Origin: a bacterium
GTDB lineage: Bacteria; Hinthialibacterota; Hinthialibacteria; Hinthialibacterales; Hinthialibacteraceae
Direction: 5' to 3'
NCBI GenBank assembly: GCA_963662285.2
Contig: CAXXMV010000002.1
Location: 1,344,001-1,408,000, forward strand
DNA length: 64,000 nucleotides
Below, piece by piece: positions 1-64,000 of this stretch (positions are counted from its first letter, which is position 1; every line of letters begins with the position of its first letter). Made by a program: the position numbers and the translations under genes. The notes under the pieces are model-generated. The model was not told the DNA's origin and did not search any database. It was given only the letters and a program-made list of their open reading frames with translations.

Positions 1-1585
1 GGGTCTTGAGATGACTTTGAATGACAATCTCGAAGGATTCGCCCAACCGGTGCTGGCCGATAAAGACAAACGACGCCGGATGATTGCTGATGCTGATTAT
101 ACCAAGATTCAAACCCGCGGCATGGATTATTTGTTGACAATTGACAGTTATATTCAATATGTGGTTGAACGGGAATTGAAGAAAGCCTGTCAAAAGACTT
201 CAGCATTGAAAGCTCATGCTGTGGTTATGCATCCCGGCAGCGGCGAAATTTTGGCCATGGCTAATTACCCTACTTTTGATCCCAATAATTATAATGATTT
301 TAACTTGGAATTAAGGAAAAATAGTCTACTAACAGATGTTTTCGAACCAGGCTCAGTTCTGAAGCCTTTTATATTAAGCGCTGCTTTGGAACAAAGAGTC
401 GTAACGCCGCAAATGTCGTTCTATTGTGAAAAGGGATACTACCTTTTTAATAAAAAAACGATCAGAGATGATATTCATCATTTTGAAGATTTAACCGTCC
501 ACGACATTCTGGTTCGATCAAGCAATATTGGCATGGTTAAGATAACTCAGCGTTTGGGAGAAAATCCCTATGATTTTCGCGGTCAAGCTAAAATACTGCA
601 TAACTATTTAAGCCGATTCGGTTTTAAGAATAGCGGAGAGAAGACCACGCAATATCTCCCTGGTGAAACCGGGGGCCTTCTTCGTACGCCGGATGAGTGG
701 CAGCCCTCATCGATTGGTGCGATACCATTCGGGCAGGAAATTTCAACGAACACGCTGGTTTTAACGGCGGCTTATTGCGCCCTGGCCAATCGCGGGCTTT
801 ATTGTCAACCTCAAGTCCTTCTTTCAAAAAGAAGAAGAGACGGTTTGTTTCAGTTGGTGGAAAAGCCAAAACCTGAGCGGATTTTATCTAACCGGGTTGC
901 TGAACAGATCGTGCAGATGATGATAGATGTAACTGAAGACCCTGATGGAACCGGACGAATGGTTCGTATCCCCGGATTTCATATCGCAGGGAAAACCGGA
1001 ACCGCTCAAAAATACGATCCCCAGGTTGGTACCTATGGCAAGGGGATGCGCATTGCCTCTTTTGCCGGTTTTTTCCCAGCCGAAGATCCCCAGGCTGTCA
1101 TTGTAGTAGTGGTTGATGAACCGAAGAAACTAAAATACGGCGGTGAAGTGGCCGGGCCTGTTTTTCAGAAGATTGCTGAAGAACTGATCGCCTATTGGGG
1201 CATGAGTCCTACAGATAAAACTGATCCGCAATTTATTGCGGCGATGGATAAAGAGGCAAAAGAATCATCCAAGCGGAGCCAAATTGCTTCGATAAAGAAA
1301 CCATTTGGTGTTTCACATCAAATGCCGGTCTCTTTGAATCCTGCGCCGCCTGCGCAAGATGGCATGATGCCGGACTTGACTGGATTATCGATCCGTGAGG
1401 CTTATGTATATCTTGCTATGCTTGGAGTTAAAGCCCGATTCGAAGGATCGGGCAAGGTTGTTAAACAGTCTGTCCTACCGGGAATGGTGGTCGATAGAGG
1501 AATCGACATTGGCGTGGTTTATTGTGAACCGGCGCTGACTGACCCGGCAATCTCTGATAAACCTGACGTGGTTGTCCAGCGTTAA
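1..1585 (+). CDS. ftsI: Class B penicillin-binding protein (FtsI/PBP3-like transpeptidase) with C-terminal PASTA domain; 5'-truncated by the window edge
   Basis: SxxK (EPGSVLK), SxN (SSN) and KTG (KTGT) motifs; C-terminal MPDLTGLS PASTA-like segment; first gene of the dcw cluster; no N-terminal TM visible, so the gene starts upstream. Confidence 0.9.
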   Translation, partial: GLEMTLNDNLEGFAQPVLADKDKRRRMIADADYTKIQTRGMDYLLTIDSYIQYVVERELKKACQKTSALKAHAVVMHPGSGEILAMANYPTFDPNNYNDFNLELRKNSLLTDVFEPGSVLKPFILSAALEQRVVTPQMSFYCEKGYYLFNKKTIRDDIHHFEDLTVHDILVRSSNIGMVKITQRLGENPYDFRGQAKILHNYLSRFGFKNSGEKTTQYLPGETGGLLRTPDEWQPSSIGAIPFGQEISTNTLVLTAAYCALANRGLYCQPQVLLSKRRRDGLFQLVEKPKPERILSNRVAEQIVQMMIDVTEDPDGTGRMVRIPGFHIAGKTGTAQKYDPQVGTYGKGMRIASFAGFFPAEDPQAVIVVVVDEPKKLKYGGEVAGPVFQKIAEELIAYWGMSPTDKTDPQFIAAMDKEAKESSKRSQIASIKKPFGVSHQMPVSLNPAPPAQDGMMPDLTGLSIREAYVYLAMLGVKARFEGSGKVVKQSVLPGMVVDRGIDIGVVYCEPALTDPAISDKPDVVVQR

Positions 1586-1663
1586 TCAGATTGGATTAGG
1601 CCTTTTGCGTTTAGGTTGGGTACTCGGATTTTGCGGTTTAATGAAACCGATGAGGTAATGAGC

Positions 1664-3145
1664 ATGATCAAGGCTGATCGTGTTTTTGAGGGTGTTGCCA
1701 TAAGTGAAGTGCATGGAGAGATTCCCCGCGTTTTCAAAAGCCTGACGTGCGACTCACGGCAGGTTGAAGACGGGAGTCTTTTCGTCGCCCTACGCGGCGG
1801 AGCGTCAGATGGTCATGATTTTCTTGACCAGGTCGGACGTGACGGCGCGGCTGCGGCGATAGTGGATCATTTCTGCGATTGCTCCCTCAAAAACCAAATT
1901 ATTGTAGAGAATTCGCTGGCTTCTCTTCCCAGAGTAGCGGCCAATTTCTATGATCATCCCGCTCGACTTTTAAAAGTCTTCGGCATTACCGGATCAAACG
2001 GTAAAACGACCACTGCTTTTTTACTTGAATCAATCCTTAAAACTGCTGATCGTGCAACGGCATTAATCGGGACGATTGAATATCGCTATGACGATATTCA
2101 AATCCCAGCTCCTAATACGACTCCTTTACCGCATGAAATGCAGCGCATATTAAGGGAAATTGTTGATGCAGGGGTTAAGAATGTGGTTATGGAAGTCTCT
2201 TCGCATGGATTGGCTTTGCACCGGGTGGATGAGATCAAGTTCGGCGTCGCTCTGTTTACCAATCTGTCGCAAGATCATTTGGATTTTCATAAAGATATGA
2301 GTCATTACCGTGAAACCAAGAAACGGCTCTTCACCGATTATATGACCGACAATGGCGTTGGCGTGTTTAATTTTGACGATGAAACGGGACGGCAATATTT
2401 TGATGAAGTGCAGTTAAAGAAGAAAATATCATTCGCCATCAACCGTGATGCGGATTTCCGCGCCAGAGATGTTGATATTCGTTTGTCGGGCAGCACCTTT
2501 ACGCTCGAGACTCATTTCGGCGATCATTTCCCGATTCACACCCAAATGGTTGGTCTTCATAATGTCGCCAATATACTAGCGGCGGTATCGGCCGCTTGGG
2601 CGGGAGGCGTCCCTCTGGATGTCATCCGTAAAGGCGTAGAACTTATGCCATCTGTTCCCGGGCGGCTGGAGTCGATTCCCAATAGCATCGGCGCGCAGGT
2701 CGTGGTTGATTATTGCCATACTCCTGATGCTCTTGAGAAATGTCTCCATGCATTAACCGCTATTCCCCATAACCGCATTATTACTCTGTTTGGATGCGGG
2801 GGAGACCGGGATAAAGGCAAGCGCCCCATGATGGGCGAGATCGCCTTGCGCTTCAGCGATCATGTGATTGTGACTTCAGATAATCCCCGCACCGAAGATG
2901 CTGATATGATTATTAAGGATATTGAAGCAGGCATGACGGCGGGTAAAGAAAAATATGATGTGATACCCAAACGCAAGGAAGCCATAAAGGCTGGCGTTGC
3001 TGAACTTAAAGAAGGCGATATTTTCCTGGTAGCCGGCAAAGGTCATGAAACTTATCAGATCATAGGTAGTGAAAAAACTCCATTCGATGACCGTGAAATA
3101 ACCACTGATTATCTCAACCAGGCAGGGAAGGGGGTTAAAGGCTGA
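1664..3145 (+). CDS. murE: UDP-N-acetylmuramoyl-L-alanyl-D-glutamate--2,6-diaminopimelate ligase
   Basis: GITGSNGKTT P-loop, MEVSSH, DHLDFH, DNPR (meso-DAP specificity), GKGHE; start placed at the ATG after GAGGT (ORF track starts at 1616). Confidence 0.95.
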   Translation: MIKADRVFEGVAISEVHGEIPRVFKSLTCDSRQVEDGSLFVALRGGASDGHDFLDQVGRDGAAAAIVDHFCDCSLKNQIIVENSLASLPRVAANFYDHPARLLKVFGITGSNGKTTTAFLLESILKTADRATALIGTIEYRYDDIQIPAPNTTPLPHEMQRILREIVDAGVKNVVMEVSSHGLALHRVDEIKFGVALFTNLSQDHLDFHKDMSHYRETKKRLFTDYMTDNGVGVFNFDDETGRQYFDEVQLKKKISFAINRDADFRARDVDIRLSGSTFTLETHFGDHFPIHTQMVGLHNVANILAAVSAAWAGGVPLDVIRKGVELMPSVPGRLESIPNSIGAQVVVDYCHTPDALEKCLHALTAIPHNRIITLFGCGGDRDKGKRPMMGEIALRFSDHVIVTSDNPRTEDADMIIKDIEAGMTAGKEKYDVIPKRKEAIKAGVAELKEGDIFLVAGKGHETYQIIGSEKTPFDDREITTDYLNQAGKGVKG

Positions 3146-3147
3146 TC

Positions 3148-4260
3148 ATGGCTTTATTATACCTCTTTCCATTATCAAAGATTTATGAAGGTTTAGGTTT
3201 TCTGAACGTTCTGCAATACATTTCGTTCCGTTCGGCTATGGCTGCAGTTACGGCGATGTTTATCGGCGTTCTGATCGGTCCCTATTTCATACGTTGGCTG
3301 CAAGTGATGAAGATCGGGCAGACCATCCGTGGTGAAGGCGTCAAGGAATTATACGAAAAGCATAAGAAAAAATCTGGAACGCCAACTATGGGCGGTACGC
3401 TTATTGTGGCGGCGGTAAGCATCTCCATGCTGCTGTGGGGCAACCTGTCGAACCATCTGGTGTGGACTTGCTTGATCGTCATGTGGGCGCTGGCGGCGCT
3501 CGGTTTCCTGGATGATTACACCAAACTGGCGGAGAAGAAATATAAGGGCGTACGGGCGCGGCAAAAGTTTGTCGTTCAATTGGCAATCGGATCGGCGTTG
3601 GGGTTTGCGTTGTATTTTATTCACCCGCTGGTTCCTCAACGGCCATTTGATCTTTCTATGCCTTTTTTTAAGAACGTATTTATTCCCTTAGGAATTTTGT
3701 ATATTCCTTTCGTGGCCCTGGTTATTACCGGTTCGTCCAATGCGGTAAACCTGACTGACGGTTTGGATGGTTTGGCCAGCGGCTGCGTTATTGTTGCGGC
3801 AATGGCGTTTGCAGCGTTGACCTATGTTGTAGGCCGTACGGATACCAGCAACTATCTGGATATTCTCTATATTGCGCATAGCGGCGAGTTGACGGTATTC
3901 GCCATGTCGCTGGTTGGCGCGACCATGGCCTTTTTATGGTACAACGCCCATCCCGCTCAAATCTTCATGGGAGATACTGGATCATTAGCTTTAGGCGGCG
4001 CTTTGGGAACCTTGGCGGTTCTGATTAAGCAGGAATTATTGCTACTGATTATTGGCGGCGTATTCGTGATGGAAGCGCTGTCCGTGATTTTGCAAGTTAC
4101 CAGCTACCGTTATCGAGGCGGGAAGAGAATTTTTTTGATGGCGCCGCTGCATCATCATTTTGAAATGATGGGGTGGAAAGAGACCACCATTGTAACGCGA
4201 TTCTGGATTATAGCGGCTGTTTTCGCCTTTCTAGGTCTGGCGACATTGAAGTTGCGTTGA
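3148..4260 (+). CDS. mraY: Phospho-N-acetylmuramoyl-pentapeptide transferase
   Basis: GTPTMGG, NAVNLTDGLDGL, FMGDTGS and MAPLHHHFE motifs; multiple TM helices. Confidence 0.97.
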   Translation: MALLYLFPLSKIYEGLGFLNVLQYISFRSAMAAVTAMFIGVLIGPYFIRWLQVMKIGQTIRGEGVKELYEKHKKKSGTPTMGGTLIVAAVSISMLLWGNLSNHLVWTCLIVMWALAALGFLDDYTKLAEKKYKGVRARQKFVVQLAIGSALGFALYFIHPLVPQRPFDLSMPFFKNVFIPLGILYIPFVALVITGSSNAVNLTDGLDGLASGCVIVAAMAFAALTYVVGRTDTSNYLDILYIAHSGELTVFAMSLVGATMAFLWYNAHPAQIFMGDTGSLALGGALGTLAVLIKQELLLLIIGGVFVMEALSVILQVTSYRYRGGKRIFLMAPLHHHFEMMGWKETTIVTRFWIIAAVFAFLGLATLKLR

Positions 4261-4331
4261 TTTTGGCAGACCAAAAACGCTGATTGTAATATGAAATAAA
4301 TGAAAGAGATTTTTTACGGTGAGAAGACCGT

Positions 4332-5741
4332 ATGAGTATAAAGAGTATGTGGATGACAATTAACCAAAACGAAATCCGGAAGGCTCTCTCTGGACCCTCG
4401 CCCCGCCTGACAGGCTTATGCGGGCTGGTGGTGGGAATGGGGCAGAGCGGCTCAGCTGCGACGGAATTATTGCGTCGTGAAGGGGCTTCCATCTGGATTT
4501 ACGATGCGGATCAAAGCAAGACTGAAGCGCTTCGGCAACAATGGGAACCGTGTGGCGCCCGTGTGTTGACTGGCGACCTTCAACCTATGCAGGGCATCGA
4601 TTTTTGCCTTGTCAGCCCCGGCGTTCCACCCACTGGAGTATTTTTTACCTGGTTGCGTCAGGCCGATATTCCACTGTTGGGCGAGATGGAACTGGGATGC
4701 CGTTTTCTACAGCGACCGATTATCGCGGTTACCGGCACTAATGGTAAAACTACGGTTACCGGCATGATCGCTCATATTTTGAATCAATGTGGGCATGAAG
4801 CTGAAGAAGTGGGTAATGTCGGTTATCCGGTCTGTCAGGCGGCGGTTGATAGCCAACGCCAAAGCGATAAGCCATTAGTTATGGAAGTCAGCAGTTATCA
4901 GTGTGAAACTTTTGATGAATTTAAACCCCGGGTGGGAGTGATTACCAATCTCGCTCCGGATCACCTGGATAGATATACATCGGAACAAGAGTATTACCAG
5001 ACCAAGTTTAATATCGCTAAGAATCAGGCGCCGCATGAGGCACTATGGTTGGGCCCCAGGGTTGAGGGCGATTGTCCCGTGTGGGTTCCATCGAGAAAAA
5101 GAGAATTTGCTATCAATGAAGTGGGGTCTGATGGCCTCTTTTTCTCCGAAGGAACCGTCATTCACCGGGATGACCAGAATGAGGAACGGCTGCTTTGGCC
5201 GTCCTTCGCAAATAATCCGTCTCAACAAACCTTGAACGCATTGGCGGCCGCAGGCGCCGCCCTGTCTTTCGGCGTTCAACTTGAAGAGGCGTTGCATGCT
5301 TTAGATTCGTTTAAGTCATTGCCGCATCGCTTGGAATTCGTCGCTGAAGTAAAGGGTATGCGTTGTTATAACGATTCCAAGGCGACCAATGTTCATGCTC
5401 TCCTGGCGGCGTTGCGGTCATTGAGCGGCCCGATACGCCTTATCGCCGGAGGGCGTCCTAAAGGCGACTGTCTTGATGTTCTCGAACCGTTGATCCGGGA
5501 GAAGGTGAAAGCGATTTACCTTATCGGTGAGGCGGCGGAAGAATTCAATCAGGCGTGGAGTCCATTAGTCGAAACCCATGTGGAAGAGACGCTGGAAGCA
5601 GCTGTGGCGCATGGTTTGCGGGAAGGCGTTGAAGGCGAAATCCTCTTGTTGTCTCCCGCCTGCGCCAGCTGGGATATGTTCGAAAACTATAAGGTGCGCG
5701 GTGATATTTTCAAGCAAACGGTGAAGGAGTGGAAAGCATGA
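4332..5741 (+). CDS. murD: UDP-N-acetylmuramoyl-L-alanine--D-glutamate ligase
   Basis: VSPGVP, TGTNGKTT, EVSSYQ, DHLDRY, YNDSKATN, LLSPACASWDMF; exact start uncertain. Confidence 0.95.
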   Translation: MSIKSMWMTINQNEIRKALSGPSPRLTGLCGLVVGMGQSGSAATELLRREGASIWIYDADQSKTEALRQQWEPCGARVLTGDLQPMQGIDFCLVSPGVPPTGVFFTWLRQADIPLLGEMELGCRFLQRPIIAVTGTNGKTTVTGMIAHILNQCGHEAEEVGNVGYPVCQAAVDSQRQSDKPLVMEVSSYQCETFDEFKPRVGVITNLAPDHLDRYTSEQEYYQTKFNIAKNQAPHEALWLGPRVEGDCPVWVPSRKREFAINEVGSDGLFFSEGTVIHRDDQNEERLLWPSFANNPSQQTLNALAAAGAALSFGVQLEEALHALDSFKSLPHRLEFVAEVKGMRCYNDSKATNVHALLAALRSLSGPIRLIAGGRPKGDCLDVLEPLIREKVKAIYLIGEAAEEFNQAWSPLVETHVEETLEAAVAHGLREGVEGEILLLSPACASWDMFENYKVRGDIFKQTVKEWKA

Positions 5742-6898
5742 TCCGGACCGGCCCGTTTGTTATCGGCTCCTTGTTTTTTTTGACTATCGTCCTGGTTTTG
5801 TTGGGCGTCATTATGGTGTTTAGTTCCAGTCAGTTTGTCTTTACCAAAGGCGCGATGGAAAACATCAACAACAGTAATGTCTATCAATTGATGGGCAAGC
5901 AATTAATGGGGATCAGTCTCGGATTAGCTTTATTATGCTTTTTCTATTTATGCGACTTTAATATATGGGAACGATATTCACGATGGATCATGTTGCTTGC
6001 AATTGTGCTTCTCGCCTTGGTCTTTACCAAGTTTGGCGTAGAAAAAAAGGCGGCGTATCGTTGGTTGACCTTAGGTCCGTTCAGGTTTCAACCATCAGAA
6101 TTTGCTAAAATCGCGGTGATTTTATATCTATCATCCACTTGGGCCGGGCGTATCGACCGGGTTCGTTCTTTAACCAAAGTTCTTTTTCCCATTATGTTTG
6201 TGGGACTGGCTCTAGGATTGATCCTGATTGAGCCAAACAACAGTACAACTTTCTTTATCGGTATGATTGTTTTGAGCATCTGGTTTGTTGCGGGTGGACG
6301 TCTGCTGCACTTGGCGCCGGTTTTTATTGCTTTTTGCGGCGCCATATTAACCGCATTGTACTATAAGCCAAATCTATTCTTGAGGATAAGGGGCTGGCTT
6401 GAGCCGGATAAATATCCGCACACCGCCTTGCAGTTCATTACATCACGCAACTCGTTCGCTCATGGTGGATTATGGGGCGTCGGACTTGGCGAGGGGCAAG
6501 GGCAATTGCATATTCCGGAAGCGCATACAGATTACATCTTCTCTATTATGGGTGAAGAACTTGGTTTTATTCTTTGTACGTTAGTTATCTGTCTATACCT
6601 GACTCTTTGTCTTCTAGGATTCTGGATCGCAATGCGATGCAGCAATCCCTTTGGCCGCTTGGTGGCGGTTGGGTGTACAACAGTCTTGAGTTTGCAGGCC
6701 GCATTGAATATCGCAGTGGTAACGGGATGTCTTCCAACCACAGGTTTGGCCCTGCCGTTTCTGTCCTATGGAAGATCATCCCTGCTAGTGAGCATGTCGT
6801 TGATTGGACTTTTAATGAATGTAGCCAAGGAGTCGTTTGATGCGGAAAGCGCGTCAGAGCATCCCGCTAAACGACGCCGCGCCTGGGCTTCTGCGTAA
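5738..6898 (+). CDS. ftsW: SEDS peptidoglycan polymerase FtsW
   Basis: FQPSEFAK, PEAHTDYIF, GEELG, LPFLSYG; ATG overlaps the murD stop (ATGA). Confidence 0.93.
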   Translation: MIRTGPFVIGSLFFLTIVLVLLGVIMVFSSSQFVFTKGAMENINNSNVYQLMGKQLMGISLGLALLCFFYLCDFNIWERYSRWIMLLAIVLLALVFTKFGVEKKAAYRWLTLGPFRFQPSEFAKIAVILYLSSTWAGRIDRVRSLTKVLFPIMFVGLALGLILIEPNNSTTFFIGMIVLSIWFVAGGRLLHLAPVFIAFCGAILTALYYKPNLFLRIRGWLEPDKYPHTALQFITSRNSFAHGGLWGVGLGEGQGQLHIPEAHTDYIFSIMGEELGFILCTLVICLYLTLCLLGFWIAMRCSNPFGRLVAVGCTTVLSLQAALNIAVVTGCLPTTGLALPFLSYGRSSLLVSMSLIGLLMNVAKESFDAESASEHPAKRRRAWASA

Positions 6899-6937
6899 TT
6901 ATGCAGAACCGGGACTACTTGTATAGAAGAGTGGCAA

Positions 6938-8032
6938 TTGAGAAATAATAGAAGAACTATTGTTATCACGGGTGGAGGAACCGGCGGGCATCTGTTTCCA
7001 GCGCTTGCTGTTGCCGAAGCGTTGCGTGAAGCTGAGCCGGATATTGAATTGCTGTATATTAGCCGTGAAAACAATAGAGACCGTAGTGAAGTTGAACAAA
7101 GGAATATCCCTTTCCGGGGTTTTAAATTGTCTGGATTGCGGCGCAAAATTTCGCTGAAAAATTTATTAGCTTTATGGCGTTTTGCCGCTGCTTTGATTAA
7201 ATGCTGGTTGTTGCTCAGGCGTCAATCCAAGGGCGTTGTATTCGGCGTCGGAGGATATACTGCGGCGCCCGCAATGGTTGCCGGAAAACTGGCAGGCTGG
7301 AAACTGGCGCTTCACGAACAGAATTCCGTTCCCGGTCTGGTCAACCGGATCATGGCTTCCCGGTGTGACCGGGTTTTTTTGACATTCGATTCAACACGGG
7401 AATATTTGAGCGGCGCGTCGATGGTTACAACGGGTCTTCCAATGCGGAAAGAATTACAGGAAGCAATGGATTCGGCGTCAGCTTATAAGAAAAAAGACGG
7501 CCCTTTTGTATTAATCATGGGCGGCAGTCAGGGCGCCCGGAAACTGGTTGAGATTGGTTTGACGGTATTGCAGAAAATCAGTGATCGTGGAGTGGCTTAT
7601 AGGGCTTTGATTCAAACGGGTGAAAAAAATTATGATTGGGCGGTTTCTTTGCCAAAACCAGACCAGGTTGAATTGACGCCGTTTATTGAAAATATGGCGG
7701 AAGTTTATAAAAAAACGGATATTGTAGTCAGCCGGGCGGGATCAGGGAGTTTATCGGAAATTGCATTACTGGGGCTTCCTTCAATTTTGATCCCTTATCC
7801 ATTCGCCAGTGAGGATCATCAATTGATTAACGCCAGAGGTTTTCAGAATACTGGCGCCGCTTACCTGATCGAAGAGCAAGACTTGACGCCGGAACGGTTG
7901 AGCGAATATTTATCTTCGCTTTTACAGCGCGATGAAGAACGTCTGGCAATGGGACAATGCGCTTTATCGCTCGCTAAACGCGATGCAGCGCCAACCATCG
8001 CCAAAGAACTATTACGGCTTTTGGATATATAA
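6938..8032 (+). CDS. murG: Undecaprenyl-PP-MurNAc-pentapeptide GlcNAc transferase
   Basis: GGGTGGHLFPA, HEQN, GGSQGA, SRAG, HQxxNA. Confidence 0.96.
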   Translation: MRNNRRTIVITGGGTGGHLFPALAVAEALREAEPDIELLYISRENNRDRSEVEQRNIPFRGFKLSGLRRKISLKNLLALWRFAAALIKCWLLLRRQSKGVVFGVGGYTAAPAMVAGKLAGWKLALHEQNSVPGLVNRIMASRCDRVFLTFDSTREYLSGASMVTTGLPMRKELQEAMDSASAYKKKDGPFVLIMGGSQGARKLVEIGLTVLQKISDRGVAYRALIQTGEKNYDWAVSLPKPDQVELTPFIENMAEVYKKTDIVVSRAGSGSLSEIALLGLPSILIPYPFASEDHQLINARGFQNTGAAYLIEEQDLTPERLSEYLSSLLQRDEERLAMGQCALSLAKRDAAPTIAKELLRLLDI

Positions 8033-8110
8033 GACATTGATTTAGTGTTTGATAATTAATTTTATTTTGTGATTTAAATTAGGGTTGAAATAGTCGAAAG
8101 GTTGAGGGCA

Positions 8111-9514
8111 ATGCAACAGGTGGAATCCCTATGTGGGTTCAATCATATACACCTGATAGGCATCGGTGGAATTGGAGTCAGCGGGCTGGCTCAAGTTCTT
8201 CATGCCTTCGGGTATAACGTTACCGGTTCAGACCCATCGTATAACGTCGTGACCGAGCGCCTTGAGCAGCTCGGTATCAAGATATTTCACGACCATAATG
8301 CGGATAATATAACCGGTGCATCTCTCATTGTCGCTACTTCTGCGGTCAAGGATTCCAATCCCGAAATTCAAGCAGCTCGCCAACAGAATATTCCTGTATG
8401 GCCTCGCGCGCGTATGTTGGGCTGTCTGGTTAACGATCATCGCGCTCTGGTTGTAACCGGAGCGCATGGCAAAACCACTATTACGGCATTGTTGACTCAC
8501 CTTTTTCTGGATACAGGACTCGACCCGACTGCTTTTATCGGCGGTGACGTGGCTTCTCTGGGAGGCAATGTTCATGTGGGGCGTGGTGAATGGGCTATCG
8601 CCGAAGGTGATGAGAGCGATGGCTCCTTCATATATCTCAAACCTGAGATAGCCATTATAAATAATATTGACGCTGATCATCTTGATTTTTACGAAAATAT
8701 TGACGCCATCATTGAGCAGTTCAACCTTTTCCTGCAAGGCGTCTCTGAAAATTGCCAGGTGCTGATTTCGGCTGATTGTCCGCATTGCAAAAAATTAATT
8801 ATTCGTCCTGATTGTCAGGTCATAACTTATGGATTTTCTGAATCGGCTGATATCCGGGGAAGTGGTTACAAGGCTGACGCCAATGGATGCCAAGGCAACG
8901 TTTCGGTTCGTGGCCGCGATATAGGTTTATTGAAATTGCAACTATCGGGCAAAGGTCATTATCATAACGCCTTGGCGACTGTAGCTGTTAGTTCCGTGTT
9001 GAATCTTCCATTTGCGCAAGTATTCGAATCGCTGGTGAAATTTGAAGGCGTCAAGCGGCGTATGGAGTATAAAGGCTCTTACCGGGGCATTACGGTTCTG
9101 GATGATTATGCGCATCATCCCACTGAAATAAAAACTACTATTCAGGGTTTACTCGACCGGCGCCCCAAGCGTTTGATCGGCGTCTTTCAACCACATCTTT
9201 ATTCTCGAACTATGAAATTACTCGATGATTTCGGCGTATCTTTCGTCGGATTGGACCAACTGGTTTTAACCGATATTTACCCTGCGCGTGAATTGCCCGT
9301 TCCTGGAGTTACAGGAGAAATACTATTAGAACCAGTCAGGAAGAGCGGCGTGGATGTATGTTATATCTCATCTATTTCTGATGTTCCCTCTGTTCTGGTT
9401 CCCCAACTTGAAGAAGGCGACGTTGTGGTCACTTTTGGCGCTGGTGATATCTGGATGGCGGGCGAAGCGATATTGGATATGCTTGCATCCGGTCAGGATG
9501 GCCAGAATTTATGA
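8111..9514 (+). CDS. murC: UDP-N-acetylmuramate--L-alanine ligase
   Basis: HLIGIGGIGVSG, GAHGKTT, EGDESDGSF, DDYAHHPTE, FQPHLYSRT. Confidence 0.96.
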   Translation: MQQVESLCGFNHIHLIGIGGIGVSGLAQVLHAFGYNVTGSDPSYNVVTERLEQLGIKIFHDHNADNITGASLIVATSAVKDSNPEIQAARQQNIPVWPRARMLGCLVNDHRALVVTGAHGKTTITALLTHLFLDTGLDPTAFIGGDVASLGGNVHVGRGEWAIAEGDESDGSFIYLKPEIAIINNIDADHLDFYENIDAIIEQFNLFLQGVSENCQVLISADCPHCKKLIIRPDCQVITYGFSESADIRGSGYKADANGCQGNVSVRGRDIGLLKLQLSGKGHYHNALATVAVSSVLNLPFAQVFESLVKFEGVKRRMEYKGSYRGITVLDDYAHHPTEIKTTIQGLLDRRPKRLIGVFQPHLYSRTMKLLDDFGVSFVGLDQLVLTDIYPARELPVPGVTGEILLEPVRKSGVDVCYISSISDVPSVLVPQLEEGDVVVTFGAGDIWMAGEAILDMLASGQDGQNL

Positions 9515-10392
9515 AAGATTATTTCATACGCTTAAATCAATGGGTGAGAAATCTGGTGCGTAATTTATGCCGCATGTTGATTCTGGGCGTATCTATTGCC
9601 GGATTGATCCTTCTGTTGGCCGACGCGGTTATGAAATTCTTTACTTCTTCCGAATTTACGGTTGATGAAATAACAATCAGTGGAAATAAGCGGGTGGATG
9701 TGAATGATATTCTTGCCCAGATGGCGATTGCGCCGGGTGAAAATATATGGCTGGTCAATCTGGAAGACCTGGGAAAGCGGTTGGAAAAGCATCCGGCGAT
9801 TCGCCATGCAGGCGTGCGTCGTTTTCCCCCTAAGCGGATTCACATATCTATTGAAGAACGTGAGTTTATCGCGTTTTTTATGAATGATGATGGTTCTTTA
9901 TTGGGGCTTGATCCAGAAGGCGTGGTGTTGCCGCCTCCCATTGGATTCAATGCTTCAGCATCACCAGATGAAATCAGCGATGCGGATATTGAGGCGTTGC
10001 TGAGTTATCCGGTGTTAAGAGGAGAGGTTTCGTTTCCAAAGACATTTGGAGAACGAACATCCAATCTGAAAATGCAGATTATTCTATTATTTTTGAAACA
10101 GTTGCAGGCGGAATCGCCATTATTTTTTAAGGAAATTGTTGAAGGTGAAATGAGAAAAGATGGAAATTTCCTGCTACACCTGCGGCGCCGTATCGGAGTT
10201 CTGGTTCTGCGTGATATGACCAAGCCGGATTTGATAAAAAAAATTGATGCTTTCTGGCAGACAATGGAAAAAGAAGGCCTGAGAGCAGTTTATGTTGATG
10301 GGCGTTTCCCCGAAAAGGGTTTCGCGGTTCGCGCTGATGCTCAGCAGAATGATCAATGGGAACAGTTATACCGGATGGATGAAGCATCTTGA
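9511..10392 (+). CDS. ftsQ: Cell division protein FtsQ/DivIB
   Basis: Single N-terminal TM followed by a POTRA-like domain (ITISGN...VRRFPPKRIHISIEER); lies between murC and ftsA. Confidence 0.8.
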   Translation: MKDYFIRLNQWVRNLVRNLCRMLILGVSIAGLILLLADAVMKFFTSSEFTVDEITISGNKRVDVNDILAQMAIAPGENIWLVNLEDLGKRLEKHPAIRHAGVRRFPPKRIHISIEEREFIAFFMNDDGSLLGLDPEGVVLPPPIGFNASASPDEISDADIEALLSYPVLRGEVSFPKTFGERTSNLKMQIILLFLKQLQAESPLFFKEIVEGEMRKDGNFLLHLRRRIGVLVLRDMTKPDLIKKIDAFWQTMEKEGLRAVYVDGRFPEKGFAVRADAQQNDQWEQLYRMDEAS

Positions 10393-10496
10393 TGCTCTTA
10401 TAAATAAGGCTGATGCACAATCTTAAGTGAAGATATTTCGCCAATGGCATTTTTTGATGAAAAGTATGAATGCAATAAATAGTAAGTAGGAAATTG

Positions 10497-11738
10497 ATGA
10501 TAAAACGCTCGTTAGACAAAGACGCCATGCTGGCTATCGATATCGGTACAACCAAGATTACCGCTATCGTGGCGCGCCGTAATGAACGCAAGGCGATAGA
10601 GGTTTTAGGGCATGGAATTCATGCCTGTTCGGGATTGTCTGCCACGGGCATTATTGATTTAGAAGAGATTGTCGCTTCGATATCCAGCGCCAGTCATAAA
10701 GCGCTTAATCATGCACCGGATATCGAAATGCGAAAAGCAGTTATCGCCGTTTCCGGTACATTCGTCCAGAGTCAGAACACCGTGGGATCATTAGCGCTAT
10801 CCCGTCATGGCCGGGCTGTGACGCAGGATGATATCGACCTGTGCATCAGAGCTGCTATTGGACGGGCGATGCCCAAAGATTTTGAAGTGGTTCATGCCAT
10901 TCCCCGTTGGTTTCGTTTGGATGATACGCCGTTTATTCGCGATCCCTTGGGGATGGTGGGAAGCGTACTTGAAGTCGATGTTCACCTTATTATCGGACGC
11001 CAGTCAATATTGAAAAACCTGAAGCGTTGCGTCACTAAAGCAGGATTCAGCGTGGAAGAACTGGCCTACCAACCGATTGCATCAAGTCTTTCGGTATTGG
11101 GTGATGAAGAGAAAAACGTGGGCGTTGCGCTTATCGATATCGGTGGAGAAACAACATCGGTGCTGGTGTTTTATGAAGGAAGCATCTATCACAGTGAGAC
11201 CATTGGCATAGGCGGCGAAGATATCTCCCGTGATATCAATCATTATTTTCAAACGCCGATTGATAATGCTGAAAAGTTGAAAAAATACGCTGGTTCAGCC
11301 TTTCTGGATTCGGTCGATGTAGATGAGATGTTGGAAATAGTCCGCTTCAAAAACCGTCGCACCATCATGGTTAAGAAAATGCGCCTCTGTGAAATCATTG
11401 AAGCGCGGGTTGAGCAGATCAATGATGAAGTGATTCGCATGCTCCGTTCGCACGATCTTCTGGGAACCATCTATGGTGGAGTAGTGCTGACTGGCGGCGC
11501 CTCAATGTTGGATGGAATGCGGGAGAAAAGCATGGAGGCTTTCGAGTGCGAAGCGATTATCGGCTATCCCAATGGAGTGGTGGGGCATGAAGAAATTGTA
11601 TCCAGCCCCAGCTTCGCCACCATAATCGGTCTGTTGCATTATGGCTTTGAACGGCGCGATGCTCATGCAGCTGTCTATGGAACCGGATTGGTGCGGGTGG
11701 TTAAAAAAGTAAAACAGTGGGTGCAGGAAACATTCTGA
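10497..11738 (+). CDS. ftsA: Cell division protein FtsA
   Basis: AIDIGTTKI, DIGGETT, IIEARVEQI, VLTGG actin-fold motifs; C-terminal amphipathic helix (VKQWVQETF). Confidence 0.95.
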   Translation: MIKRSLDKDAMLAIDIGTTKITAIVARRNERKAIEVLGHGIHACSGLSATGIIDLEEIVASISSASHKALNHAPDIEMRKAVIAVSGTFVQSQNTVGSLALSRHGRAVTQDDIDLCIRAAIGRAMPKDFEVVHAIPRWFRLDDTPFIRDPLGMVGSVLEVDVHLIIGRQSILKNLKRCVTKAGFSVEELAYQPIASSLSVLGDEEKNVGVALIDIGGETTSVLVFYEGSIYHSETIGIGGEDISRDINHYFQTPIDNAEKLKKYAGSAFLDSVDVDEMLEIVRFKNRRTIMVKKMRLCEIIEARVEQINDEVIRMLRSHDLLGTIYGGVVLTGGASMLDGMREKSMEAFECEAIIGYPNGVVGHEEIVSSPSFATIIGLLHYGFERRDAHAAVYGTGLVRVVKKVKQWVQETF

Positions 11739-11938
11739 CGCATCTCCCTGCGGTGGTAATACGTTGCATTTAAGGATGATCAAGATGATGAAGCGAAATA
11801 ATCAAGCCGGTGGGTTACTGAAAATACGGCTTGCCCAATGCAATAGTCCGCCGTTGGGTGATATATGTTGAGTCACGTTAAAAACCGGAAACAATACAAA
11901 AAAATATATATATAAAAAGGGTGAGAGGAGAAAAAATC

Positions 11939-13255
11939 ATGGCACTGGAATTCATTCAAGATCAAAATTTCAGCAATGGTGAAAACCGGGACGAAGGTGA
12001 TCAACAATCACGTCCAATGATCGAATTGGCTGATGATTATCAGAATGATATGCTTAATGGAAATGGTCCCAAAATAACGGTTATGGGCGTGGGCGGCGGC
12101 GGCAGCAATGCGGTCGATGCCATGGGCGATGGTTCTCTTTCTGACGTGGAATTCGTCGTCATTAACACAGATGTACAAGCTCTGCAACGCGCCAAAACGC
12201 CGCGCAAAATTCACATCGGTAGAAACATTACCAAAGGTCTTGGAACCGGCGCCAATCCAGTCTTGGGTGAACAGGCGGCTAATGAAGATCGCGACTTGAT
12301 CAGACAGGAAATTGAAGGCTCTGACCTGGTCTTTATCACCGCCGGCCTGGGCGGCGGCACCGGAACCGGAGCTTCGTCGGTCATCGCCGATGTAGCCAAA
12401 GAGATTGGAGCGCTTTCGGTTGCGATAACGACCAAGCCTTTTGAGTTTGAAGGCACTGTGCGACGCAATCACGCAGATAAAGGGCAGCAGATTCTGCGCA
12501 AAAAAGTCGATACTCTCATCACCATCCCCAACCAGCGTTTGATCAATGTAGTCGATGAAACCACTACTCTGATTGATGCCTTTAAGGTGGCGGATAGCGT
12601 ACTTAAGCAATGCGTTCAGTCAATCGCCGACCTGATTACCCGGCCAGGACTCATTAACCTCGACTTCGCTGACATCAAAGCAATTATGGACGCCGCTGGC
12701 GGCGCCGTGATGGGCGTCGGTTATGGACGCGGTAATGAGCGGGCCAATGAAGCCTTCAAGCAGGCTTCCAGCAGTCCTCTTATGGAAGAACAGGTTATCG
12801 AGGGCGCTAAAGGCATTCTTATTAATATTACCTGCGGTGCGGATGTGAAATTACTCGAAATTGATAAAGCCATTACGCACCATGTCCGCGACAAGGCTGA
12901 TGGCGACGCCAATGTGATATTCGGCGTGGTTATTGATCCTGATATGTCCGAAGAGATGAAGGTCACCATTCTTGCTACCGGCGCCACTCAAATGGAAAAA
13001 CGCGACTTCAAAGGTCGCCGCGAAGAAGAACGGCCTGCTGCTCAGGGCGCCAAACATCCATTGAAATCACAGCCTGCTTATTTGAAAAAAGGTTTGAGTG
13101 AAACAGTTGAAGAGGACAGTGAAGATATTAAGGAACTCGTATATGCAGACAAGGGCGGTCATACTTCCGCATTCGCCCCAAAATCACAGAACGATGGCAA
13201 GCGTCTGCCTCCGATGTCTAAATCGTTGTTCAGCAACTTGAAAAAGGAACGGTAG
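11939..13255 (+). CDS. ftsZ: Cell division protein FtsZ
   Basis: GVGGGGSNA, tubulin signature GLGGGTGTG, PFEFEG, INLDFAD; GAGGAG SD before ATG 11939. Confidence 0.98.
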   Translation: MALEFIQDQNFSNGENRDEGDQQSRPMIELADDYQNDMLNGNGPKITVMGVGGGGSNAVDAMGDGSLSDVEFVVINTDVQALQRAKTPRKIHIGRNITKGLGTGANPVLGEQAANEDRDLIRQEIEGSDLVFITAGLGGGTGTGASSVIADVAKEIGALSVAITTKPFEFEGTVRRNHADKGQQILRKKVDTLITIPNQRLINVVDETTTLIDAFKVADSVLKQCVQSIADLITRPGLINLDFADIKAIMDAAGGAVMGVGYGRGNERANEAFKQASSSPLMEEQVIEGAKGILINITCGADVKLLEIDKAITHHVRDKADGDANVIFGVVIDPDMSEEMKVTILATGATQMEKRDFKGRREEERPAAQGAKHPLKSQPAYLKKGLSETVEEDSEDIKELVYADKGGHTSAFAPKSQNDGKRLPPMSKSLFSNLKKER

Positions 13256-13300
13256 AGCGATTATCAAAAATGTGTTTGTTTGTTATCACGTTTGACCTTC

Positions 13301-13336
13301 GTCCCCTCTCCCCACGGGAGAGGGCAAGGGTGAGGG
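13301..13336. repeat. REP-like palindrome, family B (CCCCTCTCCC-NNN-GGGAGAGGG..AGGGTGAGGG)
   Basis: 31/36 identical to the copy at 23499-23534; internal hairpin; lies downstream of ftsZ. Confidence 0.75.
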
Positions 13337-13446
13337 TGAATTATACAAACCGGGTTATAGGAATTTTAGATCGTTGATATTTACCCAATGCGCTGCAATT
13401 GCGCGTTGGTTTAAGCAAAATAATCTTTCCCAGGGATGCTTTGTGC

Positions 13447-13477
13447 GGGTGGAAACGAATTTCCACCCCTTTTTTTT
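13447..13477 (+). terminator. Rho-independent terminator of the dcw operon
   Basis: GGGTGGAAA-CGAA-TTTCCACCC hairpin followed by T8. Confidence 0.75.
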
Positions 13478-13572
13478 CATCCTCATCCTGACCTTTGTCT
13501 CATGTGTATAGGGGATTAATTATTCGAAATTCATTGTTGAACAGACCGCCTATTGATTGTCTTTGATGTTTA

Positions 13573-14478
13573 CTATCTCTTTTTTTTGGAAAAAACCATT
13601 CGGTTTGATGATGCGTTAGTGGTCTTTTGCGATGAGCTTATTGACGGGAGGATGCATTCCAGCGCAACTTCGATATGTGCGATTAACTGATTTAGTTCAT
13701 GTAGTTGTTTTTTACGTTGATTCAGTTTCATCTGTAACTGGTTCAGCGATTCGTCAATGGCTTTGGCGTCGGGTGATTTTTCTATATTTTCTGGAAATTC
13801 AATGCCGCTGCTTTTTATTATTAGTACTGCCTGCGCCAGTTTTTTAATGAAGGCGGGATCGGGTTTGCTAAAGTTTTGAGGTATTTGGTTGCTGAAAAAA
13901 TCCCGGGAACAGTCTATGAAATCATCGCCTAACATCATCTCTTGTTTGAGAATATCTCGAAGGCATTTTAACTGCTCCAGCACTGCTTGTAGATAATCTT
14001 TTACCAAACTTTCTATCATCAAGTGGTTGGCGTGGATTCCTCCATTGATAGATTCGCTGAATTTATCTTTAAAGGTCAACAAGTCCTCGGTAAGTTGAAT
14101 GGCTTGATCCTCCAACCGGGTGATTGCATCAAATATTTTTCTTCCTTTTTTTTCATCGAAGGCTTGATAACGATCATGCATTAACCAATTGATATATTCT
14201 TTGGAACTGTTGACGGATTGCTGGCAGGAATTTAACCGAACATCGACGCTTTGCTCTAGTTCATCCAGGAATCTTTGTTGTCGTTGAGCGACGCTCTTAT
14301 CGGGCGCCTTGTTTGGAGAAGTTTCTTTAAGAGTTTTGGCGATGGACCTTAAGACAGTTTTGCCTCCGATGGTTTCAGCAATTATAGAATCGGGATCAAC
14401 CTGTGGATTCCTTTTCAGATAATCCTTAATGACGATTTCTTCCATCTTTTGAGCTAATGTTTTATCGTTTGCGTTCAT
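13573..14478 (-). CDS. Hypothetical helical/coiled-coil cytoplasmic protein
   Basis: 301-aa ORF with AGGT SD-like element; heptad-rich; no recognisable motif. Confidence 0.7.
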   Translation of the reverse strand: MNANDKTLAQKMEEIVIKDYLKRNPQVDPDSIIAETIGGKTVLRSIAKTLKETSPNKAPDKSVAQRQQRFLDELEQSVDVRLNSCQQSVNSSKEYINWLMHDRYQAFDEKKGRKIFDAITRLEDQAIQLTEDLLTFKDKFSESINGGIHANHLMIESLVKDYLQAVLEQLKCLRDILKQEMMLGDDFIDCSRDFFSNQIPQNFSKPDPAFIKKLAQAVLIIKSSGIEFPENIEKSPDAKAIDESLNQLQMKLNQRKKQLHELNQLIAHIEVALECILPSISSSQKTTNASSNRMVFSKKKR

Positions 14479-14891
14479 TTATCATCTACCTGAATTTTCA
14501 TTGATGCAAACTATTGGGATAAATAGAGTATTACTGAATTGTAACAACTTATCGGTGAAAAGATAATTCTATTAGACGGATTTTCGAAATATTATATGCG
14601 CGTTCCGATAAAGTAGGAAAAGATTGGTTTTTATGAAAATTCAGCATGGTGTTAATGGGTGTTAAGAGCGTTTGAATATTCCGCCCTCACTTGATTCTTA
14701 CAGTACTTGGTTGTTCGATATTTTAGGTAGGATCATAATACTTTTCTTTATATCTATTCTCCCCAAATAATGAATAGATATATATACTCTTACCTTAAAG
14801 CACTTTTCCAGACTGATAATTGGCGTCATTTAAGTGACTCTTGCTGAAGGATTAATATCGATCATAACGAAAACCAGGAAAGAAATGCACT

Positions 14892-15992
14892 ATGATTTTT
14901 CGTAACGCAATAATTCATAGAATCATAAGATTTATAAGTTCAAAACTTGCCAAAAGAATTGACCATCGAATCTTCCGGGGTTATTTCGATAACGTCCAAT
15001 ATGATAACGGAGAACTGATCGTAAGTGGTTGGACTTTGAGTCTTTATGGCCCCTTTGATGAGCTGATTCTATATATTAATGGAGAAAAACAAACTCCAGG
15101 GCAAGTCATTGAACGCCCCGACGTCGGCAATGGTCTCCCCGATATCCCGCGATCTAATCTATCCGGCTTCTCTTTTCATATAGCTAAAAATGAAGATGAA
15201 CTAGAAGGACTGATAGATATCAGACTTTCCTGCATTCAAGCGCAACAGGAAGTCGACCGGATGGAGACCGGCTTTTTTATTGACCTATATGAATCAATGC
15301 CCGCTCCACCGCTTAAATTTATCAAACGGGTCGATGGCTCCGAGAGCCAGAACTTTTATTTGCTCAAAGGCGCCCAGAATTATCGTGAGTTTCAACAGTT
15401 AATCAGTAAGCATTGCCAGAATCAGACAATATCCACCATGCTTGATTGGGGATGCGGCAGCGGCCGTTTGACCGGATTTTTCCTGCAGTACGCAGCAATT
15501 GATAACATATTCGGCTGCGACATCGATGCCGAAGCCGCCCAATGGGCGCAGCAGAATTTCCCGCAGGGAAAATTTGACGCCATACCTCTGCATCCCCCCA
15601 CTCAATATGATGACCAGCAGTTTGATCTGATCATATCTTTTTCCGTGTTGACCCACTTGGATAGGGAAAACCAGATTGCCTGGCTCAAAGAGATGAAGCG
15701 CATTCTAAAACCGGGCGGGACATTCATCGCTACCATCCACGGCGTCAGCGCCGCAAAGGTAATCCTTCCCCCCGAAGAGGTAAAACTACTGGAAAAAGAA
15801 GGCATCCACGACGCCACTAGAGACACGGTTCTTGAGGATGTCGCACCGGATGATTATTACCGCGCCTGTTTTCAATCCAAGGATTATACTATCAACCAAT
15901 GGAGCAGATATTTTGATATAGTGGATTACGTCGAACAGGGCGCCAGTAATTATCACGATATAGTGGTAATGAGAAAGCAAACCGAAGCTTAA
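14892..15992 (+). CDS. Class I SAM-dependent methyltransferase with N-terminal accessory domain
   Basis: MLDWGCGSGR motif I, FDLIISFSVLTHL, RILKPGG. Confidence 0.85.
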   Translation: MIFRNAIIHRIIRFISSKLAKRIDHRIFRGYFDNVQYDNGELIVSGWTLSLYGPFDELILYINGEKQTPGQVIERPDVGNGLPDIPRSNLSGFSFHIAKNEDELEGLIDIRLSCIQAQQEVDRMETGFFIDLYESMPAPPLKFIKRVDGSESQNFYLLKGAQNYREFQQLISKHCQNQTISTMLDWGCGSGRLTGFFLQYAAIDNIFGCDIDAEAAQWAQQNFPQGKFDAIPLHPPTQYDDQQFDLIISFSVLTHLDRENQIAWLKEMKRILKPGGTFIATIHGVSAAKVILPPEEVKLLEKEGIHDATRDTVLEDVAPDDYYRACFQSKDYTINQWSRYFDIVDYVEQGASNYHDIVVMRKQTEA

Positions 15993-15999
15993 ACGCCCC

Positions 16000-16046
16000 C
16001 CAAGCGTAGGGTGGGTCAGCTTTACCGACCCACCAAAAATCCACCC
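16000..16046. repeat. GTAG-type REP element, family A
   Basis: GTAG tag plus GGTGGGTC..GACCCACC hairpin; 43/47 identical to 42747-42793; just after a stop codon. Confidence 0.8.
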
Positions 16047-16172
16047 AACATATCAAACCACTCATCCCTAACAGGAACTAGAGAGTATTTATACCTATAA
16101 AACTTTGTTTTCACCGAGTAAAGTTACTCAAAGCATTCATCAAAGTTGAATAACGAGAGAACCAGATTCAGT

Positions 16173-17354
16173 ATGAAAAAAAACCCTCAATTATACATTG
16201 TCTACTTTACTGTGTTCCTGGATTTATTGGGTTTCGGCATTTTAATTCCTCTTCTGCCCTATGTAGCTGAATCCTATAACGTCTCCAAAATCGAAATTGG
16301 CTTCCTGATGGCCAGTTATTCCTTAGCCCAATTTATTTTTTCACCAATTTGGGGAAGACTCTCTGACCGTATAGGACGTAGACCCATAATACTGATAAGT
16401 TTAATCGGATCATCAACCGGATATCTGTTATTCGCGTTAGCTGATTCAATGACCATGCTCTTCGTCGCCCGCATAATAGCAGGCTGCGCTTCGGGTAATA
16501 TCTCCGCCGCCCAGGCCATTGTAGCCGATACCCTTCCACCTAAAGAAAGAACCAAAGGCATGGGTATGATAGGCGCATCCATCGGTTTGGGATTCATGCT
16601 AGGACCGGCGCTGGCCGGTTTTCTGGTTAGCGACCATAACTACGCGCTGCCCTTTATTGTTGCCGCGTCATTATCAGGACTCGATTTAATCCTGGCCTTT
16701 TTCCTGCTCCCCGAAACCGTCAACAATCGCGATGATCAAAATATAGAACGACGGCGTTTTTCCCTTTTCATTCTTAAAAATTCGCTTGGAGTTAAATTCA
16801 TACCCCACCTCTTTTCCATCTCTTTAATTTACCACATTGCTCTGGCCTCGATGGAGAGTTCTTTTGCTTTATTCGGCAAAGCGGTATTTGACATGAACGA
16901 GCGGGAGAACAGTTACATTATGTTCCTGGTAGGCTTCATCATGGTCGCCATACAGGGAGGCGTTATCCGTAGCGCATCGAAACGTTATGGTGACCGGAAC
17001 CTTCTTCTATTCGGAATAATGGGAGTCACCATTGGTTTTGCGCTTATAGGATATGCAACCTCTTTCAAGATATTAATTGCAGCAACCATTTTTATGGCCA
17101 TAGCTTCGGGATTCATTGGCCCAAGCATAAGCAGCCTGATCTCTCAATTCAGTTCCAAAGACGTCCAGGGAGGCATCCTTGGGCTGAACCAATCTATGGC
17201 CAGCATGGGACGGATCATCGGCCCGATAGTGGGAACCATCTTATTCCAAATGATGAATCCCAGAGCGCCTTTTTACGCCGGATCAATTCTGCTCCTGTTC
17301 TCTTTTCTGATTATCATCCCCCTACGGCGCGGATTACGCGATAATCAACAATAA
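16173..17354 (+). CDS. MFS transporter, TetA/DHA1-like efflux family
   Basis: Motif A (GRLSDRIGRRP), motif C-like GFMLGPALAG; about 12 TM. Confidence 0.9.
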   Translation: MKKNPQLYIVYFTVFLDLLGFGILIPLLPYVAESYNVSKIEIGFLMASYSLAQFIFSPIWGRLSDRIGRRPIILISLIGSSTGYLLFALADSMTMLFVARIIAGCASGNISAAQAIVADTLPPKERTKGMGMIGASIGLGFMLGPALAGFLVSDHNYALPFIVAASLSGLDLILAFFLLPETVNNRDDQNIERRRFSLFILKNSLGVKFIPHLFSISLIYHIALASMESSFALFGKAVFDMNERENSYIMFLVGFIMVAIQGGVIRSASKRYGDRNLLLFGIMGVTIGFALIGYATSFKILIAATIFMAIASGFIGPSISSLISQFSSKDVQGGILGLNQSMASMGRIIGPIVGTILFQMMNPRAPFYAGSILLLFSFLIIIPLRRGLRDNQQ

Positions 17355-17521
17355 GTCTTTATCAGAATCCTCGATTTTCCGCTATTCATGATATAATAGG
17401 TAAATATGAAATAGAATCACAAAAATATTAGTATTTGTATATAGGAATAAAGAATCAGCGTGACTCGTCAAAGACGATATCGTTATATAAGGAAACAAAA
17501 AAGCAATTCAGGAGTATTAAA

Positions 17522-18208
17522 ATGTTTATCGGCGGTGGTTTAGATTATTGGATTTTAATGATTTTCATCATGGTAATGATGGGACTGGCCAGCAAAAATG
17601 TGCAAGCCACATTCGCGCGCTTCAGCAAAGTACCCATTCGCAACCGTATGACTGGCGCCCAGGCGGCGCGTTATATATTGGATTCTAATGGTTTACAAAA
17701 CGTTGCCATAGAAAGGGTTCACGGAAATCTGACTGATCATTACGATCCTCGCAGTAAAGTATTGCGTCTTTCAGAACCAGTCTACGACAGTATGTCTATC
17801 TCTGCGGTTGGCGTAGCAGCTCATGAATCGGGACACGCTATACAGGATAAAACAGGCTACGCCCCGCTCAAACTGCGCCAGGGAGTTATTCCTCTAGCCA
17901 ATTTCGGATCAAAATTCGGCCTTATTCTTGTTTTTGTAGGTTTCTTTCTAGGGACTTTTCTCAGTTGGTTTGGTATTGCCTTGTACGCACTGGCAGTAAT
18001 GGCATCTATCGTTACCCTGCCGGTTGAATTTAATGCCAGCAGCCGGGCCTTGGCTCAATTAACCCAATACGGCATCGTTTCCAACGAAGAATATGCGGGA
18101 ACCAAAAAAGTATTGAACGCCGCTGCATTAACCTATCTGGCCGCAGCCTTGGGCGCAATCATGACCCTGTTGTATTACATCATGATTCTGATGGGCAACC
18201 GGGACTAG
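17522..18208 (+). CDS. Membrane zinc metallopeptidase (YugP-like)
   Basis: LTDHYDP, AAHESGHAIQ (HExxH), LPVEFNASxRA, AAALTY; AGGAG SD before ATG 17522. Confidence 0.9.
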   Translation: MFIGGGLDYWILMIFIMVMMGLASKNVQATFARFSKVPIRNRMTGAQAARYILDSNGLQNVAIERVHGNLTDHYDPRSKVLRLSEPVYDSMSISAVGVAAHESGHAIQDKTGYAPLKLRQGVIPLANFGSKFGLILVFVGFFLGTFLSWFGIALYALAVMASIVTLPVEFNASSRALAQLTQYGIVSNEEYAGTKKVLNAAALTYLAAALGAIMTLLYYIMILMGNRD

Positions 18209-18243
18209 AGAGACTCTGAAGAATATTCAACACAAAAATGAAT

Positions 18244-18270
18244 AGGGGACGGTCTATGACCGTCCCTTTT
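18244..18270 (+). terminator. Probable intrinsic terminator hairpin
   Basis: GGGACGGTC-TAT-GACCGTCCC followed by TTTT. Confidence 0.55.
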
Positions 18271-18297
18271 GCGTATAATACTTATGGGAATAATTTT

Positions 18298-19671
18298 ATG
18301 CCAGAAAAACCAAGAAAACAAACAAAATCAAATAATAAGTGCTCACCAGCAAGAATCGCCGCTTTAGAAGTATTAAATGCGGTTTTGACGGATGGCAAAA
18401 CGTTGTTAGATACGTTGCCTGAGTTAGAAAAAGGGGATTATGATCCAAGAGATTTGGCGCTGGCCCGCGAAATCATATCCGGTAGCTGCCGGTGGTTGGG
18501 ATTAAACCGGTACTACTTGAAATCCTTAGCTCCACGCCTGGAAGACTTTCCACCTGTAGTGCAACGGATATTGGAGATGTCGGTTTACCAATTGACCAAG
18601 CTCGACCGGGTTCCAGATTATGCGGTGATATCCGATGCAGTAGAACTGACGCGATTAAGCAAGTTGCAGGGACTTACCAAAGCCGTAAACGGTATATTGC
18701 GTAATATTACCCGGAAATATAAAGATATCGCTTTACCTGATGCTGGTAAAGATAAAGGCGAATATCTTTCCATCACCTATTCTATTCCTCTGTGGTTGGT
18801 CAATAAGTGGTTGGATTTATGGACTTACGAAGAAGTTGAATCGTTCTGCGAATTCAACAACACCCGCGCTTCGCTATCTCTGAGAATTAGATGCGATCTT
18901 CAAACCGCGCTGGATGATTTACGAAAACTAAATATAACCGCTGAAACCGATGAACGATTCTCAAACCGGCTGGTTATTAACCAGGAAGAACGCGTGCCGC
19001 AATCGGTTTACAATTCAACGATGTGGAATGTTCAAGATGGAGCGGCATTGATGATTGCTCCTATTCTCGATCCCCAACCGGGATGGAAAATTTGGGATGT
19101 TTGCGCTGCTCCGGGCGGTAAGACATTTCACCTCGCCGATCTGAGCGATGACCAGACCAAAATCATCGCCAGCGACCGCAACGCCAGCAGATTGAATAAG
19201 TTAAATAAACAGATCAACAAATACTCCCCCGGTAAAATTTCTACTTTAGAAATTGACGCCTTGCTTGATCACCCCCCCTTGGAGGGAAGCGCATTTGATG
19301 CCATTCTTATTGATGCGCCTTGTTCTGGCTGGGGAACCTTTCGGCGTCACCCGGATTTGCGCTGGCGGCTTCAAAGCGGTGATGCCCGCCGATTTGGCAA
19401 TCAAGCGCTTAAGATATTGGAAAACATTAATAAAGCGCTCAGACCCGGTGGAATTTTGGTTTACTCTACTTGTACGCTTTCTACGGAAGAAAACCAAAAT
19501 GTCATCAACACTTTTCTTGATCGCCATCAGGAATTCACGGTTGAGCCAGTTGCGCCGTATCTTCCGCCAGCATTTAAGGACGCGCAGACCAAGGAAGGAT
19601 TTCTATTTGTATTTCCACCGCTCTGGAATATTGACGGCGCTTTCGCTGCGCGGTTGCGTAAAAAGATATAA
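18298..19671 (+). CDS. rsmB: 16S rRNA m5C967 methyltransferase RsmB (Sun/Fmu)
   Basis: N-terminal NusB-like domain (VNGILR), DVCAAPGGKT, DAPCSG, YSTCT, DGAF. Confidence 0.92.
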   Translation: MPEKPRKQTKSNNKCSPARIAALEVLNAVLTDGKTLLDTLPELEKGDYDPRDLALAREIISGSCRWLGLNRYYLKSLAPRLEDFPPVVQRILEMSVYQLTKLDRVPDYAVISDAVELTRLSKLQGLTKAVNGILRNITRKYKDIALPDAGKDKGEYLSITYSIPLWLVNKWLDLWTYEEVESFCEFNNTRASLSLRIRCDLQTALDDLRKLNITAETDERFSNRLVINQEERVPQSVYNSTMWNVQDGAALMIAPILDPQPGWKIWDVCAAPGGKTFHLADLSDDQTKIIASDRNASRLNKLNKQINKYSPGKISTLEIDALLDHPPLEGSAFDAILIDAPCSGWGTFRRHPDLRWRLQSGDARRFGNQALKILENINKALRPGGILVYSTCTLSTEENQNVINTFLDRHQEFTVEPVAPYLPPAFKDAQTKEGFLFVFPPLWNIDGAFAARLRKKI

Positions 19672-19680
19672 GGTTAGGTC

Positions 19681-20709
19681 ATGAGAATCATTCGCTCATT
19701 TTTTTCTTTAATCCGGCTTTTTATTATCACGGGCATGTTCCTTGCGCTTCTTCTTGTTGGAATGGCTACAGGCGGCTTTTTCTTGCTGGATTGGATTGTA
19801 ACCGGAGAGATGGTCTTGGTTCCAAACCTCTATGGAAAACCTGAATCTGAAGCCATCGAACTTCTTGTAAAACAGGGGCTTATGCCAAAATTACCGGTTG
19901 AAGAACGCACTAGTTCGTACGTTAAACCCGGTCTGGTCATTAGCCAGCATCCTGCGCCTGATGCGCCAGTTAAAAAACACCGTTATATATCGATGGTTAT
20001 CAGCAAAGGACGTGAGAAAGTGTTCGTTCCCGATTTCACCAACCGGGATGTTTCCGATATATACGGTGATATGCGAAGCGCCGGCTTGGAAACAGGTCAA
20101 CAGGCCAGGGTCTATCATCCGACTTATGACGCAGGAATTATCATCTCCCAGGAACCTTCTTCGGGCAGGCGTTTTATGTATGGAAAACGCATTAATCTTC
20201 TTATCAGCCTTGGCCCACGTCCCAAAGAATATATCATGCCTAATTTTTTAAATATGGATTTGGATTATGTTAACCAGAATCTCCAGAATAAATCATTTGA
20301 TATTCCTGAAGATGGGATTGAATTTGAACGAAGCACAGATATTACTAAATGGTCCAAAGTTCTTAAACAGCATCCCGCAGCCGGATCAAGAGTATTACAG
20401 AATGAACGCATTAAAATAACGGTTGGGTCCAGTGGCCTGGAAATGGCCGAACTCAGGTTGATCGAGATTAATTTCCCGGTTCCTAAAAATGTTTATCGTG
20501 AAAATTTACAATTAGTCATCCGGGATGATATCTCTTCTTTATTCGATGAGCCTTCAGTAATACCACTGAATATTGAATATTGGCAAAAACAAATAGATAT
20601 GGCAATTCCTGTATTCGGAAATGCGTTAGTAACGCTTTCTGCAATTAGCGATATATCTCAATTCCCCAGCCAGCCTATGCTTTATTCGCAGTATTTTCCT
20701 ACACAATAG
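19681..20709 (+). CDS. Membrane-anchored protein with three PASTA domains
   Basis: N-terminal TM; three repeats of the VPNL/VPDF/MPNF ... (I/V)ISQxP pattern; follows rsmB. Confidence 0.85.
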   Translation: MRIIRSFFSLIRLFIITGMFLALLLVGMATGGFFLLDWIVTGEMVLVPNLYGKPESEAIELLVKQGLMPKLPVEERTSSYVKPGLVISQHPAPDAPVKKHRYISMVISKGREKVFVPDFTNRDVSDIYGDMRSAGLETGQQARVYHPTYDAGIIISQEPSSGRRFMYGKRINLLISLGPRPKEYIMPNFLNMDLDYVNQNLQNKSFDIPEDGIEFERSTDITKWSKVLKQHPAAGSRVLQNERIKITVGSSGLEMAELRLIEINFPVPKNVYRENLQLVIRDDISSLFDEPSVIPLNIEYWQKQIDMAIPVFGNALVTLSAISDISQFPSQPMLYSQYFPTQ

Positions 20710-20729
20710 AGCGCCTGGCTATAAACATA

Positions 20730-20759
20730 TTATAGATTATCGTTTTATAGATTATCGTT
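20730..20759. repeat. Tandem 15-bp direct repeat (TTATAGATTATCGTT x2)
   Basis: Read directly from the sequence. Confidence 0.7.
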
Positions 20760-20879
20760 CTAAAAACTGCTGGTTTTTAGGATTATGCAAAATTATTGTC
20801 AATTTTTGAACAGTAATCAAAAATGAGAATAATTTGTAATCTTAAAACACACAAATAAATAGGAAACAAACAATACAAT

Positions 20880-20907
20880 AAAGATTAATAGAAAGATTAA
20901 TAGAAAG
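20880..20907. repeat. Tandem 12-bp direct repeat (AAAGATTAATAG x2 plus partial copy)
   Basis: Read directly from the sequence. Confidence 0.65.
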
Positions 20908-21014
20908 TATCTTTATTTTAATAAACGTATATCTTACTGTAAATAATAAACTTACATTCAATCAATCCCCTTTCAGGCTAAATGATAAACCAAACGAACA
21001 AACACAATAAATAT

Positions 21015-21030
21015 TGGCATGCACATTGCT
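21015..21030 (+). promoter_or_regulatory. Putative sigma-54 (-24/-12) promoter
   Basis: TGGCATGCACATTGCT matches TGGCACG-N4-TTGCW with one mismatch and exact GG-N10-GC spacing, inside a 658-bp AT-rich intergenic region. Confidence 0.6.
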
Positions 21031-21367
21031 TCTTATATATATTATAATTAATATACAATCAATTGATTGTATCTATTTGAAAGCATTTAACTTATAAACG
21101 AATTATTGGAGAGGTTTGCATCAAACGTTCTTTTCTCGCTTCAAAAAAAACCAGAATAAGAGGAACTTTTTGAAGAAAAAACGTGACTATATAGCGGTAA
21201 GAGTATTTTTCAAAATAACGTTTTGATACACGATATTAAACGAACAAAATTTTGATAATCGTTCTTAATTGTATGAATTACCGTTTTAACTTACTTTTTT
21301 TGAGAATTGCTTTAAATGAACCTAATTTTGAGAACCACTTTAATACAATTCTTTTTGGAGAATTATC

Positions 21368-22033
21368 ATGAAAAATGACCGTCCCACACGCCTGCAAATC
21401 CTGTCTTTGTTAAAAAAACAAGGACAGATGACATCCAAACAGGTAGGAGACATAATTGGAGTAACCTCGATGGGCGCTCGACAACATCTAACGTCTATGG
21501 AGAAAGACGGATTGGTTTCATCTCAATTCGTTCGTCAAAAAGCTGGCCGCCCCGCTTTGTATTTCACTTTAACCTCTAAATCTGACACTATGTTCCCCCA
21601 GCGATATGGTTCATTAGCAATGGATATTCTAAAAGGTTTGGAAAAACTGGAAGGCCGGGATAAGATTGAAGAGATTTTATTTGAACGGCGGGAACATTTG
21701 CAAGAAATTATAAATACTGCAATTAACGAAAATGGTATGGCAAACGGTTCGTTTGAAGATAAAATTGAAAAACTGGCGCAGATACAAAACAACGATGGAT
21801 TCATGACCGAAGTCCAGCAAAAGGATGATGTATTTCTACTGGTGGAACACAACTGCCCCATCCATACGATTGCCAAAGAATATAATGAGATTTGCAGTCA
21901 CGAGTTGGAACTATTCAAAAAGGTTTTGAAAGTTCCTATCGAGCGCATCGAACATATTGCTAAAGGCGACCGCTCTTGTATATACAAGATTCTTGCAAAA
22001 GAAACTGGCAAAAGCTCTGAGTCAAAGAAATAG
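21368..22033 (+). CDS. SufR-like winged-HTH metalloregulator (probable Fe-S binding)
   Basis: N-terminal HTH (RQHLTSMEKDGLV, GRP), FPQRY, C-terminal HNCPI, CxxE and GDRSC ligand pattern. Confidence 0.85.
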   Translation: MKNDRPTRLQILSLLKKQGQMTSKQVGDIIGVTSMGARQHLTSMEKDGLVSSQFVRQKAGRPALYFTLTSKSDTMFPQRYGSLAMDILKGLEKLEGRDKIEEILFERREHLQEIINTAINENGMANGSFEDKIEKLAQIQNNDGFMTEVQQKDDVFLLVEHNCPIHTIAKEYNEICSHELELFKKVLKVPIERIEHIAKGDRSCIYKILAKETGKSSESKK

Positions 22034-22072
22034 AGCAATTCTCAATACAATTATTTATCATCATGTTTTGCC

Positions 22073-22104
22073 TTCAAAAAGCCCATTTTTTCGGGCTTTT
22101 TGAA
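22073..22104. terminator. Intrinsic terminator (bidirectional-type)
   Basis: TTCAAAAAGCCC-N8-GGGCTTTTTGAA palindrome. Confidence 0.7.
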
Positions 22105-22337
22105 AGAGAAAGATCAGCGTTTTTATACAAACCACCTCCGTGATCACAAACTCTTTGCCAACCATGCATTCACAGCAATAAATCTATTCAAAAATCAACT
22201 CAACCAGCCATTGCGCTAAAGGCGCTCATATCGTAATCTGTTATAGTGATAATTAAAATAATGAAGGCTCCAATGCACTTTATTATGATTTTCGCCCAAG
22301 ATTTATTTCGATTTTAAAAATTCGGGAGAATATTGCT

Positions 22338-23474
22338 ATGATCAATATAAAGAATAGTTATCTTTTCATAAGCGCCCTGATGGCCTTTAGCGTTGTTCTT
22401 AACTCATGCGCTGTTGGGGACGATAGTCCTATAAAATTCAAAAAACATACTATCAACGCCGATTCGCGCTTTGAAGCAGCCGGTATTGGAGATATTGATG
22501 GCGATGGTAAATCTGACATCATGTGCGGCGGCTTCTGGTATCAGGCCCCCGATTGGAAAAAGCATCGCGTCTGCGACATCAAAGAACAAAGCGAGTATTT
22601 CGACGATTTCGCCAACCTGCTACAGGATGTTGACGGAGACGGCGATCTTGATTCAGTTTCAGTTACCTATTTCGGAAAAGAAGCCCTGTGGCGCGAGAAT
22701 CCCGGCAAGACAGGCGTCGACTGGACAAATCATTCCATCGACCAACCAGGCAATTCCGAGACCGGCTTCTTCTTCGACATGAACGGTGACGGCGTTATGG
22801 ATATTATCCCCAACGTCCAGCAGGAATCAGTCTGGTATGAAAAAGTCAAAGGCAAACCAGACTGGATCAAACATGTAATTGGCAAAGAAGGCGGACATGG
22901 CTTCGGCGTGGGCGACGTCAATAACGACGGTATAACAGATTTTCTCGTCTCCAAAGGATGGTATGAAGTATCAAAATCCGGCGCCGAACTCACATACCAA
23001 TGGCATCCGGAGTGGAACCTGGACCGCCCTGGCGTTCCCATGCTGGTGCATGACGTGAACGGCGACGGATTAAACGACGTCATCTATGGCGCCGGGCACG
23101 GCTATGGCGTTTTTTGGCTCGAACAACAACAGCAAGACGGCAAGCGCTCATGGAAAGAACACTTGATTGATAAAACATGGTCGCAACCCCACGCCATGTT
23201 CCTGCTTGATCTCAATAACGACGGCACTCTGGAACTGTTGACCGGCAAACGGCATCGCGCTCACAACGGCAATGATCCCGGCGGCAAAGAACCTAATATC
23301 GTTTGCTATTACACCTTGCATAAAGATGGCCAATGGACCAAACATATCATTGATCAAAACACTAAAACAGGATTTGGTTTAATGCCCGACATCAAAGATA
23401 TTGACGGCGATGGAGACCTGGATATTCTCTGTCCCGGTAAAAGCGGTCTTTTTCTTTTGGAACAAATCCAGTAA
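22338..23474 (+). CDS. FG-GAP/VCBS-repeat beta-propeller protein, probable lipoprotein
   Basis: Signal peptide ending LNSC; repeated DxDGDGxxD Ca-binding motifs. Confidence 0.85.
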   Translation: MINIKNSYLFISALMAFSVVLNSCAVGDDSPIKFKKHTINADSRFEAAGIGDIDGDGKSDIMCGGFWYQAPDWKKHRVCDIKEQSEYFDDFANLLQDVDGDGDLDSVSVTYFGKEALWRENPGKTGVDWTNHSIDQPGNSETGFFFDMNGDGVMDIIPNVQQESVWYEKVKGKPDWIKHVIGKEGGHGFGVGDVNNDGITDFLVSKGWYEVSKSGAELTYQWHPEWNLDRPGVPMLVHDVNGDGLNDVIYGAGHGYGVFWLEQQQQDGKRSWKEHLIDKTWSQPHAMFLLDLNNDGTLELLTGKRHRAHNGNDPGGKEPNIVCYYTLHKDGQWTKHIIDQNTKTGFGLMPDIKDIDGDGDLDILCPGKSGLFLLEQIQ

Positions 23475-23498
23475 TGTTAAATATCTTTGGTTTATCAA

Positions 23499-23534
23499 GT
23501 CCCCTCTCCCACAGGGAGAGGGTTAGGGTGAGGG
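23499..23534. repeat. REP-like palindrome, family B
   Basis: Near-identical to 13301-13336. Confidence 0.75.
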
Positions 23535-23579
23535 GTAAACTAAAACCACTACCCGGCATTCTTCAAATAAGGTAGCATA

Positions 23580-24347
23580 ATGAAAGAACTGTTAGACTTT
23601 GCCATTCAAACAGCGGAACAAGCAGGAAAAATAACCCTTAAATATTTCCAAAGCGATATTGATATCGAAGTCAAACCGGACAACTCTCCGGTTACCGCGG
23701 CTGATCGTGAAGCTGAAGATTTTATCCGGCAGGAAATAGAAAAACGTTTCCCAGATGATGGAATCCTGGGTGAGGAGTTTGGCGAGAAAGAAGGAACATC
23801 CGGCTTCCGCTGGATGCTCGATCCGATTGACGGCACCAAAAGTTTCATTCGCGGCGTTCCACTTTATGGAACCATGATCGGTCTGGAAAAAGATGGTGAA
23901 CCGCTAATCGGCGTGGTTCGCTTTCCACCCCTCAAACAGACCATTTCAGCATTAAAGGGCAATGGCTGCTACTTAAACCTTCAAAAATGCGCCGTCTCCA
24001 AAACAGAGAAACTGGCCAACGCGACTCTAACCATGACGTCGTTTGGCGATCTGGCAAGCGATTGGGGCGACAAGGTTCTGCTGCGTTTGATTCGCAAAAC
24101 CTCGCTGCACCGCACTTGGGGCGATTGCTATGGACACATGATGGTGGCCAGCGGTCAAGCCGATATATGCATTGACACCATAATTCATTTATGGGACGTT
24201 ACTCCACTGATCCCCATCATTCAGGAAGCGGGGGGCGTTATCACCAACCTTAATGGCGACACCTCAATCAAAATATCAAACGCTATCGCCACTAATGGCA
24301 TACTGCACGATGAAATACTTGAAATAATAATGTCATCAAAAGAATAA
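23580..24347 (+). CDS. hisN: Inositol monophosphatase-family histidinol-phosphate phosphatase
   Basis: DNSPVTAADREAE, GEEFG, WMLDPIDGTKSF, WGDCYG, WD. Confidence 0.8.
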   Translation: MKELLDFAIQTAEQAGKITLKYFQSDIDIEVKPDNSPVTAADREAEDFIRQEIEKRFPDDGILGEEFGEKEGTSGFRWMLDPIDGTKSFIRGVPLYGTMIGLEKDGEPLIGVVRFPPLKQTISALKGNGCYLNLQKCAVSKTEKLANATLTMTSFGDLASDWGDKVLLRLIRKTSLHRTWGDCYGHMMVASGQADICIDTIIHLWDVTPLIPIIQEAGGVITNLNGDTSIKISNAIATNGILHDEILEIIMSSKE

Positions 24348-24515
24348 TTTTCGCCAGGGTAGCGGGATTCTCACAATCAGTATCCTACATTTTTTTGGGA
24401 TAATTGCTCTAAAGAGAGGTTTACGTTATATAATACCAAGAACTCTGATTATCAATAATTGTATTTCAAAAACAATTTGATAGAATCCGCTTCTCTTTGC
24501 TCAATCCTGAGGAAT

Positions 24516-24547
24516 AAAAAAAGCCCAGTCAATTATGACTGGGCTTT
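24516..24547 (-). terminator. Intrinsic terminator between convergent genes
   Basis: AAAGCCCAGTC-AATTAT-GACTGGGCTTT with an A7 run (U-tract on the minus strand). Confidence 0.75.
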
Positions 24548-24572
24548 CGTAAAAGATTGATTTCAGCAACCT

Positions 24573-25118
24573 TTACTCTAAAGAGACGTTACTACCATGT
24601 TTTATAGTATTTCCATCCGATAATGTAAATTGATAGTTATATATTTTAATTCCATCATCAGATATAGATTCACCGAGAAATTCGTAATTCTTTTCTGCAA
24701 TGAGTTTCTGAATTTCCTGATAAACAGCATCGGCTTGTTCTTGAGTCGCGTTGGGATCATCCGAACAATAGTATGAGCACTTTACTTTCGTCTTGATTGT
24801 TTGTTTGATCTTCCCATCCGGGAGAGTTTGAACATTATCTTCCAGTACCTCTGTTGTGAAGTCGCCTGTTTGGAAGATAACAAATGGTCTGATTTTTGAT
24901 ATGCCCGCCCAGGCGCCTGCCCCAAGAACCAGAGCGAGACAAATACCTAATGTCAAAGTTACTCTTTTACTTAGAAATGTTCTAATAGTCATAATCGGTT
25001 TTTCCTTTCGCATTTCACGAATTAGTTGGTTTTTCAAACGTTGCCGATGACCGCTTTCGACGACATGCGGCGCCATAGTGTTTCGGAGTAGGTCTTCGAC
25101 TTCTCGGTTGTGAGTCAT
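24573..25118 (-). CDS. Single-TM protein, putative anti-sigma factor or target of the adjacent ECF sigma
   Basis: Short cytoplasmic N-terminal helix (HRQRLKNQL), one TM, extracytoplasmic C-terminus; directly downstream of the ECF sigma. Confidence 0.65.
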   Translation of the reverse strand: MTHNREVEDLLRNTMAPHVVESGHRQRLKNQLIREMRKEKPIMTIRTFLSKRVTLTLGICLALVLGAGAWAGISKIRPFVIFQTGDFTTEVLEDNVQTLPDGKIKQTIKTKVKCSYYCSDDPNATQEQADAVYQEIQKLIAEKNYEFLGESISDDGIKIYNYQFTLSDGNTIKHGSNVSLE

Positions 25119-25176
25119 GATATTAAATCTTTCTTAGTACCAATTAAGGCTTTGTGGAGTGGCCGCTTCCATATAG

Positions 25177-25205
25177 TTAAATACCGATTGATAACAAAAG
25201 TTGCA
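25177..25205 (-). promoter_or_regulatory. Putative ECF promoter TGCAAC-N17-ATTTAA (copy 2)
   Basis: Same bipartite motif and spacing as 25892-25920; lies upstream of the single-TM gene. Confidence 0.55.
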
Positions 25206-25209
25206 TTAT

Positions 25210-25854
25210 TTATGCATTTTTTTTATCCATGAGTTTTCGTAATAATTTCAGACCACGATGGAGCAATGACTTCACAGTTCCAATTCGCTTGTCTAGTACA
25301 TTGGCTATATCCTGATAGGATAGATTTTCGAAATAGCGAAGAGTAATCACGGATTGATAACGGTCGGGTAGTTGCCAAAGCAAAGTCAACAGCCGAATGT
25401 AAGTTTCCATTTTTTGTTTCTTGCATTCCTGCGCTTCTATGTCCAACTCAGTGAAATCAATCTGCTCTATCTCTTTTTCCCAATTAATGGAGCGGTAACC
25501 CTTTTCCATTGTTTGGCGACGTTTCGCTTTGCGAAAGTAATTACGGATTTCGTTAGAAGCAATCCTGTATAACCAGGCGCGAAAAGGAGCTTTATGTTTG
25601 TATCGGGGCAGGGCTTTCAAAGCATTAAAAAAAGTGTTTGAAGTCAGGTCTTCTGATAGGGAGCGATCAAGAGTACGGTGGAAAATATAGCCTAAAATCA
25701 CCGAATAGTGGAGTTCATATAACTGCCCGAATGCTTCAGGGTTGGTTTTGGCCTCTTCAATAATATTAGTTTCCGTGCATGTAAAGGTTGGATGATCAAT
25801 CTTAAAAAGGATTTCTTCCTCAAATTTTTGCTGAACATTGGATATAACGGGCAT
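25210..25854 (-). CDS. ECF (sigma-70 group 4) RNA polymerase sigma factor
   Basis: Region 2 (EDLTSNTF, FRAWLYRIASN) and region 4 (LRYFENLSYQDIA, GTVKSLLHRG). Confidence 0.92.
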   Translation of the reverse strand: MPVISNVQQKFEEEILFKIDHPTFTCTETNIIEEAKTNPEAFGQLYELHYSVILGYIFHRTLDRSLSEDLTSNTFFNALKALPRYKHKAPFRAWLYRIASNEIRNYFRKAKRRQTMEKGYRSINWEKEIEQIDFTELDIEAQECKKQKMETYIRLLTLLWQLPDRYQSVITLRYFENLSYQDIANVLDKRIGTVKSLLHRGLKLLRKLMDKKNA

Positions 25855-25891
25855 TGTATATTCCTGATGATATAGAATAGTCCTCTATTAT

Positions 25892-25920
25892 TTAAATGCC
25901 AGATTAGGGAATATGTTGCA
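25892..25920 (-). promoter_or_regulatory. Putative autoregulatory ECF promoter TGCAAC-N17-ATTTAA (copy 1)
   Basis: AAC-containing -35 typical of ECF promoters; repeated with identical spacing upstream of the next gene. Confidence 0.55.
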
Positions 25921-26113
25921 TTTTATTTTTTATACTGATGATTCCATGCAATTCAGGAAGGGGTAATTCTTGATCTTTTCTGATCTCTTTAGGATATAAG
26001 TCTGTGGGTTTTAGAATATGAACTTTTGGGGTAGATCATTGTTTATTTTGAACATGCTCCATAATGTAGAAAGAAGGATGGGGTAAAGCGAAAGCGCGTC
26101 CTATCGAGCAACT

Positions 26114-26722
26114 TCATACAGTCCACTGGCAGAAATTCTTTAGCATACGCAGCCCTACCGGGCCGCTTTTTTCGAGGTGAAATTGGGTGGCGATCAGGTT
26201 GTCGCGCGCTACTGCGCTGGTAAAGCGGATGCCGTATTCCGTCTCGCCAATGGTGACTGTAGGGTCGCTGGGCGCGCTGTAGAAGGAATTTACGAAATAG
26301 AAATCTGAATTATCAGGTACGCCTTCAAACACGGGATGCGAGCGCACCTGCTTTACCTGGTTCCAACCGATTTGGGGGATTTTAAGTTCTGATGCGGGGA
26401 AGCGTTTCACTTCTCCCGGCAGGATGCCCAGGCATTGCGCGTCGTCTTCTTCACTTTTATCAAACAGTATCTGAATGCCAATGCAGATCGCCAGAAAGGG
26501 CTTTCCCTTTTCCAAGACCTGCTGTTTTACAATTTCCGTTAAACCGGTTTGGTTTAGAACATCCATCGACGCCCCGGCCGCGCCGACTCCGGGAAAGATG
26601 ATCCGGTCGGCCTTATCAATGGCTTCGGGGTTTCGGGTGATCTCGCCATCGAAGCCCAGGTGATTAACCGCTCGCAATACGCTGGTCAGGTTTCCGCCTT
26701 CATAATCGATGATTGCAATCAT
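26114..26722 (-). CDS. hisH: Imidazole glycerol phosphate synthase glutaminase subunit
   Basis: IIDYEGGNLTSV, FPGVG, AICIGIQ (catalytic Cys), PQIGWN, QFHLEKS. Confidence 0.93.
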   Translation of the reverse strand: MIAIIDYEGGNLTSVLRAVNHLGFDGEITRNPEAIDKADRIIFPGVGAAGASMDVLNQTGLTEIVKQQVLEKGKPFLAICIGIQILFDKSEEDDAQCLGILPGEVKRFPASELKIPQIGWNQVKQVRSHPVFEGVPDNSDFYFVNSFYSAPSDPTVTIGETEYGIRFTSAVARDNLIATQFHLEKSGPVGLRMLKNFCQWTV

Positions 26723-26750
26723 TATCCAGTATCCCGGTCAGTCTGTTATA

Positions 26751-27893
26751 TTAACGCAATTTAACGGTTTTCATGACCTGGCGCAGGGTCTCAAGGTTCT
26801 TTTGCAGTTCAGGATTCTTGAAATGCTCCCGAACCGGCGCCAGTAGATCGGCGATGCTTTGGGCGAGAGCTGTTTTAAGGTCCATGGGGTGAAGTTGCTT
26901 CTCACCGAAACAGGTGGTCAGTTCTTCCAGGGTATTAAAGGTCAAATCGCCGCCCCATTCTTCTTTACGCTTGATCTCCAGCGGGCCGCGTCCTAACGCA
27001 TAGACCAGATGCTGCGCCCAATTCAAGACTGGATTAAAGTCGGTCTCGCCTTCAGGGCAGAATGCTTTTTTCATTTTTTTGGCGATGACGTCCGGTTCGT
27101 CGGTAATGAAGACGGCGGTTTCGGGTTTCGACTTGCTCATCTTCATGGCCATCCAGACTTCCTGCATACGGTCGGGATCGATAGGCCACATAGGCGGTTT
27201 GCCCAAACCGATCAAAAGATGGTGATGCACCGCCATAGGCGTAAGCTGCTCGCCGGATTCGGACATAAGCGGCATGGTCTTCATCTGGTTGGCTACATCC
27301 AGCGCTACTACATGGGCTTTTCGCTGATCGGTGCCCGCCTGCGCCAGATTGACGCCCAGCGCGTAGATATCCGCCACCTGCATGGGTGGGTAAACCAATT
27401 TGGCGAAATCAACCGACTCGCCTTCAGCGCGTCCCAGAATGGTGATGGAGCGCATGATGCGTTTTAGGGTGGTGTTTTTACATACTTCTATAAAAGCAGT
27501 CCAGTATTCAGGACGTTTCTGGTATAGATCAGAACCCAGGACGACATTCAATTTATCCGGGTCGCCGCCAACCGCCTTGAGGCAGCTTTTCAGCCCTTCG
27601 GCGAAATAGCCATAGGCGAATGAACGGATCTGTTCGATGTCGCCGCCCAGTTTGTCGTTGATCCAACTGTGCCAGTCGGCCAGAAAGAGAGTACATTCCA
27701 CTCCGGCTTTCTGAAAATCAGCCACTTTAGCCATGCATTGGATTCCGGTGCCAAGATGAATCTCGCCGGATATTTCAAATCCAATGTAATGGCGCAACGG
27801 GATATCTTTTTCCAGATACTCGCGTAAACGGCTTTCGGTTAGTACTTCCTGGGTATTGGCTTTGATAAGGTCGAATCGGTCGTTTATATTCAT
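26751..27893 (-). CDS. tyrS: Tyrosyl-tRNA synthetase, archaeal/eukaryote type
   Basis: YIGFEISGEIHLG (HIGH), FLADWHSWINDK, YPPMQVADI, GTDQRKAH, KMSKS, LHPMDLK; 380 aa with no bacterial C-terminal S4-like domain. Confidence 0.92.
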   Translation of the reverse strand: MNINDRFDLIKANTQEVLTESRLREYLEKDIPLRHYIGFEISGEIHLGTGIQCMAKVADFQKAGVECTLFLADWHSWINDKLGGDIEQIRSFAYGYFAEGLKSCLKAVGGDPDKLNVVLGSDLYQKRPEYWTAFIEVCKNTTLKRIMRSITILGRAEGESVDFAKLVYPPMQVADIYALGVNLAQAGTDQRKAHVVALDVANQMKTMPLMSESGEQLTPMAVHHHLLIGLGKPPMWPIDPDRMQEVWMAMKMSKSKPETAVFITDEPDVIAKKMKKAFCPEGETDFNPVLNWAQHLVYALGRGPLEIKRKEEWGGDLTFNTLEELTTCFGEKQLHPMDLKTALAQSIADLLAPVREHFKNPELQKNLETLRQVMKTVKLR

Positions 27894-27925
27894 GGGGTTT
27901 AGAGTCCGGGGTAGAAAAGAAGAAA

Positions 27926-28008
27926 TCCAGGGGGTTGGGTTCGAACCAACGAAGGCTTGCGCCAGCGGGTTTACAGCCCGCCCCCTTTAGCCACTCGGGC
28001 ACCCCTGG
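27926..28008 (-). tRNA. tRNA-Tyr(GUA) with C1:G72, A73 and long variable arm; CCA not encoded
   Basis: Manual fold: acceptor CCAGGGG/CCCCTGG plus A; D-arm with AGTGG; anticodon arm GCGGG-CTGTAAA-CCCGC; V-arm GGC-GCAA-GCC; T-arm GTTGG-TTCGAAC-CCAAC. Confidence 0.97.
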
Positions 28009-28085
28009 AAAGAATTCTTACTTTGTTATGAGGATTATAATTTTCTTCCGTTAGCGCAGAAATTCAAGGGGTGGAAACCCAGAAA

Positions 28086-29684
28086 TCAAAGAAAATTCGG
28101 CCATTCAGAAATTTTTATATGATTTCTTAAGAGTTGCAACAAAAGATAAAGCCCTGAAAATACAATAGATTGATATCCGGTATAGCAAATCGCCGTTTTC
28201 GGAGTTGCGCGTTTAGGAATAATCTGCCAAAAAACCAGTAAAATTGGAATGGTTAATCCGGAGAATATATCCCAATCAGCCGGAAAAGCCCGGTCGGGAT
28301 GCCACAATACGGTATAAATGAAATAAAATCCAGCCAACAATATTGTCCAAAACAAGAATGGCGTCCATGAGCATTTTATGCATTGACCGCTAAAAACGAT
28401 GCAAATCAAAATAGCCGCGCATGGCCCCAGATAAAAATATTCATTTAACATAGTCAGGTAGTAATCAAATGAAATAAAATCGCTGGCCTGGCGAAACATA
28501 GCCGCGTCTGAACCGACGTTCATAACCTGATCGCTCCAGAAATGGTTCCATAGCGCCATGAAATCGCCGTGGTATCCATAGAACAGCACGAATGCCCAGA
28601 ATGCCGCTGTGAAAATGCAGAAAGCGGCCAGCATGGTTGATGCATCCCCTAGTAGGTTTTTTGTGGTAATATTGGCGATATTTGTATAGAAATTTGTAGA
28701 ATCAGTTTCTTTTACATGAAGATATTTTATAAGGGGCAGCATCAAAAATGCGGGCAGCCACCAGCCCGCTGATAGATGCAGGCAAAACAGGCCGCCGAAT
28801 ATGATGCCCACCGACCAAGACGGCCACTCCTGGCGTAGATACCGTATTACACTATAGAGAAATAAGGCCAAACCAGTTTGCAGTAAAGCGTAAATTTCCA
28901 CATTGCCGGTGAAAACCTGGGTATAACCGCAGCAGGATATCAGCGATGCCAGCGCCAGTCCGCGATATGGTTTATCGATGGCGAATTCGATTACTCTAAT
29001 CATCAACCAGGTTGCTGCAAAACCGCAGATGATGGTCAATAGCGTAATGCTGACATAGGGCGCCAAATGAAATGCTTTAATCCCGAAGAGAACATTTAAG
29101 CGAAATATGAAGGTTCCCAATGGCTCGCGTAGATAATTCACCCAGTTTTTGTTGATCAAACTATGCTTAAGCCAATCAAAGCCGTCGGGCGAAAGGTTCT
29201 GATTGCGTAGTAACCACATCAACACGCCCACAACCGCGCAGGTCAGCCAGACTTTCCCGCCGAAATAGCCGCGTTCCAGTAAGAAATTATATGCGTTATT
29301 CCAGCCGTTAATGATTATAGGGTATATCTGTGGATGAATCAGCAGCAGGCAGGATTGATACCATACAATCCGAACTACAACAGGATTATAGCGGGGAAGG
29401 GCGAAGGCCCAGAAATCCCTGGTCATCTCGTTAATCATACAGAAGCCGCACAAAATGCTGATTAAGATCGATGGAATATAGATCAAGCGTGATTGATATT
29501 GTGCAAATGATTCAGACTGACGATGTAAAGTAAGCGCGGCCAGAATGAGCCAGCAGGGATAGACCAGCGGCAGGGTGGCGCCCTTTTGCAGGAAGCCGGA
29601 TGGGATCAGGGCGCATAGCTGAACCGCTAGACATAGCAAATGAATGAACAGGTCGGTTCTCAGCGTGTTGTTGATTTGCTTCAT
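28086..29684 (-). CDS. Polytopic membrane protein, possibly a GT-C-fold glycosyltransferase
   Basis: More than 12 hydrophobic segments with loop motifs (SPDG, REPLG, GNVEIY); start overlaps the fmt stop; GT-C assignment is inference. Confidence 0.6.
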   Translation of the reverse strand: MKQINNTLRTDLFIHLLCLAVQLCALIPSGFLQKGATLPLVYPCWLILAALTLHRQSESFAQYQSRLIYIPSILISILCGFCMINEMTRDFWAFALPRYNPVVVRIVWYQSCLLLIHPQIYPIIINGWNNAYNFLLERGYFGGKVWLTCAVVGVLMWLLRNQNLSPDGFDWLKHSLINKNWVNYLREPLGTFIFRLNVLFGIKAFHLAPYVSITLLTIICGFAATWLMIRVIEFAIDKPYRGLALASLISCCGYTQVFTGNVEIYALLQTGLALFLYSVIRYLRQEWPSWSVGIIFGGLFCLHLSAGWWLPAFLMLPLIKYLHVKETDSTNFYTNIANITTKNLLGDASTMLAAFCIFTAAFWAFVLFYGYHGDFMALWNHFWSDQVMNVGSDAAMFRQASDFISFDYYLTMLNEYFYLGPCAAILICIVFSGQCIKCSWTPFLFWTILLAGFYFIYTVLWHPDRAFPADWDIFSGLTIPILLVFWQIIPKRATPKTAICYTGYQSIVFSGLYLLLQLLRNHIKISEWPNFL

Positions 29685-30622
29685 GGAGATTCACAGGCTG
29701 CGCCATCTTGAGGTTTGAATCCCCTCAGAAAGGCGGCGGCTTTCATGGGCTTTTTACCTTCGGGCTGCAATTCAAGAATTTCTATTACACCATCGGCGGC
29801 AGAGACGCGGATGGTGTTGAATTCGGTTCCCAGTATTGTTCCCGGTTTTCCGGGGGATTCATGCAACACATCAGCCTTTAATATCTTCCAGCGTTTGCCT
29901 TCAAAGATAGTGAATGCTCCGGGGATGGGAGTAATGCCCCGGATGTGATCATTTATTTGCTGCACTGAACGGTTCCAGTTTATCTGAGCATCTTCGTTTT
30001 TGATCATGGGCGCCATAGTGGCTTCTTCGTCGTTCTGCACGATGCGGGGAGCGACGCCCGCCTTGATATCGATCAACGAACGGACAATCAGGTCACCGCC
30101 TTTTTGCGAAAGACGGTCGGACATGGTTCCATAATTATCGTCGCTGAGAATCGGTTCTTCTTCCTGATAGATGATATCTCCGTCATCCCAGCCGTCCGCC
30201 AGATACATGGTTGAATTGCCGGTAACCGCATCGCCATTCATGATAGCCCACTGCATGGGCGCCGCGCCGCGGTACTTGGGCAAGAGCGACGGGTGCAGGT
30301 TAACGCATCCCATAGGCGTTAAATCTCGCACGGGAGTTGGAATGAAACCGCCGTAAGCGACTACCACCATGACGTCGGCATTTCGTTCACTGAGCCAATC
30401 AACCACTTCCGGTTTTTTGAGCGACGCAGGTTGATATATTTCCAAACCCATCTCCAAAGCGGCATTTTTAATGGGAGGCGCTTGCAGTTTCTTGCCGCGT
30501 CCGGCGGGACGGTCAGGCCGGGTTACCACGCCGACCAAGTCAATCTCCGGGGCGTTATGCAGCGCGTGCAGCGTGGGCAGGGCGAATTGGGGCGTGCCGA
30601 AAAAGATGGTTCTAATAGACAT
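29681..30622 (-). CDS. fmt: Methionyl-tRNA formyltransferase
   Basis: FFGTPQFA, TRPDRPAGRG, VVAYG, NLHPSLLPKYRGAAP, QPEGKKPM. Confidence 0.95.
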   Translation of the reverse strand: MSIRTIFFGTPQFALPTLHALHNAPEIDLVGVVTRPDRPAGRGKKLQAPPIKNAALEMGLEIYQPASLKKPEVVDWLSERNADVMVVVAYGGFIPTPVRDLTPMGCVNLHPSLLPKYRGAAPMQWAIMNGDAVTGNSTMYLADGWDDGDIIYQEEEPILSDDNYGTMSDRLSQKGGDLIVRSLIDIKAGVAPRIVQNDEEATMAPMIKNEDAQINWNRSVQQINDHIRGITPIPGAFTIFEGKRWKILKADVLHESPGKPGTILGTEFNTIRVSAADGVIEILELQPEGKKPMKAAAFLRGFKPQDGAACESP

Positions 30623-30721
30623 ATATATATTACCTAAGATTTATGAAATCAGTTTTACTTTAGTGCATTAATTACCCATAAATATAAATTATATTTTGTG
30701 GATTGAGGATTAGGCAATATC

Positions 30722-30909
30722 GGGTGGCAAGGGCAGCGTATTGTCTGCCCTTGATTGAGTTCACCTCAAATATTTCCATAGTTTTTATCAAGAATCCACG
30801 TTGAAAGCAGAATCAAATCAAAACAATTGGGCTTGTGAATGAATTAAGGTTCATTTTGTTTTTCCAAGTTTTTCAGTCAAGGGCAGAAAGGACGCTGCCC
30901 TTGCCACCC
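30722..30909. repeat. REP doublet / MITE-like 188-bp element with 37-bp inverted ends (family D)
   Basis: 30722-30758 and the reverse complement of 30873-30909 match at 33/37; each end is itself a CAAGGGCAG..CTGCCCTTG hairpin. Confidence 0.8.
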
Positions 30910-31129
30910 TTATTGCGTAATTCATCACAATGATTTATCACTCTAAATCCTATCATTATACCATTATAGGTTAATATGATTGGTTTGAGAATAAATGCAT
31001 GACATATCGCGCCTGATAAGATAAGGCCAATTATAAAGGTCGTATAAATCAATAAATACATATCGAAAATATTATTCTTTCATGGTAACATGAATAATCC
31101 AGATAAATCCTTTGAACGGGGTAAGAACC

Positions 31130-32431
31130 ATGACTACCGAAAATCGACGTAGTTTTATAAAGAAAGCATCATTGATTCCTGCGGCGTCTCTCATCAGTCC
31201 AACTGTGATGGGCGCGAATGACCGCATCAACCTGGCGCTGATCGGCGGACAAAATCGCGGCTGGCAGGTAATCGAGGAAGCATTGAAGTGCGGCGCCAAT
31301 GTCAAGACCTTCTGCGATATCGATGAAGCAATTCAAAAGAAGATTGGCTATCAAATATCTAAAAAACAAGACAAAGCGCCTACCCTGTGCAACCGCTATG
31401 AGGATGTCTTGAGCGATAAGGATATCGACGCGGTGGTTATCGCCACGCCGGATCACTGGCACGCCCGTCAAACCATCCATGCCTGTCAGGCGGGTAAGGA
31501 TGTCTATATAGAGAAACCTCTCTCCAAAACTATCGAAGAAGGCCAGCTGATGCGCAAGGCGGCGCGTAAGCATAACCGCATCGTGCAGGTCGGTCTGCAA
31601 CGCCGCAGCACGCAGTATTGCGAAACCGCCGCTGAATACGTCGCGAATGGAAAACTTGGTAAGTTATGCGAAATCAAAGCCTGGATGTGTCAGGTGCGCG
31701 GTTCTATCGGCAACCCGGCAGATGAATCTGTTCCTGAAGGCGTTGATTATGACCGCTGGCTGGGATGCGCTCCCAAGCGGCCTTTCAACCCCATGCGCTT
31801 CCACTATAACTGGCGCTTTTTCTGGGATTATTGCAACAGCGAGCAGGGCAACCAGGGCGTTCATATGCTGGATATCTGTATGAAAACCATTCAGAAAATG
31901 CGCGGCGTGGATAATTGCCTGCCCACTCATGTATCTAATAATTCCGGCATCTATTGGCTGGATGATATGAAAGAGGTTCCCGATACCCAGGTCGCTACCT
32001 ATGATTTCAGCGATTTCATGCTGGTCTGGGAACTGCGCAGCTACGCTAAACACCGCCCGGTAGAGGGCAGCACGGCGGGCATAGGGTTCTATGGTTCCGA
32101 CGCATCGCTGATCGTTAATTTCAGCAAGAAAAACTGGACCGTATTCAAAAAAGATGGTACAGAGGAGACCAGCGAGTCCGACAAAACCGGCGGAGAAACC
32201 TTCCTCCACATGACCAATTTCCTGGATTGCATCAAGACCCGTAAACAACCTCACGCCGACATCGAATTGGGAAGGCTCAGCACCACCATCTGCCACCTGG
32301 GCAACATATCGCACCACCTAAAACGGGATATCCAATTCGATCCCAAAACCGAAACCTTCGGTATAGATCAAGAAGCCAACGCTTTGTTGACCAAAGATTA
32401 CCGTGAGCCTTATGGGTTGCCGGTGGTTTAG
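31130..32431 (+). CDS. Gfo/Idh/MocA-family oxidoreductase with Tat signal
   Basis: NRRSFIK twin-arginine motif, IATPDHWH, YIEKPL, QVGLQRR, NWRFFWDY. Confidence 0.92.
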   Translation: MTTENRRSFIKKASLIPAASLISPTVMGANDRINLALIGGQNRGWQVIEEALKCGANVKTFCDIDEAIQKKIGYQISKKQDKAPTLCNRYEDVLSDKDIDAVVIATPDHWHARQTIHACQAGKDVYIEKPLSKTIEEGQLMRKAARKHNRIVQVGLQRRSTQYCETAAEYVANGKLGKLCEIKAWMCQVRGSIGNPADESVPEGVDYDRWLGCAPKRPFNPMRFHYNWRFFWDYCNSEQGNQGVHMLDICMKTIQKMRGVDNCLPTHVSNNSGIYWLDDMKEVPDTQVATYDFSDFMLVWELRSYAKHRPVEGSTAGIGFYGSDASLIVNFSKKNWTVFKKDGTEETSESDKTGGETFLHMTNFLDCIKTRKQPHADIELGRLSTTICHLGNISHHLKRDIQFDPKTETFGIDQEANALLTKDYREPYGLPVV

Positions 32432-32628
32432 GGAGTGTTTCGGAATAACGTTCTGATTGGTGGTTGGGAAAGGCCAGAAATGATTGGCTTTTCCCCCAAA
32501 AAAATGCGATAATAAACGGATGCTTGTTTGACAACCGCTCTGATGAGAGAAAGGAGGCATGAAATGATTAAGGTGTAATCTTTATGTATATCATGAAGAT
32601 TACAACAAATTTATAAGGAGGTGACTAT

Positions 32629-33048
32629 ATGTCATCGAAAAATACTAAAAGAGTCTTGTATAGCGTTGTAGGTTTAATCATGCTGTCATTGGCTGTATTT
32701 TCTGTTACATCAACCGAATTGGACGGTTTTGAGATTACGATTGATGTGGCGCCGAATGTACTTAATCTTCTGAATCAGGGGCAGGTTGTAACGGTGCATA
32801 CCGATATTGCTTATAGTACGGTTCAGGCCTCAACGGTGTATCTGAATGGCGTCGCTATCAGTAGTTGGAAATCCGATCTGCGCGGCAATTTCGTAGCGAA
32901 GTTTCTAATGGAAGAGATTAAAGACCTGCCATTAGTGATTGATGATTACAACACGCTCACATTCGTTGGAATCACAACTGCGAACGAATTATTTTACGGG
33001 TCTCAAGATATTCTCGTGATAAACAATGACAGTGGTACGAAAAAATAA
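32629..33048 (+). CDS. Small secreted hypothetical protein (beta-rich)
   Basis: Perfect AAGGAGGTGA SD; N-terminal signal peptide; IDVAPNVLNL motif. Confidence 0.75.
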   Translation: MSSKNTKRVLYSVVGLIMLSLAVFSVTSTELDGFEITIDVAPNVLNLLNQGQVVTVHTDIAYSTVQASTVYLNGVAISSWKSDLRGNFVAKFLMEEIKDLPLVIDDYNTLTFVGITTANELFYGSQDILVINNDSGTKK

Positions 33049-33194
33049 GTAACTGATTAATATTTATTGGTTTCATGTTCTATGCGTAATATTATTAATA
33101 ATCTGAAGAGTTAGCCCATAATTACTAATTAGGCGTTTTTGAAATTAAATGATTTGCGAGGCCTATGGCTCAAACGAGCCATTATATAAAGTAT

Positions 33195-33228
33195 AAAGAG
33201 ACCTGAGAAATATTTCTCAGGTCTCTTT
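33195..33228. terminator. Perfect 34-bp palindrome, probable terminator
   Basis: AAAGAGACCTGAGAAAT-ATTTCTCAGGTCTCTTT. Confidence 0.6.
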
Positions 33229-33465
33229 GCTGTTCATGAGTAAGGGCGGATTTAGAAAAACCAGTTCAAACAATCTTGCCTCTAGCCAAAACGGCAATAC
33301 TCCCACAAGCATCATCAGATTCGACGATGTTTTTCGCTTATTGAGATCGATTATTCTTTTTGAGCGTTTGACCAGATATCATTCATTATCACGTTTGATT
33401 TACATGAGAATATCTGATAATGTATGGGCATTGAATGGATAATCAATTTTCAGGTGAAAATATAT

Positions 33466-36400
33466 ATGTATCTTCTACGCTTAATCATCCTGCTTTGTTT
33501 TAGCGCCTTATTCGTTTTGCAGTTGTCCCCGTGTTATGCGGATATCGGTTTGGATAGCATCTACTTGAGCGATCTTAGCAGTGAAGCAAGTCTCAAAAGC
33601 CATCAGGGATGGGGTCTCTTAGGCGTCAATTCGGCGGCTGGCGCTCCAGGTGGGACGCGTTTCAGCCCGATGCGTATAGGAGAAACTGTATATGACAAAG
33701 GTATGGGGCATCATGCTAACGGTGTAATTACAGTTCCACTGCATGGCGAATACCTATGTTTTGAAGCCATAATAGGATTGCAGTGGCAGGGCGGCGGCAA
33801 AGGTAGCGTGGTTTTTCAGGTTTTTGTAGATGGCGGCAAAGCGTTTGAGAGCGAAGTGATGAGCGACAGTGATGCGGCGGCGCCCGTTCGCGTCTCGCTT
33901 TCAGGCGCACAGGAATTGCGCCTGGTTGCTAATGATAACAAGGACGGCATCGCCTGCGATATGGCGAATTGGGCCGAAGCGCGTCTGACCCGCGATCCCC
34001 GACAGCCTCATTTCGATCCAACTTCTATAATTCTTAATGGTGAAGCCGCTCCTTCGCCCAGTTTGCCAGTTGGCGGATTTTCACTCATTGCCGGGATTAA
34101 TGGGCCACAGGTCGCGGTGATGGAACCTGAAAATGCATTGCTGGCTTGTGTTGGTAATGATGAGACTATTGATGTGGTTATCCCTATACGCAATGCACAG
34201 GAATCGATTACAGTCACAGCCGAGGCCATGCTTGATTACGGGGAATCTGCCAGCGTCTCTTTGCATATCGGTGATAAGGTTGTATGCAAAAAAATACTCA
34301 AAGATGAAGTATTGAAATTGGAGGTCTCTTCTGAAACAAAATCCGATGTTCAGCATCTTGCTTTGCGTACAACCGCAAGTCGGGGGGATAGCAGCGTACG
34401 TTGGCGAAATCTTCAGTACAACATTAAAGGCAAGCGGATTGATATTCCTTTTAAGTTTCCAATTACTGAGGAAGCGCTTCCATTGCCTGAACTCTCCTAT
34501 CTGCATCCAGCAGTTGAACAAGCACTGATTGAGTGGGATTGGAAAATGCAGGATGGCATCGGGACGGACCGGAATCCCGGTTCTTGGGTAGAAGCCATTG
34601 AACAGATTGTACAACGCGGCGATTTATTAATTGACGACCTAAATGATAAAGAGATATCTCTTGAATCCCTGACGACCGAATGGAAGCAGTTGCGTAGCGA
34701 ATGGCGCCAAATGATGGCGTCGAATAACAATGATGAAAACCGGTGGGAAAATTTATGGAAGCGGATGCATAAAGTTCGCCGCCAGATCGTATTCAGCAAC
34801 CCATTAGCGGATATGGGGCCGCTGTTATTTGTGAAACAGGCGCCGGGGAATTCCAGTCATCAGTTAACCCAGTATTACGGCGCCCATTCACGTCCCGGAG
34901 GCGGTATTTTTGCGCTAGATCGACCGGGAGAATCAATGCGCTGCCAGCCTTTGACGGCTACGAACCTTCCGATGGGCAGCGTTCAATTCGCCGATATTTC
35001 ATACGATGGCAAGAAGATACTTTTCTCATACTGCCCGGTTGACAAGGATTACAAAAGCCGCCCACGGATATTCAACCGTTACTATCATATATACGAAATG
35101 AATGCCGATGGATCGGGGCTTAGACAATTGACGGACGGAGACTATGACGATTTTGCTCCGCGCTATTTGCCCGATGGAAAACTGATTTTCATCTCGACGC
35201 GCCGGGGCGGTTTTCACCGTTGCGGACGTGGGCCGTGTCCGGTTTATACTCTTTGCAACGCCGAAGAGGACGGTTCCGATATCCGCGTTATCTCTTTTCA
35301 CGAAACCCATGAATGGGATCCATCGGTTCTGAATGATGGACGCGTGATATATACGCGATGGGATTACGTCGACCGCCATGCGGTGCATTATCAGCAATTG
35401 TGGACTGTTCGACCGGATGGCAGCGACGTGCGAATTTATTATGGCAATAATACATTGAATCCTATCGGGATATGGGAAGCCAAATCCATTCCCGGTTCAG
35501 ATAAAGTGATAGCCACTGCAGCGGCGCATCACGCCATGACGGCGGGTTCCATAATACTTCTTGATGTCAATCATGGGATCGACGGCCTGAACCCCATCAC
35601 CCGTTTGACGCCTGACGCTCTTTTCCCGGAGAGTGAAACTCCCGTCATTCAATGGTCTGCGCCAGTGGGCGTAAAAAATAAACCAGTTACGCCGCCGGAA
35701 GCCCAAAGGTGGCCGGGGCACTGTTACCGTACTCCACATCCGCTATCGGAAAAGTATTTTCTGGCCGCTTACAGTTATGATGCTTTGATTGGTGAACCGA
35801 ATATGAATCATGCCAATATGTTCGGGCTTTATTTTATGGATGCTTACGGGAATAAAGAATTGCTTTACCGGGATTTGAATATAGCCAGCCTCTGGCCGGT
35901 TCCACTACGTCCAAGGAAACGCCCGTTCGTCATACCATCAATTGCAGCCGATACTGATGAAAAAGAAGGAACTTTTTCCATACAGAACGTTTATGAAAGC
36001 TGGCCGTCGTTACCTGATAGCGTGAAAATCAAACAGATACGGGTTTCGCAAGTGCTTCCCAAATCGACGCCGCATATCAATGATCCGATGGTTGGCCTGG
36101 CCAATGCGTCGCCAGGGAAGCAGGTTTTAGGAACGGTACCCGTTGAAGCAGACGGTTCTGCGTATTTCCGCGCCCCGTCAGGCATCCCACTCTCTTTTCA
36201 GGCGCTTGATGAACGGGGAATGGCGGTTCAGGTTATGCGCAGTTTGATCTATCTGCAACCGGGAGAAACCAGAGCCTGTATCGGATGCCATGAGCCTTAT
36301 TCTAAATCTCCGGATTTACAACGGATGCCTAAGGCTCTGGCCCGGAAACCATCGATTATTCAAGCCGGTCCGGACGGATCTAATCCGTTCAGTTACCCGA

Positions 36401-36795
36401 TACTGGTTCAACCTGTTTTAGACAAACACTGCATCCAGTGCCATAGCCAGAATAAATCTGGCGAAAGAATACTATTATCAGGGAATCCTGCAAAAAATTA
36501 CACGGAGTCGTATCTATCGCTTGCGCCCCGCGTTCCCTACTCTGCCTGGGGAGGAGGGAATTTTCAGAAAACAAATAGCGAACCCATGTCTCAACCGGAT
36601 TATTTCGGGGCGCGCGGCAGTAAGTTGATGAGTATGTTGTTAGCGGGGCATCATAAAGTGAATCTTTCACAAAATGATATCGAACGGCTGGCTACGTGGA
36701 TGGATACCAACGCGCTTTTTTATGGGACATTTAATCCAACCGATCAGAAACGTCAACAACAAGGGCAACGTATCGCGGGGCCGGGATTAGAGTGA
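33466..36795 (+). CDS. Secreted NPCBM-domain / beta-propeller / hydrazine synthase alpha-middle-like protein with two CxxCH motifs
   Basis: Signal peptide; NPCBM-like KGMGHHA...GSVVFQVFVDG...ANWAEARL; TolB-like repeats (LRQLTDG, YTRWDYVDR); GTVPVEADGSAYF, FQALDERG; CIGCH and CIQCH. Confidence 0.85.
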   Translation: MYLLRLIILLCFSALFVLQLSPCYADIGLDSIYLSDLSSEASLKSHQGWGLLGVNSAAGAPGGTRFSPMRIGETVYDKGMGHHANGVITVPLHGEYLCFEAIIGLQWQGGGKGSVVFQVFVDGGKAFESEVMSDSDAAAPVRVSLSGAQELRLVANDNKDGIACDMANWAEARLTRDPRQPHFDPTSIILNGEAAPSPSLPVGGFSLIAGINGPQVAVMEPENALLACVGNDETIDVVIPIRNAQESITVTAEAMLDYGESASVSLHIGDKVVCKKILKDEVLKLEVSSETKSDVQHLALRTTASRGDSSVRWRNLQYNIKGKRIDIPFKFPITEEALPLPELSYLHPAVEQALIEWDWKMQDGIGTDRNPGSWVEAIEQIVQRGDLLIDDLNDKEISLESLTTEWKQLRSEWRQMMASNNNDENRWENLWKRMHKVRRQIVFSNPLADMGPLLFVKQAPGNSSHQLTQYYGAHSRPGGGIFALDRPGESMRCQPLTATNLPMGSVQFADISYDGKKILFSYCPVDKDYKSRPRIFNRYYHIYEMNADGSGLRQLTDGDYDDFAPRYLPDGKLIFISTRRGGFHRCGRGPCPVYTLCNAEEDGSDIRVISFHETHEWDPSVLNDGRVIYTRWDYVDRHAVHYQQLWTVRPDGSDVRIYYGNNTLNPIGIWEAKSIPGSDKVIATAAAHHAMTAGSIILLDVNHGIDGLNPITRLTPDALFPESETPVIQWSAPVGVKNKPVTPPEAQRWPGHCYRTPHPLSEKYFLAAYSYDALIGEPNMNHANMFGLYFMDAYGNKELLYRDLNIASLWPVPLRPRKRPFVIPSIAADTDEKEGTFSIQNVYESWPSLPDSVKIKQIRVSQVLPKSTPHINDPMVGLANASPGKQVLGTVPVEADGSAYFRAPSGIPLSFQALDERGMAVQVMRSLIYLQPGETRACIGCHEPYSKSPDLQRMPKALARKPSIIQAGPDGSNPFSYPILVQPVLDKHCIQCHSQNKSGERILLSGNPAKNYTESYLSLAPRVPYSAWGGGNFQKTNSEPMSQPDYFGARGSKLMSMLLAGHHKVNLSQNDIERLATWMDTNALFYGTFNPTDQKRQQQGQRIAGPGLE

Positions 36796-36817
36796 TATGG
36801 GGTGGCTTGTTCTTTTA

Positions 36818-37027
<210 letters not shown>

Positions 37028-37344
37028 TTACATAAGTCTAGAATAGACAGTATATAGAAGAAGGTTTTGGTCTGGTTTCTTTAGGTCTTACTAATGAACT
37101 TTATTTGAGTTATATTACAAAAATATCGTATCATACATAATTGTCATAACGTTTAGAATTATTGATTTATCATTGCATTCATTATTTATATTGTAAATAT
37201 AAGACATAGCCGGGATTACATAGACTTCAACGTACTGATGTAGTAAATCTATTGTGGATTCGCATTCTCCTGTGTGGAAGAATGGGCGGACTCCTCTAAT
37301 TGGATTGATGCATTGGACGTGATTATATATTCCCGGAGAATGTT

Positions 37345-38658
37345 ATGAAAAAACTGTCATGGTATTATTTAAGCGTATTGGGATTGATAGCCTTTCCCCT
37401 ATCCTCATGGGCCAGTGAAGCAGAAAAAATCGATTCGGGCGCCACGGCCTGGATGCTAACCTCCACCGCATTCGTCCTACTTATGATTCCCGGTTTAGCC
37501 ATGTTCTATGGTGGTCTGGTGCGTACCAAGAACGTTATCAGCACGATGATGCATAGTTATGTCTGCCTGGCCATCATCGGCGTCCTTTGGGTGGTGGTGG
37601 GATATTCCCTCTGTTTTGGGAAAAGCGTTGCGGGGGGATTTATTGGATGGAATTGGGATTACTTTTTCCTAAATGGAATTGATGATGTGATTTCTAATCA
37701 TGTTCCTGAATATGTACTGGCGATGTTCCAGGGTAAATTCGCCATTATCGCCCCCGCTTTAATCTCTGGGGCTTTGGCCGAACGGGTTTATTTCAGGGGA
37801 TATTGTTTGTTCATAACTTTATGGTTTTTATTGGTTTACTGTCCTCTATGCCATTGGGTCTGGGCTTCTGATGGATGGTTATTCAACGCCGGAGTCATTG
37901 ATCTGGCTGGCGGGCTGGTGATTCACGTTTCCGCTGGTTTCAGCGCTCTGGTTGTAGCAATATTCCTGGGAAAACGAATGGGATATCCCGAAACGGCGGT
38001 TAATCCTAACAACTATGTAATGACCATGATGGGCGCTGGATTATTGTGGGTCGGTTGGTTTGGATTTAATGCGGGATCAACCGTGCAAAGCGGTCTCGAA
38101 ACGGCCCGCGCTCTGACCATGACTCAGGTCTCCGCCGCCAGTGGAGCGCTGACCTGGATGATGATCGAGGCGATCATGTTCAAAAAAGCGACGTCTCTGG
38201 GTTTTGTTTCCGGCATCCTGGCCGGACTGGTTTCCATCACTCCCGCCGCAGGCGTGGTTCAACCCTATGGCGCCATTATCATTGGATCGCTTTCCTCCAT
38301 TACATGTTACCTCGCCCTTAAAGCGAAGAATCATTTTGGATACGACGATAGTTTGGATTGTTTTGGCATACACGGTGTGGGGAGCGGTTTGGGCGTTTTG
38401 CTTCTATCATTCTTTATACGGAAATCGTGGATCGAAGCCGCAATTGCGTCATCCGGTTCCTGGTCTGTGTGGCATCAATTAACTATCCAACTCATGGGAA
38501 TGTGCGCAACCATCGCGCTGGCTTGTAGTGCAACTCTGATAATATGCATTGTTGTCGAGAAGACTTTAGGCTTCCGGGTGGATCCAGAAACCGAAATCAA
38601 CGGGCTTGATCACTCTCTACACGGAGAACACGGGTATGGTTTACTTGGCCCGCGTTAG
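37345..38658 (+). CDS. amtB: Ammonium transporter
   Basis: PGLAMFYGGLV, FQGKFA, HWVW, DLAGGLVIH, WFGFNAGS, DDSLDCFGIHG. Confidence 0.96.
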   Translation: MKKLSWYYLSVLGLIAFPLSSWASEAEKIDSGATAWMLTSTAFVLLMIPGLAMFYGGLVRTKNVISTMMHSYVCLAIIGVLWVVVGYSLCFGKSVAGGFIGWNWDYFFLNGIDDVISNHVPEYVLAMFQGKFAIIAPALISGALAERVYFRGYCLFITLWFLLVYCPLCHWVWASDGWLFNAGVIDLAGGLVIHVSAGFSALVVAIFLGKRMGYPETAVNPNNYVMTMMGAGLLWVGWFGFNAGSTVQSGLETARALTMTQVSAASGALTWMMIEAIMFKKATSLGFVSGILAGLVSITPAAGVVQPYGAIIIGSLSSITCYLALKAKNHFGYDDSLDCFGIHGVGSGLGVLLLSFFIRKSWIEAAIASSGSWSVWHQLTIQLMGMCATIALACSATLIICIVVEKTLGFRVDPETEINGLDHSLHGEHGYGLLGPR

Positions 38659-38695
38659 GCGCACTTGAAAAATGCTCTTTCATTATTTGAATAAT

Positions 38696-38736
38696 TGGAT
38701 GGCGTTAGCCTTATCACGCCATCCAGTTTTGTCTTT
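38696..38736 (+). terminator. Intrinsic terminator after amtB
   Basis: TGGATGGCGT..ACGCCATCCA hairpin followed by a T-rich tail. Confidence 0.65.
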
Positions 38737-38879
38737 TATCAACTTTTTGATGACTTATCATATAATGACCAAGATATTATTTTTTAAAGTCGATAAATTC
38801 GGGTAATCAATCCTATATTTCTGCGTTTATATCTGATAGATAAAGACTCAGTGAAAATCGGAGTTAATTGAGGTTAAAC

Positions 38880-39326
38880 ATGGAAAATCAGAAAATCATC
38901 TACCGCCCGGCAAATATAGAAGAAATCATAGACCTGAGACAGGAAATTATAATCAAAGGAACAGGCCGCGACTCGCCATATTTTGATGGCGATCATGACG
39001 CAACCACCCTGCACTTCGGGGCTTTTATCGATCAGAAGAATATTGGTTGCCTGACCTATATGCTCAATTCATGGCAGGAAAAACCAGCCCGGCAGCTGCG
39101 GGGCATGGCCAGCGCCGCGGAACTTCAAGGCAGTGGAGTCGGCAAACTGCTGCTCCAGACCGCCGAATCATACATAAAACAAAACTCTGACATCAAACAA
39201 CTATGGTGCAACGCCCGCAAAATAGCTGTCGGATTCTACCAAAAACAAGGCTGGCAAATAGCCTCGGAAGAATTCGACATCCCCGGAGTAGGCCCGCACT
39301 ATAAAATGAGCAAAACCATTGAGTAG
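38880..39326 (+). CDS. GNAT-family N-acetyltransferase
   Basis: QLRGMA, QGSGVG acetyl-CoA motif, WCNAR, AVGFYQKQG, GPH. Confidence 0.9.
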   Translation: MENQKIIYRPANIEEIIDLRQEIIIKGTGRDSPYFDGDHDATTLHFGAFIDQKNIGCLTYMLNSWQEKPARQLRGMASAAELQGSGVGKLLLQTAESYIKQNSDIKQLWCNARKIAVGFYQKQGWQIASEEFDIPGVGPHYKMSKTIE

Positions 39327-39473
39327 GTATGACACTCGTAGGCTATAGAAAAGGCGCGGGCGCCAAGGGCAAGACCGCAATGCGTCCAGCCCTTGATGCA
39401 ATCACTTATGATTTAATAAGCATAAAGTAAACCGGATGGGCTAAATAGCCCGCCAAAACCTCAGAATTACAAT

Positions 39474-40916
39474 TCACCCCCGCAGTTTCTTGATCAATAA
39501 CTCCTGCACCATATCGGGTTTGGCTTTACCGCGCGACTTGCGCATTACCTGACCAACCAGGAAATTAAGCGTTTGGTCTTTGCCGTTCTTGAAATCTTCA
39601 GCTGGACCAGCCTGCTCGGTGATTACTTCATCAACGAACTTTTCGATCTCGCCCGTATCGCTGACCATCTCCAGACCCTTGTCTTTTATGATCTTCTCCG
39701 GCATATCGCCAGTTTCGAGTACGGCGTTCAAAACCTTCTTGGCGATATTTTGGTTGATAGTTCCCTTGTCGAGTATCTGAGCTAGTTGCGCTAGATGTTG
39801 TGGAGTTATGTTCAGGTCGCCGATCTCTTTTTCATCTTCGCCGCCCAGATCACGCAGGATATAGACCATGATCCAGTTGCTGTATGTCTTGGGTGCATTA
39901 TGGATAGTGACGCATTCCTCAAAGAAATGAGCTACTTCTTTTTCAACCACCAGAACTCCGGCGTCATATTCTGGCAGGTCGTATTGCTCAATGAAGCGGC
40001 GCCGTTTGGCCTCGCGCAGTTCGGGCAGGTCGGCTTTCAATGCTTCCAGATAAGACCGCTCGATATGCACGGGAGGCAAATCCGGTTCGGGGAAGTAGCG
40101 GTAATCCTTGGCGCCTTCCTTAACCCGCATGGAACGGGTCTCTTCGCGTACGTCATCCCACAACCGGGTCTCCTGGATTACATGTCCGCCATCCTCCAGT
40201 ATCTCGGTTTGACGACGCATCTCATAATCCAAAGCCTTCATAACCGATTTGACCGAGCCGACGTTTTTGATTTCAACCTTGGTGCCATATTCCTCTTGTC
40301 CCTTGGGACGCATGGAAATATTAAGTTCGAAGCGCAGCGAGCCTTCCTGCATTTTGCAATCGCTCACTTCCAGATAACGCAGCAGGCTGCGCATGGTCTC
40401 CATAAAGGTCTCCGCTTCAACCGGAGTGCGCAGATCAGGTTCACTGACGATTTCCAGCAGCGAGGTGCCAGCGCGGTTAAGGTCAACCAGAGATACCGTG
40501 CGCCCTTTGTATGTGTCATGCATAAGTTTACCGGCGTCTTCTTCCAGATGAATATTATGAATGCCGATGACTTTCTCGGTTCCGTCGGGCAGCAGGATAG
40601 TAAAGGTTCCATGACGCCCCAGCGGCTGATATTCCTGAGATATCTGATAATTCTTGGGTAGATCGGGATAGTAATAATTTTTACGGTCAAACTCAGTAGT
40701 TTCGGGGATATCGCAATCCATCGCTAAAGCCACTTTGAGCGATAACTCCATTGATTTTTTATTAAGCACTGGCAGCGTTCCGGGCAATCCCAGGCAGACC
40801 GGATTAACGAAAGTATTGGGAGCGCCGCCGAATTCAGCGCGGGTCGTGCTGAACACCTTAGATTTAGCAGCCAGTTCCACATGCGTCTCAAAGCCGATGA
40901 CCGGTTCAAATTCCAT
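39474..40916 (-). CDS. gatB: Asp-tRNA(Asn)/Glu-tRNA(Gln) amidotransferase subunit B
   Basis: IGFETHVEL, FDRKNYYYPDLPKNYQISQ, HLEEDAGK, DLNRAG, DYRYFPEPDL, GQVMRKSRGKA; true start MEFEP at 40916. Confidence 0.96.
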   Translation of the reverse strand: MEFEPVIGFETHVELAAKSKVFSTTRAEFGGAPNTFVNPVCLGLPGTLPVLNKKSMELSLKVALAMDCDIPETTEFDRKNYYYPDLPKNYQISQEYQPLGRHGTFTILLPDGTEKVIGIHNIHLEEDAGKLMHDTYKGRTVSLVDLNRAGTSLLEIVSEPDLRTPVEAETFMETMRSLLRYLEVSDCKMQEGSLRFELNISMRPKGQEEYGTKVEIKNVGSVKSVMKALDYEMRRQTEILEDGGHVIQETRLWDDVREETRSMRVKEGAKDYRYFPEPDLPPVHIERSYLEALKADLPELREAKRRRFIEQYDLPEYDAGVLVVEKEVAHFFEECVTIHNAPKTYSNWIMVYILRDLGGEDEKEIGDLNITPQHLAQLAQILDKGTINQNIAKKVLNAVLETGDMPEKIIKDKGLEMVSDTGEIEKFVDEVITEQAGPAEDFKNGKDQTLNFLVGQVMRKSRGKAKPDMVQELLIKKLRG

Positions 40917-40952
40917 TTTTTTATTCACCTTACTATTATGTATTTCAACGTC

Positions 40953-41044
40953 GTAGGGGCAATCCCTTGTGGGCGCCCGGTTACGGTTCAACTTTCTATT
41001 TATAGGCATCTTTCATCCAGGGCGCCCACGAGAGGCGCCCCTAC
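40953..41044. repeat. Inverted GTAG REP doublet (REPIN-like, family C)
   Basis: GTAGGGGCAATCCCTTGTGGGCGCCC (40953-40978) faces GGGCGCCCACGAGAGGCGCCCCTAC (41020-41044). Confidence 0.8.
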
Positions 41045-41221
41045 AAACAAAATTGAATTAATTCCATGACCAGGATTGTAGCAACAAGCCGCGCCCTCCC
41101 GAAGATCAAGCCTATCTCTGTTGATTGCTCAAATGCCTAAGCGGGAGTATGATACTCTATCTATTTCAGAATAATTCAAATCGGTTAAATCCCCGGTTTT
41201 CTATTCATATTGGAGAGTTTC

Positions 41222-42745
41222 ATGAAAGATTCATTTTATTTATCCACCGCTATAGCCTATGTTAACGGTAAGCCTCACGTTGGTCATGCCTATGAATTCA
41301 TCGCTTCAGACGCCATCTGCCGCTATCAACGCATGATCGGCAAGAAGGTTTTTTTCCTCTCAGGAGTAGACGAACACAGCGCCCAGGTTGAGAAAGCGGC
41401 GCGTGAAGAAGGCCTGCCCACCCAGGAATATTGCGACAAAATGGCGGTAGTATTCACCGAACTGCACGAGAAACTGGGAACCAAACTCGATGGCTTCGTA
41501 CGCACCAGCGAGCCGCGTCATCATGATACCACCAAAGAACTGCTGCGCCGTTCTTACGAAAAAGGCGATATTTACCAGGGACATTATGAAGGTTGGTACT
41601 GCGACGCCTGCGAACGCTATTACCAGGATGATGAATTGGATGAAGGCAATGAATGCCCCACTCACAAACGCCCCTGCCAATGGCTCAAAGAAGAAAACTA
41701 TTTCTTTAAATTAAGCAATTATACCGAAGCGATGAAAAAGCATTATGAGCAGTGTCCTACATTCACTCAGCCCGAAGGATATAAAAATGAGATGCTGGCT
41801 TTGCTGGATCAGGGACTCCGCGACATAAGCATATCGCGCTCCACCACTACATGGGGCATTCCCCTGCCTTGGGATGAAAGCCATGTGGCCTATGTCTGGT
41901 TTGATGCATTGTCAAATTACATAACTGGCGTTGGCTTCCTTAAGGATGATGAACTATTCAATACCTTCTGGCCTGCGGATATTCATGTTATCGGTAAAGA
42001 CATCAACCGCTTCCACTCGGTCCTATGGCCCGCCATGCTCATGTCATGCGACATCCCCCTGCCCAAGCAGATACTGATACACGGCTTTATCTACCATAAA
42101 GGCGAGAAGATGTCCAAGACCATCGGTAACATTATTGATCCCCTGGCATTGATCGACGCCTATGGCCGCGACCCGCTGCGTTACTTTTTGCTAAGCGAAG
42201 TTGCTTTCGGGCAGGACGGCAATTATTCCGAAGAAGCGCTTATCAACCGTTATAACGCCGATCTGGCCAACGATCTGGGCAACTTGACATCGAGAGTACT
42301 CTCTATGGTCAAGAAATACCGTGACAAAGTGGTGCCCGATCCGACAGAATTTAATGACAGCCTGCGTGAGGATATAGCCAAGACGCGCCAATCTTACCGC
42401 GAGCACATGGATAACAACGCGCTGCATCTAGGACTGGGTGTAATCTGGGATTTGATATCTAACGCCAATAAATACGTAGACGAGCAAGCCCCCTGGACGT
42501 TAGCCAAAGATGAGAGCAAGAAAAACGACCTGGATCGAGTATTACTCAACCTGGTCGAAACCCTGCGCGCCACTGCAGTAATGATATATCCCGTAATGCC
42601 GGATATTTCAACCGAAATGCTAAATCGCCTCTCCTGCCCCATAGAAGGAGATTTCCCCCTGCTAAGCGATTTAGAACAACCAAACCAATGCGCCGGAAAA
42701 ACCATAGAACCAGGCAAAAGCCTGTTCCCAAGGATTGAAAAATAA
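41222..42745 (+). CDS. metG: Methionyl-tRNA synthetase, short form without the C-terminal tRNA-binding appendix
   Basis: YVNGKPHVGH (HIGH), GVDEH, CxxC knuckle, YVWFDAL, GKDI, KMSKT, ends LFPRIEK. Confidence 0.95.
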   Translation: MKDSFYLSTAIAYVNGKPHVGHAYEFIASDAICRYQRMIGKKVFFLSGVDEHSAQVEKAAREEGLPTQEYCDKMAVVFTELHEKLGTKLDGFVRTSEPRHHDTTKELLRRSYEKGDIYQGHYEGWYCDACERYYQDDELDEGNECPTHKRPCQWLKEENYFFKLSNYTEAMKKHYEQCPTFTQPEGYKNEMLALLDQGLRDISISRSTTTWGIPLPWDESHVAYVWFDALSNYITGVGFLKDDELFNTFWPADIHVIGKDINRFHSVLWPAMLMSCDIPLPKQILIHGFIYHKGEKMSKTIGNIIDPLALIDAYGRDPLRYFLLSEVAFGQDGNYSEEALINRYNADLANDLGNLTSRVLSMVKKYRDKVVPDPTEFNDSLREDIAKTRQSYREHMDNNALHLGLGVIWDLISNANKYVDEQAPWTLAKDESKKNDLDRVLLNLVETLRATAVMIYPVMPDISTEMLNRLSCPIEGDFPLLSDLEQPNQCAGKTIEPGKSLFPRIEK

Positions 42746-42746
42746 T

Positions 42747-42793
42747 CCAAGCGTAGGGTGGGTCGGCCTCATCGACCCACCAAAAATCCACCC
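42747..42793. repeat. GTAG-type REP element, family A
   Basis: 43/47 identical to 16000-16046; immediately after the metG stop. Confidence 0.8.
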
Positions 42794-42805
42794 GATCATA
42801 AAAAA

Positions 42806-42841
42806 ATCCAGATCATCCTGAAAATCCTGGCTATCCAGATT
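42806..42841. repeat. Four tandem 9-nt units ATCC(A/T)GNNN
   Basis: ATCCAGATC ATCCTGAAA ATCCTGGCT ATCCAGATT. Confidence 0.6.
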
Positions 42842-42856
42842 CAGACAAAAAAAGCA

Positions 42857-45649
42857 TTACTTAGTTCGGGAAAAAATCACTCGAAACCCAATGCTGAAAT
42901 AATGGTAATCCCAACTGTACCCGCGGCGTAAAGACGACCGGCATTTTCTTGCTATGTCATGCAAGCAACCGCCCCTAACAATACGGTTCGAACCTTCACG
43001 ATTTTTTGTATTAATCCATACCTGTCCATCATCTGGCGCACCATCATAATTATCATGCCAATCACATTCACACCATTCCCAGACATTTCCACTCATGTCA
43101 TGAATTTGCCATTTATTCGGTTCTTTCACGCCAACCTCATGAGTTTTTCCCTCAGAGTTGTTTCTATACCAACAGTATTTATCGATTAATTTATATTCTG
43201 GATCATCTCCCCAATAAAACCGTGTGCTGGTTCCAGCCCGGCAGGCATATTCCCATTCAGCTTCAGAAGGTAATCTGAATTCCCATTTGAAAACGCTTTT
43301 ATTTAATTTAGCGATAAATTGTCTGCATTCAGTCCAGGATACGTTTTCAACAGGATGATTTGGATTGCCTTTGAATTCTGAAGGATTGTTCTCCATCACC
43401 GCTTCCCATTGCGCCTGGGTAACGGGATATTTACCCATATAAAACTCATTTTTTATATTTACTGTATGCTGCGGTCCTTCGTTGTTATTTCTATCTTTTT
43501 CACTCTCAGGGCTGCCCATTATAAATGCCCCGGGCTGGATTAAAACCAATTCCAATGGTTTTAATCCCTTTTCTAAATACAAGTCAGCCAAAATCGTATC
43601 ACCCGTACTACTCTCAACGATATCAAGGGATAGATTTGGCGTTTTCTTTTTCGTTGCTGCTTTCTTCTTTGTTGCTGTTTTCTTTTTTACGGTTGATTTC
43701 TTTTTCGCAGCTGTTTTTTTCTTGGCAGCCGTTTTCGTCTTGGATTCTATAGTAGTATCAACTTCCTCAATATCCTCTTCCTCTTTTTCTTCTGTTGAAG
43801 AACCAATCGTTGCTATTTTAGGTAGTATTTTCAGTAATTGATTAAGACTCAGATCAGCCAGGGTATAGTCTGTCTCCTCCAGCCCTTCAATCCGTTGCCC
43901 CAAGAAAGTCAATAAATCTGGACGTTTCGACCATCGTTTGTAATACCGGTTAATCTCATTTGCTTTAGGTTCTTTGTCTTCAAACGCCTTGCGTTGCAGT
44001 TTGGAAAGTAATTGATGGTCCCTATCCAGGTCATACATAAATATGGGCCATGCCAGGCTTATGGCCACGAATTTGCCTAATTTTTCCAGCGTAATATCGT
44101 TCGCCGTGGGTGACTCTTTTAATATACCGGTTTCATAACCAATACATATTTGGAGGCGGAAAAGATTGATAAACTGCTTTATACGCCGGGGATTATAATT
44201 AAGCGCCGAAGCCGTCATGATTTGAATCTGCTTAATCCGGTCAGAATCCTGTCCGAAAGCAATCTTGAGTAATTTTGCTATTTTTTGATCAGCCTCTTTT
44301 TTCTGGTCTTGCTTTACTGATTCAATCTTCACGTCTGTTTTAGAAGTCTTACTGGCTGTGATAGGTTTTTCAGATTCTTTCGGATCAGGAGTATAGCCAG
44401 AGATTTTACCGGATTCACGATCTTCAGGCTCGGTATAATAATCAATTATCTTCTTATAGATTTTTAATGAATATTGTTTGATGCTTTGTATGCGCGATGC
44501 CCACTTATCCCGGTTTTCTTCTTCTGGTTTTTCACTTAATGAATTTAGATAAGTAATAAGGTCTTCTTGATCCGCTTGAGGGATTCTGAATGGAATCTGA
44601 ATGAATTTTTCAATAAACTGGTAACCATATTCCAAACCGTCGCAAGGATCGTTCTTGGCTTTTTGCTGCTCAGTTTCCTGCGAATTGATTGAGTGAGCGG
44701 ATAAGTAAGGCAGGATTTTTTCGCTTTTCACAGCGATACCGGCGGCGACCTTCTCCCGGTCCAGGCCCATAATAAATATAAGGGGCAAGTCTTCGGAAAT
44801 CATCAAATTGATGGCCTGCATCAACTCCGCCGCCTTGGGAATCTCGCATCGATCAAGGTCATCGATAAAAACGAAAATCTTCTTGCCTTTTGCATACGCT
44901 TCAACAATTTTCTTGAAATCGGCATGAAATTTCTCGATGAAAGCAATCCGCCCTTCATAATCAGGTGATTTGATGTGTTTTTTGAGATTGATTTCAAGGG
45001 GATTTGCCAGATGCTCTTTCAGTTTCAGAGCAATGCTTTTCATATAGGGGAATAAGACGAATAATCCACTTCCACAAACTATTCCATTGATACCTTTTTC
45101 CATCATTCCAGGTTTTGATGATAAAGATAAATTAAAAATGAAATCAATGAATCGTATGGGCTGGTTAGATACCCAGGATAAGCCAAACATACTCAAGAAC
45201 AAAAACCATAAACAAAACCACAATAACCATCCTATCGCTGAGGTTAAAACTAAAAACAAATCTTTCCATCCATTATGCAAGTCAATTCGTTTAATGCGAA
45301 GATGCCAAAATCCTTGCAAACATTCACACCATGTAACTTCTTGGGGAATCTGATTGAGAAATTCCAAAGCGAAGGCCGCCCATAATGCATCCTCTTTATC
45401 GTGCCTCCAGGCATTAAAATGAATGGTGATGTGATTTTCTTTCTCAAGAGCGTCTTGCAGTAAATTCATAAAAGTCGATTTACCAGCGCCCCATTCTCCT
45501 TCAACTGACATAGTCAGAGGGGGGATAGTATCTTCATCACTCAAAAACCGCTCAATCGCATGCACATAGGGATCAAAACCCAGCGCATCTTTTGAACTGA
45601 TTTGATCACGAACTAAACCTTTTTTTATGGATTCACGTTCATTAACCAT
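42857..45649 (-). CDS. KAP-family P-loop NTPase fused to a C-terminal FGE-sulfatase (SUMF1/C-type lectin fold) domain
   Basis: DALG, Walker A GEWGAGKST, FNAWRH, TM insert, Walker B FIDDLDRC, EKFIQIPF, NPRRIK; FGE motifs FIMGS, PVTQAQW, FRLPSEAEWEYACRAG, DMSGNVWEW, GFRV. Confidence 0.9.
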   Translation of the reverse strand: MVNERESIKKGLVRDQISSKDALGFDPYVHAIERFLSDEDTIPPLTMSVEGEWGAGKSTFMNLLQDALEKENHITIHFNAWRHDKEDALWAAFALEFLNQIPQEVTWCECLQGFWHLRIKRIDLHNGWKDLFLVLTSAIGWLLWFCLWFLFLSMFGLSWVSNQPIRFIDFIFNLSLSSKPGMMEKGINGIVCGSGLFVLFPYMKSIALKLKEHLANPLEINLKKHIKSPDYEGRIAFIEKFHADFKKIVEAYAKGKKIFVFIDDLDRCEIPKAAELMQAINLMISEDLPLIFIMGLDREKVAAGIAVKSEKILPYLSAHSINSQETEQQKAKNDPCDGLEYGYQFIEKFIQIPFRIPQADQEDLITYLNSLSEKPEEENRDKWASRIQSIKQYSLKIYKKIIDYYTEPEDRESGKISGYTPDPKESEKPITASKTSKTDVKIESVKQDQKKEADQKIAKLLKIAFGQDSDRIKQIQIMTASALNYNPRRIKQFINLFRLQICIGYETGILKESPTANDITLEKLGKFVAISLAWPIFMYDLDRDHQLLSKLQRKAFEDKEPKANEINRYYKRWSKRPDLLTFLGQRIEGLEETDYTLADLSLNQLLKILPKIATIGSSTEEKEEEDIEEVDTTIESKTKTAAKKKTAAKKKSTVKKKTATKKKAATKKKTPNLSLDIVESSTGDTILADLYLEKGLKPLELVLIQPGAFIMGSPESEKDRNNNEGPQHTVNIKNEFYMGKYPVTQAQWEAVMENNPSEFKGNPNHPVENVSWTECRQFIAKLNKSVFKWEFRLPSEAEWEYACRAGTSTRFYWGDDPEYKLIDKYCWYRNNSEGKTHEVGVKEPNKWQIHDMSGNVWEWCECDWHDNYDGAPDDGQVWINTKNREGSNRIVRGGCLHDIARKCRSSLRRGYSWDYHYFSIGFRVIFSRTK

Positions 45650-45789
45650 TTCGGCGCCCTGAAATTGATTCGCATGAATCTATTATCTCATGGATGCATA
45701 TAATAAATCAACTGTAGTATAGGAAATGGATCGTGCCTGACCGACTCATATTTAAGGCTTCTGATAATATCTAAAGTTATTTCAAAACC

Positions 45790-46086
45790 CTAAGGGTAAT
45801 CTTTCATATCCAAACATTTCTCCCTGTTACGGTGCTTTTCAATTATCTCATCAGGAATGAAATGAATCGCCATGATCACCAGGAGCGGAATGATCACCAG
45901 ATCATCAAGTTGACCAATAACCGGAATGAAATCCGGGATCAAGTCGAAAGGCATCATCAAATAGCCCACTGCAAGACCGAGTAGGCATTTCGCCGCCATA
46001 GGAGTACTCTTGTCTCTCAGAATTCCATGGTATACGCAAATTTCCCTCTTAAAAGCGTTGCCAATCTTATGGAATTTTTCAAGCAT
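45790..46086 (-). CDS. YkvA/DUF1232-family small membrane protein
   Basis: YLMMPFDLIPDFIPVIGQLDD signature. Confidence 0.88.
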   Translation of the reverse strand: MLEKFHKIGNAFKREICVYHGILRDKSTPMAAKCLLGLAVGYLMMPFDLIPDFIPVIGQLDDLVIIPLLVIMAIHFIPDEIIEKHRNREKCLDMKDYP

Positions 46087-46298
46087 GAGATAGTCCTAAA
46101 CGAGGCATGGCAAGAATCAATTGTTGAATCTAGCGTGATTATCAAAAAAATGTTCGTTTATTGTCACGCATGGTAATAGAAAAATAAAGTGTTATTTGAT
46201 TCGTGGGGGAAAAACTATTCAATATTTACACATGACTTTTGAATCTTATCAGTTAAAATAGTATTATTGGTTTTAATAATATAGTGGAGGTATGATGT

Positions 46299-47069
46299 AT
46301 GCGCTTCTCAGTGAGAATTCCCAATCTTTTGATTCCTCTATTATTTATTGCAGTTTGCTTATTTATGACATATCCAACCTTCGGGCAGGCATCCAGAATT
46401 AATATCTACGCGGTGGGCGACAGCATCACCTGGGGGCAAGCCTTTGGCAGCGGGCATGATTATCCCAGCCAGCTGCGGAAGAAATTCACCGACCGTGGGT
46501 TAGATGTGCGCGTTACTAATCACGGCATATCCGGCTATACCGTCGGCGATATATTAGACGAATGGAAGAAACCCAGTAAAGCAAGGATTTTTGCACGCAT
46601 GGACGTGCATTTTGTCCTGATAATGCTTGGAACCAATGATACCCGCGTGGGTGATGAAACTCCAACTGATACCTATGTTGAACGTATGAATGAGTTGGTT
46701 GATCTGTTTTTGAAAGTTGAGAATTCCGATGGAAGCCATCCACAGGTAATTCTCTCATTAATTCCCCCGCATAATTCTCCAAAAGACGGCGAGAACATGG
46801 CTAGTAATTTTAAGGATCGTTTTATTCATCGCGACCGGATACCCGGCGAGTTGAATCCTGAATTAATCAAGATTGCGCAGGAAAAAAGTTTGATGCTGGT
46901 CGATAATTACAGCCCATTAAAAGCGATGGGACCTGATATTCTGCCTGATGGATTGCATCCCGCACAGGAAGGAAACACCATATTAGCGGAAACGTGGTAT
47001 AATGCTCTATTGCCTTTAGTTGATCCGACTGCCTGCGTTGATAAATGTATTTATGAATTGATGAAATGA
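46299..47069 (+). CDS. Secreted SGNH/GDSL hydrolase
   Basis: GDSIT (block I), NHGISG, LGTND, DGLHP. Confidence 0.9.
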   Translation: MRFSVRIPNLLIPLLFIAVCLFMTYPTFGQASRINIYAVGDSITWGQAFGSGHDYPSQLRKKFTDRGLDVRVTNHGISGYTVGDILDEWKKPSKARIFARMDVHFVLIMLGTNDTRVGDETPTDTYVERMNELVDLFLKVENSDGSHPQVILSLIPPHNSPKDGENMASNFKDRFIHRDRIPGELNPELIKIAQEKSLMLVDNYSPLKAMGPDILPDGLHPAQEGNTILAETWYNALLPLVDPTACVDKCIYELMK

Positions 47070-47150
47070 TCCAATGAATTAAAGTCTGTCTTAAAATCAA
47101 TATTCAAAATATAGAATTACCATATTGTTTTATGAGAAAGGGTTAAAATT

Positions 47151-48254
47151 ATGAAGAGACTGGCATTAATTGCAGTACTGGCATTTGGTCTAGTGGGTTG
47201 CAGCGCAATCCAAAAGCGACCGGATCTAACAATTCAACCTGTCGTTCCCCAGCAAGGTGAATTCATAGCGGTCGATCAGGCAATTATTATCGCAGATAGT
47301 TCTTCATCGATGAGAATCAGTAAAATTCGTTTTATGCGGGATATGGTGTACACCTTAACCGGAACCATGCCAGATGGAGATTATGAGGCTGGTATGATTG
47401 CCTTTGGAGGCGACAAGACGCTGGTTACAGGATTGCAACCATTCAACCGGAATCTTATACAGAATAAAGCGATTAAAATGCCCTACTTAGGTGGAACGAC
47501 GCATTTGGAAACAGTATTAGAAAAAGCCTTTGCCATGATCGGAACATCAACCGGTAAAACCGCCGTAATTCTCTTTTCAGATGGATTGCCATCGAAGATA
47601 GAATATGCCTTGGCTGCAGCGCAAAAACTGGCTGATCACCCCAGTTCTAATGTTTGCCTGCATACCGTGTTGATTGGCGACAATGAAAATGGCGCCGATT
47701 TTCTACAATCAGTAGCAAGTTTAACGCCATGCGGTAGTTTCCGTTACGGCGATTCTCTTGTGGATCTCAGTGAGATGCATGAATACGTTCGTCATGTATT
47801 TTTGGCTTTAATGCCGGAAAAAGACGATGTGATTCCAGATAGTGATAATGACGGCGTGCTTGATCCTGATGATGAGTGTCCCGATACTCCAAGAGGCGCT
47901 AAAGTTGATGCGCGTGGTTGCTGGACTATCCCCGGCCTTACATTCGAGCGCGATAAATCGGATATCCGTCCGGAATTTTTCCCACGCCTTAACGGCGTCG
48001 CCAAGGTATTGAAAGATAATCCAAATCTGCGCATTTACATTGATGGTCACACCTGCTCCATCGCTACAGAGAAATACAATCAGGCTTTGTCAACCAGTAG
48101 ATCTGAAATGGTCAAATCCTACATGGTGGACAAAGGTATAGATGAATCGCGCCTGGTTCCCCGTGGATTTGGTGAAACCAAACCGATTCTACCTAATGAT
48201 AGTGAAGAGAATATGTCTAAAAACCGTCGGGTGGAATTGAAAGTCATCAAGTAA
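47151..48254 (+). CDS. Lipoprotein with VWA domain, TSP3-like repeat and OmpA C-terminal domain
   Basis: Lipobox LVGC; MIDAS DSSSSM..T..SDG; DSDNDGVLD; GHT..YN..LS..R..GFGE..NRRVE. Confidence 0.9.
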   Translation: MKRLALIAVLAFGLVGCSAIQKRPDLTIQPVVPQQGEFIAVDQAIIIADSSSSMRISKIRFMRDMVYTLTGTMPDGDYEAGMIAFGGDKTLVTGLQPFNRNLIQNKAIKMPYLGGTTHLETVLEKAFAMIGTSTGKTAVILFSDGLPSKIEYALAAAQKLADHPSSNVCLHTVLIGDNENGADFLQSVASLTPCGSFRYGDSLVDLSEMHEYVRHVFLALMPEKDDVIPDSDNDGVLDPDDECPDTPRGAKVDARGCWTIPGLTFERDKSDIRPEFFPRLNGVAKVLKDNPNLRIYIDGHTCSIATEKYNQALSTSRSEMVKSYMVDKGIDESRLVPRGFGETKPILPNDSEENMSKNRRVELKVIK

Positions 48255-48289
48255 TATCTTACGAAGATAATCAATCTTCAACAACAAAT

Positions 48290-48323
48290 AACCGGGCGTG
48301 ATTAATATTGCGCCCGGTTTTTT
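48290..48323 (+). terminator. Intrinsic terminator
   Basis: AACCGGGCG..CGCCCGGTT followed by a T run. Confidence 0.75.
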
Positions 48324-48333
48324 GTTGATCTAT

Positions 48334-48362
48334 AAAAAAACCGCCCTATTAAGAGCGGTTTT
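48334..48362 (-). terminator. Intrinsic terminator for the convergent gene
   Basis: A7-CCGC..GCGG-T hairpin. Confidence 0.65.
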
Positions 48363-48399
48363 GTTGAATTTGATTGCTATGCCACTAACGATATTTATT

Positions 48400-49083
48400 T
48401 CAAGTAGCTTCTTCTAAAAGGATATAGATAAAACCGAAAGAACCTGGTATGTTACTGATCTTTTCAGTAAATTCACCTGTATCAACTTGTGTGGTTTTAT
48501 CCCCTTCTTTTACTTCTTTTTTGACTGGGACTTTCTCTACGGCTTTGTTGTAAAATGCTGAATAACGTTCGATGCCGATGTTCTCTCCGGATGCAGGATC
48601 CAATAATGGAACAATAATTGATCCTTCCAGGCGAGTCTTATTATCTTCCACCTGTTCGGTAGTCACTTCGATAATATCATCATTCTCGAAGGGATCAGCA
48701 ACATTGGGAAAGAGTTCATCAAAATGAGGCAGCGCGGTTATATACGAAATATGCTGCTCATCAGTGATTTCAATTTTTTTGCTGAAAGTCATAAGCATCT
48801 CATATTCATTGATATCGTTCGGTTCTTCTATAACAGTTTTCTTGTCTCCATCCGGGTCCATGCCATCCCGTGTAACATAAGCTTCATATTCCGAGCCTTT
48901 TTTGATGGCAAGGAATAGATATAGCCGCTTAATTTTGTACTCTTTACGCAGTTCTTCCGCTTTCTGAATCTTCTCGATATCCAGAAGATCAGGATTCAAA
49001 TAAGCGTTTTGTGAATAAGCAGATGTTGTTGCTATTCCCAAAATTAATATAAATGCTGCAAACCATGCTTGTTTACGTTGCAT
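48400..49083 (-). CDS. Secreted hypothetical acidic protein
   Basis: GGAGG SD; signal peptide (ATTSAYS-Q); no recognised motif. Confidence 0.75.
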   Translation of the reverse strand: MQRKQAWFAAFILILGIATTSAYSQNAYLNPDLLDIEKIQKAEELRKEYKIKRLYLFLAIKKGSEYEAYVTRDGMDPDGDKKTVIEEPNDINEYEMLMTFSKKIEITDEQHISYITALPHFDELFPNVADPFENDDIIEVTTEQVEDNKTRLEGSIIVPLLDPASGENIGIERYSAFYNKAVEKVPVKKEVKEGDKTTQVDTGEFTEKISNIPGSFGFIYILLEEAT

Positions 49084-49478
49084 AGTTGTACCTCCAATTC
49101 CGTGGGAGTTAATATCTCCTCCCTCGCCTCATGTTCAATTCATCACAAAATATAATAGTATAAAAAAGAGATACAATAGAATAAATTGTAATACAAAAAA
49201 ACAATAAATCAAGTAATAATAATATTTTTTTACATTATGAAAATATTATTATTCGAACAAAAAAATATTTTATTGCAAAGTTAATTTGATAATAATCCTA
49301 AATAATCTTGATATTCAATCTTGAAGCCGATTCAACTTAAACGCAAATTTTCGGCTAAATATTCAAAAAATAATAAAGGATTAATTACATTATTGGCAAT
49401 TCAATATTATAAGTCTCAAGAACTATGGGGAAAGTTCGTATTTAATGTGATATAAATATAATTTTCAATATTTGGTTA

Positions 49479-50165
49479 TTAATACCCCGGGTATAGTTTC
49501 GCCCTACATTCCGGGCAAATACCATGGCTGAATTCCGCTTCAGGATTCTGAATAAGATAATGCTCAATAGGATGCCAATTGTCTTGATGGTCTCTGATGC
49601 TCTTGCAGCTGGCGCATATAGTAACCAAACCGCGTAGGGCTTGAATCTCCATCAAATAGTCTGTTAGTTGTTGGTTTTTGTCGCCAAGAACCTGGTTCAT
49701 ATATATCATTGCCAGATGCGACTCTATCAAACCACGGAATTTCATCATTAGTTTTTCGGTGGTTTTTGAATATTCATTTGGTTTGCTATCCAGCACGCAA
49801 AGAGTTCCAAATGGCTTTTTGTCAGGTAGTAGAATGGGAAATCCCAAATAAGAAATCAAATTATGTTTGACGTCTGGATTATTTTTCCAGTTTGCATCCT
49901 TCAATGCGTCTGGAACTAAAAGTTTATTTTGCGTCTTGATCACTCTTTCACAATAGAGACCGGAGCCAAATAAAGTCTCCTTATCACTGGGATGGTAAGG
50001 ATTGCCATTGCTTTTGCTCGAAACAAAAACCTCGATATCAGGGTCTAGAAATCGCATAATCAATGCGACAGGGATACTAAGCATTTCCGCCAGGATATTG
50101 GCGATTTCCTGCCAGTTTTCCAATATGTCGGTTGGCACGTCAATCTTGACTTGTTGATTTATCAT
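49479..50165 (-). CDS. GAF-domain protein with a C-terminal Cys4 (CxxC..HGxCxxC) motif
   Basis: GLYC, SYLGFPI, FGTLCVLD GAF core; ICASCKSIRD..W..FSHGICPEC. Confidence 0.85.
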   Translation of the reverse strand: MINQQVKIDVPTDILENWQEIANILAEMLSIPVALIMRFLDPDIEVFVSSKSNGNPYHPSDKETLFGSGLYCERVIKTQNKLLVPDALKDANWKNNPDVKHNLISYLGFPILLPDKKPFGTLCVLDSKPNEYSKTTEKLMMKFRGLIESHLAMIYMNQVLGDKNQQLTDYLMEIQALRGLVTICASCKSIRDHQDNWHPIEHYLIQNPEAEFSHGICPECRAKLYPGY

Positions 50166-50228
50166 TTGCCTTTTCCTAACTAGAGTATTATACAATGTAA
50201 CTAATAAATAAGTATGTTTAATTGTCTA

Positions 50229-50492
50229 CTAAGTTATTAACAAGACTACAGATGATAGACCAAAAAGAAAAAAACTCAGTTGATATGAATAGCTGATAAA
50301 TGCTATGGATACCTGATAGATTGAAAAATCATTGAGGGTATCGGCAACCGCAGGCGATATTCTTCCTAAAAGAATTCCACCCGCAATACAAAGCAGAATC
50401 CATACCGTCAAATATCGCTCAAAGATGGATAATTTTTTTCCTTCATGTGCTTTAATTCTCCTGTTTTTCTTTATGTTTAGAGAGTTTAGCAT
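50229..50492 (-). pseudogene. acr3: Remnant of an Acr3-family arsenite exporter
   Basis: KLSIFERYLTVWILLCIAGGILLG..QVSI matches the Acr3 N-terminus, but the ORF is only 87 aa (full length about 350). Confidence 0.7.
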
Positions 50493-50500
50493 GAAACGCT

Positions 50501-51712
50501 TTATTTATCCTTATCGATGAGACTATCAACCACCAAAGCGCAGGTGGAATCGCCGGTTATGTTGAGGATGGTTCGCAGCATGTCGAATATTCGATCCACG
50601 CCGAAGAGCAGGGGGACGCCGATGACGGGGATTTTTGCAGCAATCAATACTGCAACCACCAGTAGTGTTGGGCCGGGGATGCCCGCCTGTCCTATAGAGC
50701 CGAGTGTAGAGGTCAATACAATCGTAACATACTCAGGCATACCTAATTCAATGCCGAAGAGATTGGCGCAAAACACCGCGACCAGCGAATAATAAATAGC
50801 GCTGCCGTCCATGTTGATGGTGGCGCCCAGGGGAAGTACGAAGGAGGATGTTTCTTTAGAGACGCCTAATTTTTCCTGGCATACCTGCATAGTAACGGGC
50901 AAAGTGGCCATTGAGGAAGAAGTCGATAAAGCAACCAGTTGGGCTTCTGATATAACGCGGAAAAAGCGCCAAACCGATGTCTTGGTGAAGTATTTAATCA
51001 AGAATGAATAGACGCCGAACATTTGAAAGAGGACTGCGGCTATATTTAATAATAAGAGATTAATCAACACGCCTAGTAAGTCAAAACCGAATGTCCCGAT
51101 GGCGTCGGCCATGAGTCCGAAAATGCCGATAGGCGCGGTATACAGTATCTTGTGAATCATCCAGATAAACACTTCGTTGAACGAGTTGAGATGTTGAAAA
51201 ATGGGGTCTTTCTTCTCTGCGGGCAACACCGAAAGCCCGAAGCCTAAGAACATACTGAAGAAAAGAATTTGCAGGATGTTGCCGGAAATGAGCATCTCAA
51301 TGGGATTGCCGGGTATCAGATTGAGCATGATAGTCCAGAAACCGCCCTGCGACTCATGGTTGATATATTCATTGGAAAATGAACTTTGCAATTGGGTCAT
51401 ATCCAATCCACTGCCGATTTCGAAGACAACCCCGAAAACCAAACCAACTATACAAGAGATAAAAGTTGTAAACAGATATAACGAGAAACAGTAAATACCC
51501 AGTTTGCCGGCCGATTTGGCGGAACCGATGGAGGCGGTTCCCAGAATGATCGACACTGCGACCAAGGGGACGACCAGCATCATGATCAGTTTTATGAACA
51601 ACTGCCCTAGCGGAGCGAACATGCTGGCTGATTCTCCGAAAATAACGCCCACCAGTACGCCTATAATCATGGCGACCAGGATATAAATACTCAGATCGAA
51701 TTTGTTCTTCAT
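50501..51712 (-). CDS. Dicarboxylate/amino acid:cation symporter (DAACS, GltP-like)
   Basis: FIKLIMMLVVP, STSSSMATLP, LPLGATINMDG, VDRIFDMLRT, NITGD. Confidence 0.93.
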   Translation of the reverse strand: MKNKFDLSIYILVAMIIGVLVGVIFGESASMFAPLGQLFIKLIMMLVVPLVAVSIILGTASIGSAKSAGKLGIYCFSLYLFTTFISCIVGLVFGVVFEIGSGLDMTQLQSSFSNEYINHESQGGFWTIMLNLIPGNPIEMLISGNILQILFFSMFLGFGLSVLPAEKKDPIFQHLNSFNEVFIWMIHKILYTAPIGIFGLMADAIGTFGFDLLGVLINLLLLNIAAVLFQMFGVYSFLIKYFTKTSVWRFFRVISEAQLVALSTSSSMATLPVTMQVCQEKLGVSKETSSFVLPLGATINMDGSAIYYSLVAVFCANLFGIELGMPEYVTIVLTSTLGSIGQAGIPGPTLLVVAVLIAAKIPVIGVPLLFGVDRIFDMLRTILNITGDSTCALVVDSLIDKDK

Positions 51713-51837
51713 TAATGAACCTCGTTTTAGAATTGATTGACAATATGCCGTTTTATAAGGGAGGTCAAGAATTGCGCGGGATCATCTGATCTGAGTATTG
51801 GAAATATCACTGGAGATATCCATGCAACGGTAATTGC

Positions 51838-52164
51838 TTAAACAAAGAGTTTCATCAGTGAATAACTAATTACAAAAAATATTGGTAAGGACAATACAAT
51901 TATTCCAATGCCTTCGATAAAACTATCCGGTCTGAACACCGCATAAAAAATCACATAAAAAGCGACGCGACTAAGATACCGAAGAACATCAATTTGAGTT
52001 GCAGCGGCTAAATACAATCCAAACAACACGCAAGTTATAATCACCGTAACCAGCAATTCAGTGATGGTGAATTTATCTTCTTCGTCACGAAATTGATTTA
52101 CGATAACATTCGCCAGAAATAACGAGACGCCATAGCCTGATAGTTGTACAAGCGCAAAGATCAT
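51838..52164 (-). CDS. Small hypothetical membrane protein (about 4 TM)
   Basis: 108-aa hydrophobic ORF. Confidence 0.6.
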   Translation of the reverse strand: MIFALVQLSGYGVSLFLANVIVNQFRDEEDKFTITELLVTVIITCVLFGLYLAAATQIDVLRYLSRVAFYVIFYAVFRPDSFIEGIGIIVLSLPIFFVISYSLMKLFV

Positions 52165-52487
52165 AATATTAACTTTCGTAATTACAATATTGCTTATTAT
52201 CTATTTCAACTATTCCACACCCAAGCGTCATAATATAGGGTAATGCTGTAAAATTGCACGAATACAAAACGCATGGTGGATGCAAATAAAAGCGCGTCTT
52301 ATTATACTGTTCTGATATCATGTCTCGCAGAATCAAGAAAGTACAATCTAAAGCCTTTATTAAATATCCAAGGGCATTTGAACATTGAATTTCAACAATT
52401 TAGAACCGTTGCTCCCCCTCTGCATGGATTTTTAAGTGCTATTATTAAACAATATATTCCAAACAGGCGTCATCAATTATAAAGATA

Positions 52488-53624
52488 ATGAAGAGAGCAA
52501 GTTATTTTTTTATCATAGCATTTATTATAGGCTTGGCGTTGCATCAGGCATGGTGCTGCGATGTTCCGGTTTTTCGTTATGCTTTGGAGCGTTGGCCAGC
52601 CGATAATTTCATGATTCTGCTATGCCATAGCGGCGAATTAACCCCTGAACAAAAAGAAGTTGCGGACTCTCTGCAAAAGGCTTCGTTCGATGAAACAGGA
52701 TTCAATTTTGAGATGCAACGCCTGGATGTCGCCGCAATAGATAAAGCAGACTTAAAACTAACAGTAGACGGCGCCGAACCTCCGGCATTGCCATATCTGG
52801 TTATTCGATATCCACGGATTATAAATGGTGGAACAGTGCTGGAAACCGGGCCTTTGACAATGGATTATGTTCGCTCACTGGTTGATTCACCAGTTCGACG
52901 CGACATCGCCCGACTTATACTTGAAGGCAATACAGCGGTTTGGGTGTTTCTGGATAGCGGCGACCCAAGCAAGGATGATGCGGCTTTCGAGCAGGTGCAA
53001 GCCCAGATAGAGAAACTGAAGAATACCGTCAGGCTGCCGGATAGTTCAGATGTCACCGAAGCGGATACTATTGAACTTAATGATCCACAGAACACACTGC
53101 GCATAGATTTCAGCTGCATCCGCGTTTCCCGTGACGACCCGAAAGAACGTTTTCTGGTTGAGCAACTATTATGCAGCGAGGGCGATTTGAAAGAATACCC
53201 GGAACCGATGCTGTTCCCCATTTTTGGCCGGGGACGCATCTTATACGCCCTGGTCGGCGCTGGTATAACCGAAGATAATATGCTGGAAGCGGCGCAGTTC
53301 ATAACCGGTCCATGCACCTGCATAATCAAGGATGATAATCCTGGAGTTGATCTTTTGATGTCAATCAATTGGGATAATGCGCTTGAAACACTGATGGTTC
53401 AAGACCGCGCCATGCCGCTGCCATTTGGCTTGTATGAGGTTGTGGCAGATGCGTCACAGGATGCATCTCAGATATCAGATATATCCAAAGACGTTGATTT
53501 ATATTCAATTGATTCACCCAAAAAGAATAAATCTTTATTTCGAAATCTTTTTATTGGAGCAATCGTCGTTCTGATAATCAACACCATATTTCTCGTAACA
53601 TTAATCAGAAGAAAAAGAAATTAA
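52488..53624 (+). CDS. Exported, C-terminally membrane-anchored Cys-motif protein of unknown function
   Basis: Signal peptide; CCDVPVFRYALERW; FPIFGRGR; GPCTCIIK; C-terminal TM plus RRKR. Confidence 0.8.
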   Translation: MKRASYFFIIAFIIGLALHQAWCCDVPVFRYALERWPADNFMILLCHSGELTPEQKEVADSLQKASFDETGFNFEMQRLDVAAIDKADLKLTVDGAEPPALPYLVIRYPRIINGGTVLETGPLTMDYVRSLVDSPVRRDIARLILEGNTAVWVFLDSGDPSKDDAAFEQVQAQIEKLKNTVRLPDSSDVTEADTIELNDPQNTLRIDFSCIRVSRDDPKERFLVEQLLCSEGDLKEYPEPMLFPIFGRGRILYALVGAGITEDNMLEAAQFITGPCTCIIKDDNPGVDLLMSINWDNALETLMVQDRAMPLPFGLYEVVADASQDASQISDISKDVDLYSIDSPKKNKSLFRNLFIGAIVVLIINTIFLVTLIRRKRN

Positions 53625-53733
53625 ATCTCTACCGGAAAACACTTGCTAATAATTCTTTAATATTGGCATAGTATTATTTTTATAAAAACCGTTTTCGACT
53701 TTTTACCGTTTAGCCATAACTGAAAGAAAAATC

Positions 53734-56700
53734 ATGAAACATCTTTTGCAAATCTCTATTCTATTCATCTTGCTTATATTCTGCTCCTCCGTATTTGCAG
53801 AAGACTGGCCTATGTGGCGCTATGATGCAGGGCGAAACGCTGCAACGCCGCAGCAACTTCCCTATGATCTTCACTTGCAATGGGTGCGCGAATATCCCCG
53901 TCTGGAACCAGTGTGGGATGATCCTCTCAATAGAGACATAATGCATTATGACGCCTTCTACGAGCCAGTGGTTTATGGGCAGACTCTCTTCCTGGGTTCT
54001 AATGCATTTGATCGGATGATCGCAATCGATACTGTCTCCGGCGAGGAGAAATGGGCTTATTACGTCGAAGGTCCGGTTCGTTTTCCTCCAGTGGTGGATA
54101 ATGGCAAAGTCTATTTTGTCAGCGATGACGGCTGGCTCTATTGCCTGTCAACCGATCAAGGCGAGTTAGTCTGGAAATACCGGGGCGTTCCAAAAGATCG
54201 TCTTCTATTGGGTAACAAACGCATAATCTCTACCTGGTGCGCAAGAGGCGGGCCGGTTATTAAAGACGGCATAGTATATTTCGGCGCGGGCATCTGGCCT
54301 TTCATGGGCGTGTTTCTCTTTGCTATAGATGCTGAAACCGGACAGGAAATTTGGGTCAATGATGGCGTCAGTTCGACTTACATCAAACAGCCTCATAATT
54401 CTCCTTCGTTTGCAGGCATTGCGCCGCAGGGCAGTTTTGTCATTGCGGGAGATAAATTATTAGTCCCTGGAGGGCGCTCGGTTCCCGCCTGTTTCGATCT
54501 TAAAACAGGTGAATTCCAATACTATAGACTAGCTGATAGCGGCAAAACCGGCGGAGCGTTTGTAAGCGCAACCAAGAATCACTTCGTCAATTATTATCGC
54601 GATAAAGTCGTGGATTTTTATGACTTAAAAACAGGCGACCGCTTGATTGGCGCTATGGGAAAAATGCCGGTACTTACCGAGGACGCCTTTTATTGCAGAG
54701 GCGAAAAAATAACCGCCCTGGATTACACTAACTTTACAAAAAAGGTAAAAGAAGAGATCATTACAGATGAAGAGACAGACGAAGTAACAATAAAGAAAAC
54801 AACATACTGGGAAATAAAATCTTTATGGGAAATCGATATCGACGCCAGCGGCGACCTGATAAAAGCAGGCGACCGACTTTTCGCCGGAGGCGCGGGTGTG
54901 GTATCCGCCATAGATCTTCCATATAACCAGGCGGCGCAACCAGCCGCATCCTGGCAAAGTAAGATCGAAGGAACCGTTGCGCGGCTGGTTGCGGCTGACG
55001 ATAAACTGTTTGTGGTTACCATCGAAGGCCTTATCTACGCCTTCGGCGCCGATCCTGTTAAAGCCCAAAATCATCCATATATTGTTAAGACCAATCAGAT
55101 ATCTCCGGTATCTGAAAATAGAGCCAATGAAATAATCAAAGCCGCCCAAACCACTGAAGGATACTGCCTGGTTTATGGCGCGGAGGATGGCGATTTCCTG
55201 GAAGCACTGGTTCGCAATTCAGCTATGAATGTTATTGCGATGATCCCGGATGCTGCTATAGTTGATGCTCTACGCAGGCGATTCGCCGCAAGCGGTTTAT
55301 ATGGTGAGCGGTTATCAATTCGGGTGGGAAATATTAGTTCATTATCTATGCCTCAATATCTGGCCAGTTTAATTATCATTGATGAAAAAGACACATCGGG
55401 CGCTGGGCAGGAAAAACTGATACCTAAAATGTTCGACCAGCTTCGTCCCTATGGCGGAGTCGCTTGCATCCAGGTTGAAAAAGTCAATATGATAACTGCA
55501 ATAAAATCTATACAACAGTGCAAGTTGCCTAAAGCCAAAATATGTCAGTCTAATGAATATCTGCTGGTCAAACGCGAGGGAGCGCTGCTCGGCTCTGCTT
55601 CCTGGACGCACCAATACGGAGATGTTGCCAATACAGTCAAATCGGATGATGAACGGGTTAAACTACCCCTTGGTCTCCTATGGTTCGGCGGCAGTTCCAA
55701 TATGGATGTTCTTCCCCGGCATGGACATGGCCCGCCCGAACAGGTGATTGGCGGTCGTTTGTTTATTGAGGGCATGGATTCTCTTAGCGCCAGAGACGTA
55801 TACACTGGCCGGGTATTATGGAAGCGCATCTTACCAAAACTGGGTACAGAAGGTATATACTTTGACGATACTTACAAAGATACCCCTCTTTCAACCGCCT
55901 ATAATCAAATCCACATACCCGGCGCTAATGCGCGCGGCGCCAACTTCGTGGCAACCCACGACAAGATTTACATCATTCATGATGAGCAATGCCTGGCGCT
56001 TGATCCAGCCACAGGAGAAACCATAACAACACTCAGTCTCCCCGATGATTTTCTGATTGGTCCTGCTGAAAAATGGGGCTATCTCGGCGTATATAAGGAT
56101 TACCTGATTGCCGGGGCGGGTTTGGTTAAATACACCGATTTTATTGAAGTTGATCCAGAAACCGCATCAAAGAAGTTACCATTTGTCAATTATGATAATT
56201 CAGCCAGCAAGCGCCTGGTAGTTATGAACCGCCATTCAGGTGAGGTGATATGGTCATTTAACTCCGATCTTGGTTTGCGGCATAACGCCATAGTCGCCGG
56301 AAATAATACAATATTCTGCATTGATAAAATGCCTGCTCCGGCGGAAAAGACCTTAAAAAGAAGAGGCAAGAAATATATCGGTACGCCCCGTCTGCTCGCT
56401 TTTGATATCAGTAATGGCAACATAAGATGGAGTTCCGCCAAGAATGTATTCGGTACCTGGCTGGGGTATTCTGAAGAGAACGACATCCTTATTCAGTCAG
56501 GGCGCTATTCACGCGATATGTTGAATGAAGAACCTGAAGGCATGGCAGGCTATCAAGGCGCCGATGGCGCTCCTTTATGGGAGACCGGAGTATCTTCTGG
56601 AGGTCCATCGATTCTTCATCATAAGACAATCATTAGTGGAAAAAAATCTTATAGTCTCTTGACTGGCGAAATTGAAAATCTACCTCATCCTATTACAGGC

Positions 56701-57564
56701 GAAGAAATCGATTGGAAATTTTTCCGTAATTATGGGTGCAACTACGCCATCGCATGTGAAAACCTGATGACTTTCCGATCCGCCGCCGCCGGATTTTTTG
56801 ACCTGACTCAATTCTCAGGTACAGGAAACTTTGGTGGTTTTAAATCCAGTTGCACCTCTAACCTGATCGCCGCCGATGGAGTATTGAACGCGCCGGATTA
56901 CACCCGTACCTGTTCATGCAGCTATCAAAACCAGACATCTCTGGCTTTAGCGCACGATCCCGAAGTTGAAACCTGGACTTTTAACGATATCGACTTGGGC
57001 GAGGGAAACATCAAGCGCCTGGGAATAAATCTTGGCGCTCCCGGAGACCGCCGAACAGAGGATGGAACCTTGTGGTTGGAGTATCCATACATAGGAGGCC
57101 CCTCCCCTGACATTAAGATTACCACGAGTCCAGAAAAATCCGGCTGGTTTCATCATCACTCGGTGCGTATGAATGATGGCGCCGTGAAGTGGATCGCCTC
57201 CTCCGGCGCTCAGGGGCTTCGGCGTATAGTGATACCTGTGGGCAATCCAACCAAAGATGATCTTCGTTATATGGTCAAGTTGCATTTTTCTGAACCGGAA
57301 ACCATTGAAGTCGGAGACCGTGTGTTTAATCTATCCATCAATGGAGAACAAGTATTGAAGGATTTTGACGTTTTACATGAAGCAGGCGCCATACGTACAG
57401 GAATCATTAGAAAATTCAATAATATCCCAATTACTAAAGATTTAGTAATTGAACTGGCGCCAAGCAGTTCAGCGCCAAACTGTAAATCTGTCTTATGCGG
57501 CATAGAACTGGTTTCGGTTGATTATTCTATTCCAGGCGAAGCGGTTATCTTAGGTAAGAATTAA
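53734..57564 (+). CDS. Large secreted PQQ-like beta-propeller protein with a central methyltransferase-like fold and C-terminal malectin-like domain
   Basis: EDWPMWRYD, repeated xDxxTGxxxW blades, LRPYGG, WTHQYGD, RNYGC, CSCSY; VKLHFSE..RVFNLSING..DFDV malectin-like end. Confidence 0.8.
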   Translation: MKHLLQISILFILLIFCSSVFAEDWPMWRYDAGRNAATPQQLPYDLHLQWVREYPRLEPVWDDPLNRDIMHYDAFYEPVVYGQTLFLGSNAFDRMIAIDTVSGEEKWAYYVEGPVRFPPVVDNGKVYFVSDDGWLYCLSTDQGELVWKYRGVPKDRLLLGNKRIISTWCARGGPVIKDGIVYFGAGIWPFMGVFLFAIDAETGQEIWVNDGVSSTYIKQPHNSPSFAGIAPQGSFVIAGDKLLVPGGRSVPACFDLKTGEFQYYRLADSGKTGGAFVSATKNHFVNYYRDKVVDFYDLKTGDRLIGAMGKMPVLTEDAFYCRGEKITALDYTNFTKKVKEEIITDEETDEVTIKKTTYWEIKSLWEIDIDASGDLIKAGDRLFAGGAGVVSAIDLPYNQAAQPAASWQSKIEGTVARLVAADDKLFVVTIEGLIYAFGADPVKAQNHPYIVKTNQISPVSENRANEIIKAAQTTEGYCLVYGAEDGDFLEALVRNSAMNVIAMIPDAAIVDALRRRFAASGLYGERLSIRVGNISSLSMPQYLASLIIIDEKDTSGAGQEKLIPKMFDQLRPYGGVACIQVEKVNMITAIKSIQQCKLPKAKICQSNEYLLVKREGALLGSASWTHQYGDVANTVKSDDERVKLPLGLLWFGGSSNMDVLPRHGHGPPEQVIGGRLFIEGMDSLSARDVYTGRVLWKRILPKLGTEGIYFDDTYKDTPLSTAYNQIHIPGANARGANFVATHDKIYIIHDEQCLALDPATGETITTLSLPDDFLIGPAEKWGYLGVYKDYLIAGAGLVKYTDFIEVDPETASKKLPFVNYDNSASKRLVVMNRHSGEVIWSFNSDLGLRHNAIVAGNNTIFCIDKMPAPAEKTLKRRGKKYIGTPRLLAFDISNGNIRWSSAKNVFGTWLGYSEENDILIQSGRYSRDMLNEEPEGMAGYQGADGAPLWETGVSSGGPSILHHKTIISGKKSYSLLTGEIENLPHPITGEEIDWKFFRNYGCNYAIACENLMTFRSAAAGFFDLTQFSGTGNFGGFKSSCTSNLIAADGVLNAPDYTRTCSCSYQNQTSLALAHDPEVETWTFNDIDLGEGNIKRLGINLGAPGDRRTEDGTLWLEYPYIGGPSPDIKITTSPEKSGWFHHHSVRMNDGAVKWIASSGAQGLRRIVIPVGNPTKDDLRYMVKLHFSEPETIEVGDRVFNLSINGEQVLKDFDVLHEAGAIRTGIIRKFNNIPITKDLVIELAPSSSAPNCKSVLCGIELVSVDYSIPGEAVILGKN

Positions 57565-57653
57565 GTGTTTTAAAAAGAGCGTCTAATAGACAGAATGCGC
57601 CCGCCTGACATCATTATGAAAACAGCAGTTCGATTATGATGTTGACAACCGCT

Positions 57654-58841
57654 CTAGTTGGTTCCTTGATAAGCCGGATCGAAGCGTTGAGGTAAAGATT
57701 CGAATCGTTCCCGGTATAGTTCGTCTAATGATTCGTTGGCGTCCAGACCTACTCCCCGCATCATTGAGGGTTTCAATTCGCTTAGGATTTTCATATCTCC
57801 CTGTCCTGCGCGATTAATTTGGGATTGAATTTCCGCCATAGTACTTTTGACATCTTCTTCTTTTACATCTGGATCGAACTCGACCAGGTCTATGAATACG
57901 CTTTGGATGCTGTTTTTCAGGTCCTCCAGTTTATGGAGGGATTTTGAGTGGACGGCTTTATTGGTGGAAATTGTATTCAGCATTCCTTGCAGAGCTTCAC
58001 CCTTACTAGTTAAATCGGCCTGTTTTGTTTCCACAATTTTCTTAAGAATATCGGGATTTGCGGTTGAGGTCTGAGAATCGATCAGGAAAGAGTCAAACTT
58101 GCTTCGTGCGGATGCATACGCTTTTTGGGCGTCAGGAAGACCTTTTTTCGTCTCATTAACCAGTATTAAAGATTGAATTGCACTCTGAAGAGTAGGGATA
58201 TAGTCAATGGAGAAACGGTAAAATACTCCTGCCGCTGAGCGAAGATCATCCAAAGATGGATTGGCGTTTTGAGACCAATAGGTAACTTCACTGGCAAAGG
58301 CTAAAAACTGCGCTTTTTTTTCGGTTGGAACTCCCAAAAATTTACCATTTTTCAATTTGCGCACGGAGTGAAGGTTTTCGCTGGAATCTGATTCAGACAC
58401 GCAGGCGTAGAGCGTTCCATGGGATAGATAAACATCCCCGAATTTGAAGGGAAAACACAAAAATTCATATAACGAATTGATGCGTATCATGGCAGCTGAA
58501 CCGTAATCATTGAATTGTATAGAGTTATTGGCTGAGTCGGATCCTTCAAATGAAGGAGCTAATCCTGTTGTCCGGGAATTCCAAGGCCCCGGGATGTTTG
58601 CAACTAAACTGCCGGTTACTCGTGGGCTCCATACGGCATTACCCGCTTCAATACTAAAAAATACAGGCAGTTTAGCGTCTTGCCTTAAATCAACAATGAC
58701 ATCAATAACCTGTTGTGAATAATTGGTGGAAGCATTTCCCCTAAGTTCAAGAAATGATTGAACATATACTTTTTTCATAGCGCAACCGCTTAAAGAAAAT
58801 ACTAAAATCAGCATAAATATAAATAGATTAATTTTTCTCAT
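57654..58841 (-). CDS. Hypothetical lipoprotein with long helical/coiled-coil C-terminal half
   Basis: Lipobox LSGC after a signal peptide; GAGG SD. Confidence 0.75.
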   Translation of the reverse strand: MRKINLFIFMLILVFSLSGCAMKKVYVQSFLELRGNASTNYSQQVIDVIVDLRQDAKLPVFFSIEAGNAVWSPRVTGSLVANIPGPWNSRTTGLAPSFEGSDSANNSIQFNDYGSAAMIRINSLYEFLCFPFKFGDVYLSHGTLYACVSESDSSENLHSVRKLKNGKFLGVPTEKKAQFLAFASEVTYWSQNANPSLDDLRSAAGVFYRFSIDYIPTLQSAIQSLILVNETKKGLPDAQKAYASARSKFDSFLIDSQTSTANPDILKKIVETKQADLTSKGEALQGMLNTISTNKAVHSKSLHKLEDLKNSIQSVFIDLVEFDPDVKEEDVKSTMAEIQSQINRAGQGDMKILSELKPSMMRGVGLDANESLDELYRERFESLPQRFDPAYQGTN

Positions 58842-59052
58842 TATTTTTCCTCTTAATATTTGATTTCAAGTAGAGTTGTTTTCATAATAACGTTCTGATT
58901 CATCAGTGGATATGCATAGTTCAAAAAAATCTGTATTAGTTTTATTATCGTTTCATAATATATACAAATAATAATAACTCAAATATACATCGAAAGCCAT
59001 AAATACTTTTCCGGGATAATTTCATGATTTCAAGAATAAATCATGAAATCAC

Positions 59053-59081
59053 TTGCAAAAAGATTGATTTTGTGTTACTTT
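59053..59081 (+). promoter_or_regulatory. Possible sigma-70 promoter of the right-end operon
   Basis: TTGCAA-N17-TACTTT with an extended -10 TG, about 57 nt before the ATG. Confidence 0.35.
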
Positions 59082-59138
59082 ACATCATTCTCTAAAGAAT
59101 GTAAATTGATGCTTTTTTTAGCCTACCCAAGGAGAAAC

Positions 59139-59741
59139 ATGATGAAATCGACTAAAGTAGCAAGTAATGAAGAAAGCACATCTGTGAATGAAAAAATCAA
59201 AGAAGATGGTTCCGTTCAAAATGATGAATCCATTACGAAAATTAAACCAAGTGAACTGCTAGATGATGCCCGTGAGATTGTTAAGAAAAATACTTATTGG
59301 GCGATGGGCGTAGGATTGGTTCCAATGCCAGTTATTGATATATTAGGAGTTGGCGCATTTCAGGCAAAAGCCTTGAAAGAATTATCTGACCTATACGGTA
59401 TAACATTTTTCGAACACAAAGTGAAAAATATTATTGCGGTTTTGGTTAGTGGTTTGAGCACTCCGGTTTTGGCCGCAGCTTTGTTTGGAACAATGGTAAA
59501 ATTTATTCCCGGATTGGGGACTCTGATGGGAATCGCCGCCACTCCGGCCATCGCGGGCGCCGTGACTTTCGCAACGGGACAAGTATTCATCCAGCATTTC
59601 GAATCAGGTGGAACTTTTCTTGATTTCGATCCGCAAAAAGTGAAGGATTATTTCAACGAGCAGATCAAAATAGGGATTGAATTGGCCAAAGAAAAAGAAG
59701 AGGCGCCAGCAACAGCAGAGGTTGCCAACGCCGAAAATTAG
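59139..59741 (+). CDS. DUF697 (YcjF-like) domain protein
   Basis: AMGVGLVPMPVID, Q...ELSDLYG, KFIPGLG, AGAVTFATG.VF..HFESGG; AAGGAG SD before ATG 59139. Confidence 0.75.
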   Translation: MMKSTKVASNEESTSVNEKIKEDGSVQNDESITKIKPSELLDDAREIVKKNTYWAMGVGLVPMPVIDILGVGAFQAKALKELSDLYGITFFEHKVKNIIAVLVSGLSTPVLAAALFGTMVKFIPGLGTLMGIAATPAIAGAVTFATGQVFIQHFESGGTFLDFDPQKVKDYFNEQIKIGIELAKEKEEAPATAEVANAEN

Positions 59742-59777
59742 GATGCAATTTTACTTGATTGCGCCAATTCTATTGTT

Positions 59778-59936
59778 ATGACTGCATTCTTGATATACAT
59801 AAGTTTATCTTTCTTGATCGGGAAGATCGGTGAAAACCGTCGCCTTGGTTTTTGGGGGTATCTTTTTGCCTCATTAATATTCACGCCGCTTGGAGGATTA
59901 TTGTTGTTATTTCCTTCAGAACCAAATGATTCTTAA
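59778..59936 (+). CDS. Unannotated 52-aa two-TM membrane protein
   Basis: MTAFLIYISLSFLIGKIGENRRLGFWGYLFASLIFTPLGGLLLLFPSEPNDS; below the ORF-track cutoff; fills the gap between two same-strand genes; no strong SD. Confidence 0.7.
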   Translation: MTAFLIYISLSFLIGKIGENRRLGFWGYLFASLIFTPLGGLLLLFPSEPNDS

Positions 59937-59948
59937 TTTTGATATTAA

Positions 59949-59987
59949 CCATCCATCACAGAGAATTTGATTTTCTGTGATGGATGG
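59949..59987 (+). other. Strong intercistronic hairpin (18-bp stem)
   Basis: CCATCCATCACAGAGAAT-TTG-ATTTTCTGTGATGGATGG; no U-tract. Confidence 0.6.
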
Positions 59988-60006
59988 CTGTTAATTACAA
60001 CATACC

Positions 60007-61641
60007 ATGGATTTTTTTTCCTACCTCAAAAAGAATTCCGATGCATTTCAAATAAAATTATTGTTTGCCTATAGTCTGGTTGGATTATTAAATTTCATCA
60101 TACTCTCCTTGATCATGTATTCCATGAATGAAGGGCAAAACAATAACCACTATATCAATTTTGCTTTTCTGTGCATCAGTATTGCATTATTCGTCTATTT
60201 TCAAAAATACACCTTAGATCAAACCACTATCATCTTTGAAAACATCATAACCAAGGTTCGAATCCGTCTGGCGGATATGATTCGCAAAGCCAATTTAACC
60301 AATTTTGATAAAGTGGGAACTTTGCGTTATCGAACTCTGCTTACTCAAGAGACTACCAATATATCCAATGCGGCCAAAATGCTGACCAAAATGGTCACCT
60401 CGGCAACGGTCGTAATTATTGCCTGCATTTACATTGGTTATTTATCATTACCGAGTTTATTGTTAATCGCGATATTCCTCTCATATGGAATCTTTCAATA
60501 TATCCAGAACATCAACGAGTATCAGGAAAAAGCGGAAATCGCCATCCATAAGGAACATTATTTTTTTGATTTGATGAATCATTATTTTCGGGGATTCAAG
60601 GAACTGAAAGTCGATGAATCCAAGAATAGCGATTTATTCGGCGGTTATCTGGAACCCAATGCAGAAGAGACCCAGGCTCTTAAGCAGGATGCTTCAGAAC
60701 AATTAAACAAAACGATTATTTTTGCACAGGTTTTCTTTTATATTCTGATAGGCGTGATCATCTTTTTGCTGCCTAAATTGGTTTTTATTAACTCAACAGC
60801 GCTAATTCAAATTGCCATCATTACCCTTTTTATAACTAGCGGACCGCTAGCTGAATTGGTGAATGGATTACCTTTTCTAGAGCGCGCCAATTTGGCAATC
60901 CGTCGGCTGGAATCTATCGAAAAAGAACTGGCTAGCCAGGGAAACGACGAGGTTTTTGCTGAAGAGCAGAGCGAACTTACGCCGGATTTTCAATCTTTAC
61001 AATTCGAGGATATTGGTTTTAAGTATGAGACGACTGATGAAAATTCATCCTTTCAGATCGGGCCAGTCAACTTCACGGTAAACCGTGGAGAGATTATTTT
61101 TATCATGGGTGGGAATGGTTCGGGTAAATCCACGTTATTGAAAGTCTTAACTGGCTTGTATAAGGCAACTAAGGGTAAGATTCTATGGAATTCAAATTCA
61201 GTCGGCCCCGCAAACCTGCAAGACTATCAATCAAATTTCAGCGTCATTTTTCAGGATTACCACCTGTTCAACCGGGTGTATGGACAAAATGAGATCGATA
61301 TGGATCGGGTGAAACAGCTGCTGGTTGAAATGAATTTACATGATAAAACCAGAATTCTCAAAGATGGATCAATCACTCATACCGATTTGTCATCCGGCCA
61401 AAAAAAGAGACTGGCATTGGTTTTAGCTGAACTGGAAGATAGAGAAATCTTTATATTTGATGAATGGGCGGCGGATCAAGATCCCGTATTTCGTAAGTAC
61501 TTTTATGAGAAATACTTAAAGAAATTAGTGCAACGAGGAAAAACAGTTATTGCAGTTAGTCATGATGACCATTATTATGATGTAGCAGACCGGATATATC
61601 AAATGGATTATGGAACACTGAAAAAATTTGAATCCCGATAA
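60007..61641 (+). CDS. Cyclic peptide export ABC transporter (PvdE/SyrD/YojI family; fused TMD-NBD)
   Basis: GFKELK, Walker A GGNGSGKST, LSSGQKKRLAL, family signature DEWAADQDPVFRKYFY, SHDD. Confidence 0.92.
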   Translation: MDFFSYLKKNSDAFQIKLLFAYSLVGLLNFIILSLIMYSMNEGQNNNHYINFAFLCISIALFVYFQKYTLDQTTIIFENIITKVRIRLADMIRKANLTNFDKVGTLRYRTLLTQETTNISNAAKMLTKMVTSATVVIIACIYIGYLSLPSLLLIAIFLSYGIFQYIQNINEYQEKAEIAIHKEHYFFDLMNHYFRGFKELKVDESKNSDLFGGYLEPNAEETQALKQDASEQLNKTIIFAQVFFYILIGVIIFLLPKLVFINSTALIQIAIITLFITSGPLAELVNGLPFLERANLAIRRLESIEKELASQGNDEVFAEEQSELTPDFQSLQFEDIGFKYETTDENSSFQIGPVNFTVNRGEIIFIMGGNGSGKSTLLKVLTGLYKATKGKILWNSNSVGPANLQDYQSNFSVIFQDYHLFNRVYGQNEIDMDRVKQLLVEMNLHDKTRILKDGSITHTDLSSGQKKRLALVLAELEDREIFIFDEWAADQDPVFRKYFYEKYLKKLVQRGKTVIAVSHDDHYYDVADRIYQMDYGTLKKFESR

Positions 61642-62709
61642 ATGAGCGCAATGAAACAAGACAAAAGCAAAAAATCCTCCCGATTCAGAAATAGTCGATT
61701 TTATCCACTATGGAAAAAATGGCGGCTTCGCTTGGAAATAGTTCTTTTTCTATTGGTTATCATAGTTGTATTTTGCTGGGACAAGATTTTTATCACCATT
61801 CATTCAGGTGAACTGGGGGTTCATTTCCGTCGATTCAGTGGGACGGTCTTGGATAAACCACCTTTGGCGGAAGGTCTTCATATTATTTTTCCTCTGGATA
61901 TAGTGGAAATTTATGATGTCAGGCAGCAGGAATATAATCATACCTTCAATGTCCTGGCCAATGATGGATTGCATGTTGAGGTGGATGTATCCATACGTTA
62001 CCACCCCAGCCGTGAGAAAACCGACTTGAATTATCTTCATGTTCATTTGGGACCAGATTATCTGGATCGCGTCATTATACCAGAAGTGGAATCTGCGCTC
62101 CGCTTTGTTATAGGTAAATACGATCCGGAAGAGTTATATCATGCCGAATATGGCATGTTGGATGCGGCTCTAAATGAATCATTACTGCAATTGAAAGAGA
62201 ATTATATTGTTCTCGACGATTTGTTAATCAAGCAAGTCATTCTGCCAGAATTTGTTCAGAAAGCAATTGAAGAAAAACTTACTGAATTTCACAATGCCGA
62301 AAAATATAAATATCTTTTGAAGCAAGCCGAGGAAGAGGCTAAACGAAAAGTCATCCTGGCCACTGGTATCCGTGATTTTCAAGATATAGTTTCGGAAGGG
62401 ATTTCCCCTGAGTTGTTAAGATGGCGAGGTATTGAAGCTACCCTGGAACTGGCCAAATCTAACAACGCCAAAATTGTCATTATCGGCAGCGCTGAAGATG
62501 GATTGCCGCTAATATTGAATACCGGCGATATGGCTAATCCGGTTCCTTCTGTAACCAGTGCATTTGAATTTGAGCATAACGCATCATCCCTGATACCCGG
62601 CGCCAGTGGAACAGTTCCTGCAGAAGGCGTCAGCAGCGCTTTGAATCTTGGGGAAGGATTACAAGGTTTAGATGCAGCCAATCTTTTAAGAGATAATCAA
62701 AAACAATAG
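61642..62709 (+). CDS. SPFH/prohibitin-family membrane protein
   Basis: N-terminal TM; GELGV, EGLH, IYDVR, DGL.V.VD.SIRY, AIEEK, A.GI, WRGIEAT, GLPLIL. Confidence 0.9.
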   Translation: MSAMKQDKSKKSSRFRNSRFYPLWKKWRLRLEIVLFLLVIIVVFCWDKIFITIHSGELGVHFRRFSGTVLDKPPLAEGLHIIFPLDIVEIYDVRQQEYNHTFNVLANDGLHVEVDVSIRYHPSREKTDLNYLHVHLGPDYLDRVIIPEVESALRFVIGKYDPEELYHAEYGMLDAALNESLLQLKENYIVLDDLLIKQVILPEFVQKAIEEKLTEFHNAEKYKYLLKQAEEEAKRKVILATGIRDFQDIVSEGISPELLRWRGIEATLELAKSNNAKIVIIGSAEDGLPLILNTGDMANPVPSVTSAFEFEHNASSLIPGASGTVPAEGVSSALNLGEGLQGLDAANLLRDNQKQ

Positions 62710-62762
62710 TCCTACCAACTTCTAAGCGCCTGGCATACTAACATTCATATTGGAGTTTTCCG

Positions 62763-64000
62763 ATGAAACGCGTCTCTTTTTGTAAATTAATATCAATTTG
62801 GATGTTTCTTCTTGTCATAATCTGGCCGGTTAATGCTTCTGCAGAGGAGAAAACAGAAATTCTGCGATTGAATATTTTTGAACGATATTATAAATATATG
62901 ATGCCGCATTTTCAGGATTTTATTGATATCACCAATAAGAAATACGGTATAATTCTAGATGTAACTACTGTAATAACAACCGATTCTGATAGTTTATACT
63001 ATGCAACAAAAAATAAAGACATAGATATTATCGTTCTCTCCATGAATAATTTAAGAAGCGAGAATTATCCTTACATCGCCAATAAATTAGTGATCCCTAT
63101 AGATATAGAAAAAATCCCCAATTATCAAAATATTAATCCATTGTTTCAGGAAAAACCACAAATTATGGATGAAGGTTACCATTACGGCCTTCCTATTTTT
63201 GCGGGTTTACATTCTCTGGCATATAATGCAGATATTGTCAATGAAGAGCCAGACAGCTGGTCAGTGCTTTGGGATAAAGACAACGCTAAAAAATATTCCA
63301 TTTGCTCTAACTATCCAGAAGGTAATATTTTCATAACCGCACTGGCATTAGGGTCAAAAGCGCAAGATCTAAGCGATTATAATTCTTTAATCCACCAGAT
63401 ACCATTAAATACATTGAGAACCAAACTCAATCAGCTTACATCGAATGTATATTCATATTATCCGGTTTATCCTTCGCTGGGTGAAATGAAACACCTCTCT
63501 TATACAACTACATGGGGACTCAGGGTTCTAGAAGCGCAGAAGCAAGGAATGAACTGGAAAACAGTGTATCCCAAAGAAGGGTGCAAGGGATGGCTGGATA
63601 TTCTCGCCATCACATCCGCAGTCACCCCGAACAGCAGGAAATATGATATCTGTCTTGATTTTTTCAACTATTTCCTGAGGAATGAGTTACAGGTAAAATG
63701 CACCGAAAACGGGGATCTTATTCCAGTTACGTATAATGCAACAACACACGACAGCAGCCAATATAGTTTTAGTGAAGATTATTTCGTATCAGCATTCCAT
63801 AGTGAGGAGATTGAAACGGATACCATGCGGCTTATTGATGCGCTATGGAAATATGCCATGACTCAGAAATCTACGAGTATTATTTTCAAAGATAAATATG
63901 AAGATAGTGAGATTATGGGTACTGAAGGAGATGATAATGATCTGGATTTTATCCATGCAGGTTCTTATTATAAACGCGGAAAAAAGATTGCCGAAGAACG
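62763..64000 (+). CDS. Extracellular solute-binding protein (PotD-like) with a C-terminal extension; runs off the window
   Basis: GGAG SD; signal peptide; PIDIEKIPNYQNI, LAYNAD, PDSWSVLWD, PKEG..GWLD; frame open for more than 410 codons; absent from the ORF track because there is no stop in the window. Confidence 0.8.
   Translation, partial: MKRVSFCKLISIWMFLLVIIWPVNASAEEKTEILRLNIFERYYKYMMPHFQDFIDITNKKYGIILDVTTVITTDSDSLYYATKNKDIDIIVLSMNNLRSENYPYIANKLVIPIDIEKIPNYQNINPLFQEKPQIMDEGYHYGLPIFAGLHSLAYNADIVNEEPDSWSVLWDKDNAKKYSICSNYPEGNIFITALALGSKAQDLSDYNSLIHQIPLNTLRTKLNQLTSNVYSYYPVYPSLGEMKHLSYTTTWGLRVLEAQKQGMNWKTVYPKEGCKGWLDILAITSAVTPNSRKYDICLDFFNYFLRNELQVKCTENGDLIPVTYNATTHDSSQYSFSEDYFVSAFHSEEIETDTMRLIDALWKYAMTQKSTSIIFKDKYEDSEIMGTEGDDNDLDFIHAGSYYKRGKKIAEE

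What the first reader, a model, noticed from the sequence alone, without database searches (positions are those of the whole stretch)
26751..28008. Archaeal-type TyrRS beside a chimeric tRNA-Tyr (archaeal C1:G72 identity on a bacterial long-V-arm body)
Seen: the tRNA-Tyr(GUA) ends 32 nt upstream of tyrS on the same strand; its acceptor stem is CCAGGGG/CCCCTGG-A (C1:G72, A73) but it keeps a type II variable arm (GGC-GCAA-GCC). The synthetase has archaeal-type motifs (YIGFEISG.IHLG, ADWHSWINDK, DQRKAH, LHPMDLK) and no S4-like domain. Known: bacterial tRNA-Tyr has G1:C72 and a long V-arm read by the TyrRS C-terminal domain; archaeal/eukaryotic TyrRS needs C1:G72 and normally serves short-arm tRNAs, which is why archaeal pairs are orthogonal in E. 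coli. Such identity switches have been reported in some uncultured bacterial lineages, so the phenomenon is not wholly new. Inference: a cross-domain TyrRS transfer followed by rewiring of the native tRNA's first pair, now a self-contained cassette among housekeeping genes and a candidate natural orthogonal pair.
Basis: partly seen in the sequence, partly recalled or inferred. Interest (0 to 1): 0.85.

Follow-up and report, generated by a model that had tools for sequence, protein, structure and literature searches.

The report
Archaeal-type tyrosine pair in a bacterium
This large-genome bacterium charges tyrosine with an archaeal-type enzyme and a bacterial-looking tRNA whose first base pairs are flipped to the archaeal pattern, a switch described so far in tiny candidate-phyla bacteria and seen here throughout one family of a different phylum.

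Summary
Window 27926..28008 (-) is a tRNA-Tyr(GUA) with C1:G72, C2:G71, A73, a 3-bp D stem and a long variable arm. It ends 32 nt before tyrS (26751..27893, -). That 380-aa protein scores 404.7 bits on the archaeal-type TyrRS model (cut-off 220) and falls below the bacterial tyrS and trpS cut-offs. It has no S4-like domain.

This is the only tRNA-Tyr and the only TyrRS in the 7.3-Mb assembly. In the phylum (35 species genomes; records labelled Hinthialibacter/Omnitrophota), all 20 genomes of the window's family carry the archaeal-type enzyme and none a bacterial tyrS. In 18 of the 20 the C1:G72 tRNA lies directly upstream; the other two are cut by contig ends. The five bacterial-type tyrS tested from the 15 genomes of sister families pass the bacterial model, and 14 of the 15 have a G1:C72 tRNA-Tyr.

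The tRNA body matches the phylum's own tRNA-Tyr. Pairs 1:72 and 2:71 are flipped.

The enzyme groups with TyrRS from Chloroflexota, Dormibacterota and Planctomycetota, inside an archaeal assemblage and apart from a CPR cluster.

The kind is known (Mukai 2017, CPR). The lineage and the conserved tRNA-tyrS operon appear unreported. Biochemistry and orthogonality are untested.

The parts
27926..28008 (-). tRNA-Tyr(GUA), 83 nt: C1:G72, C2:G71, A3:U70, A73; 3-bp D stem; 14-nt variable region with a 3-bp hairpin; no encoded CCA
   Evidence: Infernal RF00005 53.5 bits; ARAGORN; own model R1 105.4 bits, the only hit above 70 bits in the genome; alignment and pair counts
27894..27925 (-). 32-nt spacer between A73 and the tyrS start codon; T-rich, with no terminator-like or promoter-like site on this strand
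   Evidence: sequence; consensus scan finds nothing on the - strand here; spacer is 21-210 nt in 17 family genomes
26751..27893 (-). tyrS, archaeal-type tyrosyl-tRNA synthetase, 380 aa, KMSKS at residues 251-255, no S4-like C-terminal domain
   Evidence: NF006330 404.7 bits against cut-off 220; PF00579 only; best solved relative 2cyc_A, E 3.5e-127, aligned 1-372; invariant columns
26114..26722 (-). hisH-like glutamine amidotransferase, starts 28 nt after the tyrS stop; conserved downstream neighbour, not part of the pair itself
   Evidence: ORF list; lies directly downstream of tyrS on the same contig in 16 of 20 family genomes. The name hisH is my reading of the translation and was not run against a family library
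28034..28039 (-). TATAAT hexamer 25 nt upstream of C1; a possible -10 element, by inference only
   Evidence: read from the sequence; not reported by the promoter scan and not conserved in place among 17 family genomes

Best explanation
These two genes are the bacterium's only tyrosine-charging system.

How it works. The enzyme is an archaeal-type TyrRS. It lacks the S4-like domain with which bacterial TyrRS grips the long variable arm. [quoted passage not shown] The tRNA is a bacterial class II tRNA-Tyr of the phylum's own sequence type. Its first two acceptor pairs are flipped (GG...CC to CC...GG), which gives it the archaeal identity set. The long arm is kept but no longer read.

Gene arrangement. 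The tRNA gene sits 32 nt ahead of tyrS on the same strand, with no terminator-like site between them. The two are probably transcribed together and then cut apart, which keeps the matched partners linked in expression and inheritance.

History. The replacement happened once, on the stem of one family of the phylum (records labelled Hinthialibacter/Omnitrophota). The resident bacterial tyrS and the G1:C72 tRNA were then lost.

Shown: gene content, sequence features, distribution and phylogeny. Inferred: what the enzyme recognises, co-transcription, and the order of events.
For: 1. Enzyme type. NF006330 scores 404.7 bits against a cut-off of 220, while bacterial tyrS and trpS fall below their cut-offs. 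Pfam finds PF00579 only. The top solved relatives are TyrRS chains at E 3.5e-127 to 1e-36; the first chains named tryptophanyl-tRNA synthetase appear at 7.9e-6, and TyrRS chain 1h3e at 3.9e-4. The ORFs at the bacterial-type matches of sister families give no BLASTP hit at 1e-3.

2. Sole pair. The 7.29-Mb genome has one PF00579 match, one tRNA-Tyr among 44 tRNAs, and no tblastn trace of bacterial tyrS.

3. Distribution across the 35 genomes of the phylum.
- In family f1, all 20 genomes have the low-scoring PF00579 match, of the strength the window's own enzyme gives, and none has a high-scoring bacterial-type TyrRS match.
- For 18 of the 20, that gene is 72-87% identical to the window's.
- 18 of the 20 have the C1:G72 tRNA on the same strand just upstream, 21-210 nt away in the 17 measured.
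- In G009 and G018 the contig ends cut off the upstream region.
- All 15 genomes outside f1 have a high-scoring second class Ic match. Five tested representatives, from f2, f3, f4 and f6, score 316-424 bits on TIGR00234.
- 14 of the 15 have a G1:C72 tRNA-Tyr that is not next to a TyrRS-like ORF in the 10 checked.

4. Native-type tRNA body. Columns 4-81 of the window's tRNA are 67/76 identical to the G1:C72 tRNA of G030 (f6). Identity to its own family members is 59-69 of 76-78. Families f3 and f4 have GGAGGGG, so flipping two pairs gives CCAGGGG.

5. Phylogeny. f1 is monophyletic (99/97). It groups with Chloroflexota, Dormibacterota and Planctomycetota sequences (91/86), next to Micrarchaeota (89/83), inside a DPANN/Asgard assemblage. 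Thermococcales lie outside, and the CPR Daviesbacteria cluster is separate at 100/96 (quick trees).

6. Published experiments. Archaeal TyrRS charges tRNAs with long arms or odd cores provided C1-G72 and A73 are present, and makes no contact with the tRNA core (passages of PMC7590224 and of PMC6337575).
Against: - No biochemistry exists for this enzyme or this tRNA.
- No RNA data were available, so co-transcription rests only on the absence of a terminator-like site and on conserved adjacency.
- No sigma-70-like promoter is flagged or conserved upstream of the tRNA.
- No RNase Z equivalog passes its cut-off, so the 3' cut that would free a tRNA lacking an encoded CCA is unexplained.
- The genome is 92.5% complete and lacks any TrpRS gene, so essential genes can be missing from it. 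The absence of bacterial tyrS therefore leans on the 19 relatives.
- One family genome (G006) also holds a G1:C72 tRNA-Tyr, on a 1.7-kb contig.
- In-place mutation of the native tRNA is not separated from import of a ready-made cassette. The nearest TyrRS relatives are bacterial and also have a tRNA-Tyr upstream. Bacterial tRNA-Tyr bodies are, as I recall, much alike across phyla.
- Support for the all-bacterial clade is moderate (85/63 to 91/86, not starred).
Confidence: 0.85

Rival explanations
1. Same function, different origin. The tRNA-tyrS cassette arrived ready-made from another bacterium that had already made the switch, and the tRNA is not the recipient's own gene. The long arm is then either the ancestral state of the cassette or the result of recombination with the resident tRNA.
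For: The nearest TyrRS relatives are bacterial (Chloroflexota, Dormibacterota, Planctomycetota; 91/86, 96 SH-aLRT). L156, L167 and L169 each have a C1:G72, C2:G71 tRNA-Tyr directly upstream of tyrS, whereas none of the archaeal loci has a tRNA-Tyr within 1.5 kb. None of five such bacterial genomes has a bacterial tyrS above its cut-off.
Against: Those other cassettes carry short-arm tRNAs. The window's tRNA body is as close to a G1:C72 tRNA-Tyr of its own phylum (67/76) as to its own family members. The acceptor is two flips away from that of sister families f3 and f4. Clade support is moderate, and L167 and L169 are long branches. L169 comes from a genome flagged as unpublished (G037).
Confidence: 0.3
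2. The enzyme does not care about the first pair, as reported for human mitochondrial TyrRS, and the C1:G72 flip is a neutral or hitch-hiking change rather than an identity switch.
For: A TyrRS without 1:72 specificity is known (passages of the review PMC9976931; also cited in PMC5370408). No assay exists here.
Against: Enzyme type and first pair go together without exception in the 32 genomes of the phylum where both are seen: 18 C1:G72 and 14 G1:C72. They go together again in three other bacterial lineages. Archaeal TyrRS lost activity when C1-G72 or A73 was replaced (PMC6337575 passage). Within the phylum this is one event, so the count is not 32 independent trials.
Confidence: 0.07
3. The gene is a TyrRS-like paralogue with another role, or lies on a mis-binned archaeal fragment, and the real bacterial TyrRS is in the unassembled part of the genome.
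For: The assembly is 92.5% complete and does lack a TrpRS gene.
Against: The locus lies in a 1.85-Mb contig between bacterial housekeeping genes. None of the 20 family genomes has a bacterial tyrS, while all 15 outside the family have a high-scoring second class Ic match, confirmed as tyrS in the five tested. The protein is full length, has KMSKS, and aligns end to end with a solved TyrRS. The cognate tRNA is attached.
Confidence: 0.02

Closest known systems
Archaeal tRNA-Tyr identity in candidate phyla radiation bacteria (Mukai, Reynolds, Crnkovic, Soll 2017, Life 7:8, PMC5370408; whole text read)
   Same: An archaea/eukarya-type TyrRS in a bacterium, together with a tRNA-Tyr that has C1-G72 and in many cases keeps the bacterial V-arm. 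The paper interprets this as lateral transfer from archaea plus adaptation of a bacterial tRNA.
   Different: That paper reports only CPR lineages (Parcubacteria, Microgenomates, Dojkabacteria, Katanobacteria). Its text holds no mention of Omnitrophota, OP3 or non-CPR bacteria. Here the host has a 7.3-Mb genome in a non-CPR phylum, and the switch is fixed in one family with sister families unswitched. The tRNA gene is fused into an operon with tyrS, and the enzyme falls in a clade apart from a Daviesbacteria-labelled cluster. The paper's figures and any supplements were not seen.
Methanocaldococcus jannaschii TyrRS/tRNA-Tyr, the standard orthogonal pair for genetic code expansion in E. coli (recalled; passages in PMC6337575)
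   Same: Same enzyme class and the same identity set (C1:G72, A73, anticodon). The enzyme binds the acceptor tip and the anticodon without touching the tRNA core.
   Different: That tRNA is class I with a short arm, and that enzyme is 306 aa (chain 1j1u_A). Here the enzyme is the 375-380-aa form and the tRNA is class II. Orthogonality of this tRNA in E. coli is doubtful, because it keeps the arm that bacterial TyrRS binds.
Solved TyrRS chain 2cyc_A (375 aa; as I recall, Pyrococcus horikoshii)
   Same: Aligned over residues 1-372 at E 3.5e-127 with the same length class and motifs.
   Different: Its host is an archaeon with, by general knowledge, a short-arm tRNA-Tyr. The organism name is recalled and was not given by the tool.
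tRNA-Trp(A73)-ORF1-TrpRS-A operons of CPR bacteria (PMC5370408)
   Same: A tRNA with foreign identity placed in one operon with its foreign-type class Ic synthetase.
   Different: That case concerns tryptophan, has an extra ORF, and usually coexists with the normal bacterial pair. Here the pair stands alone.
Human mitochondrial TyrRS (review PMC9976931, passages)
   Same: A case where the rule linking domain of life to the 1:72 pair is broken.
   Different: That enzyme is bacterial-type, keeps the S4-like domain and accepts both pairs. Here the enzyme type itself was replaced.

Membership tests
Archaeal/eukaryal-type TyrRS (NCBIfam NF006330, PRK08560) | Whole-protein score above the curated cut-off | tested here: met
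   404.7 bits against cut-off 220, profile positions 1-335 of 342
Archaeal/eukaryal-type TyrRS (NCBIfam NF006330, PRK08560) | Class I catalytic core with a HIGH-type motif and KMSKS | tested here: met
   PF00579 133.7 bits over residues 32-351; EIHLG near residue 46 and KMSKS at 251-255, invariant in 19 aligned sequences
Archaeal/eukaryal-type TyrRS (NCBIfam NF006330, PRK08560) | No S4-like C-terminal domain for the variable arm | tested here: met
   No Pfam family other than PF00579 at E <= 0.01. TIGR00234 matches only profile positions 2-229 of 406. Bacterial tyrS of sister families match to positions 382-403
Archaeal/eukaryal-type TyrRS (NCBIfam NF006330, PRK08560) | Groups with archaeal TyrRS in a tree | tested here: met
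   Nested in a DPANN/Asgard/Micrarchaeota assemblage with Thermococcales outside. The outgroup representatives carry no names
Archaeal/eukaryal-type TyrRS (NCBIfam NF006330, PRK08560) | Aminoacylation depends on C1:G72 and A73 | not testable with these tools
   Needs enzyme assays. The residues that contact the first pair were not mapped, because no stored reference sequence with known contacts was on hand
Bacterial TyrRS (NCBIfam TIGR00234) | Score above the curated cut-off | tested here: not met
   107.7 bits against cut-off 113.8, N-terminal half only
TrpRS (NCBIfam TIGR00233) | Score above the curated cut-off | tested here: not met
   84.7 bits against cut-off 176.75
tRNA-Tyr with the archaeal identity set | C1:G72, A73, anticodon GUA | tested here: met
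   Infernal alignment and sequence; the same in 18 family genomes
tRNA-Tyr with the archaeal identity set | Class I body with a short variable region | tested here: not met
   14-nt variable region with a 3-bp stem, and a 3-bp D stem
Bacterial class II tRNA-Tyr | Long variable arm, 3-bp D stem, A73, GUA | tested here: met
   Alignment with 10 G1:C72 tRNA-Tyr genes of the phylum; 67/76 body columns identical to G030
Bacterial class II tRNA-Tyr | G1:C72 | tested here: not met
   C1:G72 and C2:G71
Bacteria with archaeal Tyr identity (Mukai 2017) | Archaeal-type TyrRS and a C1-G72 tRNA-Tyr in a bacterial genome, with no bacterial TyrRS | tested here: met
   the bacterial context is a 1.85-Mb contig with bacterial-type genes

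The most novel reading that the evidence does not exclude
The tRNA-Tyr(C1:G72)-tyrS operon is a self-sufficient identity cassette. It has moved between at least four non-CPR bacterial phyla (this one, Chloroflexota, Dormibacterota, Planctomycetota) and each time displaced the resident bacterial pair.

On this reading, the long-arm tRNA of this family is an early or hybrid stage of a series that ends in short-arm tRNAs, because nothing reads the arm any more.

The same phylum may be prone to such swaps. Another family (G001) has a TrpRS most like the archaeal-type profiles and a tRNA-Trp with G1:C72 instead of A1:U72.
Probability: 0.3. Interest if true: 0.75.

Novelty: new member of a known kind. 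Interest (0 to 1): 0.6.

Why it matters
tRNA-Tyr identity is the textbook example of a rule that separates bacteria from archaea and eukaryotes, and it is the basis of the most used orthogonal pair in genetic code expansion. A 2023 review still gives G1-C72 as the bacterial rule (PMC9976931, passages).

This locus shows the rule broken in a free-living-size genome outside the CPR. It also offers a dated natural experiment inside one phylum:
- One family has switched.
- Its sister families have not.
- The tRNA differs by little more than two flipped pairs.

That makes two questions directly testable with a handful of transcripts and two enzymes from close relatives. First, how can an essential synthetase be replaced across an identity barrier? 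Second, what happens to a recognition element, the long arm, once nothing reads it?

The conserved tRNA-synthetase operon also suggests how such a pair stays together and spreads.

For code-expansion work, the pair gives a long-arm C1:G72 scaffold that nature has already proven in a bacterial translation system. Its orthogonality in E. coli, however, is open.

Tried and rejected
- RNA evidence: the look-up of sequencing runs listed no RNA holder. Only two contig sets held the full stretch, both from one sample that may be the source.
- Promoter: the consensus scan found no site on the - strand upstream of the tRNA. My own search in 17 family genomes found no conserved hexamer pair at a fixed distance.
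- 3' processing: no RNase Z equivalog is present; the best hit is 30.2 bits against a cut-off of 292.95. I therefore dropped the idea of naming RNase Z as the enzyme that frees the tRNA.
- Empty-site test: hisH is the first gene after a divergent neighbour in G003 (f2), read from an ORF list only. The genes upstream of the cassette vary within the family: the 532-aa membrane protein is found only in the closest relative. No clean insertion site could be shown.
- Loss of the arm in other phyla: I tested whether the short-arm tRNAs of L156 and L167 keep a class II D arm. Their D arm is closest to tRNA-Cys of the own genome (18 of 20 positions), so the test is inconclusive.
- Second tRNA-Tyr in G006: a G1:C72 copy lies in a Thr-Tyr-Gly cluster on a 1.7-kb contig. 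All 14 other G1:C72 tRNA-Tyr genes of the phylum are solitary within 1.5 kb. I therefore think it is a binning contaminant, though a relic is not excluded.
- A 'Caldisericia' TyrRS (P0339) sits next to a Woesearchaeota sequence on very short branches. I did not count it as a bacterial case.
- Contact residues for the first pair were not mapped.
- Papers: searches (badly chosen terms, useless) found no report of this switch outside the CPR in the held library. Subscription papers are not covered, and supplements were not asked for.
- The first tree run did not finish. The same call was repeated.
Full report
WHAT IS THERE

On the minus strand of the window lie, in order of transcription:
- a tRNA-Tyr(GUA) gene at 27926..28008;
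- a 32-nt spacer;
- a 380-codon tyrS at 26751..27893;
- a hisH-like gene at 26114..26722, starting 28 nt after the tyrS stop.

Infernal aligns the tRNA to the Rfam tRNA model end to end (53.5 bits). It puts C at position 1, G at 72 and A at 73. ARAGORN adds one base at each end. With U8 in register, the acceptor stem is CCAGGGG/CCCCTGG.

The D stem has 3 pairs. The variable region has 14 nt with the hairpin GGC-GCAA-GCC. No CCA is encoded.

THE ENZYME

NCBIfam gives 404.7 bits on NF006330 (cut-off 220). Bacterial tyrS (TIGR00234) reaches 107.7 bits against a cut-off of 113.8, over its N-terminal half only. trpS reaches 84.7 bits against 176.75.

Pfam finds the class Ic catalytic family over residues 32-351 and nothing else, so there is no S4-like domain. 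The best solved relative, 2cyc_A (375 aa), aligns over residues 1-372 at E 3.5e-127. The first chains named tryptophanyl-tRNA synthetase come at about 1e-5, and TyrRS chain 1h3e at 3.9e-4. KMSKS (251-255) and the HIGH-type region are invariant in an alignment with 18 relatives.

IS IT THE ONLY PAIR?

The window lies in a 1.85-Mb contig of a 7.29-Mb, 8-contig genome (44% G+C, 92.5% complete).
- The genome has one PF00579 match, this gene.
- It has no match to bacterial tyrS other than this gene.
- It has no tblastn trace of the bacterial TyrRS of relatives.
- It has one tRNA-Tyr among 44 tRNAs. My tRNA-Tyr covariance model confirms this: its next hits are Ser and Leu tRNAs.

The genome also shows no TrpRS at all. 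So absence in this one assembly is weak evidence by itself.

THE PHYLUM AS A NATURAL EXPERIMENT

The genome collection holds 35 species genomes of the phylum. A close homologue is named 'Candidatus Hinthialibacter sp.'. Others carry the older label Omnitrophota. The phylum paper says OLB16/Hinthialibacterota was split from Omnitrophota (PMC9324843, passages).

In the window's family (f1; 20 genomes, 18 genera):
- Each of the 20 genomes has the low-scoring PF00579 match, of the strength the window's enzyme gives, and none has a bacterial-type TyrRS match.
- 18 of the 19 relatives also have a bacterial-type TrpRS-strength match. Two tested representatives pass TIGR00233.
- For 18 of the 20 genomes, the TyrRS gene is 72-87% identical to the window's.
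- In the same 18, a tRNA-Tyr with CCAGGGG/CCCCTGG (once CCAGGGA/TCCCTGG), A73, a long arm and no CCA lies upstream on the same strand. It is 21-210 nt from the ATG in the 17 measured. My first parse cut five tRNAs short; one search corrects it.
- In G009 and G018 the contig ends inside tyrS or 22-110 nt before it.

Outside the family (15 genomes in 5 families):
- All 15 have a strong second class Ic match. The five tested, from f2, f3, f4 and f6, score 316-424 bits on bacterial tyrS.
- 14 of the 15 have a G1:C72 tRNA-Tyr (GGGGGGA, GGGGGGG or GGAGGGG). None was found in G027.
- In the 10 of these loci checked with BLASTP, no TyrRS-like ORF lies nearby. In all 14 the tRNA-Tyr is solitary within 1.5 kb.

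Since f2 and f3 share the order with f1, the swap is placed on the stem of f1. Within the phylum it is one event, not many.

THE tRNA IS THE PHYLUM'S OWN TYPE WITH A NEW TIP

On 27 aligned tRNA-Tyr genes, 99.7% of cells pair. Pairs 1:72 and 2:71 are CG in the 17 f1 rows and GC in the 10 others, always changed on both sides.

The window's body (columns 4-81) is 67/76 identical to the G1:C72 tRNA of G030 (f6). That is within the range of its own family (59-69 of 76-78). Families f3 and f4 have GGAGGGG/CCCCTCC, so two flipped pairs give the f1 stem.

WHERE THE ENZYME CAME FROM

Of the 80 nearest loci in species genomes:
- 9 belong to the family;
- most of the rest are DPANN and Asgard archaea at 52-60% identity;
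- 11 are labelled as other bacteria: five Chloroflexota (Anaerolineae/Aggregatilineales), one Dormibacterota, three Planctomycetota and two more.

L156, L167 and L169 have a C1:G72, C2:G71 tRNA-Tyr with a short variable region directly upstream of tyrS. No archaeal locus has a tRNA-Tyr within 1.5 kb. None of five such bacterial genomes has a bacterial tyrS above its cut-off.

In a careful tree of 41 rows:
- f1 is one clade (99/97).
- It joins the Chloroflexota, Dormibacterota and L169 rows (91/86), then two more Planctomycetota rows (85/63), then Micrarchaeota (89/83).
- This group lies beside the DPANN/Asgard rows, with Thermococcales outside.
- A cluster holding a sequence named Daviesbacteria (CPR) is separate (100/96).

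Quick trees agree in outline. The outgroup representatives are unnamed because the look-up tool was off. L167 and L169 are long branches, and L169 comes from a genome flagged as unpublished.

I read this as follows. The origin is archaeal, and independent of the one CPR cluster sampled here. Either one entry into bacteria was followed by spread between phyla, or there were several entries from one unsampled archaeal donor.

HOW IT MOST LIKELY WORKS

Published experiments show that archaeal TyrRS needs C1-G72 and A73, touches only the acceptor tip and the anticodon, and accepts tRNAs with long arms or odd cores (passages of PMC6337575 and PMC7590224). By homology the same is inferred here, so the long arm is a passenger.

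Two observations suggest one transcript: the conserved tRNA-tyrS(-hisH) order (hisH follows tyrS in 16 of 20 genomes), and the lack of a terminator-like site in the spacer. This is not shown. The enzyme that trims the 3' end is unknown.

COMPARISON WITH WHAT IS KNOWN

Mukai et al. 2017 described the same kind of pair, V-arm tRNAs included, in CPR bacteria (whole text read). Their text names no non-CPR lineage. Four literature searches found no later report. The paper that named the phylum does not mention aminoacyl-tRNA synthetases. The library lacks most subscription journals, and figures and supplements were not seen.

VERDICT

- It is a new member of a known kind. It has added value as a within-phylum before-and-after comparison and as a sign that the switch is wider than the CPR.

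Noticed in passing
whole genome G000 (the window is C2:1344001-1408000): No tryptophanyl-tRNA synthetase gene of any type is found in the assembly, although a bacterial-type tRNA-Trp (A1:U72, G73) is present at C6:1804497-1804571. 18 of 19 family relatives have a bacterial trpS-strength match. This is probably an assembly gap (92.5% complete).
   Followed up: partly
G001 (family f4 of the same phylum): L069:1903-3111 (-), L070, L208: This genome keeps bacterial tyrS, but its TrpRS scores best on the PRK12285 trpS subfamily profiles, which I take to be the archaeal/eukaryal type (314.6 bits, below their cut-offs; TIGR00233 241.7 bits, above its cut-off). Its tRNA-Trp has G1:C72 with G73, whereas four other genomes of the phylum have A1:U72 with G73. 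A class Ic fragment with an in-frame TGA lies at C1:138758-139105. This may be a second, partial identity shift in the phylum.
   Followed up: partly
G006 contig C410 (L081:121-205, -): A G1:C72 tRNA-Tyr in a Thr-Tyr-Gly tRNA cluster lies on a 1.7-kb contig of a family genome that also has the C1:G72 cassette and no bacterial tyrS. It is either a binning contaminant or a relic.
   Followed up: partly
L155-L160, L167, L100, L104, L169 (named records): Chloroflexota (Anaerolineae/Aggregatilineales), Dormibacterota and Planctomycetota genomes carry the same TyrRS subtype, with no bacterial tyrS in the five genomes tested. Three of the loci (L156, L167, L169) have a short-arm C1:G72 tRNA-Tyr directly upstream. 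L169 is from a genome flagged as unpublished.
   Followed up: partly
G035 (the genome of L156): Three class Ic matches are present. One is the archaeal-type TyrRS, and two are stronger matches that do not pass bacterial tyrS, so they may be two TrpRS genes.
   Followed up: no
P0339 and L117: A TyrRS named 'Caldisericia bacterium' is almost identical to one from a Woesearchaeota record. This points to mis-binning or a very recent transfer.
   Followed up: no
G000 C6:52554-52639 (-): ARAGORN reports an 86-nt tRNA-like call with a two-base anticodon (tRNA-???). It is most likely a false positive.
   Followed up: no
window 27925 and 28009: The base before C1 is U in all 17 family genes parsed, so it could pair with A73 in the precursor. 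ARAGORN extends the stem by this pair. The genes outside the family mostly have U there too.
   Followed up: no
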